The notes under the pieces: model-generated
What the model was told of the DNA's origin: nothing
What the model saw: only the letters and a program-made list of their open reading frames with translations
Database searches by the model: none
Part shown: positions 1 through 64,000 of the stretch, one piece after another
How positions within the stretch are numbered: position 1 is the stretch's first letter
Layout of the letters: every line of letters begins with the position of its first letter
DNA from: Candidatus Tagabacteria bacterium
Lineage (GTDB): Bacteria > Patescibacteriota > Minisyncoccia > GCA-002779875
DNA: 64,000 nucleotides
Direction of reading: 5' to 3'
NCBI GenBank assembly: GCA_963820595.1
Contig: CAWGAO010000007.1
Coordinates: 49,071-113,070, forward strand
Made by a program: the position numbers and the translations under genes

Positions 1-1126
1 CCAAATTGAGATCAGTACCTTCTTCACTATGATACGAAAAACAAAGGTTATTTGCTTGAATGTGACGCCATTCTAACGGCAATACATGATTTGTAAAACT
101 TTCAGCTTTGAATTCTTTTGAAAGTTCCTCGGCATTCATAACTTTGGCCTTGCGTAAAAGAATTTCTCCATACATGCCGGTGAATTTGAAAAATAATTCG
201 CTGATATTATTGAGGTATTTGACCAACAAATACACGCTGCCAATCAATACGCCTTGCGGCGTTGCGATATTCTGCCAAAAGTACACACCCAATACCACGA
301 TAGCCATTATGGTGCAGCATATACTGGTCAGAAACCACTTTATTTCGCTGATAACGTTATTTTTCCTGAAAAGCGCGAAAGGTCTTTCTATTTTTCCGGC
401 AATTGTGTTAAACACCAATCGCTCGACTCTAAGAATAATTACCGTAGTAATATTACTTATCGCGTCAAATACGCTCTCCGAAATGTGATTTTCGGCATGA
501 TTAAGCTCTTTATACTGGCCTATCAGGACTTTATCAAACCGAGTGGTAATCCACGCACTGACAAGAATCATCGCGAAAACGATATACGCGGCTGGCTGGC
601 TGAAATACGCGAGCATAATATAACTTATAACAAGTTTAATTAAAGCCGATATCACTTCAAAAGACTCTCCTGAGAATAAATACAAAGCGTTTGTGCCTTT
701 TTCAACTTTGTCGATGGTATCACCCGAATGATGGTCGGTATGCCATTCCATCGGCAGCGTCATTACGCCCTTGAGCAAATGTTTACGGTAATTTGCCCTG
801 ACCTTGAATGCGTTTATGTTCTCAATTAATCGAGCCGGACCGTGGAAAATCCAGAAAAATATTTCAATCGCAAGCGTAAGCATCAGAAATCCCAGCAGAA
901 ATTTAATATTTTCGCTGGTTATGCCCTCTTTCTGAATAGTGTTAATAATCTTTGCCATTACGAGTGGCTCAAAAAGGTATTCAATCGTATTGGCAACAAT
1001 AAACATGAACCAATACAGCACGATATTTTTCCGATTGCCCGCCGAGTAATGCCATGTTTTTCCGAATAAATAGAAAAGCGGATTATTTTTTTCTTTTCTC
1101 GCTTTTAATATCTCCTCCGTAGCCAT
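1..1126 (-). CDS. ABC exporter, fused permease/ATPase (transmembrane domain plus first residues of the ATPase; C-terminus runs off the window)
   Basis: Absent from the ORF track because it is open to the window edge. My minus-strand translation from the ATG at 1126 (GGAGG 5 nt upstream) reads MATEEILKARKEKNNPLFYLFGKTWHY... It has multiple hydrophobic helices and ends ...LEWRHIQANNLCFSYHSEEG, a typical start of an ABC nucleotide-binding domain. Confidence 0.8.
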   Translation of the reverse strand, partial: MATEEILKARKEKNNPLFYLFGKTWHYSAGNRKNIVLYWFMFIVANTIEYLFEPLVMAKIINTIQKEGITSENIKFLLGFLMLTLAIEIFFWIFHGPARLIENINAFKVRANYRKHLLKGVMTLPMEWHTDHHSGDTIDKVEKGTNALYLFSGESFEVISALIKLVISYIMLAYFSQPAAYIVFAMILVSAWITTRFDKVLIGQYKELNHAENHISESVFDAISNITTVIILRVERLVFNTIAGKIERPFALFRKNNVISEIKWFLTSICCTIMAIVVLGVYFWQNIATPQGVLIGSVYLLVKYLNNISELFFKFTGMYGEILLRKAKVMNAEELSKEFKAESFTNHVLPLEWRHIQANNLCFSYHSEEGTDLNL

Positions 1127-1150
1127 AACTGCCTCCTTTTTTTAGATTTT

Positions 1151-1190
1151 CCCGACGTAAAGTCGGGATCCCTGCCTGCCGGCAGGCAGG
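1151..1190. repeat. GC-rich palindromes (CCCGACgtaaaGTCGGG and CCTGCCTGCCGGCAGGCAGG)
   Basis: Perfect 20-bp palindrome at 1171-1190. The same CCTGCCTGC/GCAGGCAGG core recurs at 14662, 47237 and 57223, and in degenerate form at 49372. Confidence 0.85.
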
Positions 1191-1237
1191 CCGACTTCCT
1201 TATTTTAAAAGAACTATAATGAAGCGTCGGGACAAAG

Positions 1238-1270
1238 AACAAAAATGCCTTGCTCTTTCTTTGAGCAAGA
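1238..1270 (-). terminator. putative intrinsic terminator
   Basis: Minus-strand stem CTTGCTC/GAGCAAG followed by GCATTTTTG, downstream of the dac gene. Confidence 0.55.
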
Positions 1271-1537
1271 CATTATAAAAACCCAGTGTAAATTTTACTC
1301 AAGTTTCTAGCACATCTTGCTCAAAGATTAAAGAATTAACTAATTTAAGGGAATTAACTCCCGCATTGACTAAAATAAGACGAGAAATAGGAGAAAAACC
1401 CGCATTAGAAATTCGGGTATTAACAAACCAAATGTTTTTTAATTTGTTTTCCATAATCCTTTTATTTTTCCGCCTCAAAATCATAGACAGGCGGATGTTT
1501 TATACGTAGCATAAAAGAAAATTTCTGTCAACTATAT

Positions 1538-2506
1538 TTAGGGTATCGAATTATAGATAGTTTTGACATCATTGAAACGGCCGTCGGGCGTGGAGCCGAG
1601 AACAACGATAATAAACGGATGAGCGTATCCTTTGTCCGCAACAACCGCGAGATTGCCTCCAGCCAAATCGGTGAAGCCCGTTTTACCGGCTATAAAACCC
1701 GCCAAATCGGTGATAATTTTATCAGTATTTTTAAATTCCCGTAAATTAATTTCGATTTTTTCAAAGCGAGTAATTTCCATCAGTGACGGATAATTTTTGA
1801 TGACGTATAAAATAAGATTGACAATGTCTTTGGCTGAACCGTACGCCCCGGCGGTATTTTTTGAAAAATCAAGCCCGGTTGGATTAACAAAATAAGTTTG
1901 CATTAAATTAAGTTCCTCGGCTTTTTTATTCATCAGCAAGACAAAATCCTTACCGAGATCTTTATTTAATTCGGAAGCGAGCGCAAACGCCGCATCGTTT
2001 GAAGAGGATATCATCATAGCATCCATTAAATCGGCAAGGGGCCATTGCTCTCCCGTTTTAAATCCCTCGTCTCCTTCCTGTAAAACTGCTTCTTTTGATA
2101 TTGTCACGAGAAGATGAGACGGCAGATTTTCCTGCGCAACGAGAGCGGTCATGATTTTGGTAAGACTCGCAAGCGGCAGCTGTATTTCCGAATTCAATTC
2201 AAAAACAGGTTTGTTTTCGACTATATCAAAAACATATGCAGCTTTTGCCTCCAGTTTTATATTTGAAAAAAGAGATGCTTCTTCGTTTTGTTTTTTCAGG
2301 CGCTCAAATTTTTTAACACTGGATTGGGAATTTTCTAACTTGGCATTTTTTGCGTAGGGTGAAAAAAAGGAAAGCCAAATAAAAAAACCGACAACCCCGA
2401 TAACGATGAGATATGAGATACTACTCTGTCCCCTCTTTTTTCGAAGCTGGCTCTCCCTCTTTTGAGCTTTCCATAAATTGGTCAATTGTTTTCTTGAAAT
2501 TTTCAT
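1538..2506 (-). CDS. D-alanyl-D-alanine carboxypeptidase (peptidase S11, low-MW PBP)
   Basis: N-terminal TM helix, then the SxxK (ASLTK), SxN (SSSND) and KTG (GKTGFT) motifs in the expected order. The 5' end overlaps scpB by 86 nt, so the true start is uncertain. Confidence 0.85.
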   Translation of the reverse strand: MKISRKQLTNLWKAQKRESQLRKKRGQSSISYLIVIGVVGFFIWLSFFSPYAKNAKLENSQSSVKKFERLKKQNEEASLFSNIKLEAKAAYVFDIVENKPVFELNSEIQLPLASLTKIMTALVAQENLPSHLLVTISKEAVLQEGDEGFKTGEQWPLADLMDAMMISSSNDAAFALASELNKDLGKDFVLLMNKKAEELNLMQTYFVNPTGLDFSKNTAGAYGSAKDIVNLILYVIKNYPSLMEITRFEKIEINLREFKNTDKIITDLAGFIAGKTGFTDLAGGNLAVVADKGYAHPFIIVVLGSTPDGRFNDVKTIYNSIP

Positions 2507-2987
2507 ATTCAGGTAGCTTGTTTATATCGGTTACGCCTAAAAACTGCATGAAGCGGAATGATGGGCTGTATAAATAGCTGCGGTTGTCTTTAGGGTTTAT
2601 TTTCCTTTCGACTACACCCCTTACTAAAAGATTGCGGAGAGTAAAACTTGAATTTACTCCCCGGATATAATCGATATCGGCGCGGTTCACTTGTTCTCGA
2701 TAGACAATTATGCTTAAGACTTCCAGTCCCGCTTTGCCGATATCTTTATTAAATTCCTCTTTGCTGACGGCTTCACATATTTTTGATGCTTCGGCTGCCG
2801 TGACCAGCATCATCGCGTTATCCTTTTTCGCCAGCCTGATTCCCCGCTCCTCAAGCTTTTGTTCTAAAATTGCGATAGCGTCATTTATTTCCTTTTCCGG
2901 TCTGTCCAAAATTTCCGCCAGCCGCTTGATTTTCATCGGCTCACCTTCCAAAAACAATATTGCCTCAATGTAAGAATCTAGGTTCAT
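2421..2987 (-). CDS. scpB: segregation and condensation protein B
   Basis: N-terminus MNLDSYIEAILFLEGEPMKIKRLAEIL and two winged-helix repeats typical of ScpB; lies directly downstream of scpA. Confidence 0.85.
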   Translation of the reverse strand: MNLDSYIEAILFLEGEPMKIKRLAEILDRPEKEINDAIAILEQKLEERGIRLAKKDNAMMLVTAAEASKICEAVSKEEFNKDIGKAGLEVLSIIVYREQVNRADIDYIRGVNSSFTLRNLLVRGVVERKINPKDNRSYLYSPSFRFMQFLGVTDINKLPEYENFKKTIDQFMESSKEGEPASKKEGTE

Positions 2988-3094
2988 GATTGATTTTCTT
3001 AATGAGCGAAGCGAGTTTTAGAAAATCATCACCCGCCCAAGTTTTTGCTTCGCAAAAATTTAGGCGGGTTAGAAAAATATAGTCGCTTCGCTCC
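2988..3094. repeat. nested-hairpin intercistronic element, short form (copy A1)
   Basis: Outer arms GAGCGAAGCGA (3004-3014) and TCGCTTCGCTC (3083-3093). Inner arms CACCCGCCC and GGCGGGT(T). It fills the whole scpA-scpB gap. Confidence 0.85.
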
Positions 3095-3865
3095 TTATTT
3101 TCCATAATTTTTCTTTATCTTGATATTATCAAATACCGCGGCTTGTTCAACTATTATAAAGCCGCGTTTTATCAGCTCCAATACGGCCAGAAAGCTGACT
3201 ATAATTTCAATTTTTTCATGTTTGCCATCCGAGGCATCGGAAAAAGACATTTCGATTTTCTGCTGTATCCGGGAAACTATTTCCGACATTTTCTTTTCCA
3301 GACTGACGACTTTTTTGACCAAAGCTCTTGGTAAAATTTCTTTTTGGGGCAGGTTCGCAGCTATTTGCTTTAAGACGGAATATAATTTTTCTTTAGTCGT
3401 GCCTTTCGGTTCGAGAAAATTGAAACTAAAACCCAGAAATGCCTCCCGTTCAAACATCAGATTTCCGCCGAAAGTTTTTCCGAGGACCATAGCCGCGTTT
3501 TTAATACAGCTGTAAATCCGGAGACGGCGCTCAAGATCTTTGATGTCTCCAGTCTCTTCTTCAGAAAGTTCAAAACTCGGAATAAGCGAGGAAGATTTGA
3601 TAAGAAGAAGCGTTGAGGCAATTGCGATAAAAGCCGCCACCTCTTCCATCGGAAATCCTTCAAGTGATTTTAAGTATTCAACATACTGGTCCGTAACGTC
3701 TGCCAAAGAAACCTCATTAATAGAAAGTTTGCGCTTTTCTATTAATTCCAAAAGCAACGCCAGCGGCCCTTCGAATTGTTGGAGTTTCACTTGATACACG
3801 TTCTCAATTATATTCTTTTTTAGCTTTTTGACGAGGGCTTCAATAAAAAATTTAAACCTTGACAA
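3095..3865 (-). CDS. scpA: segregation and condensation protein A (TTG start)
   Basis: LQQFEGPLALLLELIEKRKLSINEVSLADVTDQY is the conserved ScpA N-terminal signature. Confidence 0.85.
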   Translation of the reverse strand: MSRFKFFIEALVKKLKKNIIENVYQVKLQQFEGPLALLLELIEKRKLSINEVSLADVTDQYVEYLKSLEGFPMEEVAAFIAIASTLLLIKSSSLIPSFELSEEETGDIKDLERRLRIYSCIKNAAMVLGKTFGGNLMFEREAFLGFSFNFLEPKGTTKEKLYSVLKQIAANLPQKEILPRALVKKVVSLEKKMSEIVSRIQQKIEMSFSDASDGKHEKIEIIVSFLAVLELIKRGFIIVEQAAVFDNIKIKKNYGK

Positions 3866-3980
3866 GATTTAAAAGGAATGGTAAGAATTAGGCGATGCGA
3901 TACAGTAAGGCCCATTGTGGGCAAAAAGAGTATTTAGCAGCTCTTTGAAAATTTAACAAAAAAGTCAGGAGGAAAAAGTA

Positions 3981-5299
3981 ATGAAGATCAAAAGCCGGTT
4001 TTTGGGATTATTAATTGCAATTGCTGTAATTTGTGGCAGTTTCGCAGTAGTTTCTTCATCTTTTGCTGTAGTTGTGAAATCGAAACCGATTACCATTACA
4101 GCATCGGTTACGCCAAAGGCGGGCGGCACCATTATGCCATCCGGCAAAGTCCCGGTCGACTACGGGACGAATTTCACGTTTGATATAGCGCCAAGCGATG
4201 ATTACGAAATCGCAGGTGTGACGGTGGATGGAAAATCGCAGGGAGCGATTAGTCAATATACATTCACTAATGTAACGGCTAAACATTCCATAACAGCAAA
4301 ATTCAGGATTGTCACTCATACTATTACTGTCACAACCGGAGAAAACGTCCAGATTTCACCTTCAGGAATAATAAAAGCTAAACGCGGGAAGAAAATAAAT
4401 TTCATCATTAAGCCTCTTAGCAAAGACGTTGAGCCGATGCTATTAGTCGATGGCGCAAAAATAGATCTGACCAAAACAAAAAGCAGTTATAAATTTACGC
4501 TTACGGTAACAGGCAATCACGCCGTCTTGGCTACAATTACCAACCCACGATCAACGCTATGGTTGCTAGCCCGGCTGCAGTTTCTCCTGGCGGCACTTCC
4601 ACAATTTCTGTTTATGCCTCGGATCCCGAAGGCGATCCCTTGACTTATAGTTGGTCAGCTAACGGAGGAAATCTTTCCGCTACCAGTGGCACAGGACCGA
4701 TAATCTGGACTGCTCCAAACACTCCGGGAACTTACACGGTAACCGTAAGCGTGACAGACGGAAAAGATAGACACAATCCGGTTTCTCAATCGATAAACAT
4801 AACTGTGATTTCAAACTCGCCACACGGCCAGCTAAGTCTGAGTTTTGACCCAAATCCCGCTCCACGGTCGTCATCGTCATGCGCAGGACATACACCGACC
4901 TGGCAATTCACGGCTTATCTTGCCGAGACAGGAGGGGTGGGAGTAACTATTGCCAAATTTACCGTTAACTTTTATGATGCCAATGGCAAATACATATCAA
5001 CGGTGACAAAGACGGCCACAGATTTCGCCAACTGGTTCGGCCCCAGACCGGGAAGTTCGCATATTCGCGCAAACGCCAAGATTTACGGAAAGTTATGCGT
5101 ATGGTTTCACAACCACAGCAGCGGATCTGTTGTCATAACTTTTTATGGAACGGATGATAATGGTCATAATATTTCAGTATCCCTTAGAGAAGTTTTAAGC
5201 GGACTACCAAGCAGTTCGCAAAGCCTGACAGAAGAGGAAGAAAACAGCATGAACTTTATAGTTCCTGAAGTAGGAATTGGAGCAGGCGCATGTCAATAA
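3981..5299 (+). pseudogene. secreted Ig/PKD-like repeat protein, two frames (3981-4643 and 4559-5299) joined by an apparent 1-nt frameshift near 4540-4555
   Basis: Signal peptide MKIKSRFLGLLIAIAVICGSFAVVSS. The second frame has no signal peptide and stays open upstream of its ATG. Joining the frames gives ...ATITNP/PTINAMVASPAAVSPGG...DPEGDPLTYSWSA, a PKD-like motif. Confidence 0.6.
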
Positions 5300-5322
5300 A
5301 ACTTGATGAGCCTGATTGATAT

Positions 5323-5357
5323 AAAAAAAGCCCGACAGAATGTCGGGCTTTTTTTTT
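5323..5357. terminator. bidirectional intrinsic terminator
   Basis: AAAAAAA-GCCCGACA-gaa-TGTCGGGC-TTTTTTTTT, between convergent genes. Confidence 0.85.
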
Positions 5358-5365
5358 AGTCTGCA

Positions 5366-6046
5366 TTATTTACAGCAATGGGCATTTTTTCCGTTTATTA
5401 CTGCATTCGGCATGAAGCCTAAATCAGTCTCATTCGACCTGCAGGCATTGCCATTTTTCATCACTGCTGCGACGTAACCATTTTCGTTTCCGCATTCAAT
5501 GTAATCTATGCTTTTGGCATTATTCGCCGGAAGATATTGGAACGTTGAAGAAGCCGGAAACTGTTGCGGAAATTGCTGTTTTAGGTAATCAACATAGGAA
5601 CCTCGGCAATATTTTACAAGTAAATCGCTGCCTAAATTATTGCCAAGGTTTTCGAAAAAATTCTTGAGCTCTTCCGCCGGTATTTGACAGTTTTCTTGTT
5701 GCTGCGGTAGTTTCGATTGCGAGGGAAAATCAATGGTATTTTCTAAATAACAAACATTCCCTTGAAATCCCTTTATCGTCGTGTTTATTTTCAACCCTAG
5801 AAAATCGACGCTGTATTTCATTGGCGTGCAAGATTCTTCTTTTTCTAAAACGCATTTTTCATCAGATTTACAGATTTCTTCCGATGTTGGGATTGCCGGC
5901 GTCGAAGTAGATGTTTTGGATAATTTTAATTTTTGTATTTGTGTCCGATAATAATAAACTCCTCCGCCTGCCGCCAGAACTCCAATGATTATTAAAATTA
6001 TTACTACTATTTGTATAATGCCTTTTTGGTTCATTCTTTGGTTCAT
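5366..6046 (-). CDS. hypothetical membrane-anchored Cys-rich extracytoplasmic protein
   Basis: Long ORF with an N-terminal TM helix (IIQIVVIILIIIGVLAAGGGVYYY). I recognise no family. Confidence 0.55.
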   Translation of the reverse strand: MNQRMNQKGIIQIVVIILIIIGVLAAGGGVYYYRTQIQKLKLSKTSTSTPAIPTSEEICKSDEKCVLEKEESCTPMKYSVDFLGLKINTTIKGFQGNVCYLENTIDFPSQSKLPQQQENCQIPAEELKNFFENLGNNLGSDLLVKYCRGSYVDYLKQQFPQQFPASSTFQYLPANNAKSIDYIECGNENGYVAAVMKNGNACRSNETDLGFMPNAVINGKNAHCCK

Positions 6047-6104
6047 AATTAATTTTAAAATTTAATTATTACAATATACTATTATACTATAACTTCTCTA
6101 AATT

Positions 6105-7511
6105 TCATTTCGGTTTTTTGCCTCCTTCAATTTTCAGATGGAGGTCTTTGAGCTGATCTTTGCTGATGTCGGATGGAGCGTCCATCATTAGGTCCCGGCC
6201 GTCGCCGGTTTTCGGGAAAGCGATTACCTCGCGGATATTCGGCTCGTTTTGAAGAATCATAACTATTCTATCTATGCCTGGAGCAAAACCGCCATGCGGA
6301 GGCGCACCATATTTAAATGCCTCTAGCATATGCCCGAATCTCAATTTTTGTTCCTCTTTGGAAATATTGAGATATTCGAAAACTTTCTGTTGAACTTCCG
6401 ACTTATGAATTCTGATACTGCCAGAACTCAATTCATAACCATTTAGTATTAGGTCGTATGAATTGGCGCGGATTGAAAACAAATCTTCACCCTTCATAAA
6501 TTTTTCCATATCTTCGTCTTTTATTGCGCAAAACGGGTGATGAGTCGCTTGAATGTTTCCTTTTTCGTCTTTTTCAAACATTGGAAAGTCAACAATCCAG
6601 ACAAAACTGAGTTCGTCCGGATTATTTCTATCCTTTCTTAAGTCCGGCTTGTTGCTACTGTATTTTTCCATTGATTCTTTGTAAATAAGGCGCGGGAAAG
6701 GAGTTTCGGTTATTTTTTTGTTTGGGTATAAAGTTTTAATCAACTTAATAAACATTTCTTCGGTGTATTGCAAAACGTCTTCCTGTGTTATAAAAGACAT
6801 CTCAAAATCAAGCTGGGTGAATTCCGGCTGCCTGTCCCCTCTCGTGTCTTCATCGCGAAAACATCTGGCTATTTGGAAATATTTTTCAAATCCGGCAACC
6901 ATGCAAAGTTGTTTAAACTGCTGTGGAGATTGCGGTAGAACATAAAATTTACCCTGATGCAGACGTGATGGCACAACGTATTCGCGTGAACCTTCGGGTG
7001 TTCCCTTCATCAAAATTGGCGTCTCGATTTCCACAAAACCGTTTTTATGCATGTGATTACGGAAAAAATTGATTACATTGTCACGCATTCTTAGATTTTT
7101 CTGCAGTCTATCTCTGCGCAAATCAATGTAGCGGTATTTTAATCTGTTTTCTTCGTTAATTTCATAGCCGTCCGTATCGGGAAGAAAGGGAGGCGTTTCG
7201 GCCGGGTTTAATATTTCGATTTTTTCGGCAGCCATTTCAATAAGGCCTGTTTTTAGGGCAGGATTTTGCATTCCTTGGGGTCGGGCATTTATTTTTCCTT
7301 CAATAGAAACTACCCACTCGGAACGCAAAGAGCCGGCTTTCTCATACGCTTCGCCGAGCTGGGGCGCAAAAACAACCTGCAGGATGCCGGAGCGGTCTCT
7401 CAAGTCGATAAAAATAATTTTTCCGTGGTCTCTCCGTGAATGGACCCAACCCGACACCTTGACGCTTTTACCTTCGTAATCGGGAGTTTTCTCAATAAAA
7501 ATCCGTTCCAT
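6105..7511 (-). CDS. aspS: aspartyl-tRNA synthetase, bacterial type but lacking the GAD insertion domain
   Basis: Class II motifs FRDEDTRGDRQPEFTQLDFEMSF and GGFAPGIDRIVM. It is only 468 aa, and SNKPDLRKDRNNPDELSFVWIVDFPMFE joins directly where the roughly 130-aa GAD domain normally sits. Confidence 0.9.
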   Translation of the reverse strand: MERIFIEKTPDYEGKSVKVSGWVHSRRDHGKIIFIDLRDRSGILQVVFAPQLGEAYEKAGSLRSEWVVSIEGKINARPQGMQNPALKTGLIEMAAEKIEILNPAETPPFLPDTDGYEINEENRLKYRYIDLRRDRLQKNLRMRDNVINFFRNHMHKNGFVEIETPILMKGTPEGSREYVVPSRLHQGKFYVLPQSPQQFKQLCMVAGFEKYFQIARCFRDEDTRGDRQPEFTQLDFEMSFITQEDVLQYTEEMFIKLIKTLYPNKKITETPFPRLIYKESMEKYSSNKPDLRKDRNNPDELSFVWIVDFPMFEKDEKGNIQATHHPFCAIKDEDMEKFMKGEDLFSIRANSYDLILNGYELSSGSIRIHKSEVQQKVFEYLNISKEEQKLRFGHMLEAFKYGAPPHGGFAPGIDRIVMILQNEPNIREVIAFPKTGDGRDLMMDAPSDISKDQLKDLHLKIEGGKKPK

Positions 7512-7699
7512 ATGATAAATTTTCTTAACGAGCGAAGCGAGTTTTAAAAAATCATCACCCCGCCCTCTATGCTGTAATGATAACTCTATAAACGATATCG
7601 TTCAAATAGTATTTAGAATCGTCTACTTGCTTTTTAATCGTATGCTTAGAGGGCGGGGTTAAGAAAATATAGTCGCTACGCTCTTTATTTTCTTTAAAA
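7512..7699. repeat. nested-hairpin intercistronic element, short form (copy A2)
   Basis: Same outer GAGCGAAGCGA.../...TCGCTACGCTC arms and inner CCCCGCCCTCTA/TAGAGGGCGGGG arms as A1, with a larger AT-rich loop. It abuts the aspS start. Confidence 0.85.
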
Positions 7700-7818
7700 T
7701 TGACAAACCCCGTTAGAAGTTCAGCCACGGATAGAGATTTAATAATATTAAAAAGTGATTCCGCCTTGCGGCTTTGTTTTGCTGCCTAAAATAGTTTAGT
7801 TGAAAACTTCTAACGGGG
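7700..7818. repeat. TTGACA + CCCCGTTAGAAGTT ... AACTTCTAACGGGG inverted repeat (copy 1)
   Basis: 14-bp arms at 7708-7721 and 7805-7818. A near-identical element lies at 47910-48023. Confidence 0.8.
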
Positions 7819-7819
7819 C

Positions 7820-7857
7820 AAATAAAAAGGCCCTTGGCGTGTATTTGCCAAAGGTCT
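7820..7857 (-). terminator. intrinsic terminator of the CDF transporter gene
   Basis: Minus-strand stem CCTTTGGC/GCCAAGGG followed by CCTTTTTATTT, immediately after the stop. Confidence 0.7.
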
Positions 7858-7861
7858 TTAA

Positions 7862-8737
7862 TTAATTCGGTTCGGGCGGTTCGGGATGAACCATTATGTC
7901 TTTTATCGCGGGTATTTCTTTTTGAATTTCATCGTCTACCCGATGACATATTTCATGGGCTTTTTCAAGGGAAAGGTTTGGATTAAGAATAATGTGGATG
8001 TCTAAAAAAATGTGGCTTTCATCTCCGCGGGTTCGGATCTGATGGCAAGATTTGATTCCCTCTACCGATTCGATGATTTTTTTTATCTTTTCTTTATCCA
8101 CGAGCGATTTATCCGACAAAACTCCCGCCGTCTCTTTGAATATCTCCAAAGCCATTTTCCCGATAAACACGACAACAAAGGAAGCGAAAATTGGGTCAAC
8201 GATGTGCGGCGCGCCGATTTCTATTAATGCCGTTCCCAAAATCACGGCGCTCGTCGTGGCATAATGGCTTTTGGTGTGCATTGAATCCGCTTTGAGGATT
8301 GTGCTTTTCAATTCGATGCCTTTTTTGAATTCATAACGGGCAACAAGAATGTCGATAATTAGGCATCCAATCAAAATTCCCAACGAGAGCGGAAGCCAGG
8401 TGATGTCCGGATGAATAGCCGAAGACGCGGAAAATTTCATGTAGATTTTTCTAATTAGTTCCCACCCGACGATTACGAGGAAAACTAAAATAACCTGTGA
8501 AGCGATTGCTTCGTATTTCCGGTGGCCGTAGGGATGGCTTTCGTCGGCCGGTTTTTCAGCAATCTTTATTCCGAAAATCCCCACAATGTTTGTGGCTCCG
8601 TCAAACAGAGAATGGATGCCATCGCTTAAAATACATAACGTTCCGGAAAAAATTCCTAAAGCGATTTTTGCAAAAGCTACAACCCAATTCAGAAAGAAGA
8701 TTACCAAAAGAATCCTTTTAATTTCGCGGTAATTCAC
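7862..8737 (-). CDS. cation diffusion facilitator family metal efflux transporter (GTG start)
   Basis: Six TM helices, HSLFDGATN...HPYGHRKYE motifs, and a C-terminal cytoplasmic domain. GGAGG lies 8 nt upstream of the GTG. Confidence 0.85.
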   Translation of the reverse strand: MNYREIKRILLVIFFLNWVVAFAKIALGIFSGTLCILSDGIHSLFDGATNIVGIFGIKIAEKPADESHPYGHRKYEAIASQVILVFLVIVGWELIRKIYMKFSASSAIHPDITWLPLSLGILIGCLIIDILVARYEFKKGIELKSTILKADSMHTKSHYATTSAVILGTALIEIGAPHIVDPIFASFVVVFIGKMALEIFKETAGVLSDKSLVDKEKIKKIIESVEGIKSCHQIRTRGDESHIFLDIHIILNPNLSLEKAHEICHRVDDEIQKEIPAIKDIMVHPEPPEPN

Positions 8738-8986
8738 TCGAAAATCCTCCGTTTTTCATTTTTCAAAATGCGATTTCTTTGGGATAACTATAGAGATTCC
8801 GCTAAAAAAATCAAGCCTTTCACGTGCTTGATTCCTAGCGGAAAAAATAGATTTTTAATTTTGTCCGCCCTATTGGACGAAGTTAGAACTTCTTTGATGA
8901 CGATAATCGGTATTTCACCGTTTGCGATTGTGAAGAATTGGTAAGCTTCATATTACGCTGAGCGTTGTAAGTATCATTACAAAGCC

Positions 8987-9015
8987 TTGACAAATCTCAG
9001 AAGAAGTAGTATCTT
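8987..9015 (+). promoter_or_regulatory. possible sigma70-type promoter for the rSAM module
   Basis: TTGACA, 17 nt, TATCTT, about 58 nt upstream of the 9073 start. Confidence 0.4.
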
Positions 9016-9072
9016 TAACACAAACGATATCCTTGAAAATATCACAAAAAAGGCCAAAAATCCTGAAAGGAA

Positions 9073-10227
9073 ATGAAGATGAGAAAAAAAGTCATATTGA
9101 CTTCACCTTTACCGATTATGCTACCTATAATCAAAATTGTGGGAAATTTCTGCAATCTCAAATGCGATTATTGCTTTTATCACGCGAGAAATCAGGAAGA
9201 CAAAACGATAATGAGCACCGATCTTCTGGAAAAGTTTATCAAAGAATATCTAGAACTTTTTAAAGGTAATCTCCGCTTTACGTGGCATGGAGGCGAACCG
9301 CTTTTAGCGGGTTTGGACTTTTTCGAAAAAATTGTTGAATTCCAACGCAGATATTCGACAAAACGACACATGATTCTTAATACCGTGCAAACCAATGGCA
9401 CGTTAATCGATAACCAATGGGCACACTTCTTTAAGAATCATGATTTTAGAATAGGCGTGAGCCTTGATGGCGTCCAAAAATGCCATGACCGTTTCAGGAA
9501 AAATCGAGCCGGACATGGATCTTTTGAACGCGTCTTAAAGGGCATTAAGACTCTCCAGAAATACAAGGTGCCGGTTTCGATTTTGTCTACTCTAACGCGT
9601 CCTGGTCTAAAATATGCTGAAGATAATTTTAGTTTCTTTACGGAAAATCTTGGCATAAAGACCCTAGGAAATTGCGTTTATTGTTCGAGGTGTAAAATAA
9701 GAGGTCAAAATCTCAATATTCGCCCCGAAGATTTAACCGTATATCTAAAAAAGATAATTGACCTGTGGTTAGAAAAAAATGATGCAAGTATTAGGGTAAG
9801 AGAAATCGAAAATCATCTCGCGGGATTATTTGGTAAAGAAGCAGCCCTCTGTTTATTTAATGGATGGTGTACGGCCTTTTTTTGCCTTGAATCTGATGGC
9901 AAAATCTATCCCTGCGACAGAATGTCCGGAAATGAAAAACTTCTTTTCGGTAATTTATCTAAAAATTCTCTTATTTCAATTCTAAATAGTCCGATAAGAC
10001 TTCGTTATGCTCAAAAAGCAAATTTTCTCCATAACGATTGCTTATCCTGCAACTGGAAAAATTCTTGTAATAATGGTTGTATAGATTACAGAGACCAAAA
10101 TGGTAAGTTTTATTTCTGTAAGAGCCGCCAAGAAATCTTTCGCTATTTGAAATCAAAGCTGGAAGATGAAGGCGTGTCCTTGAATCTAGGAAAGGAGGTA
10201 AAAAAAAATGGCCAAACCCAAGAATAA
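9073..10227 (+). CDS. radical SAM enzyme with C-terminal SPASM domain (anSME-like peptide-modifying maturase)
   Basis: CNLKCDYC at residues 27-34 and GGEPLL. SPASM signature: CLESDGKIYPC, CLSCNWKNSCNNGC (CX2CX5CX3C), then FYFC. Confidence 0.9.
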   Translation: MKMRKKVILTSPLPIMLPIIKIVGNFCNLKCDYCFYHARNQEDKTIMSTDLLEKFIKEYLELFKGNLRFTWHGGEPLLAGLDFFEKIVEFQRRYSTKRHMILNTVQTNGTLIDNQWAHFFKNHDFRIGVSLDGVQKCHDRFRKNRAGHGSFERVLKGIKTLQKYKVPVSILSTLTRPGLKYAEDNFSFFTENLGIKTLGNCVYCSRCKIRGQNLNIRPEDLTVYLKKIIDLWLEKNDASIRVREIENHLAGLFGKEAALCLFNGWCTAFFCLESDGKIYPCDRMSGNEKLLFGNLSKNSLISILNSPIRLRYAQKANFLHNDCLSCNWKNSCNNGCIDYRDQNGKFYFCKSRQEIFRYLKSKLEDEGVSLNLGKEVKKNGQTQE

Positions 10228-10369
10228 GGCTATACAGGGTTCGATGAAGCGCTTATCAAAACACCCGCCTCAGGGTCTTTCAAGCGGTACCCTGCGTTCC
10301 CTTTTCGAAAAGGGACAGTACAGATCCTTCACATGGTCCAACAGCACAATAAGCTGGCCGGACGATTAA
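10208..10369 (+). CDS. 53-aa candidate RiPP precursor peptide (not in the ORF track)
   Basis: The ATG at 10208 overlaps the rSAM 3' end and is preceded by AAGGAGGT. Product: MAKPKNKAIQGSMKRLSKHPPQGLSSGTLRSLFEKGQYRSFTWSNSTISWPDD. Confidence 0.6.
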   Translation: MAKPKNKAIQGSMKRLSKHPPQGLSSGTLRSLFEKGQYRSFTWSNSTISWPDD

Positions 10370-10388
10370 CCAAAGAGGTCTCATTGGA

Positions 10389-11360
10389 CTACTTTGACAA
10401 CAAAGTAGTCCATTTTTTTTGTCGAGAAAGTATCTTTATAAACTCTTTAATATAGATGCGGTCAAATTTTTTCTTTTTTTGAATATAAGAATCAGTCAAC
10501 TTTATGATTTCTTCAGTTTGCCCTGAATCAATTTCGGGTAATGCGCTTTTAGAAAATGGGTTAAGACTTAAAGGCCGCGGCGCATTGAGAAACCGAACGC
10601 TCAAAATTCCAATAGGTAAAAGCGCGCGTATTATAACTTCGTTAAGAAAACTGACCGCTTGTTTTTTTTTAAATATGCTTGCAAGTATTTTTTGCAAAAA
10701 AATATCATCTTGAATATAGTGATGCGTGATTTCATGTAATATTACTCCTGTAATATAATCAACTTTCTTAAATGGACATTTCATATGCATCTCTAAAAGA
10801 ATATTTCCCTCTTTAAGTCCTCTTCCCCTTTCGCCGCCGGCGCCGGCGGCATATTTTTTGAAAGAATTTTCCTTAGCGTTACCAAGTAATAAGAAGATAT
10901 TGAATGTTCGATGGTTTAAATCGGCGCGAAAAAGACTATTTAAACTTTTTATTATATTTTTACTTGGCTGATGCTTGACGCTCGCGGCTAATTTCGTGCT
11001 CCATTCTTTTAAAAACGCTTCTTTTTCGAAGAAAATAATTTCGAATTTTTTCTCAAAGACTGAAAAAATTTTTTCTAACTCTTTTATATCTTTTGGCGAG
11101 ATTTTCTTTTTCAAGGCTTTCCATGGATTTTTTTCTTCAAAGAATGGTTTCCCAAGATAAAACTTTAAAAAATAACGATGGTAGATTTTTTTGAATCGCT
11201 TGAGAGTGACCCGTTCTTCTCTACTGAATTTACCAAACCTTTTTTCCCAAATAGTAATAGGCCCGGAAGGACGATAAGGCCATGGCCATTCGCACTGCGA
11301 AAAATTATGCAGGAAATAGTAAGAATTAGCCCATCTATTAATTAGAACGCGAAATTTCAT
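10389..11360 (-). CDS. HExxH-motif protein (putative zinc metallopeptidase), paralog of 41742-42762
   Basis: VILHEITHHY motif. Colinear similarity to the 41742-42762 product: LGKPFFEEKNPW vs MGKPFFFSDENRIW; GAGGERGRG vs LGGGANLGRN; HEITH vs HEIAH. Confidence 0.6.
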   Translation of the reverse strand: MKFRVLINRWANSYYFLHNFSQCEWPWPYRPSGPITIWEKRFGKFSREERVTLKRFKKIYHRYFLKFYLGKPFFEEKNPWKALKKKISPKDIKELEKIFSVFEKKFEIIFFEKEAFLKEWSTKLAASVKHQPSKNIIKSLNSLFRADLNHRTFNIFLLLGNAKENSFKKYAAGAGGERGRGLKEGNILLEMHMKCPFKKVDYITGVILHEITHHYIQDDIFLQKILASIFKKKQAVSFLNEVIIRALLPIGILSVRFLNAPRPLSLNPFSKSALPEIDSGQTEEIIKLTDSYIQKKKKFDRIYIKEFIKILSRQKKWTTLLSK

Positions 11361-11384
11361 AACAGTTCAATCTTACCTTAAATT

Positions 11385-11414
11385 TATAAAAATAAAAGGC
11401 GCAGAAAGCGCCTC
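11385..11414 (-). terminator. intrinsic terminator
   Basis: Minus-strand AGGCGC-tttct-GCGCCT followed by TTTTATTTTTATA. Confidence 0.7.
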
Positions 11415-11425
11415 TTGGTAAAAAT

Positions 11426-12121
11426 TTAAAAACTAATCTTTATGGCTTTATCTAGGGTCTTGCGAAAATTTCTGGTTTTTAGCCATTCTTTTTCAATTAT
11501 TTTTCGCAACTGCGCATGCTCTGGATAGCCATTATCTTTTTCGAGACGAAGATCTTCAAATTCTAGATTAAGCAGCACGGTAAAAGCTTCTTTTATATCC
11601 CAGATTTGTTTTTTCGATAGCCCCTTGCCAGTACAATATTCCCAGTAGTAAGGAATAAACATGAAATGCATAAGTTCGTGCATAGCCGTTCCAGCGATAG
11701 AATATTTATTTTTAAACATCGGAGCGGCAAACCAGGGATTTTTTTGAGTGTTATAGCCGAACCTGCTGGCCGTAGATAGAACTCCTTTGACTGATTTATA
11801 AGGAAACGGGTTTTCGTGTATTTTTTCTAGCCGCCTTAAAACCTCTTTTTCTATTTTTGCCCAAACGGTATTACTATCTTTTATTAGGTTAATTAAAAAT
11901 CTTCTCTTTCCCGGGCTATAATAATCATTTATTTCATTTGAAATAAACTTTTTTCTTCCCGATTCAGAAAGCTTAAGTAATTTTTCATACCTCTCATTTT
12001 TATCCTGTGTATAAGAATGCAGTTTTCGCCGATAAGTATCCACGCCAATAAGATGATTTTGGATGTCTAGTTTTTTATCAATAACAAATTTAATTTTTTG
12101 CTTCATAGATTTATTTGCCAT
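11426..12121 (-). CDS. HExxH-motif protein (second putative metallopeptidase)
   Basis: 231-aa ORF with AMHELMHFMF. No other family is recognisable. Confidence 0.5.
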   Translation of the reverse strand: MANKSMKQKIKFVIDKKLDIQNHLIGVDTYRRKLHSYTQDKNERYEKLLKLSESGRKKFISNEINDYYSPGKRRFLINLIKDSNTVWAKIEKEVLRRLEKIHENPFPYKSVKGVLSTASRFGYNTQKNPWFAAPMFKNKYSIAGTAMHELMHFMFIPYYWEYCTGKGLSKKQIWDIKEAFTVLLNLEFEDLRLEKDNGYPEHAQLRKIIEKEWLKTRNFRKTLDKAIKISF

Positions 12122-12205
12122 GGTTTGTTTTTCCTCCTATTTGCTTTCAATGGGCAATTTTTAGTCTAAAAACAGAATAGCACATTGCGTGCTATCTGTC
12201 AAATG

Positions 12206-12245
12206 TCCGCCCACTAGGAATCGAACCTAGAACCTTCTCTCCCGC
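12206..12245 (-). other. orphan tRNA 3' fragment (T-arm plus acceptor 3' strand)
   Basis: The minus strand reads ...GGGAGAGAAGGTT-CTAGG-TTCGATT-CCTAG-TGGGCGG-A. No matching 5' half is adjacent. Confidence 0.6.
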
Positions 12246-12300
12246 AAAATAAGGAACGTCAGTGACTATATTTTGCGTGGATCCCGTTGTGCGCCCCTGC

Positions 12301-12375
12301 TCCGCCCATCAGGAATCGAACCTGAAACCTTCTCCTTAAAAGGGAGCTGTCCGCCAACTGGCGGACTATGGGCTT
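12301..12375 (-). tRNA. tRNA-Lys(UUU)-like gene with a mismatched acceptor 5' end
   Basis: Hand-folded: AAGCCCA TA GTCC-GCCAGTTGGC-GGAC A GCTCC-CTTTTAA-GGAGA AGGTT TCAGG-TTCGATT-CCTGA TGGGCGG A. Only 5 of 7 acceptor pairs form. Confidence 0.55.
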
Positions 12376-12380
12376 AAATA

Positions 12381-12453
12381 TCCGCCTGGAAGGACTCGAA
12401 CCTTCAACTTTCTCCTTAAAAGGGAGCTACTCTACCAATTGAGTTACAGGCGG
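12381..12453 (-). tRNA. tRNA-Lys (anticodon UUU)
   Basis: Hand-folded cloverleaf: CCGCCTG TA ACTC-AATTGGTA-GAGT A GCTCC-CTTTTAA-GGAGA AAGTT GAAGG-TTCGAGT-CCTTC CAGGCGG A. Acceptor pairing is 7 of 7. Confidence 0.85.
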
Positions 12454-12707
12454 TTAATTGATATTATGTTTTTAATAAATTCTCTGCCTCTGAAACTTTT
12501 CAACTCTTTTTCCCTTCTCAGCGCGTTGTGCTTATCATTTAATTTTTCTTTATACACGACAATCCATGGTCCTGCATTTTTCCTTGTAAAATGTGCTATA
12601 TTTTGTCGAAAGTTATTATGCTCTGCGCTTCTCCTTTCTAAATTATTTGTCGAACCGATATAGATTTTACCACTACTCTGACTTTTTAGGACATAAACAT
12701 AGTACAT
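12444..12707 (-). CDS. small GIY-YIG nuclease family protein
   Basis: YYVYVLKS...GKIYIGSTNNLERRSAEHN matches the GIY-X10-YIG, R and E core. Its stop codon lies inside tRNA-Lys positions 8-10. Confidence 0.8.
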   Translation of the reverse strand: MYYVYVLKSQSSGKIYIGSTNNLERRSAEHNNFRQNIAHFTRKNAGPWIVVYKEKLNDKHNALRREKELKSFRGREFIKNIISINRL

Positions 12708-12711
12708 ATTT

Positions 12712-12748
12712 ATCGGGAACTGTCCGCCAGCTGGCGGACTATGGGCGG
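12712..12748 (-). other. orphan tRNA 5' fragment (acceptor 5' strand through the anticodon stem)
   Basis: CCGCCCATAGTCCGCCAGCTGGCGGACAGTTCCC matches the 5' part of the 12301-12375 tRNA at 30/34. Its CCGCCCA is perfectly complementary to the TGGGCGG 3' strands at 12302 and 12207. Confidence 0.6.
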
Positions 12749-12767
12749 TTATAAAATGAGCGCTAAA

Positions 12768-13274
12768 CTAGCGCTTCTTTATTGTAACGAATAATGCGAC
12801 CAATGGCAAGATTAGCCACCAGAAAAAGGCTGTTGGTGTCGTGAAAAAAATTTGAACCAGTGGCGAAAGCGTGAAAATTCCTTTTGTAGGCAAAAGTCTA
12901 AAAACAAGACTTATTAAAAGTCCTGTTTCGAGGAAACTTAACAAAAATACCTGCCACCACACTCTTGTTCCCGAAATATTATCGTGGCGCAGGAGCCGAT
13001 TGAAAATAAAAGCCAAAAGAAGAATAAGTATCGCGAATGACGCGCCGCGAATTAAAAAAGCGTCAAGTGGCGGGCGGCTTTTGGTGAGATAATCGAGATA
13101 AGAAAGATTTTCGAATATAAGTCCCGAAACATAAAGCGAAATCAATGCGGCAATAAGCTTGGTTTTTCCCGTCGACAGGCCGTAAAAAAATCCCGCGGCA
13201 ATAAAAAAGAAAACAACAACTACCTCCCAAGTGGGATGATTTATTATTTTTGAGATAATTTCGAGATTTGCCAA
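12768..13274 (-). CDS. integral membrane protein (start uncertain; TTG at 13274 proposed)
   Basis: Five predicted TM helices. The track's extension to 13388 (MRFAHKGCAYSAPAHCEIEH...) is a read-through of the repeat element. Confidence 0.55.
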   Translation of the reverse strand: MANLEIISKIINHPTWEVVVVFFFIAAGFFYGLSTGKTKLIAALISLYVSGLIFENLSYLDYLTKSRPPLDAFLIRGASFAILILLLAFIFNRLLRHDNISGTRVWWQVFLLSFLETGLLISLVFRLLPTKGIFTLSPLVQIFFTTPTAFFWWLILPLVALFVTIKKR

Positions 13275-13525
13275 AATTATATGAACACTAGCGAATAATA
13301 ATTTTGAGCACCCCGCCCTTTTGGCGCCGTGTTCAATTTCGCAATGCGCGGGCGCCGAATAGGCGCATCCTTTATGCGCGAAGCGCATTGCTGTAATTTA
13401 ATCATCTGATTTAATTTATTCATAATATTTTATATATCTCGCGTCCAAAAGGGCGGGGTTAAGATTCTGTAAATCTACAACCACGATTTGTCGCTAATAA
13501 TATTCCAAATCGCGGGCAAATTCCT
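13275..13525. repeat. nested-hairpin intercistronic element, long form (copy B1)
   Basis: TTGAGCA-CCCCGCCCTTTTGG (13311-13324) ... CCAAAAGGGCGGGG (13445-13458). A second hairpin follows: CACGATTTG/CAAATCGCG, then GGCAAATTCC. The loop holds the sub-module GCGGGCGCCGAATAGGCGCATCC. Confidence 0.85.
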
Positions 13526-14596
13526 TTAAATTCCTTCTTTTCGCAGTTCTTCGATGGCTTTTTTCGCCTTGTTCGATAACCTTTTAGGGGTTTTTATCGT
13601 GATTTTAATCAGCAAGTCTCCCCTGCCCCGATGTTCGCTTGGAATACCTTTTCCTCGCACCCGTAAAATTTCTCCCGAATCGATTCCGACGGGAATTTTT
13701 AAAGTGATTAAGCCGTCAAGCGTTTTAATCTCTTTTTCTCCGCCCAGAAGAGCATCGGATAACCTTAAATCAAGGTTCATTACGAGATTATTTCCTTCCC
13801 GCCTGAATAACGGATGAGGCCTAACATGGATTTTTACGTATAAATCGCCCGGTACGCCGCCGGAAATTGCCTCTCCTTGTCCCGACAATTTTATCATTTG
13901 GCCGTCTTCAATGCCGGATGGAATTTTTATTTTTACTTCCTCGCGTTTAGGTATTGCTTCTTCTCCCCTACACGCGGAACATTTTTTCTCGGGGATTTTC
14001 CCGCGACCATGACAATTACTGCATCCGACAAGAGAAGTCATCGTGCCGAAAAATGAACGCCTTGTTTCGTGTATTTGACCCGAGCCTCGGCAAATGGGAC
14101 AGGTTTTTAATTCAACTCCTTCCTCCGCTCCCCTGCCTTTGCACTTTTCGCAAACGCCTAATTTGGTCAAAATCACTTTACGTTCAGCTCCAAAAGCCGC
14201 ATCTTCAAAACTCAATTCTAAATCAATAGAAATATCGCGTCCCCGTTTGACGCGGGTTCGCCCTCCCGAAGAAAATCCGAAAATGTCCCCAAAAATATCT
14301 CCGAGGTCGAAATCGCCAAAACCACCCATGCCTTCAGCAAAGCCGTTAAAATCAAATCCGGGGCCGCCTGCGCTGCCCGGCGCGCCACTGAACACTCTGC
14401 CGTATCTGTCGTATTCGGCTCTTTTCGCGTCGTCTATAAGAATATGGTAAGCCTCATTTATCTCTTTGAATTTTTCTTCATCTCCGCCGGACTTATCCGG
14501 ATGATATTTGTGCGCCAAATGGCGATATGCTTTCTTGATATCTTCTTTTGAGGCATTTCTCGGAACGCCCAATGTTTGGTAGTAATCTTTTGCCAT
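13526..14596 (-). CDS. dnaJ: chaperone DnaJ
   Basis: J domain with HPD, a G/F region, and four zinc-finger repeats: three CxxCxGxG ([24 protein letters not shown]) and one degenerate (CSACRGEE). Confidence 0.95.
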
Positions 14597-14706
14597 AATT
14601 TCCTAAATTTTAGAGCAAAGCGAATAAAATTTAACTGAAATTGTGAGCATCCCGCCAAAGCCCTGCCTGCGGCAGGCAGGTTCAGCGGAGGCGGGGTATT
14701 CATAAT
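14597..14706. repeat. nested-hairpin element (copy B2, degenerate) carrying a CCTGCCTGC palindrome in its loop
   Basis: GAGCA-TCCCGCC...CCTGCCTGCgGCAGGCAGG...GGCGGGG-TA, between dnaK and dnaJ. Confidence 0.75.
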
Positions 14707-16593
<1,887 letters not shown>

Positions 16594-16614
16594 AATTTTG
16601 TTATTCGTTTTTTG

Positions 16615-17241
16615 TTATTCGTTTTTATTTTTACTTACTTTGACTCTGGCTGGCCTTATAACCTTGCCATAAAGCAAATATCCTTTTTGTAATTCCTCAA
16701 CAATAACTCCTCCTTCTTTTTCCGATTCGATCTCACCGATTATCTCGTGCATTTGGAGATTAACTTTCTCTCCAACGCTCTTTATGGTCTCAAGGCCATA
16801 TTTTCTTAAAACATCCTCTAACTGCATTCTAATCAAAATAACCCCTTTTGAAAATTTCGAATCTTTTTCGCTTTCGGCGGCAAAAGCTAAATCAAAACTG
16901 TCCAGAACCGGCAAAATATCCGAAATCAGGACGGAATTGGCGAATTTTAAGAACTCCTGATTACGTCTTTCGTCTTCCTTTCTGGCATTAATCAAATCCG
17001 CCTTAGCTCTTTGCCAGCCGTTCAAGTATTCTTCTTTGAGCTCCTGGCATTTTTTCAGCTTTTCCTGAAGTTGTTTTACTTTTTCCTGAAACGACGAATC
17101 TCCTTCATCGATTACTTCCTCGACGACAATTTCTTCCTTGTCCTCCGACTTGTCCGCCAAAGTTTCAGCGTCGGCGGAAGCCTTGGCGGAGGAGAAGCCA
17201 TCCTCGCCATTATTTTTTTCGTTTTTTTTATTATCGCTCAT
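16615..17241 (-). CDS. grpE: nucleotide exchange factor GrpE
   Basis: Acidic N-terminus, a coiled coil, and a conserved C-terminal beta domain (...GYLLYGKVIRPARV). Sits directly upstream of dnaK. Confidence 0.9.
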   Translation of the reverse strand: MSDNKKNEKNNGEDGFSSAKASADAETLADKSEDKEEIVVEEVIDEGDSSFQEKVKQLQEKLKKCQELKEEYLNGWQRAKADLINARKEDERRNQEFLKFANSVLISDILPVLDSFDLAFAAESEKDSKFSKGVILIRMQLEDVLRKYGLETIKSVGEKVNLQMHEIIGEIESEKEGGVIVEELQKGYLLYGKVIRPARVKVSKNKNE

Positions 17242-17310
17242 ATCTAAAGTTGCGAAATTACCTTAGTTTAATCCGCTAAATTCTCTCTGTCAAGTTTGAT
17301 TTTCCATATT

Positions 17311-17742
17311 TTACCTCTTGCTCCACTGCGGGGCCTTCCTTGCTTTCTTTAAGCCAAATTTTCTCCGTTCTTTCATTCGCGGATCGCGTTTCAGAAAACC
17401 CAAATGCTTTAAGGGTTTGTGTAAATCCGGCTGGAATTTTTGCAATGCGCGGGCAATTCCGTGCTGCAAGGCTCCGGACTGGGAACTGATACCGCCACCG
17501 GTTATTTTGGCTTCTATCCTGATTCTCGAAAGAAGCTGGGTTTCTTTTAGAGGTTTCTGAGCCGTTATTCGAAGGCCGATGGTCGGGAAATATGCCAAGA
17601 AATCTTTGCCATTAATAATAATCCCGCCCTTTCCCGCCTCGTCATCGAATAGCCGCACTCGAGCAATAGACGTCTTACGGCGTCCTACCGCTTCAATATA
17701 ACGAGATTCTTTTTCCTTAATTTTTAGTGTCTTCGCCGCCAT
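17311..17742 (-). CDS. rpsI: 30S ribosomal protein S9
   Basis: GGGISSQSGALQHGIARAL and a C-terminal ...KKARKAPQWSKR. Confidence 0.93.
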   Translation of the reverse strand: MAAKTLKIKEKESRYIEAVGRRKTSIARVRLFDDEAGKGGIIINGKDFLAYFPTIGLRITAQKPLKETQLLSRIRIEAKITGGGISSQSGALQHGIARALQKFQPDLHKPLKHLGFLKRDPRMKERRKFGLKKARKAPQWSKR

Positions 17743-17753
17743 TTTATTTTTTA

Positions 17754-18098
17754 TTATTCGATTATAAGATTTTTTAAAATTCCTTTTCTGAGCCTGTTTT
17801 TTGGAAGCATACCCCGAACGATTTTTTTAAAAGTCATATCGGGATTTTTTTCCCAAAACTTTTTTACGGGTAAATATTTAAGGCTTCCAGGGTATCCCGA
17901 ATATTTTTTATACATAGTCTGGCTAATCTTTTTTTCGAATATTTTTGCCTTTGAAATATTTACGACTTTGACGCGTATTTTCGGCGCCGTATTCGGCGAA
18001 TAGCCGACGTCTGTTTTTGCCATAAGATTATGCGCCGCTTCCGTCGCTATTCTGCCCAAAGTTCTATCTTTTGCATCAATAATGATTTCCTTTGCCAT
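17754..18098 (-). CDS. rplM: 50S ribosomal protein L13 (short, 114 aa)
   Basis: MAKEIIIDAKDRTLGRIATEAAHNL... The track's start at 18143 reads into the repeat; the ATG at 18098 is the conserved start. Confidence 0.85.
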   Translation of the reverse strand: MAKEIIIDAKDRTLGRIATEAAHNLMAKTDVGYSPNTAPKIRVKVVNISKAKIFEKKISQTMYKKYSGYPGSLKYLPVKKFWEKNPDMTFKKIVRGMLPKNRLRKGILKNLIIE

Positions 18099-18336
18099 AA
18101 AATTAAGGAATGAAATGACTATAATTTTTGAGCACCCCCTCACTCATTTTACTAAGAAAACGCCGCCGCAGGGCGAGGGCGAATAGCCCTGCCTTATTCA
18201 GGCAAGCCCTGCGGGATATATTCATATTAATTTGTTTTATTACCTCTGGCATACTTTTGTTTCGTAAAATGAGTGAAGGGGTAAAGGTTTGCCAACGAAA
18301 TTTTTCTTCGCTATTGCTCGAAAAATTTCGGGCAAT
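18099..18336. repeat. nested-hairpin intercistronic element, long form (copy B3)
   Basis: TTGAGCA-CCCCCTCACTCATTTTAC ... GTAAAATGAGTGAAGGGG-TAAAGGTTTGCCAAC, then CGAAATTTTTC/GAAAAATTTCG, then GGCAATTCAC. Confidence 0.85.
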
Positions 18337-18690
18337 TCACTTTACAAGCTCAATAATCGCCATTAACCCCGCGTCACCGATTTTTCGTCTGCCTAATTTG
18401 ATAATTCGCGTATAGCCTCCTTTTTTCTCGGCATAACGAGGCGCAATTTCTCCGAATAATTTTTTAACTTGAATGGGGGCAAGAGTCCTGGCGACCAAAC
18501 GACGGTTAGAAACGGTATCCTTTTTGGCTCGCGTTATCAGTTTTTCAACTAAAGGTTGGATTTCTTTCGCTTTTGCCTTGGTCGTGGTAATTTTTTCCGC
18601 CTTTATAAAATTATTCAAAAGAGAACGAATTAAACTTCGCCTTACTTTTTTTTCTCTTCCGAATTTTCGTCCTCTTTTAAGATGCCTCAT
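18337..18690 (-). CDS. rplQ: 50S ribosomal protein L17
   Basis: MRHLKRGRKFGR... and GGYTRI motifs; follows rpoA. Confidence 0.92.
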   Translation of the reverse strand: MRHLKRGRKFGREKKVRRSLIRSLLNNFIKAEKITTTKAKAKEIQPLVEKLITRAKKDTVSNRRLVARTLAPIQVKKLFGEIAPRYAEKKGGYTRIIKLGRRKIGDAGLMAIIELVK

Positions 18691-18802
18691 GCCAAAAATT
18701 AATGAGCGAAGCGATTATAATTTTTGAGCACCCCGCCGCAGGCGGGGTAAAGGTTTTGCAACCGCGATTTGTCGCTTCGTTCCAAATCGCGGGCAAATTC
18801 CT
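18691..18802. repeat. nested-hairpin intercistronic element, long form, minimal loop (copy B4)
   Basis: GAGCGAAGCGA...TTGAGCA-CCCCGCC-gca-GGCGGGG-TAAAGGTTTTGCAAC-CCGCGATTTG-tcgcttcgttc-CAAATCGCGG-GCAAATTCC. Confidence 0.9.
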
Positions 18803-19798
18803 TTATTTAAGCGATAATTCTAACTTTGCGAGTGCTTCTTTAATTTGATCCACGGCCTTTTTGCCGATACCCTCGATTTCCAAAAGGTCACCTTCTTTTT
18901 TTCTTGTTAACCCTCCGATTGTCCGTATTCCGGCACCCGATAAAGCGCTTGAAACGCGGGCAGGAAGATTCAAATCCTCAATACGGGTTTTAAGAGTTTC
19001 GGCTTCGGGCATGCCCTCTTCTTTCTTTTCGACCTCTGCTTCGGTTACTTCCTCGGCCGAAACTTTCTCGGCCTCCTTTTCCTTGGAAGACATTATTTCT
19101 TCGGATTTTTCTTCGATTCCAGCAATCGCTCCCAATTGTTTTATAATAGTTTTGATTGCCTGTTCTAAAGCTTCGGCTGGGGATATACTCCCATCGGTTT
19201 CAATTACAAAACGAAGACGGTTGTAGTCCGTTCGATCGCCAACACGCATATTTTCAACTTCGTAATTCACTCTTCTTATGGGCGTAAAAATGGCATCTAA
19301 AATCAGGGTTCCAATGTCAACTTTTTCTTTTTGCAAAACTTCGCGTGGAACGTAACCCAATCCCTTTTCAACCGTTAATTCGAGTTTTAATTTTGCATCT
19401 TTGGTTGTCAAAGTTGCAATCGGCAGATCTTTATTTAAAATTTCCACCTGGCTGGGCGCGACAAGGTCCTTTGCGGTAATTTTTTTCGGCCCTTTCGCGG
19501 AAAGCATAACCGTCTGAGGTTCGTCGGTGTGTATTTTAAATCTGAGTTGCTTCAAGTTCAAAAGAATAAGAATAATATCTTCTTTTACGCCCGGAATAGT
19601 TGAGAATTCATGATTAATCCCTTCGATTTTAACGGCAGTGGCGGCGGCGCCCGGTAAAGACGATAAAATCACCCTTCTTAAGGCATTGCCGACGGTGTAG
19701 CCGTAACCGGCATAAAGACCGTCAATCTCATATATGCCCTTATTACCTTCTTCTGAAACAACTCTGGGCTTTGATGGTAAAATGATATCGTATTGCAT
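18803..19798 (-). CDS. rpoA: DNA-directed RNA polymerase subunit alpha
   Basis: The N-terminal domain (GNALRRVLLSSLPG-like: GNALRRVILSSLPGAA) and the C-terminal HhH domain (IEDLNLPARVSSAL) are both present. Confidence 0.95.
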   Translation of the reverse strand: MQYDIILPSKPRVVSEEGNKGIYEIDGLYAGYGYTVGNALRRVILSSLPGAAATAVKIEGINHEFSTIPGVKEDIILILLNLKQLRFKIHTDEPQTVMLSAKGPKKITAKDLVAPSQVEILNKDLPIATLTTKDAKLKLELTVEKGLGYVPREVLQKEKVDIGTLILDAIFTPIRRVNYEVENMRVGDRTDYNRLRFVIETDGSISPAEALEQAIKTIIKQLGAIAGIEEKSEEIMSSKEKEAEKVSAEEVTEAEVEKKEEGMPEAETLKTRIEDLNLPARVSSALSGAGIRTIGGLTRKKEGDLLEIEGIGKKAVDQIKEALAKLELSLK

Positions 19799-19836
19799 AT
19801 TCTTGTTATTTATTATTAGTTATAAGTTATTTATTT

Positions 19837-20472
19837 TTACCTTGAATAAAACTCAATAATGGCGTTTAAATTAGTTTTTACATCCATATCCTGCACGCTC
19901 GGTTTTCCGACAACTTTTCCTTCCCTTTTTTCCTTATCCAATTCCAACCAGACCGGCGGATTGTACTTTTTCAAATAAATATCCAGATCCTGAAAAACTT
20001 TTTTCGAAGCACTTTGCAACCGAATGGCGACTTTGTCTCCGGTTTTCAGTCGATAAGAAGGAATGTTTATCCTTTTGCCGTTGACAATAATGTGACCGTG
20101 GCCTACCAGCTGTTTTGCAACGCTTCTCGATTTGCCGAATCCAAGCCGGTAAACAGCGTTATCAAGTCTCGATTCCAAAATTTCGGCAAGCCGGGAGGTT
20201 ATATCAACCCCTTTTCCTTTCAGCGCTTCCTGAATGTAATTTTTAAACTGGCGTTCGCGCAAAAGATAAAGGAATTTTAGTTTCTGTTTTTCGCGTAATT
20301 GAAATCCGTATTCGGACATTGACCTTCTTGGTCTTTTGGCAGTCTGGCTTTTTTGGACTCCGGGCGGATAAGATTTCCGGATAACGGGACATTTGGGACT
20401 ATAACATTTCTCCTCTTTCAAAAAGAGTTTTTCTCCAGCCCTACGGCATGTTCTACATTTTAAATTTATCAT
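19837..20472 (-). CDS. rpsD: 30S ribosomal protein S4 (Cys4 N-terminus)
   Basis: S4 domain (LDNAVYRLGFGKSRSVAKQLVGHGHIIVNGK) and an N-terminal CRTC...CPKC zinc ribbon. Confidence 0.93.
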   Translation of the reverse strand: MINLKCRTCRRAGEKLFLKEEKCYSPKCPVIRKSYPPGVQKSQTAKRPRRSMSEYGFQLREKQKLKFLYLLRERQFKNYIQEALKGKGVDITSRLAEILESRLDNAVYRLGFGKSRSVAKQLVGHGHIIVNGKRINIPSYRLKTGDKVAIRLQSASKKVFQDLDIYLKKYNPPVWLELDKEKREGKVVGKPSVQDMDVKTNLNAIIEFYSR

Positions 20473-20675
20473 GCCAAAATTATATGAGCGTTAGCGAATA
20501 AATAATTTTGAGCACCCCCTCACTCGAAATCACAAACAAGTTTTTTCGAAAAAGGAAGTGTTGTTTGAATAATTTTTTCTTAAACATATTCATAATCTTT
20601 TTTATTTCGAGTGAGGGGGTAAAGGTTTGGCAACAGAATTTTTCGCCTACGGCTCAAAATTCTGGCCAATTTGCT
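20473..20675. repeat. nested-hairpin intercistronic element, long form (copy B5, 'filled')
   Basis: Hairpin 1: CCCCCTCACTCGAAA (20515-20529) / TTTCGAGTGAGGGGG (20605-20619). Hairpin 2: CAGAATTTT/AAAATTCTG. The reverse complement of TATAAT lies at 20479-20484, 6 nt from the rpsD ATG. Confidence 0.9.
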
Positions 20676-21110
20676 TTATACTCGTCTTGGTTTTGGCGGA
20701 CGTGGTCCGTTATGCGGTATAGGGGTAACGTCGCGAATAGAATTGAAATCGACGCCTTTTGCGGCAAACGAACGTATTGCCGCTTCTCTGCCAGCCCCTA
20801 CGCCTTTTACTCTGATACCCACGTCTTTAATGCCTATCATTTTTGCTTTGTCGGCCATAAGTTCGGCGACCTTGGAGGCAGCAAACGGTGTGCCTTTTTT
20901 GGCGCCCTTAAATCCCAAAGCTCCGGCCGAAGCAGAAATTATAACATTACCTTTTTCATCGGTTAAAGACAGGATAGTATTGTTATAAGTGGATTGGATA
21001 TGTAAAATGCCGCTTACTAACTTTGTCTTAGGCAAGCGCCCCATCGAACGGGCAGCAAGACTCTGATCAACCGTTCCTCCCGCTTTTTTGATAATTCTTT
21101 TTTTACCCAT
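20676..21110 (-). CDS. rpsK: 30S ribosomal protein S11
   Basis: ...GFKGAKKGTPFAA...GVGAGREAAIR... and a C-terminal PHNGPRPPKPRRV. Confidence 0.93.
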   Translation of the reverse strand: MGKKRIIKKAGGTVDQSLAARSMGRLPKTKLVSGILHIQSTYNNTILSLTDEKGNVIISASAGALGFKGAKKGTPFAASKVAELMADKAKMIGIKDVGIRVKGVGAGREAAIRSFAAKGVDFNSIRDVTPIPHNGPRPPKPRRV

Positions 21111-21211
21111 GTGCCAAAATTATATGAGCGTTAGCGAATAAATAATTTAAAGATTCTGCAGTTTGGCAACAGAATTTTTCGCCTACGGCTCAAAATTCTG
21201 GCCAATTCGCT
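21111..21211. repeat. intercistronic element lacking hairpin 1 (copy B6, 'empty')
   Basis: Flanks are identical to B5 (CCAAAATTATATGAGCGTTAGCGAATAAATAATTT ... TTTGGCAACAGAATTTTTCGCCTACGGCTCAAAATTCTGGCCAATT). The TGAGCA-CCCCC...GGGGG block is absent. Confidence 0.85.
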
Positions 21212-21592
21212 TTATGTCTTTTCCAATTTTCTTCTTCCGCTTGTAGCTGTCCTTCTTATGTTTCCTCTTCGGGTTCTGGAATTTGTTTTTGTACGCTGTC
21301 CTCTCGACGGCAAGCCTTTCATGTGTCGCATTCCCCGATAACTTTTTATGTCGCGCAGGCGTTTGATGTTCAGCATTATTTCTCGACGGAGCTCCCCTTC
21401 AACGCGATGTTTTTCAACTTCCTCTCTAAGGCGGGCCGCTTCGGCCGGGGTTAAGTCTTTAGTTTTTTTATCTTTGGGAATGCCAATTTTCTCAAGAATT
21501 TTTTGCGCCAAAGGAACGCCAATCCCATAGAGATAGCTAAGGGCCACGTCCAAATGTTTGTTATCCGGTATATTCGCTCCTGCGATACGCAT
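21212..21592 (-). CDS. rpsM: 30S ribosomal protein S13
   Basis: [25 protein letters not shown]... and a basic C-terminus. Confidence 0.93.
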
Positions 21593-21672
21593 AATCTTGT
21601 TAGTTATCTTTTATCCTTAAACCAAATAAAATTTTTATTCGATCGGGTAATCAATCCACCGCGCGGATTTTT

Positions 21673-21789
21673 TTATCCTTGCCTTTGTTTGTGCTTGGGA
21701 TTTTTTCTGCAAATAACATAAACTCGACCTTTTCGTCGAATCATTTTGCAATCTTTACATCTCGTTTTTACTGAAGCGCGTACTTTCAT
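21673..21789 (-). CDS. rpmJ: 50S ribosomal protein L36 (38 aa, not in the ORF track)
   Basis: My translation is [38 protein letters not shown]. Its ATG overlaps the infA TGA as ATGA. Confidence 0.9.
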
Positions 21790-22007
21790 AGACGTTGTAT
21801 TATTCTCCCCTTATCTTCGCCGTAGGGACTTAGTTCTATTTTTACTTTATTGCCTACGAAGACTCTAATGTGATATAACCGCATTCTGCCCGCCAAATTA
21901 GCCAAAATTTCGCGGCCATCTTCAAGAAGCACTCGAAATGTCGTATTCGGCAAAGCCTCAATTACCGTTCCCAGAACAATTTTCCCTTTTTCTTTACTTT
22001 CCGGCAT
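21786..22007 (-). CDS. infA: translation initiation factor IF-1
   Basis: S1-like fold sequence [31 protein letters not shown]; 73 aa; ends with TGA. Confidence 0.93.
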
Positions 22008-22101
22008 TATTTAAACTACAGATATAATATTAGCAGAATAAATATTAATAAGTCAAGCCCAGCCCCAGTTTTTCGAAAAACTGGGGTTGGGCTCAAAAAA
22101 T

Positions 22102-23433
22102 CTATTTGATAATCAGTAAAATATTGATTTTTGCGGGGTTTTGGGGAATTTGTCGCCACCAACCGGGTTTAAAAACAATTTTTGCCTTTTCTATCGCTGG
22201 GTATTTCTGAAACGCGCCATTCGGATTCCCTTTTTCCTTTATCAACTCATTTTTAACGTCGGGTTCGTCAATTTTCCATGCGAAATTGGCCCGCCCTTTA
22301 AGACTGAACGTAATGCTGGTTGAAGCAAAATTCTTCAATTCAAAAGAAAGTTTTTCTGGATTAATAATTTCTATTTGCGGGGCGATATCCGGGCTGAAAT
22401 ATTTCTCGGCGAGCGTTTGATTTATATCTGATTTTTTTAAAAGAAAACCGAAAAGAGTGGCGCTTTCTTCCAATCCGAGCTGGTCCGTTGCCTCGCCGGG
22501 TTTCGGTTTATTTTTAGGTTCGTCAAAAACGATTTGTCTGGCGTTATTGTAAAGCAAAAAGTTATCGGCTTTTGGATTTCCGCTTATTTTCAAAAGATAA
22601 TCTTTGACCTTTTCTTTTAGCGACGATTCCAGGCTGTTTACGTCATTTTCAGTCACAACCGGAGCTTCGCCCACGAATCCGCCCTCGATTTTGGTTTTGG
22701 AACGGCCGTAAATTTTTTCGCGTTTCACCGGGTCTTGAAAACCAGGAATAGTAAAATCGGTAAGGTCGCTATTGTATTCCTCGCCCGGCTTATCCGCGTA
22801 TATGGTTGCATCAATCTCGCTTGCCGTAATTTTACCGCCATCGACATTCGCGCCCGGCACGATAATCGTTTTGTCTATACGATAAATTTTCCCGTCAGGC
22901 GTTTGAAAACGGGTGCCGCCTATTAATTTTTGGGATTGCGAACTGTAAACGTTGTAAATCGCTATTTGGCCGCTAGCTTTCCGGCTAATCTGTTTTTTGC
23001 CTGAAGGTTGCATAACGCCAGTTTCTTTCCGGCTCGATTGCATTACTTCAAGCGGCAGTTCGTCTTTTTGAGGTTCTACGGAAGCCTGTAAAGTTACGTC
23101 AACGTCAGCGGATTCTTGATGCGGCGTTATTTCTACGGTAATCGAAGACAATTTATTTAAAATAACAATCCCGCCGATTACCAAGACAGCCAGGATTAAA
23201 AATCCCGAAATAAATTTTAATTTGCGTTTTGAACGGTGAAATTCGAGGCGAGGCAATTTAAAGCGCGGAAAACTTATTTCTGCTTCCCTTTTCGGTTTTT
23301 CTTCCGGCTTCTTCTCTTTTGATTTGTCGGGTTTTTTATCCTCTTTACTTTTATCCCGCGGCTGTTGTCTTGGCAAAGATTGAGGAGGCTGCTTTCGGGA
23401 AACGACAATATCCTGAATTATTCTTTTTGCCAT
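22102..23433 (-). CDS. hypothetical membrane-anchored protein with a Lys/Pro-rich N-terminus
   Basis: 443-aa ORF with a single TM helix (FISGFLILAVLVIGGIVIL). No family is recognisable. Confidence 0.55.
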   Translation of the reverse strand: MAKRIIQDIVVSRKQPPQSLPRQQPRDKSKEDKKPDKSKEKKPEEKPKREAEISFPRFKLPRLEFHRSKRKLKFISGFLILAVLVIGGIVILNKLSSITVEITPHQESADVDVTLQASVEPQKDELPLEVMQSSRKETGVMQPSGKKQISRKASGQIAIYNVYSSQSQKLIGGTRFQTPDGKIYRIDKTIIVPGANVDGGKITASEIDATIYADKPGEEYNSDLTDFTIPGFQDPVKREKIYGRSKTKIEGGFVGEAPVVTENDVNSLESSLKEKVKDYLLKISGNPKADNFLLYNNARQIVFDEPKNKPKPGEATDQLGLEESATLFGFLLKKSDINQTLAEKYFSPDIAPQIEIINPEKLSFELKNFASTSITFSLKGRANFAWKIDEPDVKNELIKEKGNPNGAFQKYPAIEKAKIVFKPGWWRQIPQNPAKINILLIIK

Positions 23434-23597
23434 GATTGATTTTTAAGGAGTGAAACGACTATAAAAATCGTCACCCGCCCAAATTTTTTAATTATTCTTA
23501 ATAATATCATCAAATTTAGTTTTCTTGATAAAATTTACTTAATCCGTTTAAACGTTATACTTCAAAAATTTAGGCGGGTTAAGAAAAACATAGTCGC
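23434..23597. repeat. nested-hairpin intercistronic element, short form (copy A3)
   Basis: GAAACGACTATAAAAATCGT-CACCCGCCCAAATTTTT...AAAAATTTAGGCGGGTT-AAGAAAAACATAGTCGCTTACGCTCC. Confidence 0.8.
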
Positions 23598-24785
23598 TTA
23601 CGCTCCTTGTTTTTCTAAAAATAATTTATCTGCGAATAAAGCTTCAAGCATTAATAAAATATCTTTATCTTCACTAAATCCTTTTCTAAAAACAAAGTGG
23701 TTCTTAAAAGCTTCGGGTAAAAGAAATTGGTTCGTAAACGGCTGCTCCGCGGTGCACGGCGCAAATTCTTTTAAAACTAGGGCTCCTTTACCGCCGATAA
23801 AAAGGAAATTTTTCGGAAGAAAAGAAAATTCTTTTGCGCCTTCCAAAGCTTCTTTGAAAAAATCGCACCATTTTGCGACGGCATCCGTAATAATCTTTCG
23901 CACTTTTTCGCTAGTGTCGACGTGCAAATCTCCTCTTGCATATTGACTCAAAAGGGAGACAGATTCTTCCGGCGAAAAACGGAAAAAGTTCGCGATTCTC
24001 CGTACCAAAAAATTCTCTCCCAAAGGAAACGAAATCGACTCTTCCAGAATTCCGTTTCTAATAAGAAGCAAATCTGTTATTTCTCCTCCAACATCAATCA
24101 GAAGCAATCCTTTACCGATATCGAGAACGTCTTTTAGCGCGTTAAATGCAACGAAAGGAAAACTTTGGAAGCGAACAGGCATTTCGCCGAAACTATGGGA
24201 AACGCATTCCCGAAGCACGTCTTGAACGGCTTTGATTCCAAGGCTCACATAAAAAGAAAGTTCAAAGTTATGGACGCGTTTTCCCGCCAGATTTTTTACG
24301 GAATAGCCGTTTAAGCTGGTTTGCATTATTTCTTGTTCGATAACCTCCACGGCGTTACTGCTTTTTATTTGTCGGGAATTTCCTTTTTGCCATTGCTTTT
24401 CAAAAGACGCTGCTTCTTCATTGATGACACCGTTTAGAAAACGTTCGGTAATTTTAAAAGGTTTTGATTTTCTGAATCTGATAATCTTGGTTTGAGAAAC
24501 ATAATAAGGCGAGGAAAAAGTAATTATTACCGAGTCGGGCTTTTTCTTTCCTTCCGGCATTTTTTTGCGTAAAGCGGCGATTACTCTTTCAAATGTCTTA
24601 TGAATGGACCTCTTGGCTTTCTGAAAATTCAATTCGGGTAAAATTTCCGTTGGGAATCTCGAAGTGGTCAAAACCTCGGGGAGCCTGTCCGGATGATGTA
24701 TAAACAAAATTCCTCCCACCGAAGAACTGGTTATATCGAATGACGCGATTAAAACTTCTTTTTTGGGGCGGCTGAAAATACCCAT
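23598..24785 (-). CDS. actin-like ATPase (FtsA/PilM family)
   Basis: FDITSSSVGG (phosphate 1) and LLIDVGGEITDLLLI (phosphate 2) motifs. Confidence 0.6.
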   Translation of the reverse strand: MGIFSRPKKEVLIASFDITSSSVGGILFIHHPDRLPEVLTTSRFPTEILPELNFQKAKRSIHKTFERVIAALRKKMPEGKKKPDSVIITFSSPYYVSQTKIIRFRKSKPFKITERFLNGVINEEAASFEKQWQKGNSRQIKSSNAVEVIEQEIMQTSLNGYSVKNLAGKRVHNFELSFYVSLGIKAVQDVLRECVSHSFGEMPVRFQSFPFVAFNALKDVLDIGKGLLLIDVGGEITDLLLIRNGILEESISFPLGENFLVRRIANFFRFSPEESVSLLSQYARGDLHVDTSEKVRKIITDAVAKWCDFFKEALEGAKEFSFLPKNFLFIGGKGALVLKEFAPCTAEQPFTNQFLLPEAFKNHFVFRKGFSEDKDILLMLEALFADKLFLEKQGA

Positions 24786-24937
24786 ATTGTTATTATACTA
24801 CATATTAAAAAGCAAAAAATGGGTTAATCCACAAAATAAAATCGGCGGGAATGTAGTTCCCGCCGAGGATTAATTGAGCCGGTAGAGACGTATCTTTACC
24901 GGGGTTTGATTTGATCAGATTTTTTCCAAAACGGATT

Positions 24938-26365
24938 TTAAAAATTTGGCGATTTGGAATGTTTAAAGATAATCGTCCGTTCCTGGGACCATGTCTGGAT
25001 AATTCCTTTGGACGTTCCGATTATTGCTCCTCCGGGATGCCCGCAAGGCCCGAAATGGTGCCATTCCGGCGCTCCGGTTGTCGGGGCTAATATGCCCGCA
25101 TACGTTGTCCCGTTTACCGTGCGACCGATGACGTAATTAAGAAAAGCGGGGTCGTCGTCCACTACGGCCGCTGTCAGATGGTTTCCCATTCTGTCACACA
25201 GTTTTAGAATGAGGTCAAGGTCTTCTTTCGTCGACCAAGACGTTATTACCTGCACCGGACCGAAAACTTCCGTGGTAACAAGTTTGAAATTCGGCATTAT
25301 TTCCGAAAGAGGCACAAATACGGCCGTGGGCTCAAACGCACCATAACAAAACGGTATTTTATGTCCGGTTAACGGCTTACCGCCGAAAAGTAAATGGGCG
25401 CCATTAATTTTCAGCAACTTCGCGATATGCGCTTGAATCTGTTCGTTTGTCCAAGTAAGCACCGGGCCGATAGATAAATCCGCAAGATTTCTTTCCCGTG
25501 CCAATAAACGTAATTTTCGAACAACAAATTGAACAGATTCTGATTCCCAATTTCCATGAATAAAAAGAATGCTCTGGGCACTGCATTTTTGCCCAGAGGC
25601 CGCGTAAGCATCCTTATCGCAAATTATCGCCACTTCATCGGATAAATAAACATGCGGTCCCAAAATTTTCCAGTCAAAACCGGCGTCTTCTATCTTCACC
25701 CGACCTTCTGTAATTTTCAGAAGTTTTCTGGCAACATCGCTCCCGCCCGTGAACTGGGTAAGTTGAACGATAAACTGCTTATCTTTATTTTTGGCAGAAA
25801 CCAATTTTTCCATCACGGAACCGGAACAATGGATAAGAAGCATATCGTCTTTCGGCATGCCGCAGTGAAGCAGAAGCCGGACAAAAGCTTCTCCGACAAT
25901 TGAAGTGATACTGGCTGTCTTTAAAATGGGCTTGTTGCCCATAAATAAGGCACCCATCAATTGGAGAGCCATGATTTCCAGAGGAAAATTAAAAGGCGTG
26001 ATTATGGCGACCGGACCGAACGGCCAACGGTAATCCCGCGGCTCATCTCCGGAATAATTTCCGGGCGTTGTCTGGCCAATAGCAAGATTGCGGACACCGT
26101 TTCCCGAAAACGTTTCAAGAAAATTGGCTACGCAATCCACTTCGCCCTTGCACTGGTCCCAGCCCTTCGGGAAAACGATATTAATCAATTTTGTGAAAAA
26201 TCGGTTGCCCTCGTCGCTCCTCAAAACTTGCGCCGCGTTGCGACACATATCGCCATACGTCCTGTATCTTTCGGGATTATAATACGGATTATGCAGTCCG
26301 TATTTCGGGCATTCCGCTAGTTCTTCCAGAAAAGGCTTTAGTTCGTTTTCCTGCGTATCAGGCAT
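24938..26365 (-). CDS. aldehyde dehydrogenase family protein (P5C-dehydrogenase-like)
   Basis: FTGGSDVARKL, catalytic-Cys region ASGQKCSAQS, and EVFGPV. Confidence 0.8.
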   Translation of the reverse strand: MPDTQENELKPFLEELAECPKYGLHNPYYNPERYRTYGDMCRNAAQVLRSDEGNRFFTKLINIVFPKGWDQCKGEVDCVANFLETFSGNGVRNLAIGQTTPGNYSGDEPRDYRWPFGPVAIITPFNFPLEIMALQLMGALFMGNKPILKTASITSIVGEAFVRLLLHCGMPKDDMLLIHCSGSVMEKLVSAKNKDKQFIVQLTQFTGGSDVARKLLKITEGRVKIEDAGFDWKILGPHVYLSDEVAIICDKDAYAASGQKCSAQSILFIHGNWESESVQFVVRKLRLLARERNLADLSIGPVLTWTNEQIQAHIAKLLKINGAHLLFGGKPLTGHKIPFCYGAFEPTAVFVPLSEIMPNFKLVTTEVFGPVQVITSWSTKEDLDLILKLCDRMGNHLTAAVVDDDPAFLNYVIGRTVNGTTYAGILAPTTGAPEWHHFGPCGHPGGAIIGTSKGIIQTWSQERTIIFKHSKSPNF

Positions 26366-26542
26366 AAGATAAACGGACTACCATTCAATGGATTGATAAT
26401 ATCTTTAAATTGCTCAAGGCTCTCCATTTCCCGTTAACATAATTTCGCAGAGTAATGCAGGCTTTTCGCAGGAAATTGTATCCGGATTCCAAGGAAAAAT
26501 TTCGTTCGGTTTTAGCATTTTCTTACCTCCCTTCCTTAATGA

Positions 26543-26695
26543 TTAAGCCCGAGTAAAACACAAATTACCGCGAACAAAAAAAACAAACCCGATGCATATA
26601 GCAATGCCTGATGCAATGCCAAGGATAAAACCTAGCCCTTTAAAAAACCAGCTGAAAAACACGGGCTCAAACTCATTCTCAAACTCATTCTTCAT
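26543..26695 (-). CDS. possible 50-aa membrane peptide (not in the ORF track)
   Basis: AAAGGAGG lies 7 nt upstream of the ATG. Product MKNEFENEFEPVFFSWFFKGLGFILGIASGIAICIGFVFFVRGNLCFTRA has one clear TM helix. Confidence 0.4.
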   Translation of the reverse strand: MKNEFENEFEPVFFSWFFKGLGFILGIASGIAICIGFVFFVRGNLCFTRA

Positions 26696-26844
26696 CGTTT
26701 TGCCTCCTTTGGGTTTTCAAAATACACCAAATTCCAATGATATTCCTATCACTTCTTTCTTTTTTGTCAATAGCAATTTGCATTTGCGCAACATAAAAAG
26801 CGTGGCTCATTTTAGCCACGCTTTTAAGTTTACTTTGAGATAAA

Positions 26845-28359
26845 TTAATCTCCGAATTGAATTCCTTGTGCCAACGGCAATTCCTTTGACCAATTAATGG
26901 TGCAAGTTTGCCTTCTCATATATGCTTTCCAGGAGTCGCTTCCGGCTTCGCGGCCACCGCCAGTTTCTTTTTCTCCGCCGAATGCCAATCCTATCTCGGC
27001 GCCGCTTGTGCCGATATTAACGTTGGCGATTCCGCAATCGCTTCCGCGATGACTCAAGAATGTTTCCGCAGTCATCAAATCGTTTGTGAATATTGCAGAA
27101 GAAAGCCCCTGTGACACTTCATTATTCAGTTGAATCGCTTCTTCTATATCTTCTATTCCGAGAAGATATAGAATGGGGGCAAATGTTTCTTCTTTGATGA
27201 TAGCCATATTTTTATGGCCTACTACCAATGTCGGCTCTACAAAAAATCCAGGGCGTACTATTCTCCCGCCGCCGTGAATTATTTGGCCGCCTTGCCTCTT
27301 TATTTCTTCTATCGCCGCCATCATATTTTTAACAGCTTTTTCATTAACCAGCGGCCCCATCAAGGTTTTTGGGTCAAGAGGATCGCCGATTTTAATTTGC
27401 CCATACGCTTTTAGCAAGCGTTGAATTAATTGAGAGATAATTCCTTTTTGCGCCAAGACGCGGCGCGTGGTAGTGCAGCGTTGACCGGCAGTTCCTACGG
27501 CGCCAAAAAGAATCGCGCGGGTTGCCAAATCAAGATTAGCATCATTCATAACGATTACGGCATTATTGCCGCCAAGTTCCAGAAGAACTCTTCCCAGGCG
27601 TTTACTCACCGCTCTGGCAACATGGTAACCCATCTTGCAAGAACCTGTCGCGCTGATTAGCGCGATGCGTTTATCCGAAATCAAGCGTTCGCCAATGGAT
27701 TCTCCTTCGCCGATAACAAGGTTAAAAATATCCCGCAGGTCGTGGCGCCTTAAAACGCGATTGCATATATTTTGAACCGCGATAGCGGTAAGCGGAGTTT
27801 CTGAAGAAGGTTTCCAAATCGTTGTGTTACCGCAAATAGCGGCAATAGCTGCATTCCAAGCCCATACGGCAACAGGAAAATTGAATGCAGTGATAATTCC
27901 CACTATGCCTAAAGAATGCCATTGCTCGTACATGCGATGGGAAGGACGTTCGCTGTGTGTCATAATCCCATAAAGCTGTCTAGAGAGGCCGACCGCATAA
28001 TCGCAAATATCTATCATTTCCTGAACCTCGCCTTCCCCTTCGGCGATAATCTTTCCCATCTCCATGGACACCAATGTGCCAAGTTCCTATTTATAAATTC
28101 GCAGTTCTTCGCCAATTTGGCGGACAATTTCTCCGCGTTTTGGAGCTGGCAGCATTCGCCAGCTTTTAAAAGATTCCTGGGCTGCCAAAACTACTTCTTC
28201 GTAACTTTCAGGAACGGCTTTCAGAACCCGGGCAATTTCTTCGCCAGTTGCCGGATTAATTGAAACTAATTCCTCGCCGACTGGATTTTTAATCCACTCG
28301 CCGCTACAAACGCCAAAATTGGTTTTTTGGATTTTTAACTCTTCCAGAATGCCTTTCAT
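26845..28359 (-). pseudogene. ALDH7/antiquitin-like aldehyde dehydrogenase interrupted by an in-frame TAG (28087-28089)
   Basis: 28087-28359 and 26845-28074 are in the same frame: ...[52 protein letters not shown]. The alignment is continuous with the ALDH7 pattern (IVRQIG..LR....LG.LVSLEMGKI..EG.GEVQE). Confidence 0.8.
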
Positions 28360-28482
28360 ATTGTCTCTTTTGTCTCCTTTTTTGATTTTTCAAAGAAAAA
28401 TGACTAGAAACTATTCCTAGCCATTCGTAGTATTATTTGGAATTTCCGTCAAGTTTTTGTAGAGAACGCCAATTCCCAAAGA

Positions 28483-29038
28483 TTAAAATTTTGCCACCAA
28501 AGAACCGGCAAAATAAGAAAGAATTACGATAAATATTGCCAGTCCCACAGTGGTTAAAACGGCTTTATACGGATTTTTCTGATTTACAACCGCTTGTTCC
28601 GCGCTTAAAAGCGCCAAAACAATTCCGCCCCATATAAGATCAATCCAAACTCCAGCATTCAAGTGGAAAAAATAATATGGGAATAATAAAAGTCAAAGGC
28701 AGGAAAAATTTTCCCAACAAAGTCATAAACGCATGCCTTAATGCCACTGCTTTACTTTCTCCCCTTTCTGCGCATTTAGACATAAACATGCCGAACGCAT
28801 CGGAACAGCTGTCAGCAACCGCAATCGCGGCAACGGCCGCAACAACGGACAATCGCGAGGAAGTGGCGGAGTTAACGCCGACTAGAACGCCGACTGTCGT
28901 TAAAACGCCCGACGTGATACCAAAAGCCAATTCTCCGACTTTTTTATGGAAGCGAAGGACCGAACGGAGCCAGCCGGGCAAATTCCGGGCTATCATCATA
29001 TCCAAATAGCTCTCGCTTAAATACTTCCTTTTCGCCAA
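28483..29038 (-). pseudogene. VIT1/CCC1-like membrane protein (tentative) with a frameshift near 28640
   Basis: The frame continues after ...FFPL as AGVWIDLIWGGIVLALLSAEQAVVNQKNPYKAVLTTVGLAIFIVILSYFAGSLVAKF in the +1 frame. The true start is probably MMIARNLPGWLRS near 29000. Confidence 0.4.
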
Positions 29039-29450
29039 GGCCTAAAATTTTAAGCATTTCAAAAAGGCCGTTTTCGCTGGTTGAACGGATTTCCGTAAAT
29101 TCTCCCAAAAATTCCACTTCATCTATGGCGATAACGGATTCGCGAAAACGAAACAAAATTCTTTTTTTGAAAACCGTAACCAAAATTCCCCTTTCTTTTA
29201 TCAGACGGTTCGCTTCGGATTTGGAAATTATTCTTTCGGATACGTCTTTAATCATCGCCCGCTCGCCTACGTCATTTTCTTTTTGGGCGAATATGTATTG
29301 TCCGCCTTCTTCGCGGATACGCCAAGTTATTTCTCCGGAAAGATAAATGTCGTTCTGCGTAACCTGGCCCAATGGTTCGGCGCCGAGCCCTAAAAGCACG
29401 GAAAGATCCAATCCGCCTTTTATTTTTATCTGATATTCTTTTCTCGGCAT
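28944..29450 (-). CDS. CYTH-domain protein (class IV adenylate cyclase / triphosphatase-like), tentative
   Basis: N-terminal EYQIKIK (ExExK-like), a length of about 168 aa, and alternating beta-strand pattern. The C-terminus overlaps the next gene. Confidence 0.45.
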   Translation of the reverse strand: MPRKEYQIKIKGGLDLSVLLGLGAEPLGQVTQNDIYLSGEITWRIREEGGQYIFAQKENDVGERAMIKDVSERIISKSEANRLIKERGILVTVFKKRILFRFRESVIAIDEVEFLGEFTEIRSTSENGLFEMLKILGLGEKEVFKRELFGYDDSPEFARLAPFGPSLP

Positions 29451-29460
29451 TGTTTATGTA

Positions 29461-29967
29461 TTATTGCTCTAAAACCGCTTTTATGCGCCGCACGCCCGCG
29501 CTTGAAGCTTCTTCTTTGATGATTTTAAATTTTCCCAAAACTCCTGTGCGTTCTACGTGAGGTCCTCCGCAAATTTCTTTCGAGAAGTCGCCGATAGAGT
29601 AAACTTTCACCTTATCTCCGTATTTTTGCTCGAAAACTCCCGTCGCGCCCTGTTTCTTCGCTTCCTCCAAACTCATTTCCTCCATTTTCACGGGCAAATC
29701 TTCTTTGATTTTTTGGTTTACTAAATTTTCTGTCTGTTTTACCTGTTCCGGTGTCATTTTTTCGGGATGAGAAAAATCAAATCTCATCCGTTCGGTCGTG
29801 ATATTCGAACCTTTCTGAGTAACATGTCCGCCTAAAATTTTTCGCAAAGCCGCCAGCAATAAATGAGTTGCGGTGTGATATTTTGTCACCATTTCCGAAT
29901 GGTCTGCCAAGCCGGATTTGAAAATGCCGGCGCGCTGCAGTGCGGGAAAGCTCTTGGTGTTGTTCAA
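29461..29967 (-). CDS. AlaX-S-like / AlaRS editing-core protein (TTG start)
   Basis: HTATHLLLAALRKILGGHVTQKGS...RFDFSH...CGGPHV...GVRRIKAV are the AlaRS second-additional-domain motifs. 214 nt of non-coding sequence, including its own AAGGAGGG, separates it from the alaS fragments. Confidence 0.75.
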   Translation of the reverse strand: MNNTKSFPALQRAGIFKSGLADHSEMVTKYHTATHLLLAALRKILGGHVTQKGSNITTERMRFDFSHPEKMTPEQVKQTENLVNQKIKEDLPVKMEEMSLEEAKKQGATGVFEQKYGDKVKVYSIGDFSKEICGGPHVERTGVLGKFKIIKEEASSAGVRRIKAVLEQ

Positions 29968-30181
29968 ATGCCTTTTGAAATTCTACTTTATCATTTTCGA
30001 ATTTTAGTAATTATCCCTCCTTTCTTCTTGCTCTATTTTTTATCTCTTCAATACTCATTTCTATGGGAAATCCATAGAGTTTGAGATAAAAATATCAAAC
30101 GCTGCCTAATCGCTCTTCCGTCCAAAATCACGAGTTAATTTCTTGGACTTGCAAATTTTTTATTTCACTTTTCAAGGTCGT

Positions 30182-31382
30182 TTAATCCCTTTCCAAAGCT
30201 TTTAAATTTTCCTCTCTCACTAATTGTTCTTCGATAAAATTTTTATGTTCTTTTAGTTCAGGATAATCATTTTTATAAATATCAATAACAACTTTGGCGA
30301 TTTTGAAAGTAAAAATATCGTTTATTCCTATTTGTTTTCCGTATCTGACGCTACGGCGGATAAGCCGGCTCAAAACATAGCCGCGTTCAACGTTGGACGG
30401 TTCAACTCCTTCGGCCAAAATAAACGCTAGCGGCTTTGATATGGTCGCTGATTATCCTAATCGCTCTTTCTTTTTCGGCTTTTTTTTCGAGTCCGGCAAT
30501 CTGCTTATTTATGGCATGGCCGGGGTCGTAAAGCGCGTCAAAAGAATCGGTCGGCTCGGCGGAAATTCCGGCGATTTTTCTGATTTCTGAAACAATCGGT
30601 TTGAATAATTCCGTTTCGTAAACGCTGTTCTGCCCGTTTAAAACGGCGATTATCCTCTCCAAGCCCATTCCGGTATCCACGTTTTTTTGTTTCAGGGGTT
30701 CGAATTCTCCGGCGGAGTTTTTGTTGTACTGCATGAAAACATCGTTCCAAAATTCAAGCCACAGAGGATTAGCGGCATCGAAAATTTCCGGAGGTTTTTC
30801 CGACTCCCCCATCCAATAAAACATTTCGGTATCAGGACCGCACGGTCCTGTTTCTCCCGCCGGGCCCCACCAGTTATTTTCTTTGGGGAGTTTGGCGATT
30901 CTTTTTTCGGAAACCCCCAAACTTTTCCATATCTCAAAAGCTTCCTTGTCGAAAGGCGCATCGTTGTCGCCGGCAAAAACTGAAACTGCGATCCGGTTTT
31001 TATCTAAAGCCAGCCATTTTTTCGAGGTTAAAAATTCCCAGCTCCATTCTATCGTTTCTTTTTTCCAATAACCTGCCCCGATTCCATCAGGGCTGGCGGG
31101 GTCTCCCAAAGACCAATTGCCCAGCATTTCAAGAAAAGTCACGTGCCAATCGTCGCCCACCTCGTCTATATCGCTCGTTCTGATGCATTTTTGAACGTCG
31201 GCCAGGCGTTTTCCGGCCGGATGTTTCTCTCCCAAAAGATACGGCACCAAAGGATGCATTCCGGCAGTGGTAAAAAGCACTGTCGGGTCGTGTTCGGGAA
31301 TCAAAGGCGCGCCGGGGATAATCACATGTCCTTTCGATTTAAAAAATTCCAGATATTTTTTCTTTAACTCGATTGAATTCAT
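30182..31382 (-). pseudogene. alaS: alanyl-tRNA synthetase catalytic and tRNA-recognition part, frameshifted at about 30410
   Basis: N-terminal FFKSKGHVIIPGAPLIP...FTTAGM. Fragment 1 ends ...RIISDHIKAASVYFGRRS* while the +1 frame gives FILAEGVEPSNVERGYVLSRLIRR, the conserved AlaRS continuation. Confidence 0.8.
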
Positions 31383-31392
31383 AATTTGATTA

Positions 31393-32127
31393 TTACTTTA
31401 CGCATTTTATCGCCATAAATGGTGGCTTACTTAAATATTGTTTCCAAAAATCGCGCCCAAATTTCTTAAATCCTTCTTTGGAAACAATCGGCTTGTACCA
31501 TTTTATAACCTTGAAACCCGCTTGCCGCAAGGCCTTGTTATAAGTTTCTTTCTTCCAAAAATAATTTTTAAAACTGCAGACCTCACTCCCATTCTTATAA
31601 AGAGAAATCATCAATATATTACCTTCTTTTAAAGGTTTTTTAGCTTTTACGCTAAGATCGTATTTTTTATCAAATTTTAATGGAATCAAGGGATTATTAT
31701 TTATAGCCACGAACTTTCCTCCTTTTTTAAGATTCTTGTAAATATTTTTGCATATGGCTGTAAGGCCTTTTCCAGTTTTTGCGAAGTCAAGCAAATGTGT
31801 AGTTATAACTAAGTCAAATTGTCTTATTTTGGAAAGGTTTTTGACATCACAAACGAAAAATTTTATTCCAAGCGGTTTCGTCTTTTCTTCCTGCCGGGCC
31901 AAGGCTATCATTTTTGAAGAAACATCCACTCCTAAAACTTTTGCCGCGCCTTGTTGTTTAAGAAACCGCGAATAAAAACCTTCTCCGCAAGCTAATACTA
32001 AAACTTTACTCCCTTTAATTTTTTTAAAAAGACGAAGAAAAGTAGGTATGAAGCTGTAATGACGAAGGATGTTATCCGTAGCACCCTTTTTATATTGCTG
32101 GGCAATTTTGTTAAATTCAACTTGCAT
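31393..32127 (-). CDS. class I SAM-dependent methyltransferase
   Basis: Motif I VLVLACGEGFYS and post-I VLGVDVSSKMI. Confidence 0.8.
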   Translation of the reverse strand: MQVEFNKIAQQYKKGATDNILRHYSFIPTFLRLFKKIKGSKVLVLACGEGFYSRFLKQQGAAKVLGVDVSSKMIALARQEEKTKPLGIKFFVCDVKNLSKIRQFDLVITTHLLDFAKTGKGLTAICKNIYKNLKKGGKFVAINNNPLIPLKFDKKYDLSVKAKKPLKEGNILMISLYKNGSEVCSFKNYFWKKETYNKALRQAGFKVIKWYKPIVSKEGFKKFGRDFWKQYLSKPPFMAIKCVK

Positions 32128-32275
32128 ATTATCTAATAAGTAAGTATATACTACGTTTAATTACGTCGTTCGAACGTAATTAAAATAAATTTTCATTACG
32201 TTCTCTCTAGTAATTATAGAAAAATCGGCTGTTTTGGCAATAAAAAAAACGCCCGGATTAAAGCCGGGCGTTCCA

Positions 32276-32713
32276 TTATTTTTTCTTATGACATTCTTTG
32301 CAGGCTGTCGGGCCAGTTGGCTTGCCTTCTTTTTTACGGTCTTCATGGCAACCCTTACAACTTTTATGGAATGCATCTTTTTTAGAAGGAGTATTTCCTT
32401 CCGCCTTCTTTTTATGGCAATCCCTGCAGAGATCTCCACTTTTTTGATTTTTGTCTTTGTCCCACGTATGGTGACACTTGGAATCATAACAATCAATTTT
32501 GTATTCGACATTGTGCTTTTTATGGGTGAATGTCACATCGCCATAAGAACATTCAAACGTAATCACGTCTTTGGTAATACCGTTTCCAGACGTATCAGCT
32601 TGCGCTACTCCTTGAGTAAAAGGTATTCTTGATAAGATAATGGCGCCGCTCCAAAAGCAAAGAAGTACGACCACAATAATTAATTCTGAAATTTCAATTT
32701 CTTTTCTTCTCAT
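32276..32713 (-). CDS. tetraheme cytochrome c (c3/c7 family-like), membrane-anchored or secreted
   Basis: Four heme-binding sites: CYDSKCH (CX4CH), CRDCH, CKGCH and CKECH. His-rich spacing resembles Geobacter PpcA / Desulfovibrio c3 (GDVTFTHKKH...). N-terminal hydrophobic helix. Confidence 0.75.
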   Translation of the reverse strand: MRRKEIEISELIIVVVLLCFWSGAIILSRIPFTQGVAQADTSGNGITKDVITFECSYGDVTFTHKKHNVEYKIDCYDSKCHHTWDKDKNQKSGDLCRDCHKKKAEGNTPSKKDAFHKSCKGCHEDRKKEGKPTGPTACKECHKKK

Positions 32714-32726
32714 TTTTTCTCCTTTT

Positions 32727-33110
32727 TTATTCTTCCGGTTTTTTTACCAAAGTCGCGGCGAATGTTATTCTGCAAATCGTTTTTGACACTTTCCGCAATA
32801 TCGTAATTTTTATCCTGTCGCCGGGCCTGTTCCTGGTTATCAATTTGGCCACGTCGGCTTGAGTGATTGCCGTAACGCCATTTATGGAAACTATCCTGTC
32901 GCCGGCTGTCAACCCCGCATTTTCCGCGGGAGAATTCGGAAGAACCTCCGTGATAATCAGACAATTGTCGTACCCGATGCCAAGAAAACCTTTGGGCCCG
33001 AATGATCTGTCAAGATTGTCGCCCACCAGATACACGAACGAAGCGATGCCAATGAACACAACGAAACAAAACGCGTAAATGGCCAAATTCCTGCGAGTCG
33101 GTTTTTTCAT
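32727..33110 (-). CDS. membrane-anchored PDZ-domain protein
   Basis: TM helix followed by GIGYDNCLIITEVLPNSPAENAGLTAGDRIVSINGV, the PDZ carboxylate-binding loop and core. Confidence 0.75.
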   Translation of the reverse strand: MKKPTRRNLAIYAFCFVVFIGIASFVYLVGDNLDRSFGPKGFLGIGYDNCLIITEVLPNSPAENAGLTAGDRIVSINGVTAITQADVAKLITRNRPGDRIKITILRKVSKTICRITFAATLVKKPEE

Positions 33111-33228
33111 CTTCTCTCCTTATTTATTTTCAAAGATTTATATGCCGTATTCTGAATTAGATTCTATCAAAACGGAAAATGGCCGTCAAATAATAATCCC
33201 TCCGCCGAGCATTTCCTGCCCTGTACTT

Positions 33229-34266
33229 TTATGATTTCCTGGAAGCAAAGATAAATTTGAAATATTTATTAGTGCAGGGGTTACCGTTCGCGACATTAAA
33301 ACTTAGCTTCTTCAAATCTATTATCACGCTAGCCAATGTTGCCGATGATTCAAGGTCGTCATTTTTCGGATGCCGACAAATACTCATCGGTTTTTTATAG
33401 TGGTCGGATAAAACATTCTTAACGTTTTCAAAAGACGGCTTTCCCAACTTCTTCATCAATACATCGGCTCTTTTGACCTTAAACGCGGAGATGGGGTTGA
33501 AATCTTGAGGAATTTTTTTGAAAGGATTTAAAAGGTAATGCACGGCATGTGCATAACTGTCTTCCAGCGGTTTTTCCGATAATCTCTTGTGATAAGTTTC
33601 CAAAGTAATGCCTCTGTTTTCCTTTTGCGAAAATATTAAAAAGTGCAAACCGGAGAAATTAGGAAACTTACGAAGTATTTTTCGCGATTGCCCGATAGAT
33701 CGCGATTCCAGTAAAGCCCTGCCGATGAAGCTTCGGGCGAATCCGGCTTTGTGCATTTTCTTGGGATATACCGTATCCAAAGCGTGCACCATGCGAAAAG
33801 AATTGATGGATATGCTGTCTCCGCAAAGCAAGCCCGGGTAATTTAAAGTGATAAAAGATATTTTTTTATTCAGACCCGCTTCCACGAGGAGAAGTTTGCC
33901 GTAATTGGCGGCAAATTCTTCTTCGTTATGCCCGATAAACGCATTTCGGCTGTTTTTCCAGAAAATTGTTGTGCATTTGCCTTCAAAATTTTTAAAACCA
34001 CATTCATCTTCAAAGCAGTTATAGGCGAATAAATCGACAAAAGGAATATTCGCGCCGTCAGCCATACCTTTCAATTCGGCGACAAAATCAGGAAAAAATT
34101 TTTCATGCCGAGGCAAAGCTTTTTTGGCGGCCTTCAGAAGTTTGGTTTTTAAAATCAGCTTATTGAAAAGATAGTTTATTTCCTTTTTCTGCTTTCTGCC
34201 GATAACTTTTCCGATATCGTAATTCCTGCCCTTTATTTCAAGAAATCTTATTTTACTTAATTTCAT
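33229..34266 (-). CDS. Ntn-hydrolase, peptidase C45 / acyl-CoA:6-APA acyltransferase-like (tentative)
   Basis: FEGKCTTIFW (candidate nucleophile Cys) followed by IGHNEE; about 345 aa. Confidence 0.5.
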   Translation of the reverse strand: MKLSKIRFLEIKGRNYDIGKVIGRKQKKEINYLFNKLILKTKLLKAAKKALPRHEKFFPDFVAELKGMADGANIPFVDLFAYNCFEDECGFKNFEGKCTTIFWKNSRNAFIGHNEEEFAANYGKLLLVEAGLNKKISFITLNYPGLLCGDSISINSFRMVHALDTVYPKKMHKAGFARSFIGRALLESRSIGQSRKILRKFPNFSGLHFLIFSQKENRGITLETYHKRLSEKPLEDSYAHAVHYLLNPFKKIPQDFNPISAFKVKRADVLMKKLGKPSFENVKNVLSDHYKKPMSICRHPKNDDLESSATLASVIIDLKKLSFNVANGNPCTNKYFKFIFASRKS

Positions 34267-34351
34267 AAAAATATTTTAAATTTTTTATTCAGGACTACGG
34301 TTGATACTATTTATTTTAGTATATAGAAAAAAACCGTGTTGGCAATCAGTT

Positions 34352-34399
34352 AAAACAAAAAACCCTGGCCGATTAAACTGGTCAGGGTTGTTTTTGTTT
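34352..34399. terminator. bidirectional intrinsic terminator
   Basis: AAAACAAAAAA-CCCTGGCC-gattaaact-GGTCAGGG-TTGTTTTTGTTT. Confidence 0.75.
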
Positions 34400-34407
34400 A
34401 GTTTTAT

Positions 34408-34647
34408 TCATTTCAAGAACGAAATATAAAAACCGATAATAAGAACGTCAACAACAAGAGAAGCCACAAACATCAGCGCTCCAAATAAAATGGCTATTAT
34501 GCCGCGGGAAATAAAATTTGAAAAGAACCAATCCCCTTTTGTTTTGGAGCTAACCCAGGCATAACATATTCCTGCGCCAGTAAAAATTATTGAGATAATA
34601 TCACAAATTATCTCGACCCCTAAAGTCATCTGTATTCCATTCAGCAT
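34408..34647 (-). CDS. small two/three-TM membrane protein
   Basis: 79-aa hydrophobic ORF with AAAAGGAGGAAG upstream of the ATG. Confidence 0.5.
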   Translation of the reverse strand: MLNGIQMTLGVEIICDIISIIFTGAGICYAWVSSKTKGDWFFSNFISRGIIAILFGALMFVASLVVDVLIIGFYISFLK

Positions 34648-34680
34648 TTTTCTTCCTCCTTTTCGGTTCGGTTTGAATTA

Positions 34681-34708
34681 TCGCTTTTCTTTTCAAAGAA
34701 AAGCGATA
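34681..34708 (-). terminator. perfect 12-bp-arm palindrome downstream of mnmA
   Basis: ATCGCTTTTCTT-ttca-AAGAAAAGCGAT. Confidence 0.55.
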
Positions 34709-34754
34709 CGATTTAAACCAATTATATCATATCCGCATTTCTTGTCAAGCCTTG

Positions 34755-35972
34755 TCAAATAATAATGCCGCCACCGAGCATTTCGGCGCCACGATATAAA
34801 ACTAAAGATTGGCCGGAAGTTACGGCTCGCTGGGGTTTTTTAAAATGAATGGTTGCGGAATCTCCGCTTAATGACACAATTTTGCATTTTTGGAGCGGCT
34901 GCCGGTATCTGATGCGCGCCGCATATTCCTCTTTTAAATTTGGGGCGCCATTAATCCAGTTTGCGCCGCCGATAACTACCTCCTTTTTATAAAATTCTTT
35001 TTCTTCTTTTTCTTTGGCAACAACCAAAACGTTATTTTTCAAATCTTTGGCAACAATGTAATAAGGACCGCCGGGAATATTGAGGCCGTGGCGCTGGCCA
35101 ATCGTGTAAAAATGCGCGCCGTCGTGCTTGCCGATTGTTTTTCCGTCCGCTGCACGGATTTCTCCTTCTTTCTTCGGCAGTATGTTTCTTAGAAATAATG
35201 AAAAATTAATATCTCCCACAAAACACAAACCCTGGCTGTCTTTTTTCTCGGCGGTCGGAAGTCCAAATTTTCTCGCGAGCTTTCGCACTTCGGGTTTTTT
35301 ATAATCCCCTATCGGAAACAAACAGTATTTCAATTGTTCCTGCGTCAAAGTCCAAAGAAAATAACTCTGGTCCTTATTTTTATCTACGGCAATTTTGAGA
35401 TTTGAGATTTGAGATTTGAGATTGCGACGTAGTCGCACATAATGGCCGGTGGCGATATAATCAGCGCCCATTTTAAGAGCATTTTCCAAAAACAAACCGA
35501 ATTTGATGTATTTATTGCACATCACGTCCGGATTGGGAGTTCGTCCTGCCGCGTATTCTTTCTTCATGTATTCCACTACTTTTTCTTCATAATCTTTTGA
35601 AAAATCAAAAGTCAAAAAAGGAATGCCGAGCTTGGCGGCTGCTCTCACCGCGTCCCGCCTTTCTTCTTTCCAGCCGCAAACCATTCCTTCGGGCTGCCAA
35701 CCTTTGGCAAAAGCCCCGACAATATCAAATCCCCTAAACCCCTTCGGGGTCGGGCGTCCTGTGAGTTTTTCAAACTCACGAGGATTAGCCTGCTTTTTGA
35801 GCAAGGCTGCGGCGACTGAACTGTCTACGCCGCCGGACATAGCTACGAATACTTTTTGGCGTTTTATTTTTTTCACAGATTTCACTTCAAATATTGATTC
35901 TTTTTCTGGACGTGTTCCGCGAAAGTTTTGCTGTAGTAAATATTGCCGCTTTTGTCCGACAGATAGTACCAA
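34755..35972 (-). CDS. mnmA: tRNA 2-thiouridine(34) synthase MnmA, with a 20-aa palindrome-encoded insert and a heptamer repeat
   Basis: PP-loop AMSGGVDSSVAA, ATGHY and KDQSYFL. The extra ANPREFEKLTGRPTPKGFRG sits right after the PP-loop helix. Confidence 0.9.
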   Translation of the reverse strand: MVLSVGQKRQYLLQQNFRGTRPEKESIFEVKSVKKIKRQKVFVAMSGGVDSSVAAALLKKQANPREFEKLTGRPTPKGFRGFDIVGAFAKGWQPEGMVCGWKEERRDAVRAAAKLGIPFLTFDFSKDYEEKVVEYMKKEYAAGRTPNPDVMCNKYIKFGLFLENALKMGADYIATGHYVRLRRNLKSQISNLKIAVDKNKDQSYFLWTLTQEQLKYCLFPIGDYKKPEVRKLARKFGLPTAEKKDSQGLCFVGDINFSLFLRNILPKKEGEIRAADGKTIGKHDGAHFYTIGQRHGLNIPGGPYYIVAKDLKNNVLVVAKEKEEKEFYKKEVVIGGANWINGAPNLKEEYAARIRYRQPLQKCKIVSLSGDSATIHFKKPQRAVTSGQSLVLYRGAEMLGGGIII

Positions 35973-36797
35973 TAAGGTGTTTTTTCCGGGAAAATCGCGG
36001 CTTGGATTGCATCAAGCCCGGGATTATCAATGGGAGTCGGCGGCAAGCCGCGGTGAATATAAGTATTGTAGGGAGAATCGATTTTAAGGTCGGCAGTAGT
36101 CAATTCATAAGTATTTTTGCCGAGTGCATAAACGAAGGCGGCATCAACCTGAAGCGGCATTTTTTGGTCAAAACGTTTCCATAAAACTCCGGAAATGATT
36201 CTCCTATCTTCGGGATTTGCCGCCTCTTTTTCTATCAGCGACGCCATCGTCAGAATCTGGTGAAAACTTCTTTTGCTCTTCGCAATCGCATCCTCTAAAT
36301 CCGCTGTCTTGTTTTTGAGATTCTCGTTCATTTTAGCCACGACTTTTTCAGGCGTATCATTAATCAGGAAAAAATAAGTATCGGGAAAAAGATAACCCTC
36401 AAATTCTTTGTCTTTTATTTCAAAATTTTTAAATCCCGCGTCGTTAAAAATCCGGTTGATATCGGCAATTGTCAATCCTTCCGGAATCGTGATTTTAACG
36501 GCTGGGAATGCCGTATTCGCCTTTTATTAAGCGCTGCATCAAACCGATAATGGAGAGGCGTTCGTTAAACATATATTCGCCGGCTTTGATGTCTTTTTCG
36601 TGACCGGAATATCGAATCAACGAATCAAATAATGCGGGGTAACGGACAAGCCCTTCTTTTTGAAAATCCGCGGCTACTTGTTTCAGGGTCGCGCCTTTCT
36701 CAATCGTAATGATTTTGTTTACCGGAAAATCGGACGGAGCGGAAATAACAAAAAGAAACGCCAGAAAAAATACGCCGGCCAGCCGATAGGACGATTT
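35882..36797 (-). pseudogene. mltG: endolytic transglycosylase MltG/YceG, frameshifted near 36495 and lacking an obvious start
   Basis: C-terminal LQVDAAFVYALGK...SPYNTYIHRGLPPTPIDNPG. The upstream frame reads RLAGVFFLAFLFVISAP...KAGEYMFNERLSIIGLMQRLIKGEYGIPSR*, and the shifted frame continues IPAVKITIPEGLTIADI. Confidence 0.7.
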
Positions 36798-36802
36798 TTA
36801 AA

Positions 36803-36837
36803 CCCTCCCACCTAAAATTAAATTTTAGGTGGGAGGG
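36803..36837 (-). terminator. perfect 16-bp-arm hairpin between pcm and mltG
   Basis: CCCTCCCACCTAAAAT-taa-ATTTTAGGTGGGAGGG. Confidence 0.55.
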
Positions 36838-36863
36838 TAAAATTTTTTCTAATTTATCGCTAT

Positions 36864-37538
36864 TCATTTGGTTTGATGATGGTCCTCCACGAACGGCACA
36901 AAAACAAAACCCGGATATTCTTTAGTCTCTAAAAAATCCTTATCTTTTTTCGTAAACATCCAAATTGATTGTCCGATGGGAACCACTATTCTGCCGCCGA
37001 TTTTTAACTGGTCTTTCCATGCCTGCGGCACTTCTCCGCCCAAAGCGGCGGCGGCGATAATCTTGTCAAACGGCGCTTCTTTTGCGAGGCCCTCCGATGC
37101 GTCCTGGCAAAAACACCGCACCACCCCCGTTTTTATAAAATCGAATTTTTCGATATTCTTTTTTCCGAATTTACACAACTCGGGAATTATTTCCAGCGAA
37201 AATACTTCGCCGCCTTTTTTCTGACTTACTATATGCGCAAGAAGTGCGCTTTGCCAGCCCGAACCCGCGCCGACATCCATAATTTTTTCGCCCGGTTGAG
37301 GTTCCAAAAGTTCCAGCATAAAAGCCACGGTATAGGGCTGGGATATGGTCTGGCCGCCGGGAATTTGCAGGGCCTCGTCGACATAGGCGAAACAATTCAT
37401 ATCTTCGGACACGAACTTCGCACGGTCAACGTTTCTGAAAGCATCGATAATGACAGGTGTTTTTAAAACACCGCTTTCTATGAGATGATTGACTAATGAA
37501 TTTAAATCTCCGGACGGCATTATCATATATTTAATCAT
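36864..37538 (-). CDS. pcm: protein-L-isoaspartate O-methyltransferase
   Basis: GQTISQPYTVAFMLELL and DVGAGSGWQSALLA motifs. Confidence 0.9.
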   Translation of the reverse strand: MIKYMIMPSGDLNSLVNHLIESGVLKTPVIIDAFRNVDRAKFVSEDMNCFAYVDEALQIPGGQTISQPYTVAFMLELLEPQPGEKIMDVGAGSGWQSALLAHIVSQKKGGEVFSLEIIPELCKFGKKNIEKFDFIKTGVVRCFCQDASEGLAKEAPFDKIIAAAALGGEVPQAWKDQLKIGGRIVVPIGQSIWMFTKKDKDFLETKEYPGFVFVPFVEDHHQTK

Positions 37539-37587
37539 TTTTAGAACAAAAGGAAAAGACCCCGCTTTTCAGCGGGGTCTTTAGAGA

Positions 37588-39915
37588 CTATTCTTGTTTG
37601 GAGATTTTTTCTCCTTTAGCCTGATAAACTTGACGCTTTTTTACAGGCTCGAAAGGAATATATTTAGGGACAATTTTGGTAATGTTTTCGTGTTCATCCA
37701 TATTCACTTCAACTACCCAGATTCCCACCCAAGGAGTATAGCCTTTAGCTTCTATATACTTTGTCTTATCCTGAAGACAAGGCACCATAAAGCCGGCAAT
37801 TCCTTTGTAAAGCATAAACAGGGAAACATGGAGATGGCCGCACAAAATGACTTTTGCCTCCCCGAACAATTCCATATCGGAAACCATATTTTCAATCAGT
37901 TTTTGCGGACGATAGGAACGGCCGTAAGGGATGCCGCCGCTTGGATGGTCAAGGCAGAATTTTATTCCGTTGATGTCAACGATACCTCGGCTTCCACTGA
38001 TTCCATCCAATGTCTCAAGGACGACCAGATTCAAACCTTTCTCGGCGTTGCCAAGCCGGACAAAATTACTGACTATGTCATAACCGCACTTATCAAGAAA
38101 AATTTTCTCATGGGAACTTCCCATAATGAGAAAAGTGGGGATTTTTGACTTGGGCCATATTTCAAGTCCGTGATCTCTTTGGGCGTCAGCTCCTATATAA
38201 GCAAGTTCGCGCACTTGCCCTTTGTAAGAATCTTCTCCTTCAAAGACATCACCGGAATGCAAAATGGCATCAGCTTGTTCTTTATCAGCTTCATCATACG
38301 CTGCTCTGATCAAGTCGGGCCTTTCATATTTATGGCCAAGATGCGTATCAGATATATTGATTGTTTTTGCTTTTTTGGTTTTGGGTTTTTCCGCGACAGA
38401 TTTTCCCGGGAAAAACTGAGATACATATGCATCTAGCGGTTTAAATTCTTCCTGAAGTTTCCTTTGCCAATGGTATGACTTGGAAGCTTCATCAAAGATA
38501 ACCTTAATTCCCTTCTCATCCAGTTTTTTGACAATTTCCTGAACATGCTCTTCGCCAATTTTCAGTCGACGGGAAAGAGAACCTTTTCTGCGCGGCTTAT
38601 CGGCAAGCAAGTTTAAAAAATCCTGCTCTTCTTGATCCAAGGATTTATCGGCCAATTCGCCAGTCGGATTAAGCAGATAGTCGTTTTCCTTGAAATAGGC
38701 GGTCATATTGTAAAATGAGCAAAGCGGTGGATTTTTCAAATATCCCTCATCATTAAATTCGAAAGAAACAACGACGCACCCTAAAACATGGGAGCCGCCG
38801 CGTTTTTTACTCACCGCTTGTGATGAAGGGATGCGATGAAGCGCGGGAATAGCGACTTTATCAAAATCGTTAATCCTCGTTCCTTTAAGAGGAAAGCGCC
38901 GCGGGTCAAGAATTGCCGTATGCGTTCCGCCCATAAGAATCATCTGCAAAGGATCGGAATGTTCAAAAACGTAATATTCCGCTTCCTGGAGATTTTCGCT
39001 GATTCCCTGCAAGGTATAACTTTTCGTGTAGGGATCGCTTCCGCTAACGCACATTACGCCAATTTTCACTTTTTCTTTCTTGCCGATTGAAAGAGTCGTT
39101 TTCAGGTCATCCTTACAACTCAAATCTTTTCTTTCCTTGTTTTTAGCAAGCGCTTCTCCGATATTGATGCCGTCTTCGCCGGCTTCCCAACTCAAGTCTC
39201 TAGGCCCATTTATAAAAGTAGTCTTGAAAGAGGCTTTTGGAATATGCTTAATCGCATAATCCAGTTGTTCTTCGGCCGTCAAAAGGAAATAATCTTTTTC
39301 CTTCGCCTTTTGAGGTTTTCCGGCAACAATATTTCCGGCGATTACCGCGAAAAATACTCCTTCTTCCTCGCCGATTTTATAAGCGGTTTCAAGAAGAGTT
39401 GGCTGCTGCGTTTTAAGACCGAAACAAATGTCGGAGACAAACAGCACCTTTATAACATTGCTTGTAATTTTGTCGGGCTTTTCCTCTTTTTCTTTACCGG
39501 GAGACGGTTCGGAAACCAAAGAAACCATAGTTTCTTTTGCTCCCTTTTTTATTTCGATGTTGTAACCAAGTTCGGCGAATTTATCCCTTATAGGGAAAAC
39601 TTCCTCCTTGGGAACATCCAGCGCATTGGAAACTTCCTTCAACGTTTTCGGTCCGTCTTTTAAGATTTTCGGCAGCTTTCTTTCTTTGGCGCTTAAAACC
39701 AAAGGGGATTTGTGTTCGAAATGCTTTATCCAATCTTTATGTTGGTAGGCTTGGCTCTGGACCGAATTCCATGATCTTTTTGGGAAAATTCTCTTCGTCT
39801 TTTTCTCTAATTCGGCAAATGATTTGCAAACTTTGCATAACTCTTCAAGTTTTTCTTTCTCTTTAATGCCCCATATTTTTTTGCTATTTCCCCTTTTTGC
39901 CTTTTCCATCATCAA
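37588..39915 (-). CDS. 775-aa protein with two tandem [winged-helix + calcineurin-like metallophosphoesterase] modules; the first is degenerate, the second intact
   Basis: Module 2: INISDTHLGH (DxH), LHSGDVFEG (GD), IMGSSHE, LCGHLHV (GHxH). Module 1 at equivalent spacing: VLFVSDICFG, VIAGNIVAG, INGPRD, LMGGTHTA. Confidence 0.65.
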   Translation of the reverse strand: MMMEKAKRGNSKKIWGIKEKEKLEELCKVCKSFAELEKKTKRIFPKRSWNSVQSQAYQHKDWIKHFEHKSPLVLSAKERKLPKILKDGPKTLKEVSNALDVPKEEVFPIRDKFAELGYNIEIKKGAKETMVSLVSEPSPGKEKEEKPDKITSNVIKVLFVSDICFGLKTQQPTLLETAYKIGEEEGVFFAVIAGNIVAGKPQKAKEKDYFLLTAEEQLDYAIKHIPKASFKTTFINGPRDLSWEAGEDGINIGEALAKNKERKDLSCKDDLKTTLSIGKKEKVKIGVMCVSGSDPYTKSYTLQGISENLQEAEYYVFEHSDPLQMILMGGTHTAILDPRRFPLKGTRINDFDKVAIPALHRIPSSQAVSKKRGGSHVLGCVVVSFEFNDEGYLKNPPLCSFYNMTAYFKENDYLLNPTGELADKSLDQEEQDFLNLLADKPRRKGSLSRRLKIGEEHVQEIVKKLDEKGIKVIFDEASKSYHWQRKLQEEFKPLDAYVSQFFPGKSVAEKPKTKKAKTINISDTHLGHKYERPDLIRAAYDEADKEQADAILHSGDVFEGEDSYKGQVRELAYIGADAQRDHGLEIWPKSKIPTFLIMGSSHEKIFLDKCGYDIVSNFVRLGNAEKGLNLVVLETLDGISGSRGIVDINGIKFCLDHPSGGIPYGRSYRPQKLIENMVSDMELFGEAKVILCGHLHVSLFMLYKGIAGFMVPCLQDKTKYIEAKGYTPWVGIWVVEVNMDEHENITKIVPKYIPFEPVKKRQVYQAKGEKISKQE

Positions 39916-40015
39916 CCTCCTATTGCCTTTATGGTCTTTTCAAAGATCTTTTTTCCTTTTCCTTTATAGTAAATATAAAATATTTTGCAAAGAAAAGATA
40001 TAAAAAATCAGGTTG

Positions 40016-40042
40016 ACAAAAACCCAGGTTTTAAGCCTGGAT
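40016..40042 (-). terminator. intrinsic terminator
   Basis: Minus-strand CCAGG-cttaaaa-CCTGG followed by GTTTTTG. Confidence 0.6.
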
Positions 40043-40084
40043 TTATCGTGCTATTACTTTTTGGATTTATATAAACGGCCGGGC

Positions 40085-40516
40085 TCACTTGGCGGGAACT
40101 TTTTCAATAGGTTTGCCGTTTTCGTCGCAATTGGTCGTGGATGCGGTTGTGGAAGTAGTGGTGGGCGATATTAATTGATTGATAACGCAGTTTTGCGGTT
40201 GTTCCGGCGTACACGAACCGTATTTGGCGTAAAGGTAAATGCTCCGGGCGGCATACAAACCGCTGATTGTAAATATTATCACGAAAATCCAGCTCAAAAT
40301 TTCGAATCGGCGAAAAACAAAGCCGCCGATTTTTTCGTTTCTTTTCAAAAACCATGAAGTAACCACTGCCTTGACCTTTTGATTGAAACCGGTATTGCAG
40401 GGCCGCAAAGTGATACGCCGAAAAACGCAGTCAAACGCCTCTTTGGCAAGAATGCGGTATTTAACGCTAAAGATACTCAAAAATACAAGAACAACGAAAG
40501 CGATTATGCAGGGCAT
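40085..40516 (-). CDS. hypothetical membrane protein
   Basis: 143-aa ORF with two TM helices and a Thr/Ser-rich tail. Confidence 0.5.
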   Translation of the reverse strand: MPCIIAFVVLVFLSIFSVKYRILAKEAFDCVFRRITLRPCNTGFNQKVKAVVTSWFLKRNEKIGGFVFRRFEILSWIFVIIFTISGLYAARSIYLYAKYGSCTPEQPQNCVINQLISPTTTSTTASTTNCDENGKPIEKVPAK

Positions 40517-40523
40517 TTTAAAT

Positions 40524-41740
40524 TTAAGATAATTTAATAATTTTCTTTAACGACAGTGCGAAATATTCGGCTTCGGCTTCGGTGTTATAAAAATAAACAG
40601 AGGCGCGGACCGAATCTTTGATTCCGCGGCTTATTGTACCATGAATGAACGCAATGCCGTCCCGAACGAACCATTATATGATAAGTTTTATCGAGCAGAA
40701 GAGAAATTTCATGAGAAAACATTTGCGGATGGTAGAAATTAATAATACCGCTCCGCTCTTCGGGATTTTCCGGGCCGATGATTTTCAGTTGCGGGAAATT
40801 CTTTACGCCATCGGTGATAATTCGATTCAGTTTTACTTCTTGCGATTTTATATTCTCAAACCCAATATTTTTGACGATATTTCACGGCCTCTCCCAAACC
40901 AATGATTCCCGCGAAATCAATGAGGCCGGCTTCAAAGCGTTCCGGCCCGTTCAGAAATTTATGATTTTCATAAGTTGAATCTTCCACTGTTCCCCCGCCG
41001 ACAATAAACGGACGTAATTTTTCCATCAGGTTTTTTTTGACATAAAGCACGCCCGTGCCTGTCGGTCCGAGTATTTTGTGTCCGGAAAACGCCAAAAAAT
41101 CGCAATCCAAATCATGAACGTCGATTTTCTGATGTCCTGCCGCTTGCGCCGCATCAACCAAAACCGCAGAACCGTTCTGATGAGCCGATTCTACGATTTC
41201 TTTTATCGGATTGGTGACGCCGTCGAGATTCGAAGTAAAAACAACGGAAATTAATTTTACTTTTGGAGAAAGTTTCTTTTTTAATTCATCTAATGTCGAA
41301 AGTATTGTCGGATTTTGATTTTATGATGCCTAGCTTGATTCCTTTTTCTTCTCCAAAATCTGCCACGGAATAAGATTCGAATTGTGCTCTTTATCGGAAA
41401 TTAAAACCTCATCGCCTTTTTCCAGCGCAAAACTTCTGGCGATCAAGTTGATGCCCTCCGTCGTATTGCGCGTGAAAATGATTTCTTCCGGTTTGGCGTT
41501 TATGAAATCGGCGACAATTTTTCTGGCTTCGGCTATTTTCCGGTTAACCATTTCCCCCATCGTGTGGTTGCTTCTTCCGCCGCAGGCCGGATATTCGCGG
41601 TAATAGTTGTCCATCGCCTCGATGACCGGCTCCGGTTTTAGCGTCATACAGGCATTATCGAAATAAACCGGTCCGCCAGCTGGCGGAGTAAATATCGGAA
41701 AATCCTTTCTGATTTTATCAACGTCAAAAATTTTACTCAT
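40524..41740 (-). pseudogene. class V aminotransferase / cysteine desulfurase (SufS/NifS-like) broken by at least 3 frameshifts
   Basis: N-terminal fragment FDNACMTLKPEPVIEAM...FTRNTTEGINL; middle fragment FLAFSGHKILGPTGTGVLYV. The C-terminus is read in two further frames (...MVRSGRHCVHSW / TISRGIKDSVRASVYFYNTEAEAE). Confidence 0.8.
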
Positions 41741-41741
41741 T

Positions 41742-42762
41742 TTATTTAATTAAATTGCAATACTCGCCCCATATATTTAAAATCTTTTTCAAAAATTCTT
41801 GGTCAATTGAGCGATTACTTTTAATATATCCATTCGTTATACTATAAATCTTATATGCGGCAAAGAGCGGCCATATACGAAAATTGCCTAGTATCGGTTT
41901 ACTGAATTTTTCTTTTGCGATGTGTTCAAACTCCTTTTCTCTATTATTAATATACTTATTTTCTAAATAGCCAAATGAGCTAAACAAACAATAAGTCGTA
42001 GCCTCGCGCAGGACACTGTCAACGGTGTAAGATAATTTGGGCCATTTTATCGGCCGCTGAATATGACACCTATTTCGGTCTATCAGGTTTTTACAATATT
42101 TTTGCTGAAAAATATGTGCGATTTCATGCCATATCACACCCGCAAATCTTCCGTAGTTTAACGGTTGTGCTGCGGAACACTCAAGAGTAATGTTTCGGCC
42201 TAAATTCGCCCCTCCGCCCAATGAACCAAAAGAACTGCTTATTAATAAAAAAATATTTATTTCTTTGGGAATTGAATCGGTTTTATAAAAAATTTTAAGT
42301 TTTCTTTGTAAAAGTTTAAAATAGATATTTGATTCAAATTTGGCGTTCAGGAATGCCTGCCTGGAAAATAATTTTCCTTTTTCTGCTCGCCATATTTTTT
42401 TAAATCTCCCATCAAATAAGGCGAAGGTTTTTTTAATTTCTTCAACTTCTTCTCTCGCTGCCCAATTTTCCAATCCTTTCCAAATTCTATTTTCGTCAGA
42501 GAAAAAAAATGGTTTTCCCAAAAAATGAACCTTTGGTCAGCGAGGGCTCGCTGTCAAAACTATGCTTTTTTAAAATTTTGGCGAACCTTGCAAGGGCTTT
42601 TTTTTCTTTACTACTCAACTTGCCTGTTTTTTTAATCCAATTTTCTCTGTCCCAGATTCTTATAGAGTGATGCCACCCCGCAAGCGTTTGTATAAAATGA
42701 AATTTATTGCCCAATCGCGAGATCTTAAAATTAACTTTCATAAACTTGACTTTTTTTGACAT
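41742..42762 (-). pseudogene. HExxH-motif protein, paralog of 10389-11360, split by a 1-nt shift in a homopolymer (about 42510-42520)
   Basis: The track ORFs 42496-42762 and 41742-42521 overlap. ...SFFGKTIFFL* versus (L)GKPFFFSDENRIW differ by one T in a T6/T8 run. Carries VIWHEIAHIF. Confidence 0.65.
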
Positions 42763-42820
42763 TTAATATATTATCTTTGCAGATAGCAACTTTGAAAAAT
42801 ACCGAATAAAAAGGAGAATA

Positions 42821-43915
42821 ATGATGGATTTAGGTTATTTTCTTATTATAAAGCCAGTTGGTACTCTTTGCAATCTCAGATGCAGTTATTGTTATTACAA
42901 ACATCTGGATCAGGGCGCAAAAACGCTGATGTCTTATGAGACATTAGAGAAGATTATTGAAAGAGCATTGTTGAGTAACGCGAAAACAGTTCATTTCTGC
43001 TGGCACGGCGGAGAGCCGACCTTAAGAGGGCTCGATTTTTACCGAAAGGCAATGGAATTTCAGCAATCGAAAAATGTTCAACAAAAAACAATTATTAATC
43101 TTATCCAGACAAACGGTGTCCTTATTAATAAGAATTGGATAGATTTTTTCCGAAAGGAAAAATTTGATGTCGGCATTAGCCTCGACGGTACAAAAGAACT
43201 GCATGACAGCAACCGCAAATTAAGCAATGGAAAAGGATTTTTTGATAGAACTTTCAATGCTTTACAGTTGCTTCAAAAAGTAAATATTCCCCATGGCGTT
43301 ATACACACCGTTACGAAAAATACTCTAAAATTAGCCGCAGAAAGCGCACAGTTTTTTATCAATTCGGGATTAAAAAAATGGTCGTATAATGAATATTTTG
43401 AACTCGATCAAAACGGAAAGAAAACACCTAATTCTTTATCTGGAAAGGAATGGACGAATTTTTTAATCTCTGTTTTCAAAACTTGGCTGAATAGCGGAAA
43501 GGATGAAATAAAAATTCGCGAAATACAGAATTTAATTTTTTGGTCATTAGGCTTCAAGCCAAATAACTGCACCCATAGTGGAAATTGTCATAAATTTCTG
43601 ACTATAAATTACAATGGTGACATCTATCCCTGCGAGAGATTGATGGATTACGGCCAGTTTGGAAATATTAAAGATATTGCCATCAGCGAAATTGAAAATC
43701 TTCCCTCATATCAGAAACTAAAAACTGCTGTTTCTGACTATCCCGAGAAATGCAGAACCTGCAGATTTTTTCAAAATTGCCATAATGGCTGCACAAGCCA
43801 TAGAATTAGTGGTTTAAATGGTAAATATTATTTCTGCGAATCACGAAAATATCTTTTCAGATATTTCGCTGAAATGATAAAATCCGCCAAAGAAAGCTCG
43901 AAAGGAGGTGAATAA
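42821..43915 (+). CDS. radical SAM enzyme with C-terminal SPASM domain, paralog of 9073-10227
   Basis: CNLRCSYC and WHGGEPTL. SPASM: CHKFLTINYNGDIYPC, CRTCRFFQNCHNGC (CX2CX5CX3C), YYFC. Colinear with the 9073 enzyme throughout. Confidence 0.9.
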   Translation: MMDLGYFLIIKPVGTLCNLRCSYCYYKHLDQGAKTLMSYETLEKIIERALLSNAKTVHFCWHGGEPTLRGLDFYRKAMEFQQSKNVQQKTIINLIQTNGVLINKNWIDFFRKEKFDVGISLDGTKELHDSNRKLSNGKGFFDRTFNALQLLQKVNIPHGVIHTVTKNTLKLAAESAQFFINSGLKKWSYNEYFELDQNGKKTPNSLSGKEWTNFLISVFKTWLNSGKDEIKIREIQNLIFWSLGFKPNNCTHSGNCHKFLTINYNGDIYPCERLMDYGQFGNIKDIAISEIENLPSYQKLKTAVSDYPEKCRTCRFFQNCHNGCTSHRISGLNGKYYFCESRKYLFRYFAEMIKSAKESSKGGE

Positions 43916-43917
43916 AA

Positions 43918-44100
43918 ATGACTAAGAACGGAAAGTCGGTTTTCTGCTCTCATCTGCCGCAACGCGAAAAAGACTGCCTCCTAAGAGCTGTTGAAAACAC
44001 ACAGCAACAATCTCTCCAACTTGCCAGTTGGGGAGATAATTGGAACGACGCTAACGAAAGCGGCTGGAGCGACTCCGGCATCTGGAAACAAAAGGATTAA
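43918..44100 (+). CDS. 60-aa candidate RiPP precursor peptide
   Basis: Starts 2 nt after the rSAM stop, behind AAAGGAGGTG. Product: MTKNGKSVFCSHLPQREKDCLLRAVENTQQQSLQLASWGDNWNDANESGWSDSGIWKQKD. Confidence 0.65.
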   Translation: MTKNGKSVFCSHLPQREKDCLLRAVENTQQQSLQLASWGDNWNDANESGWSDSGIWKQKD

Positions 44101-44121
44101 AGCGTCGCTCACTGCTAACAA

Positions 44122-44163
44122 AAGCCTGGATTTCTCACCGAATCCAGGCTTTATTTCTTTTTT
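44122..44163 (+). terminator. intrinsic terminator after the peptide gene
   Basis: AAGCCTGGATT-tctcaccg-AATCCAGGCTT followed by TATTTCTTTTTT. Confidence 0.8.
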
Positions 44164-44176
44164 CACTCTTTCAAGT

Positions 44177-44818
44177 TCAAGATTTTGATTCTACCGTGAC
44201 TTTTTCCATAACTACGGGCTTCACCGGTTTGTCGTTGGCGCCGGTTTGAATATTTCCGATCGCATCAACAACTTCCTGTCCCTTCACGACTTTTCCGAAA
44301 ATAGTGTAACTATTCGGCAAAGAGTAATCTTCAAGCATGATGAAAAATTGGCTGCCGTTCGTATTCGAACCGGCGTTTGCCATCGCGACAACGCCTTTTT
44401 TATAACCCGCTTTGTACGATTCCGTGTTGGGGTTGAGTTCGTCTTCGAAGGTATAACCCGGTCCGCCCGTGCCATTTCCGTTCGGGTCCCCGCCCTGAAT
44501 CATAAATCCTTTTATGACGCGATGGAACATTAAACCGTCGTAAAAACCTTTTCCAGCGAGAGTAATGAAATTATTGACCGTTTTTGGCGCATCCGCGTCA
44601 TAGGTTTCGAATTGGATTTCCCCATAATTAGTTTCGATTGTGATAATATGCATTTTATTTTTAAAGTTAGCTGGCGATTCGACCGATTGCTTTACGGAAC
44701 TTAAATTTAAATTAATGCTCTCTTTATTATCCTGATATTTGTATCTTGAAAAATAACCAACAACTATTACCGCTATCACGATTGCAATAATGGCCCCGAT
44801 TAAATAAGGATTTTTCAT
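44177..44818 (-). CDS. cyclophilin-type peptidyl-prolyl isomerase with an N-terminal membrane anchor
   Basis: FHRVIKGFMIQGGDP and SMANAG-like VAMANAGSNTNGSQFFI. Confidence 0.9.
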   Translation of the reverse strand: MKNPYLIGAIIAIVIAVIVVGYFSRYKYQDNKESINLNLSSVKQSVESPANFKNKMHIITIETNYGEIQFETYDADAPKTVNNFITLAGKGFYDGLMFHRVIKGFMIQGGDPNGNGTGGPGYTFEDELNPNTESYKAGYKKGVVAMANAGSNTNGSQFFIMLEDYSLPNSYTIFGKVVKGQEVVDAIGNIQTGANDKPVKPVVMEKVTVESKS

Positions 44819-44833
44819 ATCAATAATTTTTTA

Positions 44834-45391
44834 TTATTTAAGATTTATCGCAAATTCGAAAGTTTTTTGAATCAGTTCCCGAAGCAACTCACGAGTCTTT
44901 TCGTCTTTTAGCGAACCATTGGCATCAAATACTTCGGCGCACTGGCCGATAAATACCTCAGGCTGGGGCAAAACAAAAGCATTGAGCGCCGTAAAAACCT
45001 GGCGCAGATGGCATTGTCCGTGCGCCGTTCCGAAGCGGCCGGGAGAAGCTCCGAAAATCGCCACGACTTTTTTATCGAATGAATTTCCGCCGCGCGAAAG
45101 CCAATCAATGGCGTTTTTTAATCCGCCGGGGATCGAATAATTGTATTCGGGAGAAGCAATAAGTATAACGTCGGACAATTCAACTATCACTTTCAATTTT
45201 TGAACCGGTTTCGGAAAACTCTTGGCTTCGATATCGCCGTCATAAATCGGCAGGTTAAATTCTTTTAAATCCGCTTCCGACACTTCTGCGTCCAAATCAA
45301 CCGCGATTCTTTTGGCAAGATGCAATAATTTGCGATTATACGAATCGGCTCTTAAACTTCCGCAAATTCCCAATACTTTGAGTTTTACCAT
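44834..45391 (-). CDS. NAD(P)H-dependent FMN reductase family oxidoreductase
   Basis: ICGSLRADSYNRKL and SPEYNYSIPGGLKNAIDWLS motifs. Confidence 0.85.
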   Translation of the reverse strand: MVKLKVLGICGSLRADSYNRKLLHLAKRIAVDLDAEVSEADLKEFNLPIYDGDIEAKSFPKPVQKLKVIVELSDVILIASPEYNYSIPGGLKNAIDWLSRGGNSFDKKVVAIFGASPGRFGTAHGQCHLRQVFTALNAFVLPQPEVFIGQCAEVFDANGSLKDEKTRELLRELIQKTFEFAINLK

Positions 45392-45433
45392 ATTTTAATT
45401 ATATTTATTTTTGATTTTTAGGCAAAATAAATG

Positions 45434-45470
45434 CCCCCACCGTTTCGATTCTGAGGGGGTCTTTTATTTC
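45434..45470. terminator. hairpin with T-runs on both strands
   Basis: CCCCCAC-cgtttcgattc-TGAGGGGG followed by TCTTTTATTT. On the minus strand it is followed by CATTTATTTT. Confidence 0.5.
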
Positions 45471-45659
45471 TGTTGCGTTCTCTTATTTGCCCCGGATTAG
45501 GCACGCCGGAAGAGGCATCCGGGTAAATCCCTCTTTTACTGAGTCGGGCACTGAGAAACCCCTGTCTAATTTCTAAGGCCGGGGAACGCTATCGTAAGGA
45601 CCCTAGCTGTCATGAACCCCTCGGTAATCTCCGCTAGGCGAGACTGCCGGAATTTACGA

Positions 45660-46352
45660 TCATTTTGCCCGGAGGATACGCTCCCAGCGGTTGCCGAAAA
45701 TCGCTTTACCGAGTCGAGACGCAGGCTTGTCACTATTATGATTGTTGTGGCGACTCTGTTCCCATTGGGCTTTGCTAATCAGTTTGGCTTTGGCCCGAGA
45801 GGAAATCGGCAATTTGTCCAAACTGTACGGTAAATTGCCACCGCCATTAGAATCCACTTCATTCGAACCCACTTCCTTTCTCGCCTGCGTTATGATGTCC
45901 GTCATTACTCTTTTCGACATCCGCGGCTGAAACTGGAACATCTTCCGGCAGAATTCGAGGACGTCTTCGGCAATTTTCGAATCATAACGATTGTCGAAGT
46001 AGTACGCGATTACCCCATCCATCCGCTCTCGCAGATAAATGGCAATAATCGGATTCGAGGATTCGAATTCTTCCATCGAGACCGACTCATCTGTCGCTCC
46101 GTAGACTATACGAAGCAAATTCTTAGCGGCCTTAAGCATTGCTTTGGGTTCCTGCCGCTTCTCCTCGCGTTCCTCTTGGTCTGCGATTCCTTCGGAACCG
46201 TCGCGATCGGGATAAATATCCTCCTCGCAAAGGTTCTCGAGGTCGACGTGCTTCCGTGCCGGATCATGAAGAGGAATTCCTGTGTCCATTTCCTCTACCT
46301 CTTCGCCGTCATGCACAAATGCCTCCGGAGGTACTGGGCTATCATTCCCCAC
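45660..46352 (-). CDS. hypothetical acidic protein in a locally GC-rich segment (start uncertain: GTG 46352 or ATG 46289)
   Basis: 230-aa ORF. GC is visibly higher than in the flanks, and no family is recognisable. Confidence 0.5.
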   Translation of the reverse strand: MGNDSPVPPEAFVHDGEEVEEMDTGIPLHDPARKHVDLENLCEEDIYPDRDGSEGIADQEEREEKRQEPKAMLKAAKNLLRIVYGATDESVSMEEFESSNPIIAIYLRERMDGVIAYYFDNRYDSKIAEDVLEFCRKMFQFQPRMSKRVMTDIITQARKEVGSNEVDSNGGGNLPYSLDKLPISSRAKAKLISKAQWEQSRHNNHNSDKPASRLGKAIFGNRWERILRAK

Positions 46353-46714
46353 GAGCTCACTGCACAGCGTCCGTGTCGGCTCACCGATAAATCCGCGACC
46401 CGTTCCTGGGTGAAGGAGTTTTTTAGGTTTTAGGTTTATCTTAATCCCTCCAACGCTTTCAAAATCATCATCCGTCTTTCTGTTCCTCTAAAGCTTTTTC
46501 CTGCATTTTCCATCTTCTTAGTCCTCCCTTTCTTTTTTTATTTTTGTTTCAAGGGGCTATATGATTTGCCCCGCTAGAAGTCTTGGCACAAGTCGAAATT
46601 CTGCCAAGGCCTCTAACGGGGATTTGCTTAAAATAAAGCCTAAATTCAACCCTTTTTCAATTCTGCCTCAATTATACACCTTACCGCTTTTTTTGTCAAT
46701 ACCGAGTTTTGGAG

Positions 46715-47880
46715 CTAAATTTTCCCGTCCTTTATTTTCTTTCTGATATTCTCTACGAAAGTATTGAAAAAGTAAAGATTATGGAAAGTAAGAAGTTTTA
46801 AGGCCGTAATTTCTTTGGCGCGGAAAAGATGAGCGATGTAATTTCGCCGGTAGTTTTGACAGACAAAACAGTCGCATTTTTTATCAAGCGGATTTTTGTC
46901 CGCGAGAAACTTAGATTTCGCCATATCAAGCTTGCCTGCCGAAGTAAAAGCGACGCCGTGCCGGGCATAGTGAGTCGGCACAATACAATCAAAAGTATCA
47001 ACGCCCTTTTTAATAACTTCGGGAATGTCTTCCAGATAGCCAATACCCAAAAGATGCCTCGGTTTTTTTTCCGGCAATTTCGGATTAACCCAGCCGAGCA
47101 TTTTAAGCATCGCTTTTCTGTCATCGCCCACGTCTCCTCCGATTCCGAAACCGTCGAACGGCAATTTGCCGATAAATTTCGCACTCTTCAATTCTTAAAT
47201 CTTTGAATTTTCCGCCCTGAATAATTCCATAAAGCGCCTGCCTACCGGCAGGCAGGCCTGTCTTTGTATTTTTCGCATCCAAACAAATTTTTGCCCAGCG
47301 ATGCGTTCTTTCCAGAGATTTTTTTACGTATTTATAATCGGCAACTGGCGGAGTGCATTCGTCAAAAGCAAACATTATATCCGCTCCCAAATCTTCCTGA
47401 ATTTTAATCGATTCTTTCGGCCCGATAAAAAATTGCTTGCCGTCGAGATAAGAAGTGAAAAAGCACCCTTGGTCGGTAATTTTTAACTGCTTGGGCTGAT
47501 GGCCGCATTTAACGACTATCCTGATGCTGCTGTTTGCCTTTTAAAGTTTTTTCTATCCCGTAATCTTTTCCGAAGCCCAAACTGAAAACCTGAAACCCGC
47601 CGGAGTCGGTCATAAGCGGTTTTTGCCAATTCATAAATTTATGAAGTCCGCCGGCCGATTTTATTATTTTTTCGCCCGGCTTCAGGTGTAAGTGATACGT
47701 ATTACAGATAAGAAGCTGGCACTTCGCGTTAAACGCTTCTTCGCTGGTCAGGGTTTTGACAACCGCTTGCGTCGCCACAGGCACCAAAGACGGCGTTTCT
47801 ATTATGCCGTGTTCCGTTTCTATAATTCCCAATCTCGCCTTGCTTTTTTTCGATTTTTTGAGAATTTTGAACTTAATCAT
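46715..47880 (-). pseudogene. tgt: queuine tRNA-ribosyltransferase broken by at least 2 frameshifts, with an in-frame CCTGCC palindrome
   Basis: Fragments: ...LMTDSGGFQVFSL; ...LGADIMFAFDECTP...YGIIQGG; ...FDGFGIGG...PRHLLGIGYLEDI...CDCFVCQNY. Junctions lie near 47510-47530 and 47190. Confidence 0.85.
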
Positions 47881-47909
47881 GAAAACGATAATAACATATT
47901 AAGCAGGCC

Positions 47910-48023
47910 TTGACCCCGTTAGAAATTCAGCCGAGCGCTATCGGCATAAAACCGATAGAAGCGAATTCGCCTATCGGCTTTCATTAGTAATAATACATAT
48001 TATGATGAAAATTTCTAACGGGG
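47910..48023. repeat. TTGAC + CCCCGTTAGAAATT ... AATTTCTAACGGGG inverted repeat (copy 2)
   Basis: Arms at 47914-47927 and 48010-48023. The first about 25 nt (CCCCGTTAGAA-TTCAGCC) are shared with the copy at 7708. Confidence 0.8.
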
Positions 48024-48052
48024 TTGACAAATTTTATCTATTTTGCTAGAAT
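48024..48052 (+). promoter_or_regulatory. near-consensus sigma70 promoter
   Basis: TTGACA, 17 nt, TAGAAT. It sits 36 nt upstream of the ATG at 48089, which is preceded by AAAGGAGA. Confidence 0.7.
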
Positions 48053-48088
48053 TGGAGAGGAAAATTCAGAGCCGAAAGGAGACCAAAA

Positions 48089-48337
48089 ATGAAGCTCTTT
48101 AAGAAAATTAAGGGTTGGATTCCGATAGCATTGCTGTGCAGTGCCGTTGCTTCTCTAATAGCACTCGGTCCAACAATGGAAAAAAATTTCAGCACCACCT
48201 GGATTGTCGTTCAAGTAGGAATAACCGTTATCGTTTTTGTTTCTGTTTTGATAACAGGTCCGATTTTGGACCGGAAGCTTGGAAAGCGCTTTCGGAAAGA
48301 ATTGGAAAAAAGATTGAAAGGAGGTTGGAAAGAATGA
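48089..48337 (+). CDS. small membrane protein (82 aa)
   Basis: Two TM helices, a good SD, and promoter 48024-48052 upstream. Confidence 0.65.
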   Translation: MKLFKKIKGWIPIALLCSAVASLIALGPTMEKNFSTTWIVVQVGITVIVFVSVLITGPILDRKLGKRFRKELEKRLKGGWKE

Positions 48338-48633
48338 AACCCATTATAAAAATAAAAAATCCGGTATTAAGGTGGTTGGCCGGGCTAGTGATTATCGCCG
48401 CAATGGTTGTAGTCACGGCAATGATTTGCTACGCAGTTGGAGAAGGTATCGTCAAAAAAATTCCTTTCTCATTTTTTCCTTTTAATATGTGCAGAGATAT
48501 TGCAAACACAGGGTGGCTCGGAGCTATTTTTTCCGGTCCCTTTTTATCATGCTACCTTTTTGTAGTTATAATGATAATATACGGCCTCATTGAAGGAATA
48601 AAAGGCCTGGGCGAAAAATTTTTCGACCCGTAA
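48334..48633 (+). CDS. small membrane protein (99 aa), ATGA-coupled to the preceding gene
   Basis: MKPIIKIKNPVLRWLAGLVIIAAMVVV... with GGAGG 9 nt upstream. The track's 48115 start is a frame artefact overlapping the preceding gene. Confidence 0.65.
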   Translation: MKPIIKIKNPVLRWLAGLVIIAAMVVVTAMICYAVGEGIVKKIPFSFFPFNMCRDIANTGWLGAIFSGPFLSCYLFVVIMIIYGLIEGIKGLGEKFFDP

Positions 48634-48645
48634 AAATTTCGGAAG

Positions 48646-48672
48646 GCGCGGAGAAATCCGCGCTTTTTATTT
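48646..48672 (+). terminator. intrinsic terminator (overlaps the uvrC stop)
   Basis: GCGCGGA-gaaa-TCCGCGC followed by TTTTTATTT. Confidence 0.8.
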
Positions 48673-49890
48673 TGCCGATAATTTACGCTGGCGACGGCTC
48701 GTTTTTAGGGCGAAACGATGCGCCTCTTCTCTTACTTTCAGGAGAACGCCTTTCTCGGTTTGAATCAGCTCTTTCAGCGAAGATTTTACTTTCGGCTGAA
48801 AGACTAATTTGTCGCCGCCGAATTTTGAAATGCCTACGATAGGAATGGATATGTTCAGTTTTTTAAAAGTTTTTGATATGAAAGATATCTGCGGTTTGCC
48901 GCCATCAATCATTATCAAGTCGGGATAATGCCATTCCGGATGGCGGAATCTGCGCGTTATCATTTCTTCCAACGCGCGCAAATCGTCGTTGGCCGGCGCC
49001 TCTTTGATATTGAACAAGCGATACTGGCTATTGTCGGCTTTGCCATCAATAAATACCACCATTGAACCGACGGTTTCTTTGCCCGTTAAATGAGAAATAT
49101 CATATCCCTCAATTCTGTTGAATTTAGCGGTTCCTTGCGATAAATCTTCCCGTGAAATCAAGGCAACGTCCTGTATGTGCTTCAAACTTTGAATCGCCAT
49201 CTGATTTTCGTTTTTCAGCTTTTTAAAAAGTTTCTTTTTTTCGCCTCTTAAAAATAAAATCAAGTTATCAATATTTTTTTGGTATTCTTCCTTACTGATT
49301 TTATTCACGCACGCGCCCGGACACAACCCGATTTGATAATCAAAACATGGCTTGCCGGAATTTTTTGCAGGCTTGCCTGCCGCTAGGCAGGTGCTGTACG
49401 GAAAAATTTTTCTGATGATGCGCAAGCCGTTTTTAATCGCGGACAAGCTCTGATAAGGCCCGAAAACTCTATCTTGAGGAAATTTTTCCAGCTCCCTTTG
49501 TCTTACTATAAACGGCCGGGGAAAACCTGCAGTGAGCGAAGTCGAACCGTCGGCTCTCGGGAACTTGTCCCGAGCTTGTCGAGGGATAACAATATAAATG
49601 AATGAGCGATTATCCTTTTCCTTAACGTTATATTTCGGCCAATATTTTTTAATGAGATTAGCTTCCAGAACAAGCGCTTCCAGCACGCTATCGGTTTTGT
49701 AATATTTTATTTTTACCGCCGAATCAATCATCTCCGCCAAACGCGGGTCCTGTTGTTTTTGAAAATAACTGATAACCCTCCTCCGCAAAGAAGTGGCTTT
49801 GCCGACATATAGCGGTTTTTTGTTTTTATTTAAAAATAAATAAACTCCCGGGCTTAGTGGTAATTTTTTAACTTGTTCCAATAAATTCAT
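48667..49890 (-). CDS. uvrC: excinuclease ABC subunit C, short form (GIY-YIG, Cys region and endonuclease domain; no C-terminal HhH)
   Basis: [24 protein letters not shown] (GIY-YIG), [14 protein letters not shown] and IEGYDISH. Two palindrome-encoded inserts are present. Confidence 0.88.
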
Positions 49891-52424
49891 AAATATTTCT
49901 TTAAATACGCACCTGTATAAGAATGTTTATTATGGGCCACGTCTTCGGGCGTGCCTTTGGCAACCACTTTGCCGCCTTTTTCTCCGCCTTCCGGCCCCAA
50001 ATCAATAACATAATCCGCGCATTTAATTACATGCATATTGTGCTCGATGATTATTACCGTATTTCCCTTCTCCACTAATTTATTCAAAACTTCAAGCAAG
50101 CATTTTAACGTCGTGATAGTGCAAACCTACAGTTGGCTCGTCCAGCAAATACAAAACCCGCTTTCCCAAAGGATGAGTCAACTCTCGGCCAAGTTTTACT
50201 CTCTGCGCTTCTCCGCCTGATAAAGTCGTGGCCGACTGTCCCAACTGCAAATATCCCAAACCGACTTCTTTCAAAACTTTCAGTTTATCGGCAATCGTGT
50301 AAATATCTTTGAAAAAATGTTAGCCGCTTCGTCTATGGTTAAATTCAAAACATCGCTGATGTTTTTCTTTTTGTAGTGCACCTGCAAGGTTTCGCGGTTG
50401 AATCTTTTGCCCTGGCAAACTTCGCATTTTACCAGAACCGGCGGCAGAAAATGCATTTCAATCAGATTAAATCCTGCGCCTTCGCACGCCTCGCACCTTC
50501 CGCCGCCTTTTGCGGACGACACGTTAAAAGAAAAACGCGAAGCTTTGTATCCCTTTTCCCGCGCTTCGGGAAGCTCGGCAAAAAAATCGCGAATCGGGGT
50601 AAAAATGCCGGTATAAGTGGCCGGGTTCGAGCGCGGAGTGCGGCCAATCGGCGACTGGTCAACGACAATCGCTTTATCAATATATTCAATGCCAAAAAGT
50701 TTTGATACTTTTTCAAGATTGCTTTCCATGCGCGCTTTTACTGTGGCCTATATTCGTATATAAAACATCATAAAGCAAACTTGATTTTCCGCTTCCGGAA
50801 ACGCCGGTCAAACAAATGAATTTCCGCAAAGGAATCGCCACATCAATATTTTTTAAATTATTGGCGCGGGCTCCGATAATTTTTATTTCTTCGGTTGTTT
50901 TTGTTCTCCGATATTTCGGCAAAGAAATTTCCAAATCTCCTTTGAGATATTTCAAAGTCAGGGAATTTTCGTATTTTGCGGCATGTTTCAAAAGTTCGTC
51001 TATCGGACCGTTGGCAACGACTTCCCCGCCATGCTTGCCCGCTAAAGGCCCTAAATCAAGCAAGATGGTCGGACGAACGGATTGTTTTTTCGTCGTGCTC
51101 GACGATGATAACCGTATTATTCTGGTCTCTCAAAGCCTTTAAAGTTTTTATCAGTCTGTCGCTGTCTCTTTCGTGAAGACCGATTGTCGGCTCGTCTAAA
51201 ACATAAAGGGTTCCGGATAATCCCGAGCCGATTTGCGAAGCCAAACGAATTCTTTGCGCTTCGCCGCCCGAGAGAGTTTCCGCTTCGCTGATTCAAAGTC
51301 AGATAATCAAGCCCCACTTCCAATAAAAATCCCAACCGATTTATTATTTCTTTCAAAAGATTTTCGGCAATGAGTTTATGGCGCGCATTCAATTTATCTT
51401 CATAGTTGGTAAAGAATTCGTAAGCGTCGTCGATTGTGAGTGAGCTTGCTTCCCAGATGTTTTTTTTGTTTATTCTCACCGAAAGGGCTTCGGGCTTTAA
51501 CCTTTTTCCTTCGCAGTCCGGACAAATCGTATCCAGAAACAAATCGATTTTTCCCAAACCGTGGCAGGTCGGGCAGGCGCCGTGCGGGCTGTTGAAAGAA
51601 AAAAGTCGGGGCTCCACTTCAGGAAACGCGAAATTATCGTCCGGACAGGTACGCAAGCATGAAAGCAAAAGTTCCACTGGTTCTGATGCATTTAGAGTGG
51701 TCTGCTTTAGAAAACAACTTTAACCAAGCCTTGACTGTAATGAATCGCATTTTCAACAGCCTCAAACAAACGGCTTTCGTCATCCAGCATCACTCTATCC
51801 ATCACGATATCAATGTCGTGTTCTTTATAACGCGGCATTGTTATTTTTTCATGAAGAGACTTCAGTTCGCCGTCAATTCGCGCCTGGCCGAATCCTTCCG
51901 ATAAGAAAATCGTATAAAAGCTGATAATATTCTCCTTTTCTGCCGCGGACCACGGGCGCAAGAACGAGCGCATGCTTTTCCTTTAATTCCCTGCCTCGGC
52001 CGATAATAATATCCACCATTTCTTCAATGGAAAGTTTTTCTATTTTGGTTCCGCAAACGGGACAAAAAACTTCGCCCAAGCGAGCGTATAAAACGCGCAG
52101 ATAATCGTAAATTTCCGTCAGAGTGCCGACGATGGAGCGCGGATTGTGGGATAAAGCGCGCTGGTCAATGGCGATTGCCGGCGAAAGGCCCGTGATTTCA
52201 TCAACGTCGGGCCGGTCCATCTGCCCCAAAAATTGCCGCGCGTAAGGCGACAAAGATTCGATGTATCGCCGCTGGCCTTCGGCAAAAATAGTGTCAAAAG
52301 CCAAAGACGATTTCCCGCTTCCGGAAACCCCGCTGAACACTATCAGCTTATTTTTCGGCAATTCCACAGAAATATTTTTGAGATTGTGTACTCTAGCTCC
52401 TTTTATTATTATTTTATCTTTCAT
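49887..52424 (-). pseudogene. uvrA: excinuclease ABC subunit A fragmented into at least 8 reading-frame pieces
   Basis: Track ORFs 51873-52424, 51707-51973, 51117-51677, 51056-51244, 50713-51063, 50280-50729, 50092-50274 and 49887-50099 give consecutive UvrA segments ([23 protein letters not shown] ... LSGGEAQR ... [11 protein letters not shown] ... [10 protein letters not shown] ... [11 protein letters not shown] ... [10 protein letters not shown]). Confidence 0.9.
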
Positions 52425-52815
52425 ATTTTTCAGATTACCTGCCCCGTACTAAAGCGAAGCTTTTAGTGCGAGGTGCACACGCGCGCCTTTGATTATAATT
52501 TTATCTGCCATAATTTTCTAAAATTTTAGAACGAAGTGAATAAAATTTTGTTGAAAATTTGAGCACCCCGCCCTTTTGATGCCATGGATAATCTCGCAAT
52601 GCGCGGGCGCCGAATCCCGCACTATACAAGCAAGTACGGGACAAGTAGTCGCACCCCCAAAAGAAACAGGATAAGAGCGACTTGCCCCGTAGTTCCGCCA
52701 AAGGCGGATACTTCGGGGAGCGCATTGCCATAATCATTCTTGATAAATTAAGTTTGTTCATAAATGGATATTTAATATTCTGCGTCAAAAGGGCTGGGGT
52801 TAGACATATTTTAAA
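52425..52815. repeat. composite nested-hairpin repeat region upstream of uvrA (copy B7)
   Basis: TTTGAGCA-CCCCGCCCTTTTGA ... TCAAAAGGGCTGGGG encloses GCGGGCGCCGAAT and GCCCCGTAGTTCCGCCAAAGGCGGATACTTCGGGG sub-modules. Confidence 0.8.
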
Positions 52816-52819
52816 ACTA

Positions 52820-52848
52820 TTGACAATATTTTATTTTTATGCTAAGCT
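52820..52848 (+). promoter_or_regulatory. possible sigma70 promoter
   Basis: TTGACA, 17 nt, TAAGCT. Confidence 0.5.
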
Positions 52849-52898
52849 GATAGATAACTTGAAAAATCAATAAAATCCAATATAAAAGGGGGTTTATT

Positions 52899-53171
52899 AT
52901 GAAAGTAGAATTTGTGGTAGATTTTGTACAAGCTGATGCATATGTTTTTACCTCAAAAATCTTTTCGATAAAGGAGTGCAAGGATATTCAACGAAGTAAT
53001 TAAGAAAATGGAAACGCACGGAAAAAATTAACCTATCTCTTAAATCAATATGCGGAAAAGGGATTAGAATTCATAAGTGCTGAAAATATTGGAGATAGAT
53101 CATTAGCCTCTTTTTTTATGGGTCCCAGTCTCTGGATGGGCAATCTCATCTTCCGCAAAATCCAAGATTGA
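52899..53171 (+). pseudogene. small gene (about 90 aa) broken into frames; DUF4177-like impression only
   Basis: AAAAGGGGG SD, then MKVEFVVDFVQADAYVFTSKIFSIKECKDIQRSN*. Another frame then reads ...RKKLTYLLNQYAEKGLEFISAENIGDRS...GNLIFRKIQD*. Confidence 0.35.
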
Positions 53172-53181
53172 TTTTCAATCT

Positions 53182-53224
53182 GTTTTATACCATCGGACTT
53201 CGGTTCGATGGTATTTTTATTTTT
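53182..53224. terminator. bidirectional intrinsic terminator
   Basis: TGTTTTAT-ACCATCG-gacttcggtt-CGATGGT-ATTTTTATTTTT. Confidence 0.75.
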
Positions 53225-55076
53225 CTAAATCCAATAAACTTTCGACCTTTTTAATTATCGATTTCGGCGTAATGCCGTGTTTTTTATTGTAAGCCGCCTG
53301 AAGCTTTCTTCTTCTCTCAACCTCCCCCATCGCTCTTTTTAACGAACCCGTTATGTTGTCGGCGTATAAAATTACCTTACCGTCCACATTGCGGGCGCAT
53401 CTTCCCATTGTCTGGATTAAAGAAGTATCGCTCCGCAAAAATCCTTCCCGGTCGGCGTCTAAAATCGCAACGAGAGTTACTTCGGGTAAATCCAATCCTT
53501 CGCGGAGCAAATTTACTCCAACCAAAACATCAAATTCGCCCTTTCTGAAATTCGTCAAAATTTCCGCCCTTTCCAAAGTTTTGGTTCCGGAATGCATCCA
53601 GTGCACTTTAAAACCGGCTTTATCCAAAAAATCGCTGAAATCCTCGGCCATCTTTTTCGTCAAAACATTTACTATCGCGCGTTCTTTTCTTTTCGCGATT
53701 CCTTTCAGTTCTTCAATCAAATCATCCACTTGGCTCCTGTTTGTTTTTTTATCGAAAACCGGCCGTATCTCTGTCGGCGGGTCAATCAACCCCGTGGGCC
53801 TGATAATTTGTTCCGCCACCTGCGACGAATGGTTTATTTCAAAATAGCTGGGCGTGGCGGAAGTAAAAATAACCTGGCCGGTCCGTTTTTCGAACTCATC
53901 GAATTTCAAAGGCCGGTTATCGAGAGCCGAAGGAAGACGCCAGCCGTATTGCACTAAAATATCTTTGCGCGCCCTGTCGCCTTGATACATGCCGCGAATT
54001 TGCGGCACGCTGATGTGCGATTCGTCTATAATCGTCAAAAAATCGGGTTTTCCGTTTTTCTGGGCCTGCCCTGAGCCTGTCGAATGGGGAAAATAAGAAA
54101 GAAGCGTGTCGGGCGGATCCCCCGCCAGCTTTCCCGCCAAATGACGCGAATAATTTTCAACGCCGTGGCAATAACCGATTGTTTTAAGCATTTCCATATC
54201 ATATTTGGTCCTGCGTCCCAGTCTCTCCGCTTCAAGATATAATTTTTTCTTTTCAAAAAACTTCAAGCGTTCTTTTAATTCCTTTTTGATTTCCTTAATC
54301 GCCTGCTCTCTTTGCGGTTCCGTTGAAATAAAATGTTTGGGCGGGAAAATAACGATTTCTTTCAATTTTTCCTTAACGTGGCGCGTGAGCGGATCGGCCA
54401 AAGCGATTTCTTTGATTTTCTGGTCTTCAAGTTCAATTCGAAGCACATTTTCTCCGGAAGCCGGCATGATTTCGAAAACGTCTCCGCGCAAACGAAAATA
54501 TCCGCGCTTCAATTCGCCGCTTGTTCTTATAAATTGCATCTTAATCAATTGCCGCAGAAGGTCTCCTCGGGTCATGAATTTTTCCGTTTCCAGATGCAAT
54601 GCACTGCCAAAATATTCCGTCGGCACACCGAGGTTGTAAATGCAGGAAACCGAAGCCACAATGATAACGTCCCTTCTAGAAAGCAAAGCGCTTGTCGCCC
54701 GATGCCTCAACCGGTCTATCTCGTCGTTTATCATCGCCTCTTTTTCAATGTAGGTATCAGTAATGGGCATATAAGCCTCGGGCTGATAATAATCGTAATA
54801 AGAAACGAAATAATTCACCGAATTTTCGGGAAAGAAATTTTTGTACTCGCGGTAAAGCTGGGCGGCCAAAGCTTTGTTCGGCGCAATGACCAAAACCGGC
54901 ATATCAAAACGGCTGATAACGTTCGCCACCGTAAAAGTTTTACCCGAGCCGGTAACGCCCAAAAGCGTCTGATATCTGTTATCGGCTTTTATGCCTTCGA
55001 CCAGCTTTTCAATCGCTTGTGGTTGATCTCCTGATGGCTGATAATTGGATTTTAATTTGAATATTCGTTTTGACAT
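53217..55076 (-). CDS. uvrB: excinuclease ABC subunit B (intact, no C-terminal UVR extension visible)
   Basis: [16 protein letters not shown], helicase motifs and the beta-hairpin region; 619 aa. The insert [14 protein letters not shown] lies before IIDESH. Confidence 0.95.
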
Positions 55077-55470
55077 AAAAATTTAAGGCTGGCCTGCCCC
55101 GTAGCTCCCGCCTTGGCGGGATGCTTCGGGGTCTCCGCTTGGTTTAAATAAAGAATGTAATTTAAACATATTTATTTGTCCCGACGCCGGCATGAAATGC
55201 CGGGTCGAGGATCCTCGATTTTATAACAAAATTACAATTTTGATAAAATCGGGAATTTCAGTTTAAAGATTGCCATATTGAATTATTTATTCGCACACCC
55301 CAGCACCAATTTTGCGAAGTATCACAAAGGCAGACTACTTCACTCAAAGCGGGATGCGCCTATTCGGCGCCCGCAGTCTGCAAAACAAACTCAAGTTTTA
55401 CTTTTATAAAAAGTCTTAAAATTATTCACGGCAAAATTGATGCGGGGTTCTCGTTTTTTACAAGCAAAAA
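55077..55470. repeat. composite palindromic repeat region upstream of uvrB
   Basis: GCCCCGTAGCTCCCGCCTTGGCGGGATGCTTCGGGG (compare 52690); CCCGACGCCGGCATgaaATGCCGGGTCGAGG; GGATGCGCCTATTCGGCGCCCGC (the reverse complement of the 13340 module); CACCCCAGCACCAATTTTG...CAAAATTGATGCGGGG. Confidence 0.8.
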
Positions 55471-55578
55471 ACGGAAAAACTGCCACTCCCGTGGCTGTAT
55501 ACCCCTATACATCTAATTGTATATCTACAATACCTTAAAATTTTAAATCTTGGCAAGCCCCCGGCCGGTAAAAACAAA

Positions 55579-55600
55579 GGCCCGCAGATGAACTGCGGGC
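55579..55600 (-). terminator. GGCCCGCAG hairpin (copy 1)
   Basis: Minus-strand GCCCGCAG-ttcat-CTGCGGGCC followed by TTTGTTTTT. Confidence 0.6.
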
Positions 55601-55934
55601 AGAAAATTTTCGGAGCTACTCTTACGAGCTAGTCTCCTTTTAGTTTGGGCTCGCCGCAGAGAGGCTATATATAAGTCGAGCTGACTAAATCCGTAAATAG
55701 GATTTATAGCGAATTACTTCGCCGCTCTGGTTAAAATCCTCCCCGGATCCTTTTGGAATCCTGGCCATAAGCCACCCCCTTTCTCTTTGGTTTTCGGTTC
55801 AATTAAAGAACCATCCATTAAACCAGTAACTAAACCAACTACTTGAATTGAGCTTTCAGTTTATCATAACGGCTAATATTGTCAAGCCCCTGTAATGTTT
55901 CTTATATAGAATAATTATTCCCTTAAAACAATTC

Positions 55935-55959
55935 GGCCCGCAGAGTTCGTCTACGGGCC
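55935..55959 (-). terminator. GGCCCGCAGA hairpin (copy 2)
   Basis: GGCCCGTAGA-cgaac-TCTGCGGGCC followed by GAATTGTTTT. Confidence 0.45.
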
Positions 55960-56117
55960 TTGGGCCTGATAGTGGTCTCTACTTTTTAGTCAGCTTTTGT
56001 CTCTGACACATAGAGCACATCACCTCCTTTTAGGAAAATCTACTTCGTGATAGAACCAAAGAACTAATCACCACCTTCTAACGATGCTTTTGCAGTATAG
56101 TATGGTGGTTTTTATTG

Positions 56118-56759
56118 TCAATATTTGTAGATATCCTGAAGCTTAATTTCTTTTAATCGGTCTTTAGAAATAGAAACGCCAAATCTTTCAAGAATTTCTA
56201 AAACTCGCAATATAGGAAACCCGACAACATTGAAAAAACTACCGTCAATTGATTCTACCCAATCCCTGTCCTGAATCGCAAAAGCTCCGGCGAATTCAAG
56301 CGGCCTTCCGGTAGAGACATATTCCTCAATCGCGTCATCGCCGTAATCGCGCATTTTTACTTTTGTGGAATCGACGAATGTTTTCATCTTGCCGCTTTTT
56401 GCGTCAATTATCGCCACGCCCGTTAAAATGTCGCAAATTCCGTTGCGGCATAATTTCAAAATTTCCTCGGCTTCTTTTTCATTTTTGGGCTTGCCCAAAA
56501 TTTTATTTTTACAAACCACTATCGTATCCGCGCCGATAACGATAGCATCGATTCTCCGGCGAACGAATTTAACCACCACTCCTTCGGCTTTCCGTAAAGC
56601 CATCTCCTCCGCATATTTTGAAGGCAACAAATTCAAAGGCATCGAGTCCTCGTTAAAAAAACTCGGCGATACTTTAAATTTCAAGCCGGTCATGCTCATT
56701 ATTTCCTTCCTTCTGGGCGAAGACGAAGCTAAAATTATTTTTCTGGATTTTTTATTCAT
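56118..56759 (-). CDS. maf: Maf-like nucleoside triphosphate pyrophosphatase
   Basis: MNKKSRKIILASSSPRRKEIM... and GADTIVV. The track's start at 56810 reads through the hairpin at 56768-56792. Confidence 0.85.
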   Translation of the reverse strand: MNKKSRKIILASSSPRRKEIMSMTGLKFKVSPSFFNEDSMPLNLLPSKYAEEMALRKAEGVVVKFVRRRIDAIVIGADTIVVCKNKILGKPKNEKEAEEILKLCRNGICDILTGVAIIDAKSGKMKTFVDSTKVKMRDYGDDAIEEYVSTGRPLEFAGAFAIQDRDWVESIDGSFFNVVGFPILRVLEILERFGVSISKDRLKEIKLQDIYKY

Positions 56760-56767
56760 AAAATAGT

Positions 56768-56792
56768 GGCCCGCAGAACGCTTCTGCGGGCC
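56768..56792 (-). terminator. GGCCCGCAGAA hairpin (copy 3), abutting the maf start
   Basis: GGCCCGCAGAA-gcg-TTCTGCGGGCC followed by ACTATTTTATG, where the ATG is the maf start. Confidence 0.5.
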
Positions 56793-57111
56793 AACTCGAG
56801 GTTTTCGCAAAAATTATTGCGAAAGTAAGTAAAAAATGCTTAAACAAAACCGGAATTATGGACTATTACCATTGAACCTCCTTTCTTATTCGAATTCGAA
56901 GGGGTAAAAATAAAAAATTGGATTAATCTTGAGGGCCACCTAATCAGATGCCCATCCCCTGCCGATAGATCTCTCCTTTTTTCATGCCTGCGGTCTTTTT
57001 AAGACCCTGGCCATTTAAACCACCTCCTTTCTTAGTTTTAAAACCCCGCAAAGAACTATTAAAATGACCACTTGGTCCAGAATTTTTAATATAGCATACC
57101 CATAAAAACTG

Positions 57112-57762
57112 TCAAGTATAATGCCTTAGATTGAAACGGTAAGGTTTATTTGCCCATTCGCTGGCGTAGGCTACGCCAATTCTTTTGCTGGCTTTAATCA
57201 TTGAGGGTTTAATTTTAACGCCCCTGCCTGCGCAGGCAGGCCTGTCTTCAATCCATAAGCCGGTTTTTTTATTCGCCGGTTTAGCATTGAACTTTTTATT
57301 AATTTTTAAATATTTGGTAATTCGGGCGGGGCCGGTGATTCTATCGGTTTCCCGCACCAAATCGCTTTTCATCCACATTAATTTATTTTTTTTATTTTTC
57401 AGTTTTGCCTTGTTTTTTCTAGAATAATTTGTTCGTGGCGATTGGTACGGGACTACGCCTCTTATTAAAACCGCCGCGGGATAACCTTTTGACCCTGTTA
57501 CAATATTCAGCATCCAGTGCATTCCGTAAGTGAAATAAATATACCAATTCCCCGCTTCGCCGAACATTACTTTATTCCTTTCGGTCTTGCCGCAGTGCGC
57601 ATGCGACGCCTTGTCTTTCGGACCGTCATATGCCTCGACTTCGGTAATCATTAATTTTATTTCTTTTTTGCCGATTCGGCGCACCAAAAATTTACCCAGC
57701 ATGTCTTTCGCGACGGATAGAGTCGAACGGTTAAAAAATTGAGAGGTTAAAATTTTACGCAT
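57112..57762 (-). CDS. mpg: DNA-3-methyladenine glycosylase (Mpg/AAG family) with palindrome-encoded and Lys-rich inserts
   Basis: ITEVEAYDGPKDKASHA...TERNKVMFGEAGNWYIYFTYGMHWMLN. The DRPACAGRG segment is encoded by CCTGCCTGCGCAGGCAGG. Confidence 0.85.
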   Translation of the reverse strand: MRKILTSQFFNRSTLSVAKDMLGKFLVRRIGKKEIKLMITEVEAYDGPKDKASHAHCGKTERNKVMFGEAGNWYIYFTYGMHWMLNIVTGSKGYPAAVLIRGVVPYQSPRTNYSRKNKAKLKNKKNKLMWMKSDLVRETDRITGPARITKYLKINKKFNAKPANKKTGLWIEDRPACAGRGVKIKPSMIKASKRIGVAYASEWANKPYRFNLRHYT

Positions 57763-57775
57763 ACGGCAAATTCAT

Positions 57776-58231
57776 TTATTTCTTTCCGGATAAAAACCGA
57801 TTGGCTTTTTCCAGCACTGCCTGAAGATTTTTATATCCTTTCAGTTTTTCTAATGCGTCCTTGAAGGGCAACCACGCATACCCTTCATGCTCACATGACA
57901 ATTTAATTTTTCTATCTTCGGATTTCATCAAAAAATACGTAACGAATTTTAAAACGTTTTCCCCCGCTTTAAATCCTCTCTCAAGCTGGTAAGGATATTT
58001 TACTTTGAAAAACATTTTTATGGTTTCTTTAAATCCTTCAATTATTATTAAGTTTTCCAAGCCTGTTTCTTCTCCAACTTCTCGTAAAGCGGTTTCTTCC
58101 AATTTTTCGCCATCTTCAATAAGCCCCTTGGGAAACCCCCATTTTTTATCATGCTGGAGCAATAAATATTCAATTTTCCCCCGCGGAGCTCGATAAAAAA
58201 TCACCGCTCCGGCTGATTTTTCTAACGCCAT
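57776..58231 (-). CDS. Nudix hydrolase
   Basis: Nudix box GFPKGLIEDGEKLEETALREVGEETGL. Confidence 0.85.
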   Translation of the reverse strand: MALEKSAGAVIFYRAPRGKIEYLLLQHDKKWGFPKGLIEDGEKLEETALREVGEETGLENLIIIEGFKETIKMFFKVKYPYQLERGFKAGENVLKFVTYFLMKSEDRKIKLSCEHEGYAWLPFKDALEKLKGYKNLQAVLEKANRFLSGKK

Positions 58232-58369
58232 ATATAGCTGGTTATATTTTATCAGACGCGAAGCAAAAAGACAGCTTCACGCTGTCTTTTGGAGTATTAT
58301 TTACTGATTCGATTTTACTTTTTCCAATTAAAGTTAATCGAAAGAATATCTTTGCCAAATCGTAAAAAT

Positions 58370-59269
58370 TTAAGGCTGCAAAATATCTTCGGTACGGCCA
58401 TTGATTGAAATTATAACCTCTTTAATTGTTGGAAATTGTTTTAAAGTCTGGATAATTTGCTGGCTAATTGCTGCTACGCGGCAAGATCCGCCGACCTGGA
58501 ATTCCAACTGCTCGTCAAAATCAACCTTGGCAACGCCGTTCTCTATCGTTAATTTTTGAATTTTAACGCCGGGGTTAATGTTCGTAAAAAATTCTTCCGA
58601 CTTTTCAGAATCTGTCGGACCTTTTAATAATTCCTCAAGCGCCGCTCGCGCAACGGCCTGGGTTTTTATTATTTCTCTTACGACCGGAAACACTTTATTG
58701 CAGGAAAATTCGGGATCCATTTTGCTGTTGTTAAAATAAATATTAATTTTTGTCGTTCCTGCCGATGGACTGATAATTACCGGAACGCGAAACTCTTTGC
58801 TTTTTTCAGGCAAACCCGAAGGATTGTCATTATTAAAAACAAGTACCCCGCTGGTGGTAGCTGAAACGCTAAACTTCAGTTCGGCTTTAAACGGCACGTA
58901 ATCGGTCGTCATCCAGTCGCTAAGCGCGTCTATATGAGTAGATGCCAATTCTTGCCCTTTATCGTTTAAAAGTCTGACCGGAGCCACCGCCTCAAAAAAC
59001 CAGTTTCCTTTCGCTTTCCCTTCTACGGTAACTGGACTCGTAATGACTTCGTTCGGCTGAGGCGAAATTACAACAACGTCGCTTTCTTTTTGGGTCTCGC
59101 CGCAGCCCTCGGTCGGCTTGGCCGCACTCGGATTACCATGCTTTATCCATTCGCCGTTTACGCAAAGCCAAGTGTCTTCATCTCCGCCAACAAAAAATCT
59201 CAAAACAAAAACCGCAAGAATACCCATCAAAATTAAAATACCAATAATTATCAGTTTTCGCTTCGCCAT
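58370..59269 (-). CDS. membrane-anchored GerMN-domain protein (with an Ig-like Gmad2-type N-terminal domain, tentative)
   Basis: C-terminal ...ALEELLKGPT...GVAKVDF...GGSCRVAAISQQIIQTLKQFPTIKEVIISINGR is a GerMN-like pattern. Confidence 0.6.
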   Translation of the reverse strand: MAKRKLIIIGILILMGILAVFVLRFFVGGDEDTWLCVNGEWIKHGNPSAAKPTEGCGETQKESDVVVISPQPNEVITSPVTVEGKAKGNWFFEAVAPVRLLNDKGQELASTHIDALSDWMTTDYVPFKAELKFSVSATTSGVLVFNNDNPSGLPEKSKEFRVPVIISPSAGTTKINIYFNNSKMDPEFSCNKVFPVVREIIKTQAVARAALEELLKGPTDSEKSEEFFTNINPGVKIQKLTIENGVAKVDFDEQLEFQVGGSCRVAAISQQIIQTLKQFPTIKEVIISINGRTEDILQP

Positions 59270-59475
59270 ATGGCTTTATTATACCAAAAAACGAAATCTC
59301 GAAAAAATCAGCGTAAAATAAAATCGGTCAACTCCGACCACGAACGAACGAGTGTAAAAAATATTTCTCTAAAAATGTTCTCGTAATTCTCTCTAAAATA
59401 TACCGAATAAAAATAAGAAGAGGCTAATCAGCCTCTTCTTATTTTTATATAATCTGAAATCTTACATAGCTGTTA

Positions 59476-60709
59476 CTATTGCGTTGGTTTCGAAGACGAA
59501 GGAATGTTTTTAATAACCTGGATCTGGATGCTCGACGGGTCAATTTTTACAACAGACAAATTGAAAGGTAAATTTATATCTTTTTCGTTAATAGGCATCC
59601 GGTGCCAGCCCGGTTTTAAAATATTGGGAATTTCCCCGACATTAACCAGCACTCTTAAGCTCTCGGGCTTGAAAACATCGAAGTCGGAACCTCGACCCTG
59701 AAACGTCACTATCACATCTTGAGGCACAACGTCATTAATGAGAATTTCGGCCGGTATATTCCCGAACTCGGGAGTAACGACGAAATTGCGCTGGACCAAT
59801 GCGAATCTGGAGTGGGCAAAAGAAAAAATCCCCAACGCTATCAGAAAAGAAATCGCCAAAAGAAAGATATTTTTCGCAAACCAGCGGGAAAAAATATTAA
59901 ATTGACGCCGCGGGAATTTTTTGGCGTAAAAATCAACCAATCTTCCCTCTAATTCCTCTTCGCTTTTTATTTCCCTAAGATTCCCGCTTCGGGCAACGCT
60001 GATGGTCCCCCTTTCTTCCGAAACAACTATAATCAGCGCGTCGGAACGCTCCGACAAGCCCAACGCCGCCCGGTGACGCAAGCCGAATCTTCTAACTTCT
60101 TCCATTCGCTCGGCCAAAGGCAAATGAACGGCAAATTTTTTAACTTTATTTCCTTCAATAATAGTAGCGCCGTCATGGCCCGGTGATGTCTTGTCAAAAA
60201 TACTGAAAAGCAAAGGCTCTGAAACTTCGCCATGCAGTCGGTAGCCTCCCTCGAGCTGCCGTTCAATCGATTCGCGGCCCGGAAAAACTATCAAAGCGCC
60301 GGTCTTATCGTGGGCCAATTGATTGACTGCGTGGCTGACTATTCCGATAGTCATATCCGAAGGCGGCGTAAACCGCCGGGCAAACCCTAAAAATCCGAAT
60401 GTAGAAAAGAAATCTGCGCAGCTCTCGTTGAAAAACAATGGCAATAATAATCAGAAATACGCCGAAAAACGAACGGAGAACCAAACTGGTAAGCGGCAGA
60501 TCAAAAAGAACGGCAACGCCGTAAAAACCCAGTAACGTTAAAACACCAGCGACAACGGAAATGGAGTGAGTTTCGCGAAGAATTCTTATGGCGATATAAA
60601 TCAAAAAAGCGATGATAAGAATGTCGAAAAAATCGCGGCTTCCCATTCCGATAATGCTTTTGTATAGGGGCCCTAAAAAATCGTTGAAAAAATCTATTTT
60701 TGCCAGCAT
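59476..60709 (-). pseudogene. cdaA: diadenylate cyclase CdaA fused to a YbbR-like domain, frameshifted in a T-run near 60415-60425
   Basis: The TM domain ends ...IVFQRELRRFLFYIRIF*, while the other frame continues ...DFFSTFGFLGF...TGALIVF...GHDGATII...HRAALGLSE...VSEERGTISV (DAC domain). Confidence 0.8.
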
Positions 60710-60965
60710 GCCAAAATTATATGAACATTAGTGAATAACCCGCCTGCCCGACTTCGTCCATGCGAAGTCGGGCAGGAGTCGGGCGCGGTAATTTTGAGCA
60801 CCCCCTCTTTTACACACAAACAACTTTTTGATTAAGATTTCGGAATTTGTTTTCATAAAATGATTTTCATTTTAAACTTTACTAAATTTTAGTGTTAAAA
60901 GAGGGGGTAAAGGTTTGACACCAGAATTTTTACTGCAAGTAAAAATTCTGGTCAACTCCTTTATT
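60710..60965. repeat. nested-hairpin element, long form (copy B8), at the head of the cdaA transcription unit
   Basis: CCTGCCCGACTTCG-tccat-GCGAAGTCGGGCAGG; TTGAGCA-CCCCCTCTTTTA...TAAAAGAGGGGG-TAAAGGTTTGACAC; CCAGAATTTTTAC/GTAAAAATTCTGG. Confidence 0.85.
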
Positions 60966-61072
60966 TTAACCTAAAAATATAAATTTTCCTACTACCTTGA
61001 AACGGCATCTCGATCCTATTGCATTTTCTAAAAAATATGGTAGGATCCAGGTATATGAATAAAGGAGAAAAA

Positions 61073-61459
61073 ATGCCGCAGGATGCGGAGATGCCGCCGG
61101 AACCAAAATATACTCCCGAAGATTATGAGACTACGGGCCGCGAACTTTTAAAAGCTGACCCGGCACTGGCGCGAGCTTATTTGCGGGCTTCGAATCTTTC
61201 GAAAGCGGAAATTAATAACCTGGTTGATGAGGCCCAGCGGGCTAAGCCTGCCAAAGAAGCGAAAAAGATGAATCCCGAAGAAAAAAAAGACCTTTGGGAA
61301 AAAATGGCCAAAGAATTTGAGGAAAAAGCTAAAAAAATCGAAGAACTGCCCGAAAGCGAAAGAAATGAAAAAACGGAGAAAAGCAAAAAAGAATATCAAA
61401 AACTGGCTCGAGCCTACCGCCGCGAGATCGAAAAAATGGAAAAAAATAAAAAAGAATAA
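61073..61459 (+). CDS. hypothetical Lys/Glu-rich protein
   Basis: AAAGGAGAAAAA precedes the ATG at 61073, which is in frame with the track ORF at 61019. Low-complexity charged sequence. Confidence 0.45.
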   Translation: MPQDAEMPPEPKYTPEDYETTGRELLKADPALARAYLRASNLSKAEINNLVDEAQRAKPAKEAKKMNPEEKKDLWEKMAKEFEEKAKKIEELPESERNEKTEKSKKEYQKLARAYRREIEKMEKNKKE

Positions 61460-61611
61460 ACTTTTGCAATTTAAGCGGAAAATCAAAAAAATCCTTGTCG
61501 ACAGCGACGGGATTTTTTTGATTATGTAATAAATATCAAATCTTGCTTAACGACAGAAAAACGGTGTATATTTGTAATAGAAAAGTTGTTTGAAAAAAGG
61601 AGAAATCTAAT

Positions 61612-63375
61612 ATGAATCTTAAAAACTTGTTTCTGCATTTAGTGTCCTTTGTTTGGACAAAAAAAGGAAGGAAAATAAGCGGTTTATCGACAAAAACTAT
61701 CGGCGCGATATTGGAAGAAAACGCTGAAAAATACGGCAATCAAACCGCAGTGGTGTATTTCGACGAAAATATCCGCTATAGCTGGCGGCAGTTAAACCAT
61801 TTAGTAGACGAAGCGGCAAAAGGATTTCTTGCCATAGGCGTCAAGCGCGGAGACCATATTGCAATTTGGGGCACGAACAGACCCGAATGGCTGATAACGC
61901 AATTTGCGGCGGCGAAAATCGGTGCGGCTTTGGTTGCCATGAATCCCGAATGGAAAACTGAAGACCTGGAATATGCCCTGAAGCAATCCGATTCAAAAAT
62001 TCTCGTAATGCAGAGAGGATTTACAAAAGAAAGCGGCGGGAAAAATTTCAGTTATGATTATATTGCAACTTTACAAAAAATTGCATTAGAAATAAAAAAA
62101 GCTGACCTGGAAAATCTTAAATTGAAAAAACTGCCGGCGCTCAAATGCGTAGTTTTAGTTTCTAAAGAAAAAGAAAGAGGAATGCTTAAATGGGATGTTT
62201 TGCTGTCAAAAGCCGATTCCGTGAATGAAAAGGATTACATCAGACATAAAAAATCGGTAAACCCTTACGGCGTGGCTTTGATCCAATACACTTCCGGCAC
62301 GACCGGTTTTCCCAAAGGCGCGATGCTTTCGCAATACGGCATCGTCAATAACGCCTTTTCCTGCGCTAAAAACATAAAACTGACGAGTAAAGACCGGCTC
62401 TGCGGACCGATTCCCTATTGCCACATTTTTTGCTCAGCCACGCTTAATATCTGTTGCCTGGTAACCGGCGCAGCAATGGTTATTCCGGCGGAACATTTTA
62501 ATGCCAGAAAAACCCTTGAAGCGATTGAAAAAGAAAGATGTACTGTTATTTACGGCGTGCCGACAATGTTCATTTCCCAACTGGCTGACTCCGAATTTTC
62601 GCGGTTTAACCTAGGCTCACTCAGGACCGGCATTATGGCCGGCGCGCCCTGCCCTATCGAACTGATGAAAGACGTGGTTTGCAGAATGGGAGTGAAAAAA
62701 ATGACTATCGCCTACGGCCTGACCGAAGCCTCTCCCATGACTCACCAAACGGACACGGATGACCTGATCGAAAGAAGAACTTCGACGGTAGGCAAACCTC
62801 TTCAAAATACGGAAGCAAAAATTGTCGACCCGCAGACTTTCAAAGAACTCGGCGCAAATGAAACCGGAGAAATTTGGATTCGAGGATACCACGTTATGCT
62901 CGGCTATTACAATAATCCGGGCGAAACGGAAAAAACAATAATTGACGGATGGCTGAGAACCGGCGATTTGGGGATAAAAGACGCCAATGGCTACTATAAA
63001 ATCGTTGGGAGATTGAAAGAAATGTTCATTGTGGGCGGCCATAATGTCTATCCTGCCGAAGTTGAACAAGCTTTGCGTTCGAATTTTGAAAATGAAATCG
63101 AAGATGTCTATGTTTTTGGCGTGCCTCATCAAACTTTGCAGGAAATCGGCGCTGCCGCTATCAAATTGAAATCCGGCAAATCCCTGACCGAAAAGGAAAT
63201 AAAAACAAAGTGCGCGGGTTTGCTTGAATGGCCGAAAGTCCCAAAATATATTAAGTTCGTAAACGACTTTACGAACGTTATGACTCCAACCGGAAAAATC
63301 CAAAAGAAAAAACTGAAAGAAATCCTTGTCAAAGAATTGGGATTGGAAGAACTGGAAAAAATCAAAACGGCGTAA
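61612..63375 (+). CDS. AMP-dependent acyl-CoA synthetase/ligase
   Basis: YTSGTTGFPKGAMLS (AMP-binding motif), GLTEASP, GWLRTGDLG and a C-terminal PTGKIQKKKL. Confidence 0.9.
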   Translation: MNLKNLFLHLVSFVWTKKGRKISGLSTKTIGAILEENAEKYGNQTAVVYFDENIRYSWRQLNHLVDEAAKGFLAIGVKRGDHIAIWGTNRPEWLITQFAAAKIGAALVAMNPEWKTEDLEYALKQSDSKILVMQRGFTKESGGKNFSYDYIATLQKIALEIKKADLENLKLKKLPALKCVVLVSKEKERGMLKWDVLLSKADSVNEKDYIRHKKSVNPYGVALIQYTSGTTGFPKGAMLSQYGIVNNAFSCAKNIKLTSKDRLCGPIPYCHIFCSATLNICCLVTGAAMVIPAEHFNARKTLEAIEKERCTVIYGVPTMFISQLADSEFSRFNLGSLRTGIMAGAPCPIELMKDVVCRMGVKKMTIAYGLTEASPMTHQTDTDDLIERRTSTVGKPLQNTEAKIVDPQTFKELGANETGEIWIRGYHVMLGYYNNPGETEKTIIDGWLRTGDLGIKDANGYYKIVGRLKEMFIVGGHNVYPAEVEQALRSNFENEIEDVYVFGVPHQTLQEIGAAAIKLKSGKSLTEKEIKTKCAGLLEWPKVPKYIKFVNDFTNVMTPTGKIQKKKLKEILVKELGLEELEKIKTA

Positions 63376-63389
63376 ATTAAAATAAAAAA

Positions 63390-63427
63390 GCCGCTCATCC
63401 AAAAGGATAGAACGGTTTTTTTGTTTT
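63390..63427. terminator. imperfect hairpin plus T7 between convergent genes
   Basis: AAAAAAG-CCGCTCATCC-aaaa-GGATAGAACGG-TTTTTTTGTTTT. Confidence 0.65.
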
Positions 63428-63444
63428 AAACGATTTTAAAATTT

Positions 63445-64000
63445 TTATAGGCTATGAATGACTTTTTTATAAAAAATTCTTTTCACCGCCTCCGCCAGAA
63501 AAAGATAAGTTATCATAATTCCGGCAATAGCCAAAAGAGCTCCGGCCGGCAAAGGCTTGAATCGAAATAATTCTCCAAGCGGAGTAAGAGGAGTAATCCA
63601 GGCAATAAAAACTACGAATAAAGTATTTAAAAAAAGAAGGAGCGAAGGCCAGCTCTCGAGAAATGGTATTTTTTTCGTACGGATTACGTATATGACGAAA
63701 ACCTGCGTGGCGATAGATTCCAAAAACCAGCCGGTTTGAAATTCCGATTCCGAAAATCGGAAAACATAAAAAAGAGTTCCAAACGTCAAAAAATCAAAAA
63801 TAGAACTAACCGACCCCAGAATCAGCATAAATTTTCTGATAAATGACATATTCCAGCGAGGCGGTTTTTTAACGTCATCATCGTCAACGTCATCCGTGGA
63901 AAGCGAAAGCTGGGAAACGTCGTAAAGAAAATTATTAAAAAGAACCTGCGAAGGAAGCATGGGCAGATACGGCAGGATAAGAGAGGCGCCCATCATCGAA
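63445..64000 (-). CDS. mgtA: P-type ATPase, MgtA-like, C-terminal part (N-terminus beyond the window end)
   Basis: LPMLPSQVLFNNFLYDVSQLSLSTDDVDDDDVKKPPRWN...FDFLTF matches the MgtA TM6-TM10 region pattern. Confidence 0.8.
   Translation of the reverse strand, partial: SMMGASLILPYLPMLPSQVLFNNFLYDVSQLSLSTDDVDDDDVKKPPRWNMSFIRKFMLILGSVSSIFDFLTFGTLFYVFRFSESEFQTGWFLESIATQVFVIYVIRTKKIPFLESWPSLLLFLNTLFVVFIAWITPLTPLGELFRFKPLPAGALLAIAGIMITYLFLAEAVKRIFYKKVIHSL

Follow-up and report, generated by a model that had tools for sequence, protein, structure and literature searches.

A 20-bp GC-rich palindrome, intergenic and in frame within conserved enzymes of a Patescibacteria-type genome, behaves like a very small insertion element

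Introduction

How does one GC-rich palindrome of about 20 bp come to lie both between genes and, read in frame, within conserved enzymes? The question is raised by a 64-kb stretch of a Patescibacteria-type genome (64,000 nucleotides, the window below), for which an initial annotation had listed five copies of such a palindrome and compared them with the palindromic elements of Rickettsia. That annotation knew of no description for genomes of this kind, and indeed no account was found in the literature searched, either of the palindrome sequence or of palindromic in-frame insertions in Patescibacteria. We describe the copies in the window, the three genes that host them, the occurrence of the palindrome elsewhere and the explanations that may be offered for it.

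Results

Copies in the window

The palindrome, designated P1 (CCTGCCTGCC/GGCAGGCAGG), is perfect and GC-rich (80% GC in a window of 41% GC), with centre variants of 18–21 nt. All five copies were recovered with the sequences and coordinates first given for them. Two are intergenic: a perfect 20-mer (CCTGCCTGCCGGCAGGCAGG; 1171–1190), which lies upstream of a minus-strand gene, about 45 nt from its start near 1127, and is enclosed by the arms AAGTCGG (1160–1166) and CCGACTT (1191–1197); and a 19-mer variant with G at its centre (CCTGCCTGCGGCAGGCAGG; 14662–14680), located in the dnaK–dnaJ spacer as the apex of an outer stem CCCGCC (14651–14656)/GGCGGG (14690–14695). The remaining three of the five lie within open reading frames (ORFs): an 18-mer in mpg (CCTGCCTGCGCAGGCAGG; 57223–57240, minus strand), a palindrome with one mismatch in tgt (CCTGCCTACCGGCAGGCAGG; 47237–47256) and a degenerate one with three mismatches in uvrC (CTTGCCTGCCGCTAGGCAGG; 49372–49391). 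The peptides assigned to them (DRPACAGRG, KTGLPAGRQA and CLAAGKPA, respectively) were likewise correct and are read from the minus strand.

The palindrome is far commoner than base composition predicts. In the 64-kb window, CCTGCCNNNNGGCAGG was matched five times with at most one mismatch, against 0.05 expected, and the 20-mer three times with at most three mismatches, against 0.00 expected. GC-rich perfect hairpins numbered 44, against about 5 in Markov shuffles, as a raw tally in which nested variants of one hairpin are entered separately. Solo 7-mer arms were not enriched (five in the window, about four expected from a hand estimate based on base composition), and a scan of the window for GC islands was not discriminating. 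No T-run was found 3' of any window copy on either strand, the terminator scan near 1171 returning a different hairpin only, and no family matching the palindrome was found in Rfam. It is true, as had been remarked, that the element never introduces a stop; the remark carries no information, because P1 contains no stop codon in any frame.

In-frame insertions in mpg, tgt and uvrC

Orthologue alignments at the protein and DNA level identified the extra residues in mpg, tgt and uvrC as lineage-specific in-frame insertions, not as ancestral sequence. The net inserts (18, 21 and 18 nt, respectively) are all multiples of three, and P1 was absent from three syntenic 20-kb relatives.

In mpg (57112–57762, minus strand; DNA-3-methyladenine glycosylase, 216 aa), the net insert is exactly the 18-nt P1 (6 aa, ED-RPACAG-RG): the gene reads GAA GAC AGG, the 18 nt and GGC, against an empty GAA GAT AGA GGC in close relatives. 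Owing to the flanking CAGG, its position slides by at most 4 nt. WIED-RPACAG-RG was present in 3 of the 35 mpg homologues. Two independent assemblies from other samples (L005 and L006) contain the identical copy with synonymous differences in its flanks, and a variant of it occurs in a third (L007). Residues 174–179 are predicted to come after a strand, with a pLDDT of 67 for the block and 85–89 for the adjoining blocks.

The palindrome of tgt (46715–47880, minus strand; queuine tRNA-ribosyltransferase) was located in that gene as annotated, but tgt is not intact in the window, where two frameshifts divide it into three ORFs; base-level quality of the window is doubtful because tgt, uvrA and other genes are fragmented. 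The net insertion (47241–47261, minus strand; 21 nt, ACAGGCCTGCCTGCCGGTAGG, read TGLPAGR) gives seven extra residues relative to relatives of 73–85% identity, in the protein as well as the DNA comparison, and, joined to the Gln-Ala codons CAG GCG of the host, makes up the P1-like palindrome. The copy was found again in an intact gene (L246). The same T-variant occupies the same site in a 68%-identical relative and is absent from 85%-identical ones, a distribution that calls for an explanation by loss, transfer or gene conversion. The tgt and mpg copies had been said to share a 3' extension as well; their 17-nt identity (GCAGGCAGGCCTGTCTT) is real, but in mpg the extension consists of the host's conserved Glu-Asp-Arg codons.

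In uvrC (48667–49890, minus strand; 407 aa, with GIY-YIG, UvrC_M and RNase H-like domains), the net insertion (49369–49386, minus strand; 18 nt, CTA GCG GCA GGC AAG CCT, read LAAGKP) directly follows the conserved Thr-Cys codons ACC TGC, from which the CCTGC arm of the degenerate palindrome derives. Its six residues are common to one relative and missing in others. For tgt and uvrC, insertion was borne out, with the reservation that one arm of each palindrome is partly conserved host codons. Residues 170–179 of uvrC are modelled as coil (pLDDT <50).

The suggestion that the inserts fall into tolerant loops agrees with the structural models, in which those of mpg and uvrC occupy predicted loops of lower confidence than their flanks; all three sites vary in length among solved homologues or in family alignments. 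The homologue alignments of the three genes contain many short GC-rich inserts at these same loops, and uvrC also hosts a second, unrelated GC-rich insert.

Occurrence and unit character of P1

The element is not confined to this genome or lineage. The 18–20-mer was found in at least 120 stretches of species-representative genomes, from more than 100 species and several bacterial phyla, among them Patescibacteria, Omnitrophota and Bacteroidota, the last as cultured isolates; Winogradskyella echinorum, Flagellimonas yonaguniensis and Robertkochia flava are cultured carriers. Viral stretches with the palindrome numbered 35, whereas three composition-matched control palindromes, one of which has the same tetranucleotide repeat as P1, gave 0, 0 and 0. 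In many phyla and in viral contigs it stands amid unrelated flanks, and it occurs in isolate genomes as well as in assemblies produced by different programs. Long ORFs contain only 25 of the 126 copies outside the window, and variable parts of FtsK, TopA, RfbB, TruB and RodA are struck.

P1 is a sharp-ended unit whose sites are unoccupied in close relatives. Flank complementarity ends at its edge (30% at position −1) and the flanks have no conserved head, only T being depleted at position −1. Duplicated tRNA fragments present filled and empty sites side by side, and in six such pairs (L063, L159, L167, L175, L181 and L227) the difference is an exact 19–20-nt P1 insertion without target duplication, placed between A and G (or A and C), with neither half-site nor microhomology. 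Microhomology as a general rule, suggested by the three genic sites, fails in these six pairs and in the flank statistics. P1 is over-represented at the tips of pre-existing hairpins: 10.6% of copies lie within a flanking inverted repeat, against 1.9% of controls, and some lie even within other P1 copies (L038, L042 and L070). The arms are tetranucleotide duplications; 18–21-nt centre variants are common, and their centres are restriction-type sites (GCCGGC, TGCGCA and CTGCAG).

P2, tRNA genes and small GIY-YIG nucleases

A second palindrome family, P2 (GTCCGCCAGCTGGCGGAC; 12722–12739), is found 14 nt upstream of a small GIY-YIG nuclease gene (12444–12707, minus strand; 87 aa), within a duplicated 5' fragment of a tRNA-like gene. 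The nuclease gene is a cassette inserted in a tRNA region, with tRNA-Lys(UUU) at 12381–12453 (minus strand) and the tRNA-like gene at 12301–12375 (minus strand); the D-arm of the latter is a P2 variant (GTCCGCCAGTTGGCGGAC; 12349–12366), and the nuclease gene has P2 on both sides. Another P2 copy (TCCGCCAGCTGGCGGA; 41672–41687, minus strand) encodes PPAGG, in frame, close to the N-terminus of what is a fragment of a SufS-like cysteine desulfurase, in a region whose length varies among solved homologues.

No gene family was generally adjacent to solo P1 in an all-against-all BLAST of 3,873 ORFs from 155 loci (at most 7 of the 155); the sole family recurring near solo copies was that of small GIY-YIG genes. 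Among 80 GIY-YIG loci fetched by protein similarity alone (single-protein search), P1 or P2 was directly upstream of the gene in nine, the distance to the start codon being repeatedly 19–45 nt, and the P1/P2-bearing genes group together in one region of the protein tree. The proteins measure about 85 aa and comprise the catalytic domain only, and the 5' half of the tRNA is duplicated by the cassettes. Within an HsdS gene, too, P1 stands before a GIY-YIG module. A Pfam scan of 30 window ORFs (64 kb of the genome) returned neither a transposase nor a Y1 (HUH) RAYT gene, and no such RAYT gene was seen among the gene families near P1.

In its simple form, the idea that P1 is the end of a GIY-YIG cassette was rejected because target-derived tRNA sequence separates P1 from the start codon of the ORF. 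P1 may merely accumulate in dead tRNA fragments. One locus (L229) was considered as a gene with P1 on both sides, and was discarded when the downstream copy was assigned to a second, tandem cassette.

Discussion

On balance, and with considerable room for doubt, we favour an interpretation of P1 as a discrete insertion element, about 20 bp long and non-autonomous. Several inserts in the window and its presence in more than 100 species, several phyla and viral contigs give it the behaviour of a mobile DNA element, among the smallest known. A nuclease acting in trans would create the entry points, either breaks or single-stranded loop/stem junctions; selection would then purge most genic copies, leaving those that add 3n bases to a tolerant surface loop. 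Survival as a multiple of three would be easy because P1 is stop-free in any frame, and genic copies would borrow or add a few host bases because selection keeps such multiples. Given frame selection on the survivors, RPACAG in mpg, TGLPAGR in tgt and LAAGKP in uvrC would be passenger peptides rather than adaptations.

The best candidate for both vehicle and nuclease is the clade of tRNA-invading GIY-YIG genes whose products measure about 85 aa. As a tentative extension, in which we place markedly less confidence, P1, P2 and similar GC-rich perfect palindromes could be mobile partners or break-repair scars of this clade. The nuclease would cut hairpin loop/stem junctions (D-loop position 22/23 and the anticodon loop of tRNAs, and the tips of other palindromes), the 20-bp unit would fill the break, cassettes and phages would spread the palindromes across phyla, and solo copies in housekeeping genes would be off-target. 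These nucleases would invade tRNA genes while rebuilding them, in a pairing similar to that of REP and RAYT run by a GIY-YIG enzyme.

That nothing moves, and that template switching or quasi-palindrome correction with CCTG/CAGG slippage extends a half-site in place, seems improbable to us. The genic copies do lend themselves to it: the outer right arm of the tgt copy (CAGGC) is made of conserved Gln-Ala codons, the left arm in uvrC (CCTGC) of conserved Thr-Cys codons, the mpg insert is abutted by host CAGG, and arms that are tetranucleotide duplications with frequent 18–21-nt centre variants would suit slippage. The partly host-coded arm in tgt and uvrC could accordingly also be read as local, template-driven palindrome growth. 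Overlap with host bases in ORFs is, however, expected anyway from frame selection on a 20-nt unit, and in the tRNA fragments the full 20-mer stands between A and G with no half-site or microhomology to start from. It is not credible that more than 150 unrelated contexts should have arrived independently at the same 9–10-nt arm, when three palindromes of equal composition, one built on the same tetranucleotide repeat, give zero viral matches. The latter result, with an identical 20-mer amid unrelated flanks in many phyla and viruses, also makes it distinctly unlikely that the copies evolved in place as regulatory hairpins of the host (terminators, attenuators, mRNA stabilisers or protein-binding sites), those in genes being coincidental or functional RNA. 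The 5' leader and dnaK–dnaJ spacer positions of the two intergenic copies (1171 and 14662) would be natural for such hairpins, as would P1 at 19–45 nt before the start codon of GIY-YIG genes, a position at which mRNA stability could be raised by a 5' hairpin; but copies also occur inside ORFs and dead tRNA fragments, Rfam has no matching family, and the window copies differ from intrinsic terminators in having no T-tract on either strand, the terminator-like site near 1171 being a different hairpin.

Patescibacteria rely on DNA uptake, and the uptake sequences of Neisseria are often inverted pairs that also occur within genes. A recognition sequence maintained by selection or drive (an uptake sequence, a HIP1-like restriction or methylation palindrome, or a recombination signal) might be sought in P1 for these reasons, and for the restriction-type centres of its variants. 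We nevertheless think it very unlikely: only complete palindromes are enriched in the window, and the absence of enrichment of single arms (five against about four, the hand estimate above) led us to rule out the uptake-sequence idea; the copies are whole-unit indels relative to empty orthologous sites, not point substitutions; and their density of about 1 per 13 kb is far below that of uptake sequences. Artefacts of assembly or sequencing chemistry come to mind in a window rich in frameshifts, with tgt, uvrA and other genes in fragments, but are hardly conceivable for a palindrome whose mpg copy recurs identically in L005 and L006 with synonymous flank differences and as a variant in L007, whose tgt copy recurs in an intact gene, and which is present in isolate genomes and in assemblies by different programs.

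If the insertion element that we favour is truly mobile, it would mark a lower size limit for mobile DNA (two 9–10-nt arms, no interior and no target duplication), with a host range of several bacterial phyla and their viruses. P1 would be a concrete source for the many short GC-rich inserts by which conserved proteins of Patescibacteria gain longer loops, and annotators should be warned that peptides such as LPAGRQA, PACRQAG and PPAGG in such genomes are repeat-derived. For repeats of this class, which like mitochondrial GC clusters have been without a candidate enzyme for decades, the tRNA-invading GIY-YIG cassettes offer one that can be tested.

P1 is best read as acting like the Rickettsia palindromic elements (RPE) or the GC clusters of yeast mitochondria while being a member of neither. 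RPE, described in Rickettsia, are about 100–150 bp long and form ten families, each with a conserved peptide. As with P1, palindromic repeats are found between genes and in frame in unrelated housekeeping genes, where the peptide is placed at fold-compatible sites. The parallel drawn by the initial annotation holds for in-frame insertion of a palindromic repeat but not for membership, because RPE reach ~150 bp, whereas P1 is a perfect palindrome of 18–21 bp with net inserts of 18, 21 and 18 nt, hosted here by a Patescibacteria-type genome and elsewhere by several phyla and viral contigs. The AT-rich mitochondrial genomes of yeast and Neurospora contain GC clusters, short GC-rich palindromes that are mostly intergenic and in some cases in frame in var1; these clusters have fast-changing loops, nest and merge, sit in part beside tRNA genes and are considered mobile, with no known enzyme. 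P1 resembles them in its GC contrast and in being mostly intergenic and sometimes in frame, and differs in its smaller length and its bacterial and viral hosts. The AG/TAG borders of GC clusters have been taken as target duplications, whereas the six filled/empty tRNA pairs of P1 have none. Related inserts in Magnusiomyces are bypassed in translation; the P1-type net inserts found here are instead all multiples of three. MITEs consist of terminal inverted repeats around an internal segment (50–500 bp), in contrast to the two arms of P1, and the same six pairs set P1 apart from them by the lack of a target site duplication.

REP and REPIN sequences are short interspersed palindromes, non-autonomous, whose mobilisation in trans has been ascribed to a single-copy nuclease gene that the repeats flank. 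RAYT, the nuclease, is a Y1 HUH enzyme, and REPs are extragenic, imperfect, species-specific palindromes with a conserved GTAG head. The window GIY-YIG gene is flanked by P2 as a RAYT gene is by its repeats; P1, however, is perfect, without a GTAG head, identical across phyla and not confined outside genes, and the gene linked to it, by a purely statistical association, encodes a GIY-YIG nuclease. The SDR repeats of Nostoc/Anabaena, 21–27 nt long, are reportedly mobile and can lie within other repeats, and no enzyme is known for them; SDR4–6 are said to consist of short inverted repeats around a non-palindromic core and to be restricted to cyanobacteria. Nesting is shared with P1, which differs as a perfect palindrome of cross-phylum range. 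SegB of phage T4, one of the free-standing GIY-YIG homing endonucleases, is encoded among tRNA genes and cuts within the tRNA gene region, a setting to which that of the cassettes near P1 and P2 can be likened. SegB is larger and includes a DNA-binding part, and we know of no palindrome partner of Seg enzymes; the proteins described here, by contrast, are of about 85 aa with the catalytic domain only, and their cassettes carry a duplicate of the tRNA 5' half.

Palindrome Copies in the Window

The window has a GC content of 41%, carries the majority of its genes on the minus strand, and encodes proteins whose homologues bear the names Patescibacteria or Parcubacteria. The initial annotation listed five sites of a GC-rich palindrome of about 20 bp (here P1); all five hold what was described, and the peptides quoted for the genic copies are correct on translation. 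The perfect 20-mer CCTGCCTGCCGGCAGGCAGG (1171-1190) and a 19-mer (14662-14680) are intergenic; an 18-mer lies in mpg (57223-57240), a 20-mer with one mismatch in tgt (47237-47256), and a 20-mer with three mismatches in uvrC (49372-49391). Set against composition, the P1 core pattern has 5 matches in the window versus 0.05 expected, and the 20-mer with up to three mismatches has 3 versus 0.00 expected. The excess is confined to complete palindromes, solo arms numbering five against about four expected (hand estimate from base composition). That the element never introduces a stop, which had been offered as evidence, carries no weight, because P1 is free of stop codons in every frame.

The two intergenic copies each sit at the apex of an inverted repeat that encloses them. 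The arms enclosing the copy at 1171 (AAGTCGG/CCGACTT) are similar to the stem of an intergenic hairpin at 60743-60776 (14-bp stem, CCTGCCCGACTTCG-TCCATG-CGAAGTCGGGCAGG), and an insert related to this hairpin, CCTGCCCGACTGAAGTCG..., breaks the tRNA fragment of a cassette from another locus (L169); the three possibly form a further palindrome family. P2, (G)TCCGCCAGCTGGCGGA(C), is a second palindrome family, with three copies in the window versus 0.02 expected; it is also present in six of the P1 loci. One P2 copy (41672-41687, minus strand) is read in frame as PPAGG close to the N-terminus of a SufS-like protein, at a site of variable length among solved homologues, and is a candidate insertion.

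Genic Copies

Orthologue alignments bear out the view that the genic copies are insertions, with extra residues relative to empty relatives in mpg, tgt, and uvrC. In the mpg protein alignment, 32 of 35 close homologues have WIEDRG, and the filled form (WIED-RPACAG-RG or -RPACRTG-) is found in the window protein and two relatives. The empty allele reads GAA GAT AGA GGC GTT and the filled allele GAA GAC AGG [ CCTGCCTGCGCAGGCAGG ] GGC GTT (window and two independent assemblies), so that the net insert is exactly the 18-nt palindrome; a third assembly has a 21-nt centre variant. Relatives of tgt with 73-85% identity read CLDxKK-T[KG]-QALYG, and the window protein has seven additional residues, TGLPAGR; in the DNA, a 21-nt insert stands immediately 5' of the conserved host Gln-Ala codons CAG GCG, which make up the outer portion of the palindrome's right arm. 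An intact tgt from another sample (68% identical) has the same T-containing variant at this position, there as an insert of 18 nt. In uvrC, LAAGKP follows a Cys codon in the window and, with identical DNA, in one 72%-identical relative, other relatives being empty; the left arm of this palindrome, CCTGC, consists of conserved Thr-Cys codons. Net lengths of the five measured genic inserts are 18, 21, 18, 21, and 18 nt, all in frame. P1 is absent from three syntenic relatives (20 kb each).

The 3' extension GCAGGCAGGCCTGTCTT is indeed shared by the mpg and tgt copies, as had been noted, but in mpg it is partly made of conserved Glu-Asp-Arg codons and so does not count as an arm of the element in that gene. 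Five of its bases lie within the insert in tgt, and one possibility is that a donor resembling the mpg copy served as template for the tgt copy.

The proposal that the inserts fall at loop-tolerant places agrees with structure models of mpg and uvrC and with homologue length variation for all three genes. In mpg, the inserted residues 174-179 come after a strand, and their block has a pLDDT of 67 versus 85-89 for neighbouring blocks; the uvrC insert is modelled as coil with pLDDT <50. Solved homologues show gaps at the mpg and tgt insertion sites, and the uvrC site is variable in length across the homologue alignment.

Many other Patescibacteria homologues in the protein alignments of mpg, tgt, and uvrC (A1, A2, and A3, respectively) have different short P/A/G/R-rich inserts at the same loops (e.g., RLPGGQGKA, SLAGRRGS, LPAGRQVL, GTASPKAGEPRPDLSG), and GC-rich elements seem to land, or to be tolerated, at these loops repeatedly. 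The uvrC gene has another GC-rich insert (residues ~104-123; window 49520-49585, minus strand; model pLDDT <50), shared with one relative and missing from the others, which contains the hairpin CTCGGGA-N5-TCCCGAG (49556-49574).

Distribution Beyond this Genome

P1 is not peculiar to this genome. The pattern CCTGCCTGC-N0-5-GCAGGCAGG, searched in a database of one genome per species, was found in at least 120 stretches. Hosts among the matches listed comprise many Patescibacteria classes, Omnitrophota, Bacteroidota (including cultured Winogradskyella, Flagellimonas, and Robertkochia), Planctomycetota, Acidobacteriota, and Proteobacteria; among these matches the perfect 20-mer predominates and flanks are unrelated. 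The 20-mer was also found in 35 stretches of viral contigs, where three control palindromes of equal composition, one with the tetranucleotide repeat retained, had no match. One viral contig of 29.5 kb (L148, L155, L156) has at least six copies. In two high-GC viral contigs (L129 near 8616; L152 near 2284), P1 lies just 5' of a T-arm-like TCGCCGGTTCGAATCCGGC, which looks like part of a tRNA.

P1 is a discrete unit. Flank complementarity stops at its edge (30% at position -1, near random), T is underrepresented at that position, and a flanking inverted repeat has P1 at its tip in 10.6% of copies versus 1.9% in shuffled controls. P1 also occurs inside P1 (L038; L042, near 2800; L070), the inner copy being one base off the centre of the outer one. 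The nested 48-nt palindrome of L042 adds 16 residues to a dTDP-glucose 4,6-dehydratase. Of 126 copies among the matches listed, only 25 are found in long open frames, suggesting that coding DNA is depleted of P1. These copies read LPAGRQ, PACRQAG, CLPAGR, or LPAQAG; judged by eye, the proteins concerned resemble FtsK, topoisomerase I, dTDP-glucose dehydratase, TruB, and RodA, with the copies apparently in variable segments.

tRNA Fragments and Small GIY-YIG Genes

Several P1 copies lie in tRNA 5' fragments, with the intact repeat a few hundred bases downstream and a small GIY-YIG gene between; the window shows the same arrangement with P2 in place of P1. The order in the window cassette (12200-12760, minus strand) is: the 5' fragment of a tRNA-like gene, with P2 inside (12722-12739); a GIY-YIG ORF of 87 aa (12444-12707, minus strand; Pfam E = 2e-16); tRNA-Lys(UUU), overlapping the GIY-YIG stop codon; a tRNA-like gene with a P2 variant as D-arm (Rfam, 38 bits); and another tRNA 3' fragment (near 12205-12260).

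As an independent test, 80 metagenome loci (L165-L244) were fetched solely by similarity to the window GIY-YIG protein. Six of them have P1 ahead of the GIY-YIG start codon, at a distance of 19-40 nt, and three have P2-type palindromes there; the density of GC-rich hairpins at the ends of the GIY-YIG gene is four times that of the rest of the flanks. A called tRNA is present in 11 distinct cassettes, and in every one of these its first ~34 nt are duplicated upstream, the duplicate being broken by a GC-rich palindrome in seven (tRNA position 22/23 or 32/33). The interrupted copy differs from the intact one by exactly P1, 19-20 nt placed between A and G (n = 5) or A and C (n = 1), with neither target duplication nor microhomology found in these comparisons. 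Palindrome-bearing cassettes cluster in the GIY-YIG protein tree. In L098 (2751-4892), a GIY-YIG module is in frame within a type I restriction specificity (HsdS-like) gene, mid-ORF, with P1, read PACRQAG, ~15 codons upstream. No GIY-YIG gene lies near ~97% of P1 copies, which limits the link between the two.

P1 is not simply the end of the cassette, because sequence derived from the current tRNA separates it from the ORF. Small GIY-YIG genes are commonly directly upstream of an intact tRNA of one of many specificities (L165-L244), and the cassette appears to have been inserted into the anticodon loop with the tRNA rebuilt. Two cassettes are in tandem in L229. Downstream of the GIY-YIG gene of L123 (3150-3330), a duplicated tRNA 3' part has two different palindromes flanking the T-loop: one is a P1 variant, and the other, ACCTACCTCAGGTAGGT, is likewise built from a doubled tetranucleotide.

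Origin and Classification

P1 shows no target duplication and a bias to hairpin tips, is identical across phyla, and has few copies in long ORFs; among orthologous or paralogous sites, some are filled and others empty. On balance, we favour a reading in which P1 would be inserted at breaks or single-stranded loop/stem junctions, mobile DNA would carry it between hosts, and genic copies would be filtered by selection according to reading frame and the tolerance of the loop. To survive in an ORF, a unit of 20 nt would have to borrow or add bases, which would account for the arm segments of host origin in tgt and uvrC with no need of local palindrome growth. Local template switching as the source of the palindromes is improbable; a role as regulatory hairpins is rated somewhat lower, and a recognition or uptake sequence is a distant prospect. 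It is a tentative extension of the insertion reading, and rather doubtful, that the nuclease making the breaks or moving P1 belongs to the GIY-YIG clade.

The parallel drawn with Rickettsia palindromic elements, which measure about 150 bp and are peptide-encoding, holds for the effect, but P1 is without their defining size and host features. Mitochondrial GC clusters, found in frame in var1, with AG/TAG target repeats and fast-changing loops and adjoining tRNA genes, are also alike in effect and differ in size, host, and duplication. P1 lacks the target duplication of MITEs; it resembles REP-RAYT systems in logic but is not extragenic and is without their GTAG head. Neither the 30 window ORFs scanned with Pfam nor the gene families near P1 included a Y1 transposase. 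Cyanobacterial small dispersed repeats are nearest in size. The literature search returned no paper with the 20-mer and none on palindromic in-frame insertions in Patescibacteria, in line with the initial annotation, which knew of no description for this kind of genome. From these likenesses, differences, and the lack of a description, P1 is rated as belonging with short interspersed palindromes able to insert in frame, among which it is unusual for its minimal size, perfect symmetry, cross-phylum identity, and GIY-YIG association.

Broken Genes and Other Observations

Many window genes are broken, which points to assembly indel errors or gene decay. tgt (46715-47880, minus strand) is in three ORFs with two frameshifts (near 47190 and near 47500) versus one ORF of 380-390 aa in its closest relatives, and uvrA (49887-52424, minus strand) is in at least six consecutive ORFs versus a single ORF of 855-864 aa in relatives; aldehyde dehydrogenase-like (26845-28359), alaS-like (29461-31382), and sufS-like (40856-41740) genes are also split. 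uvrB (53217-55076) and uvrC are intact. The palindromes are unaffected by this problem because they recur in independent assemblies, and that they are themselves an artefact is for the same reason scarcely credible. Two radical SAM/SPASM-domain genes lie on the little-used plus strand (9073-10227 and 42821-43915).
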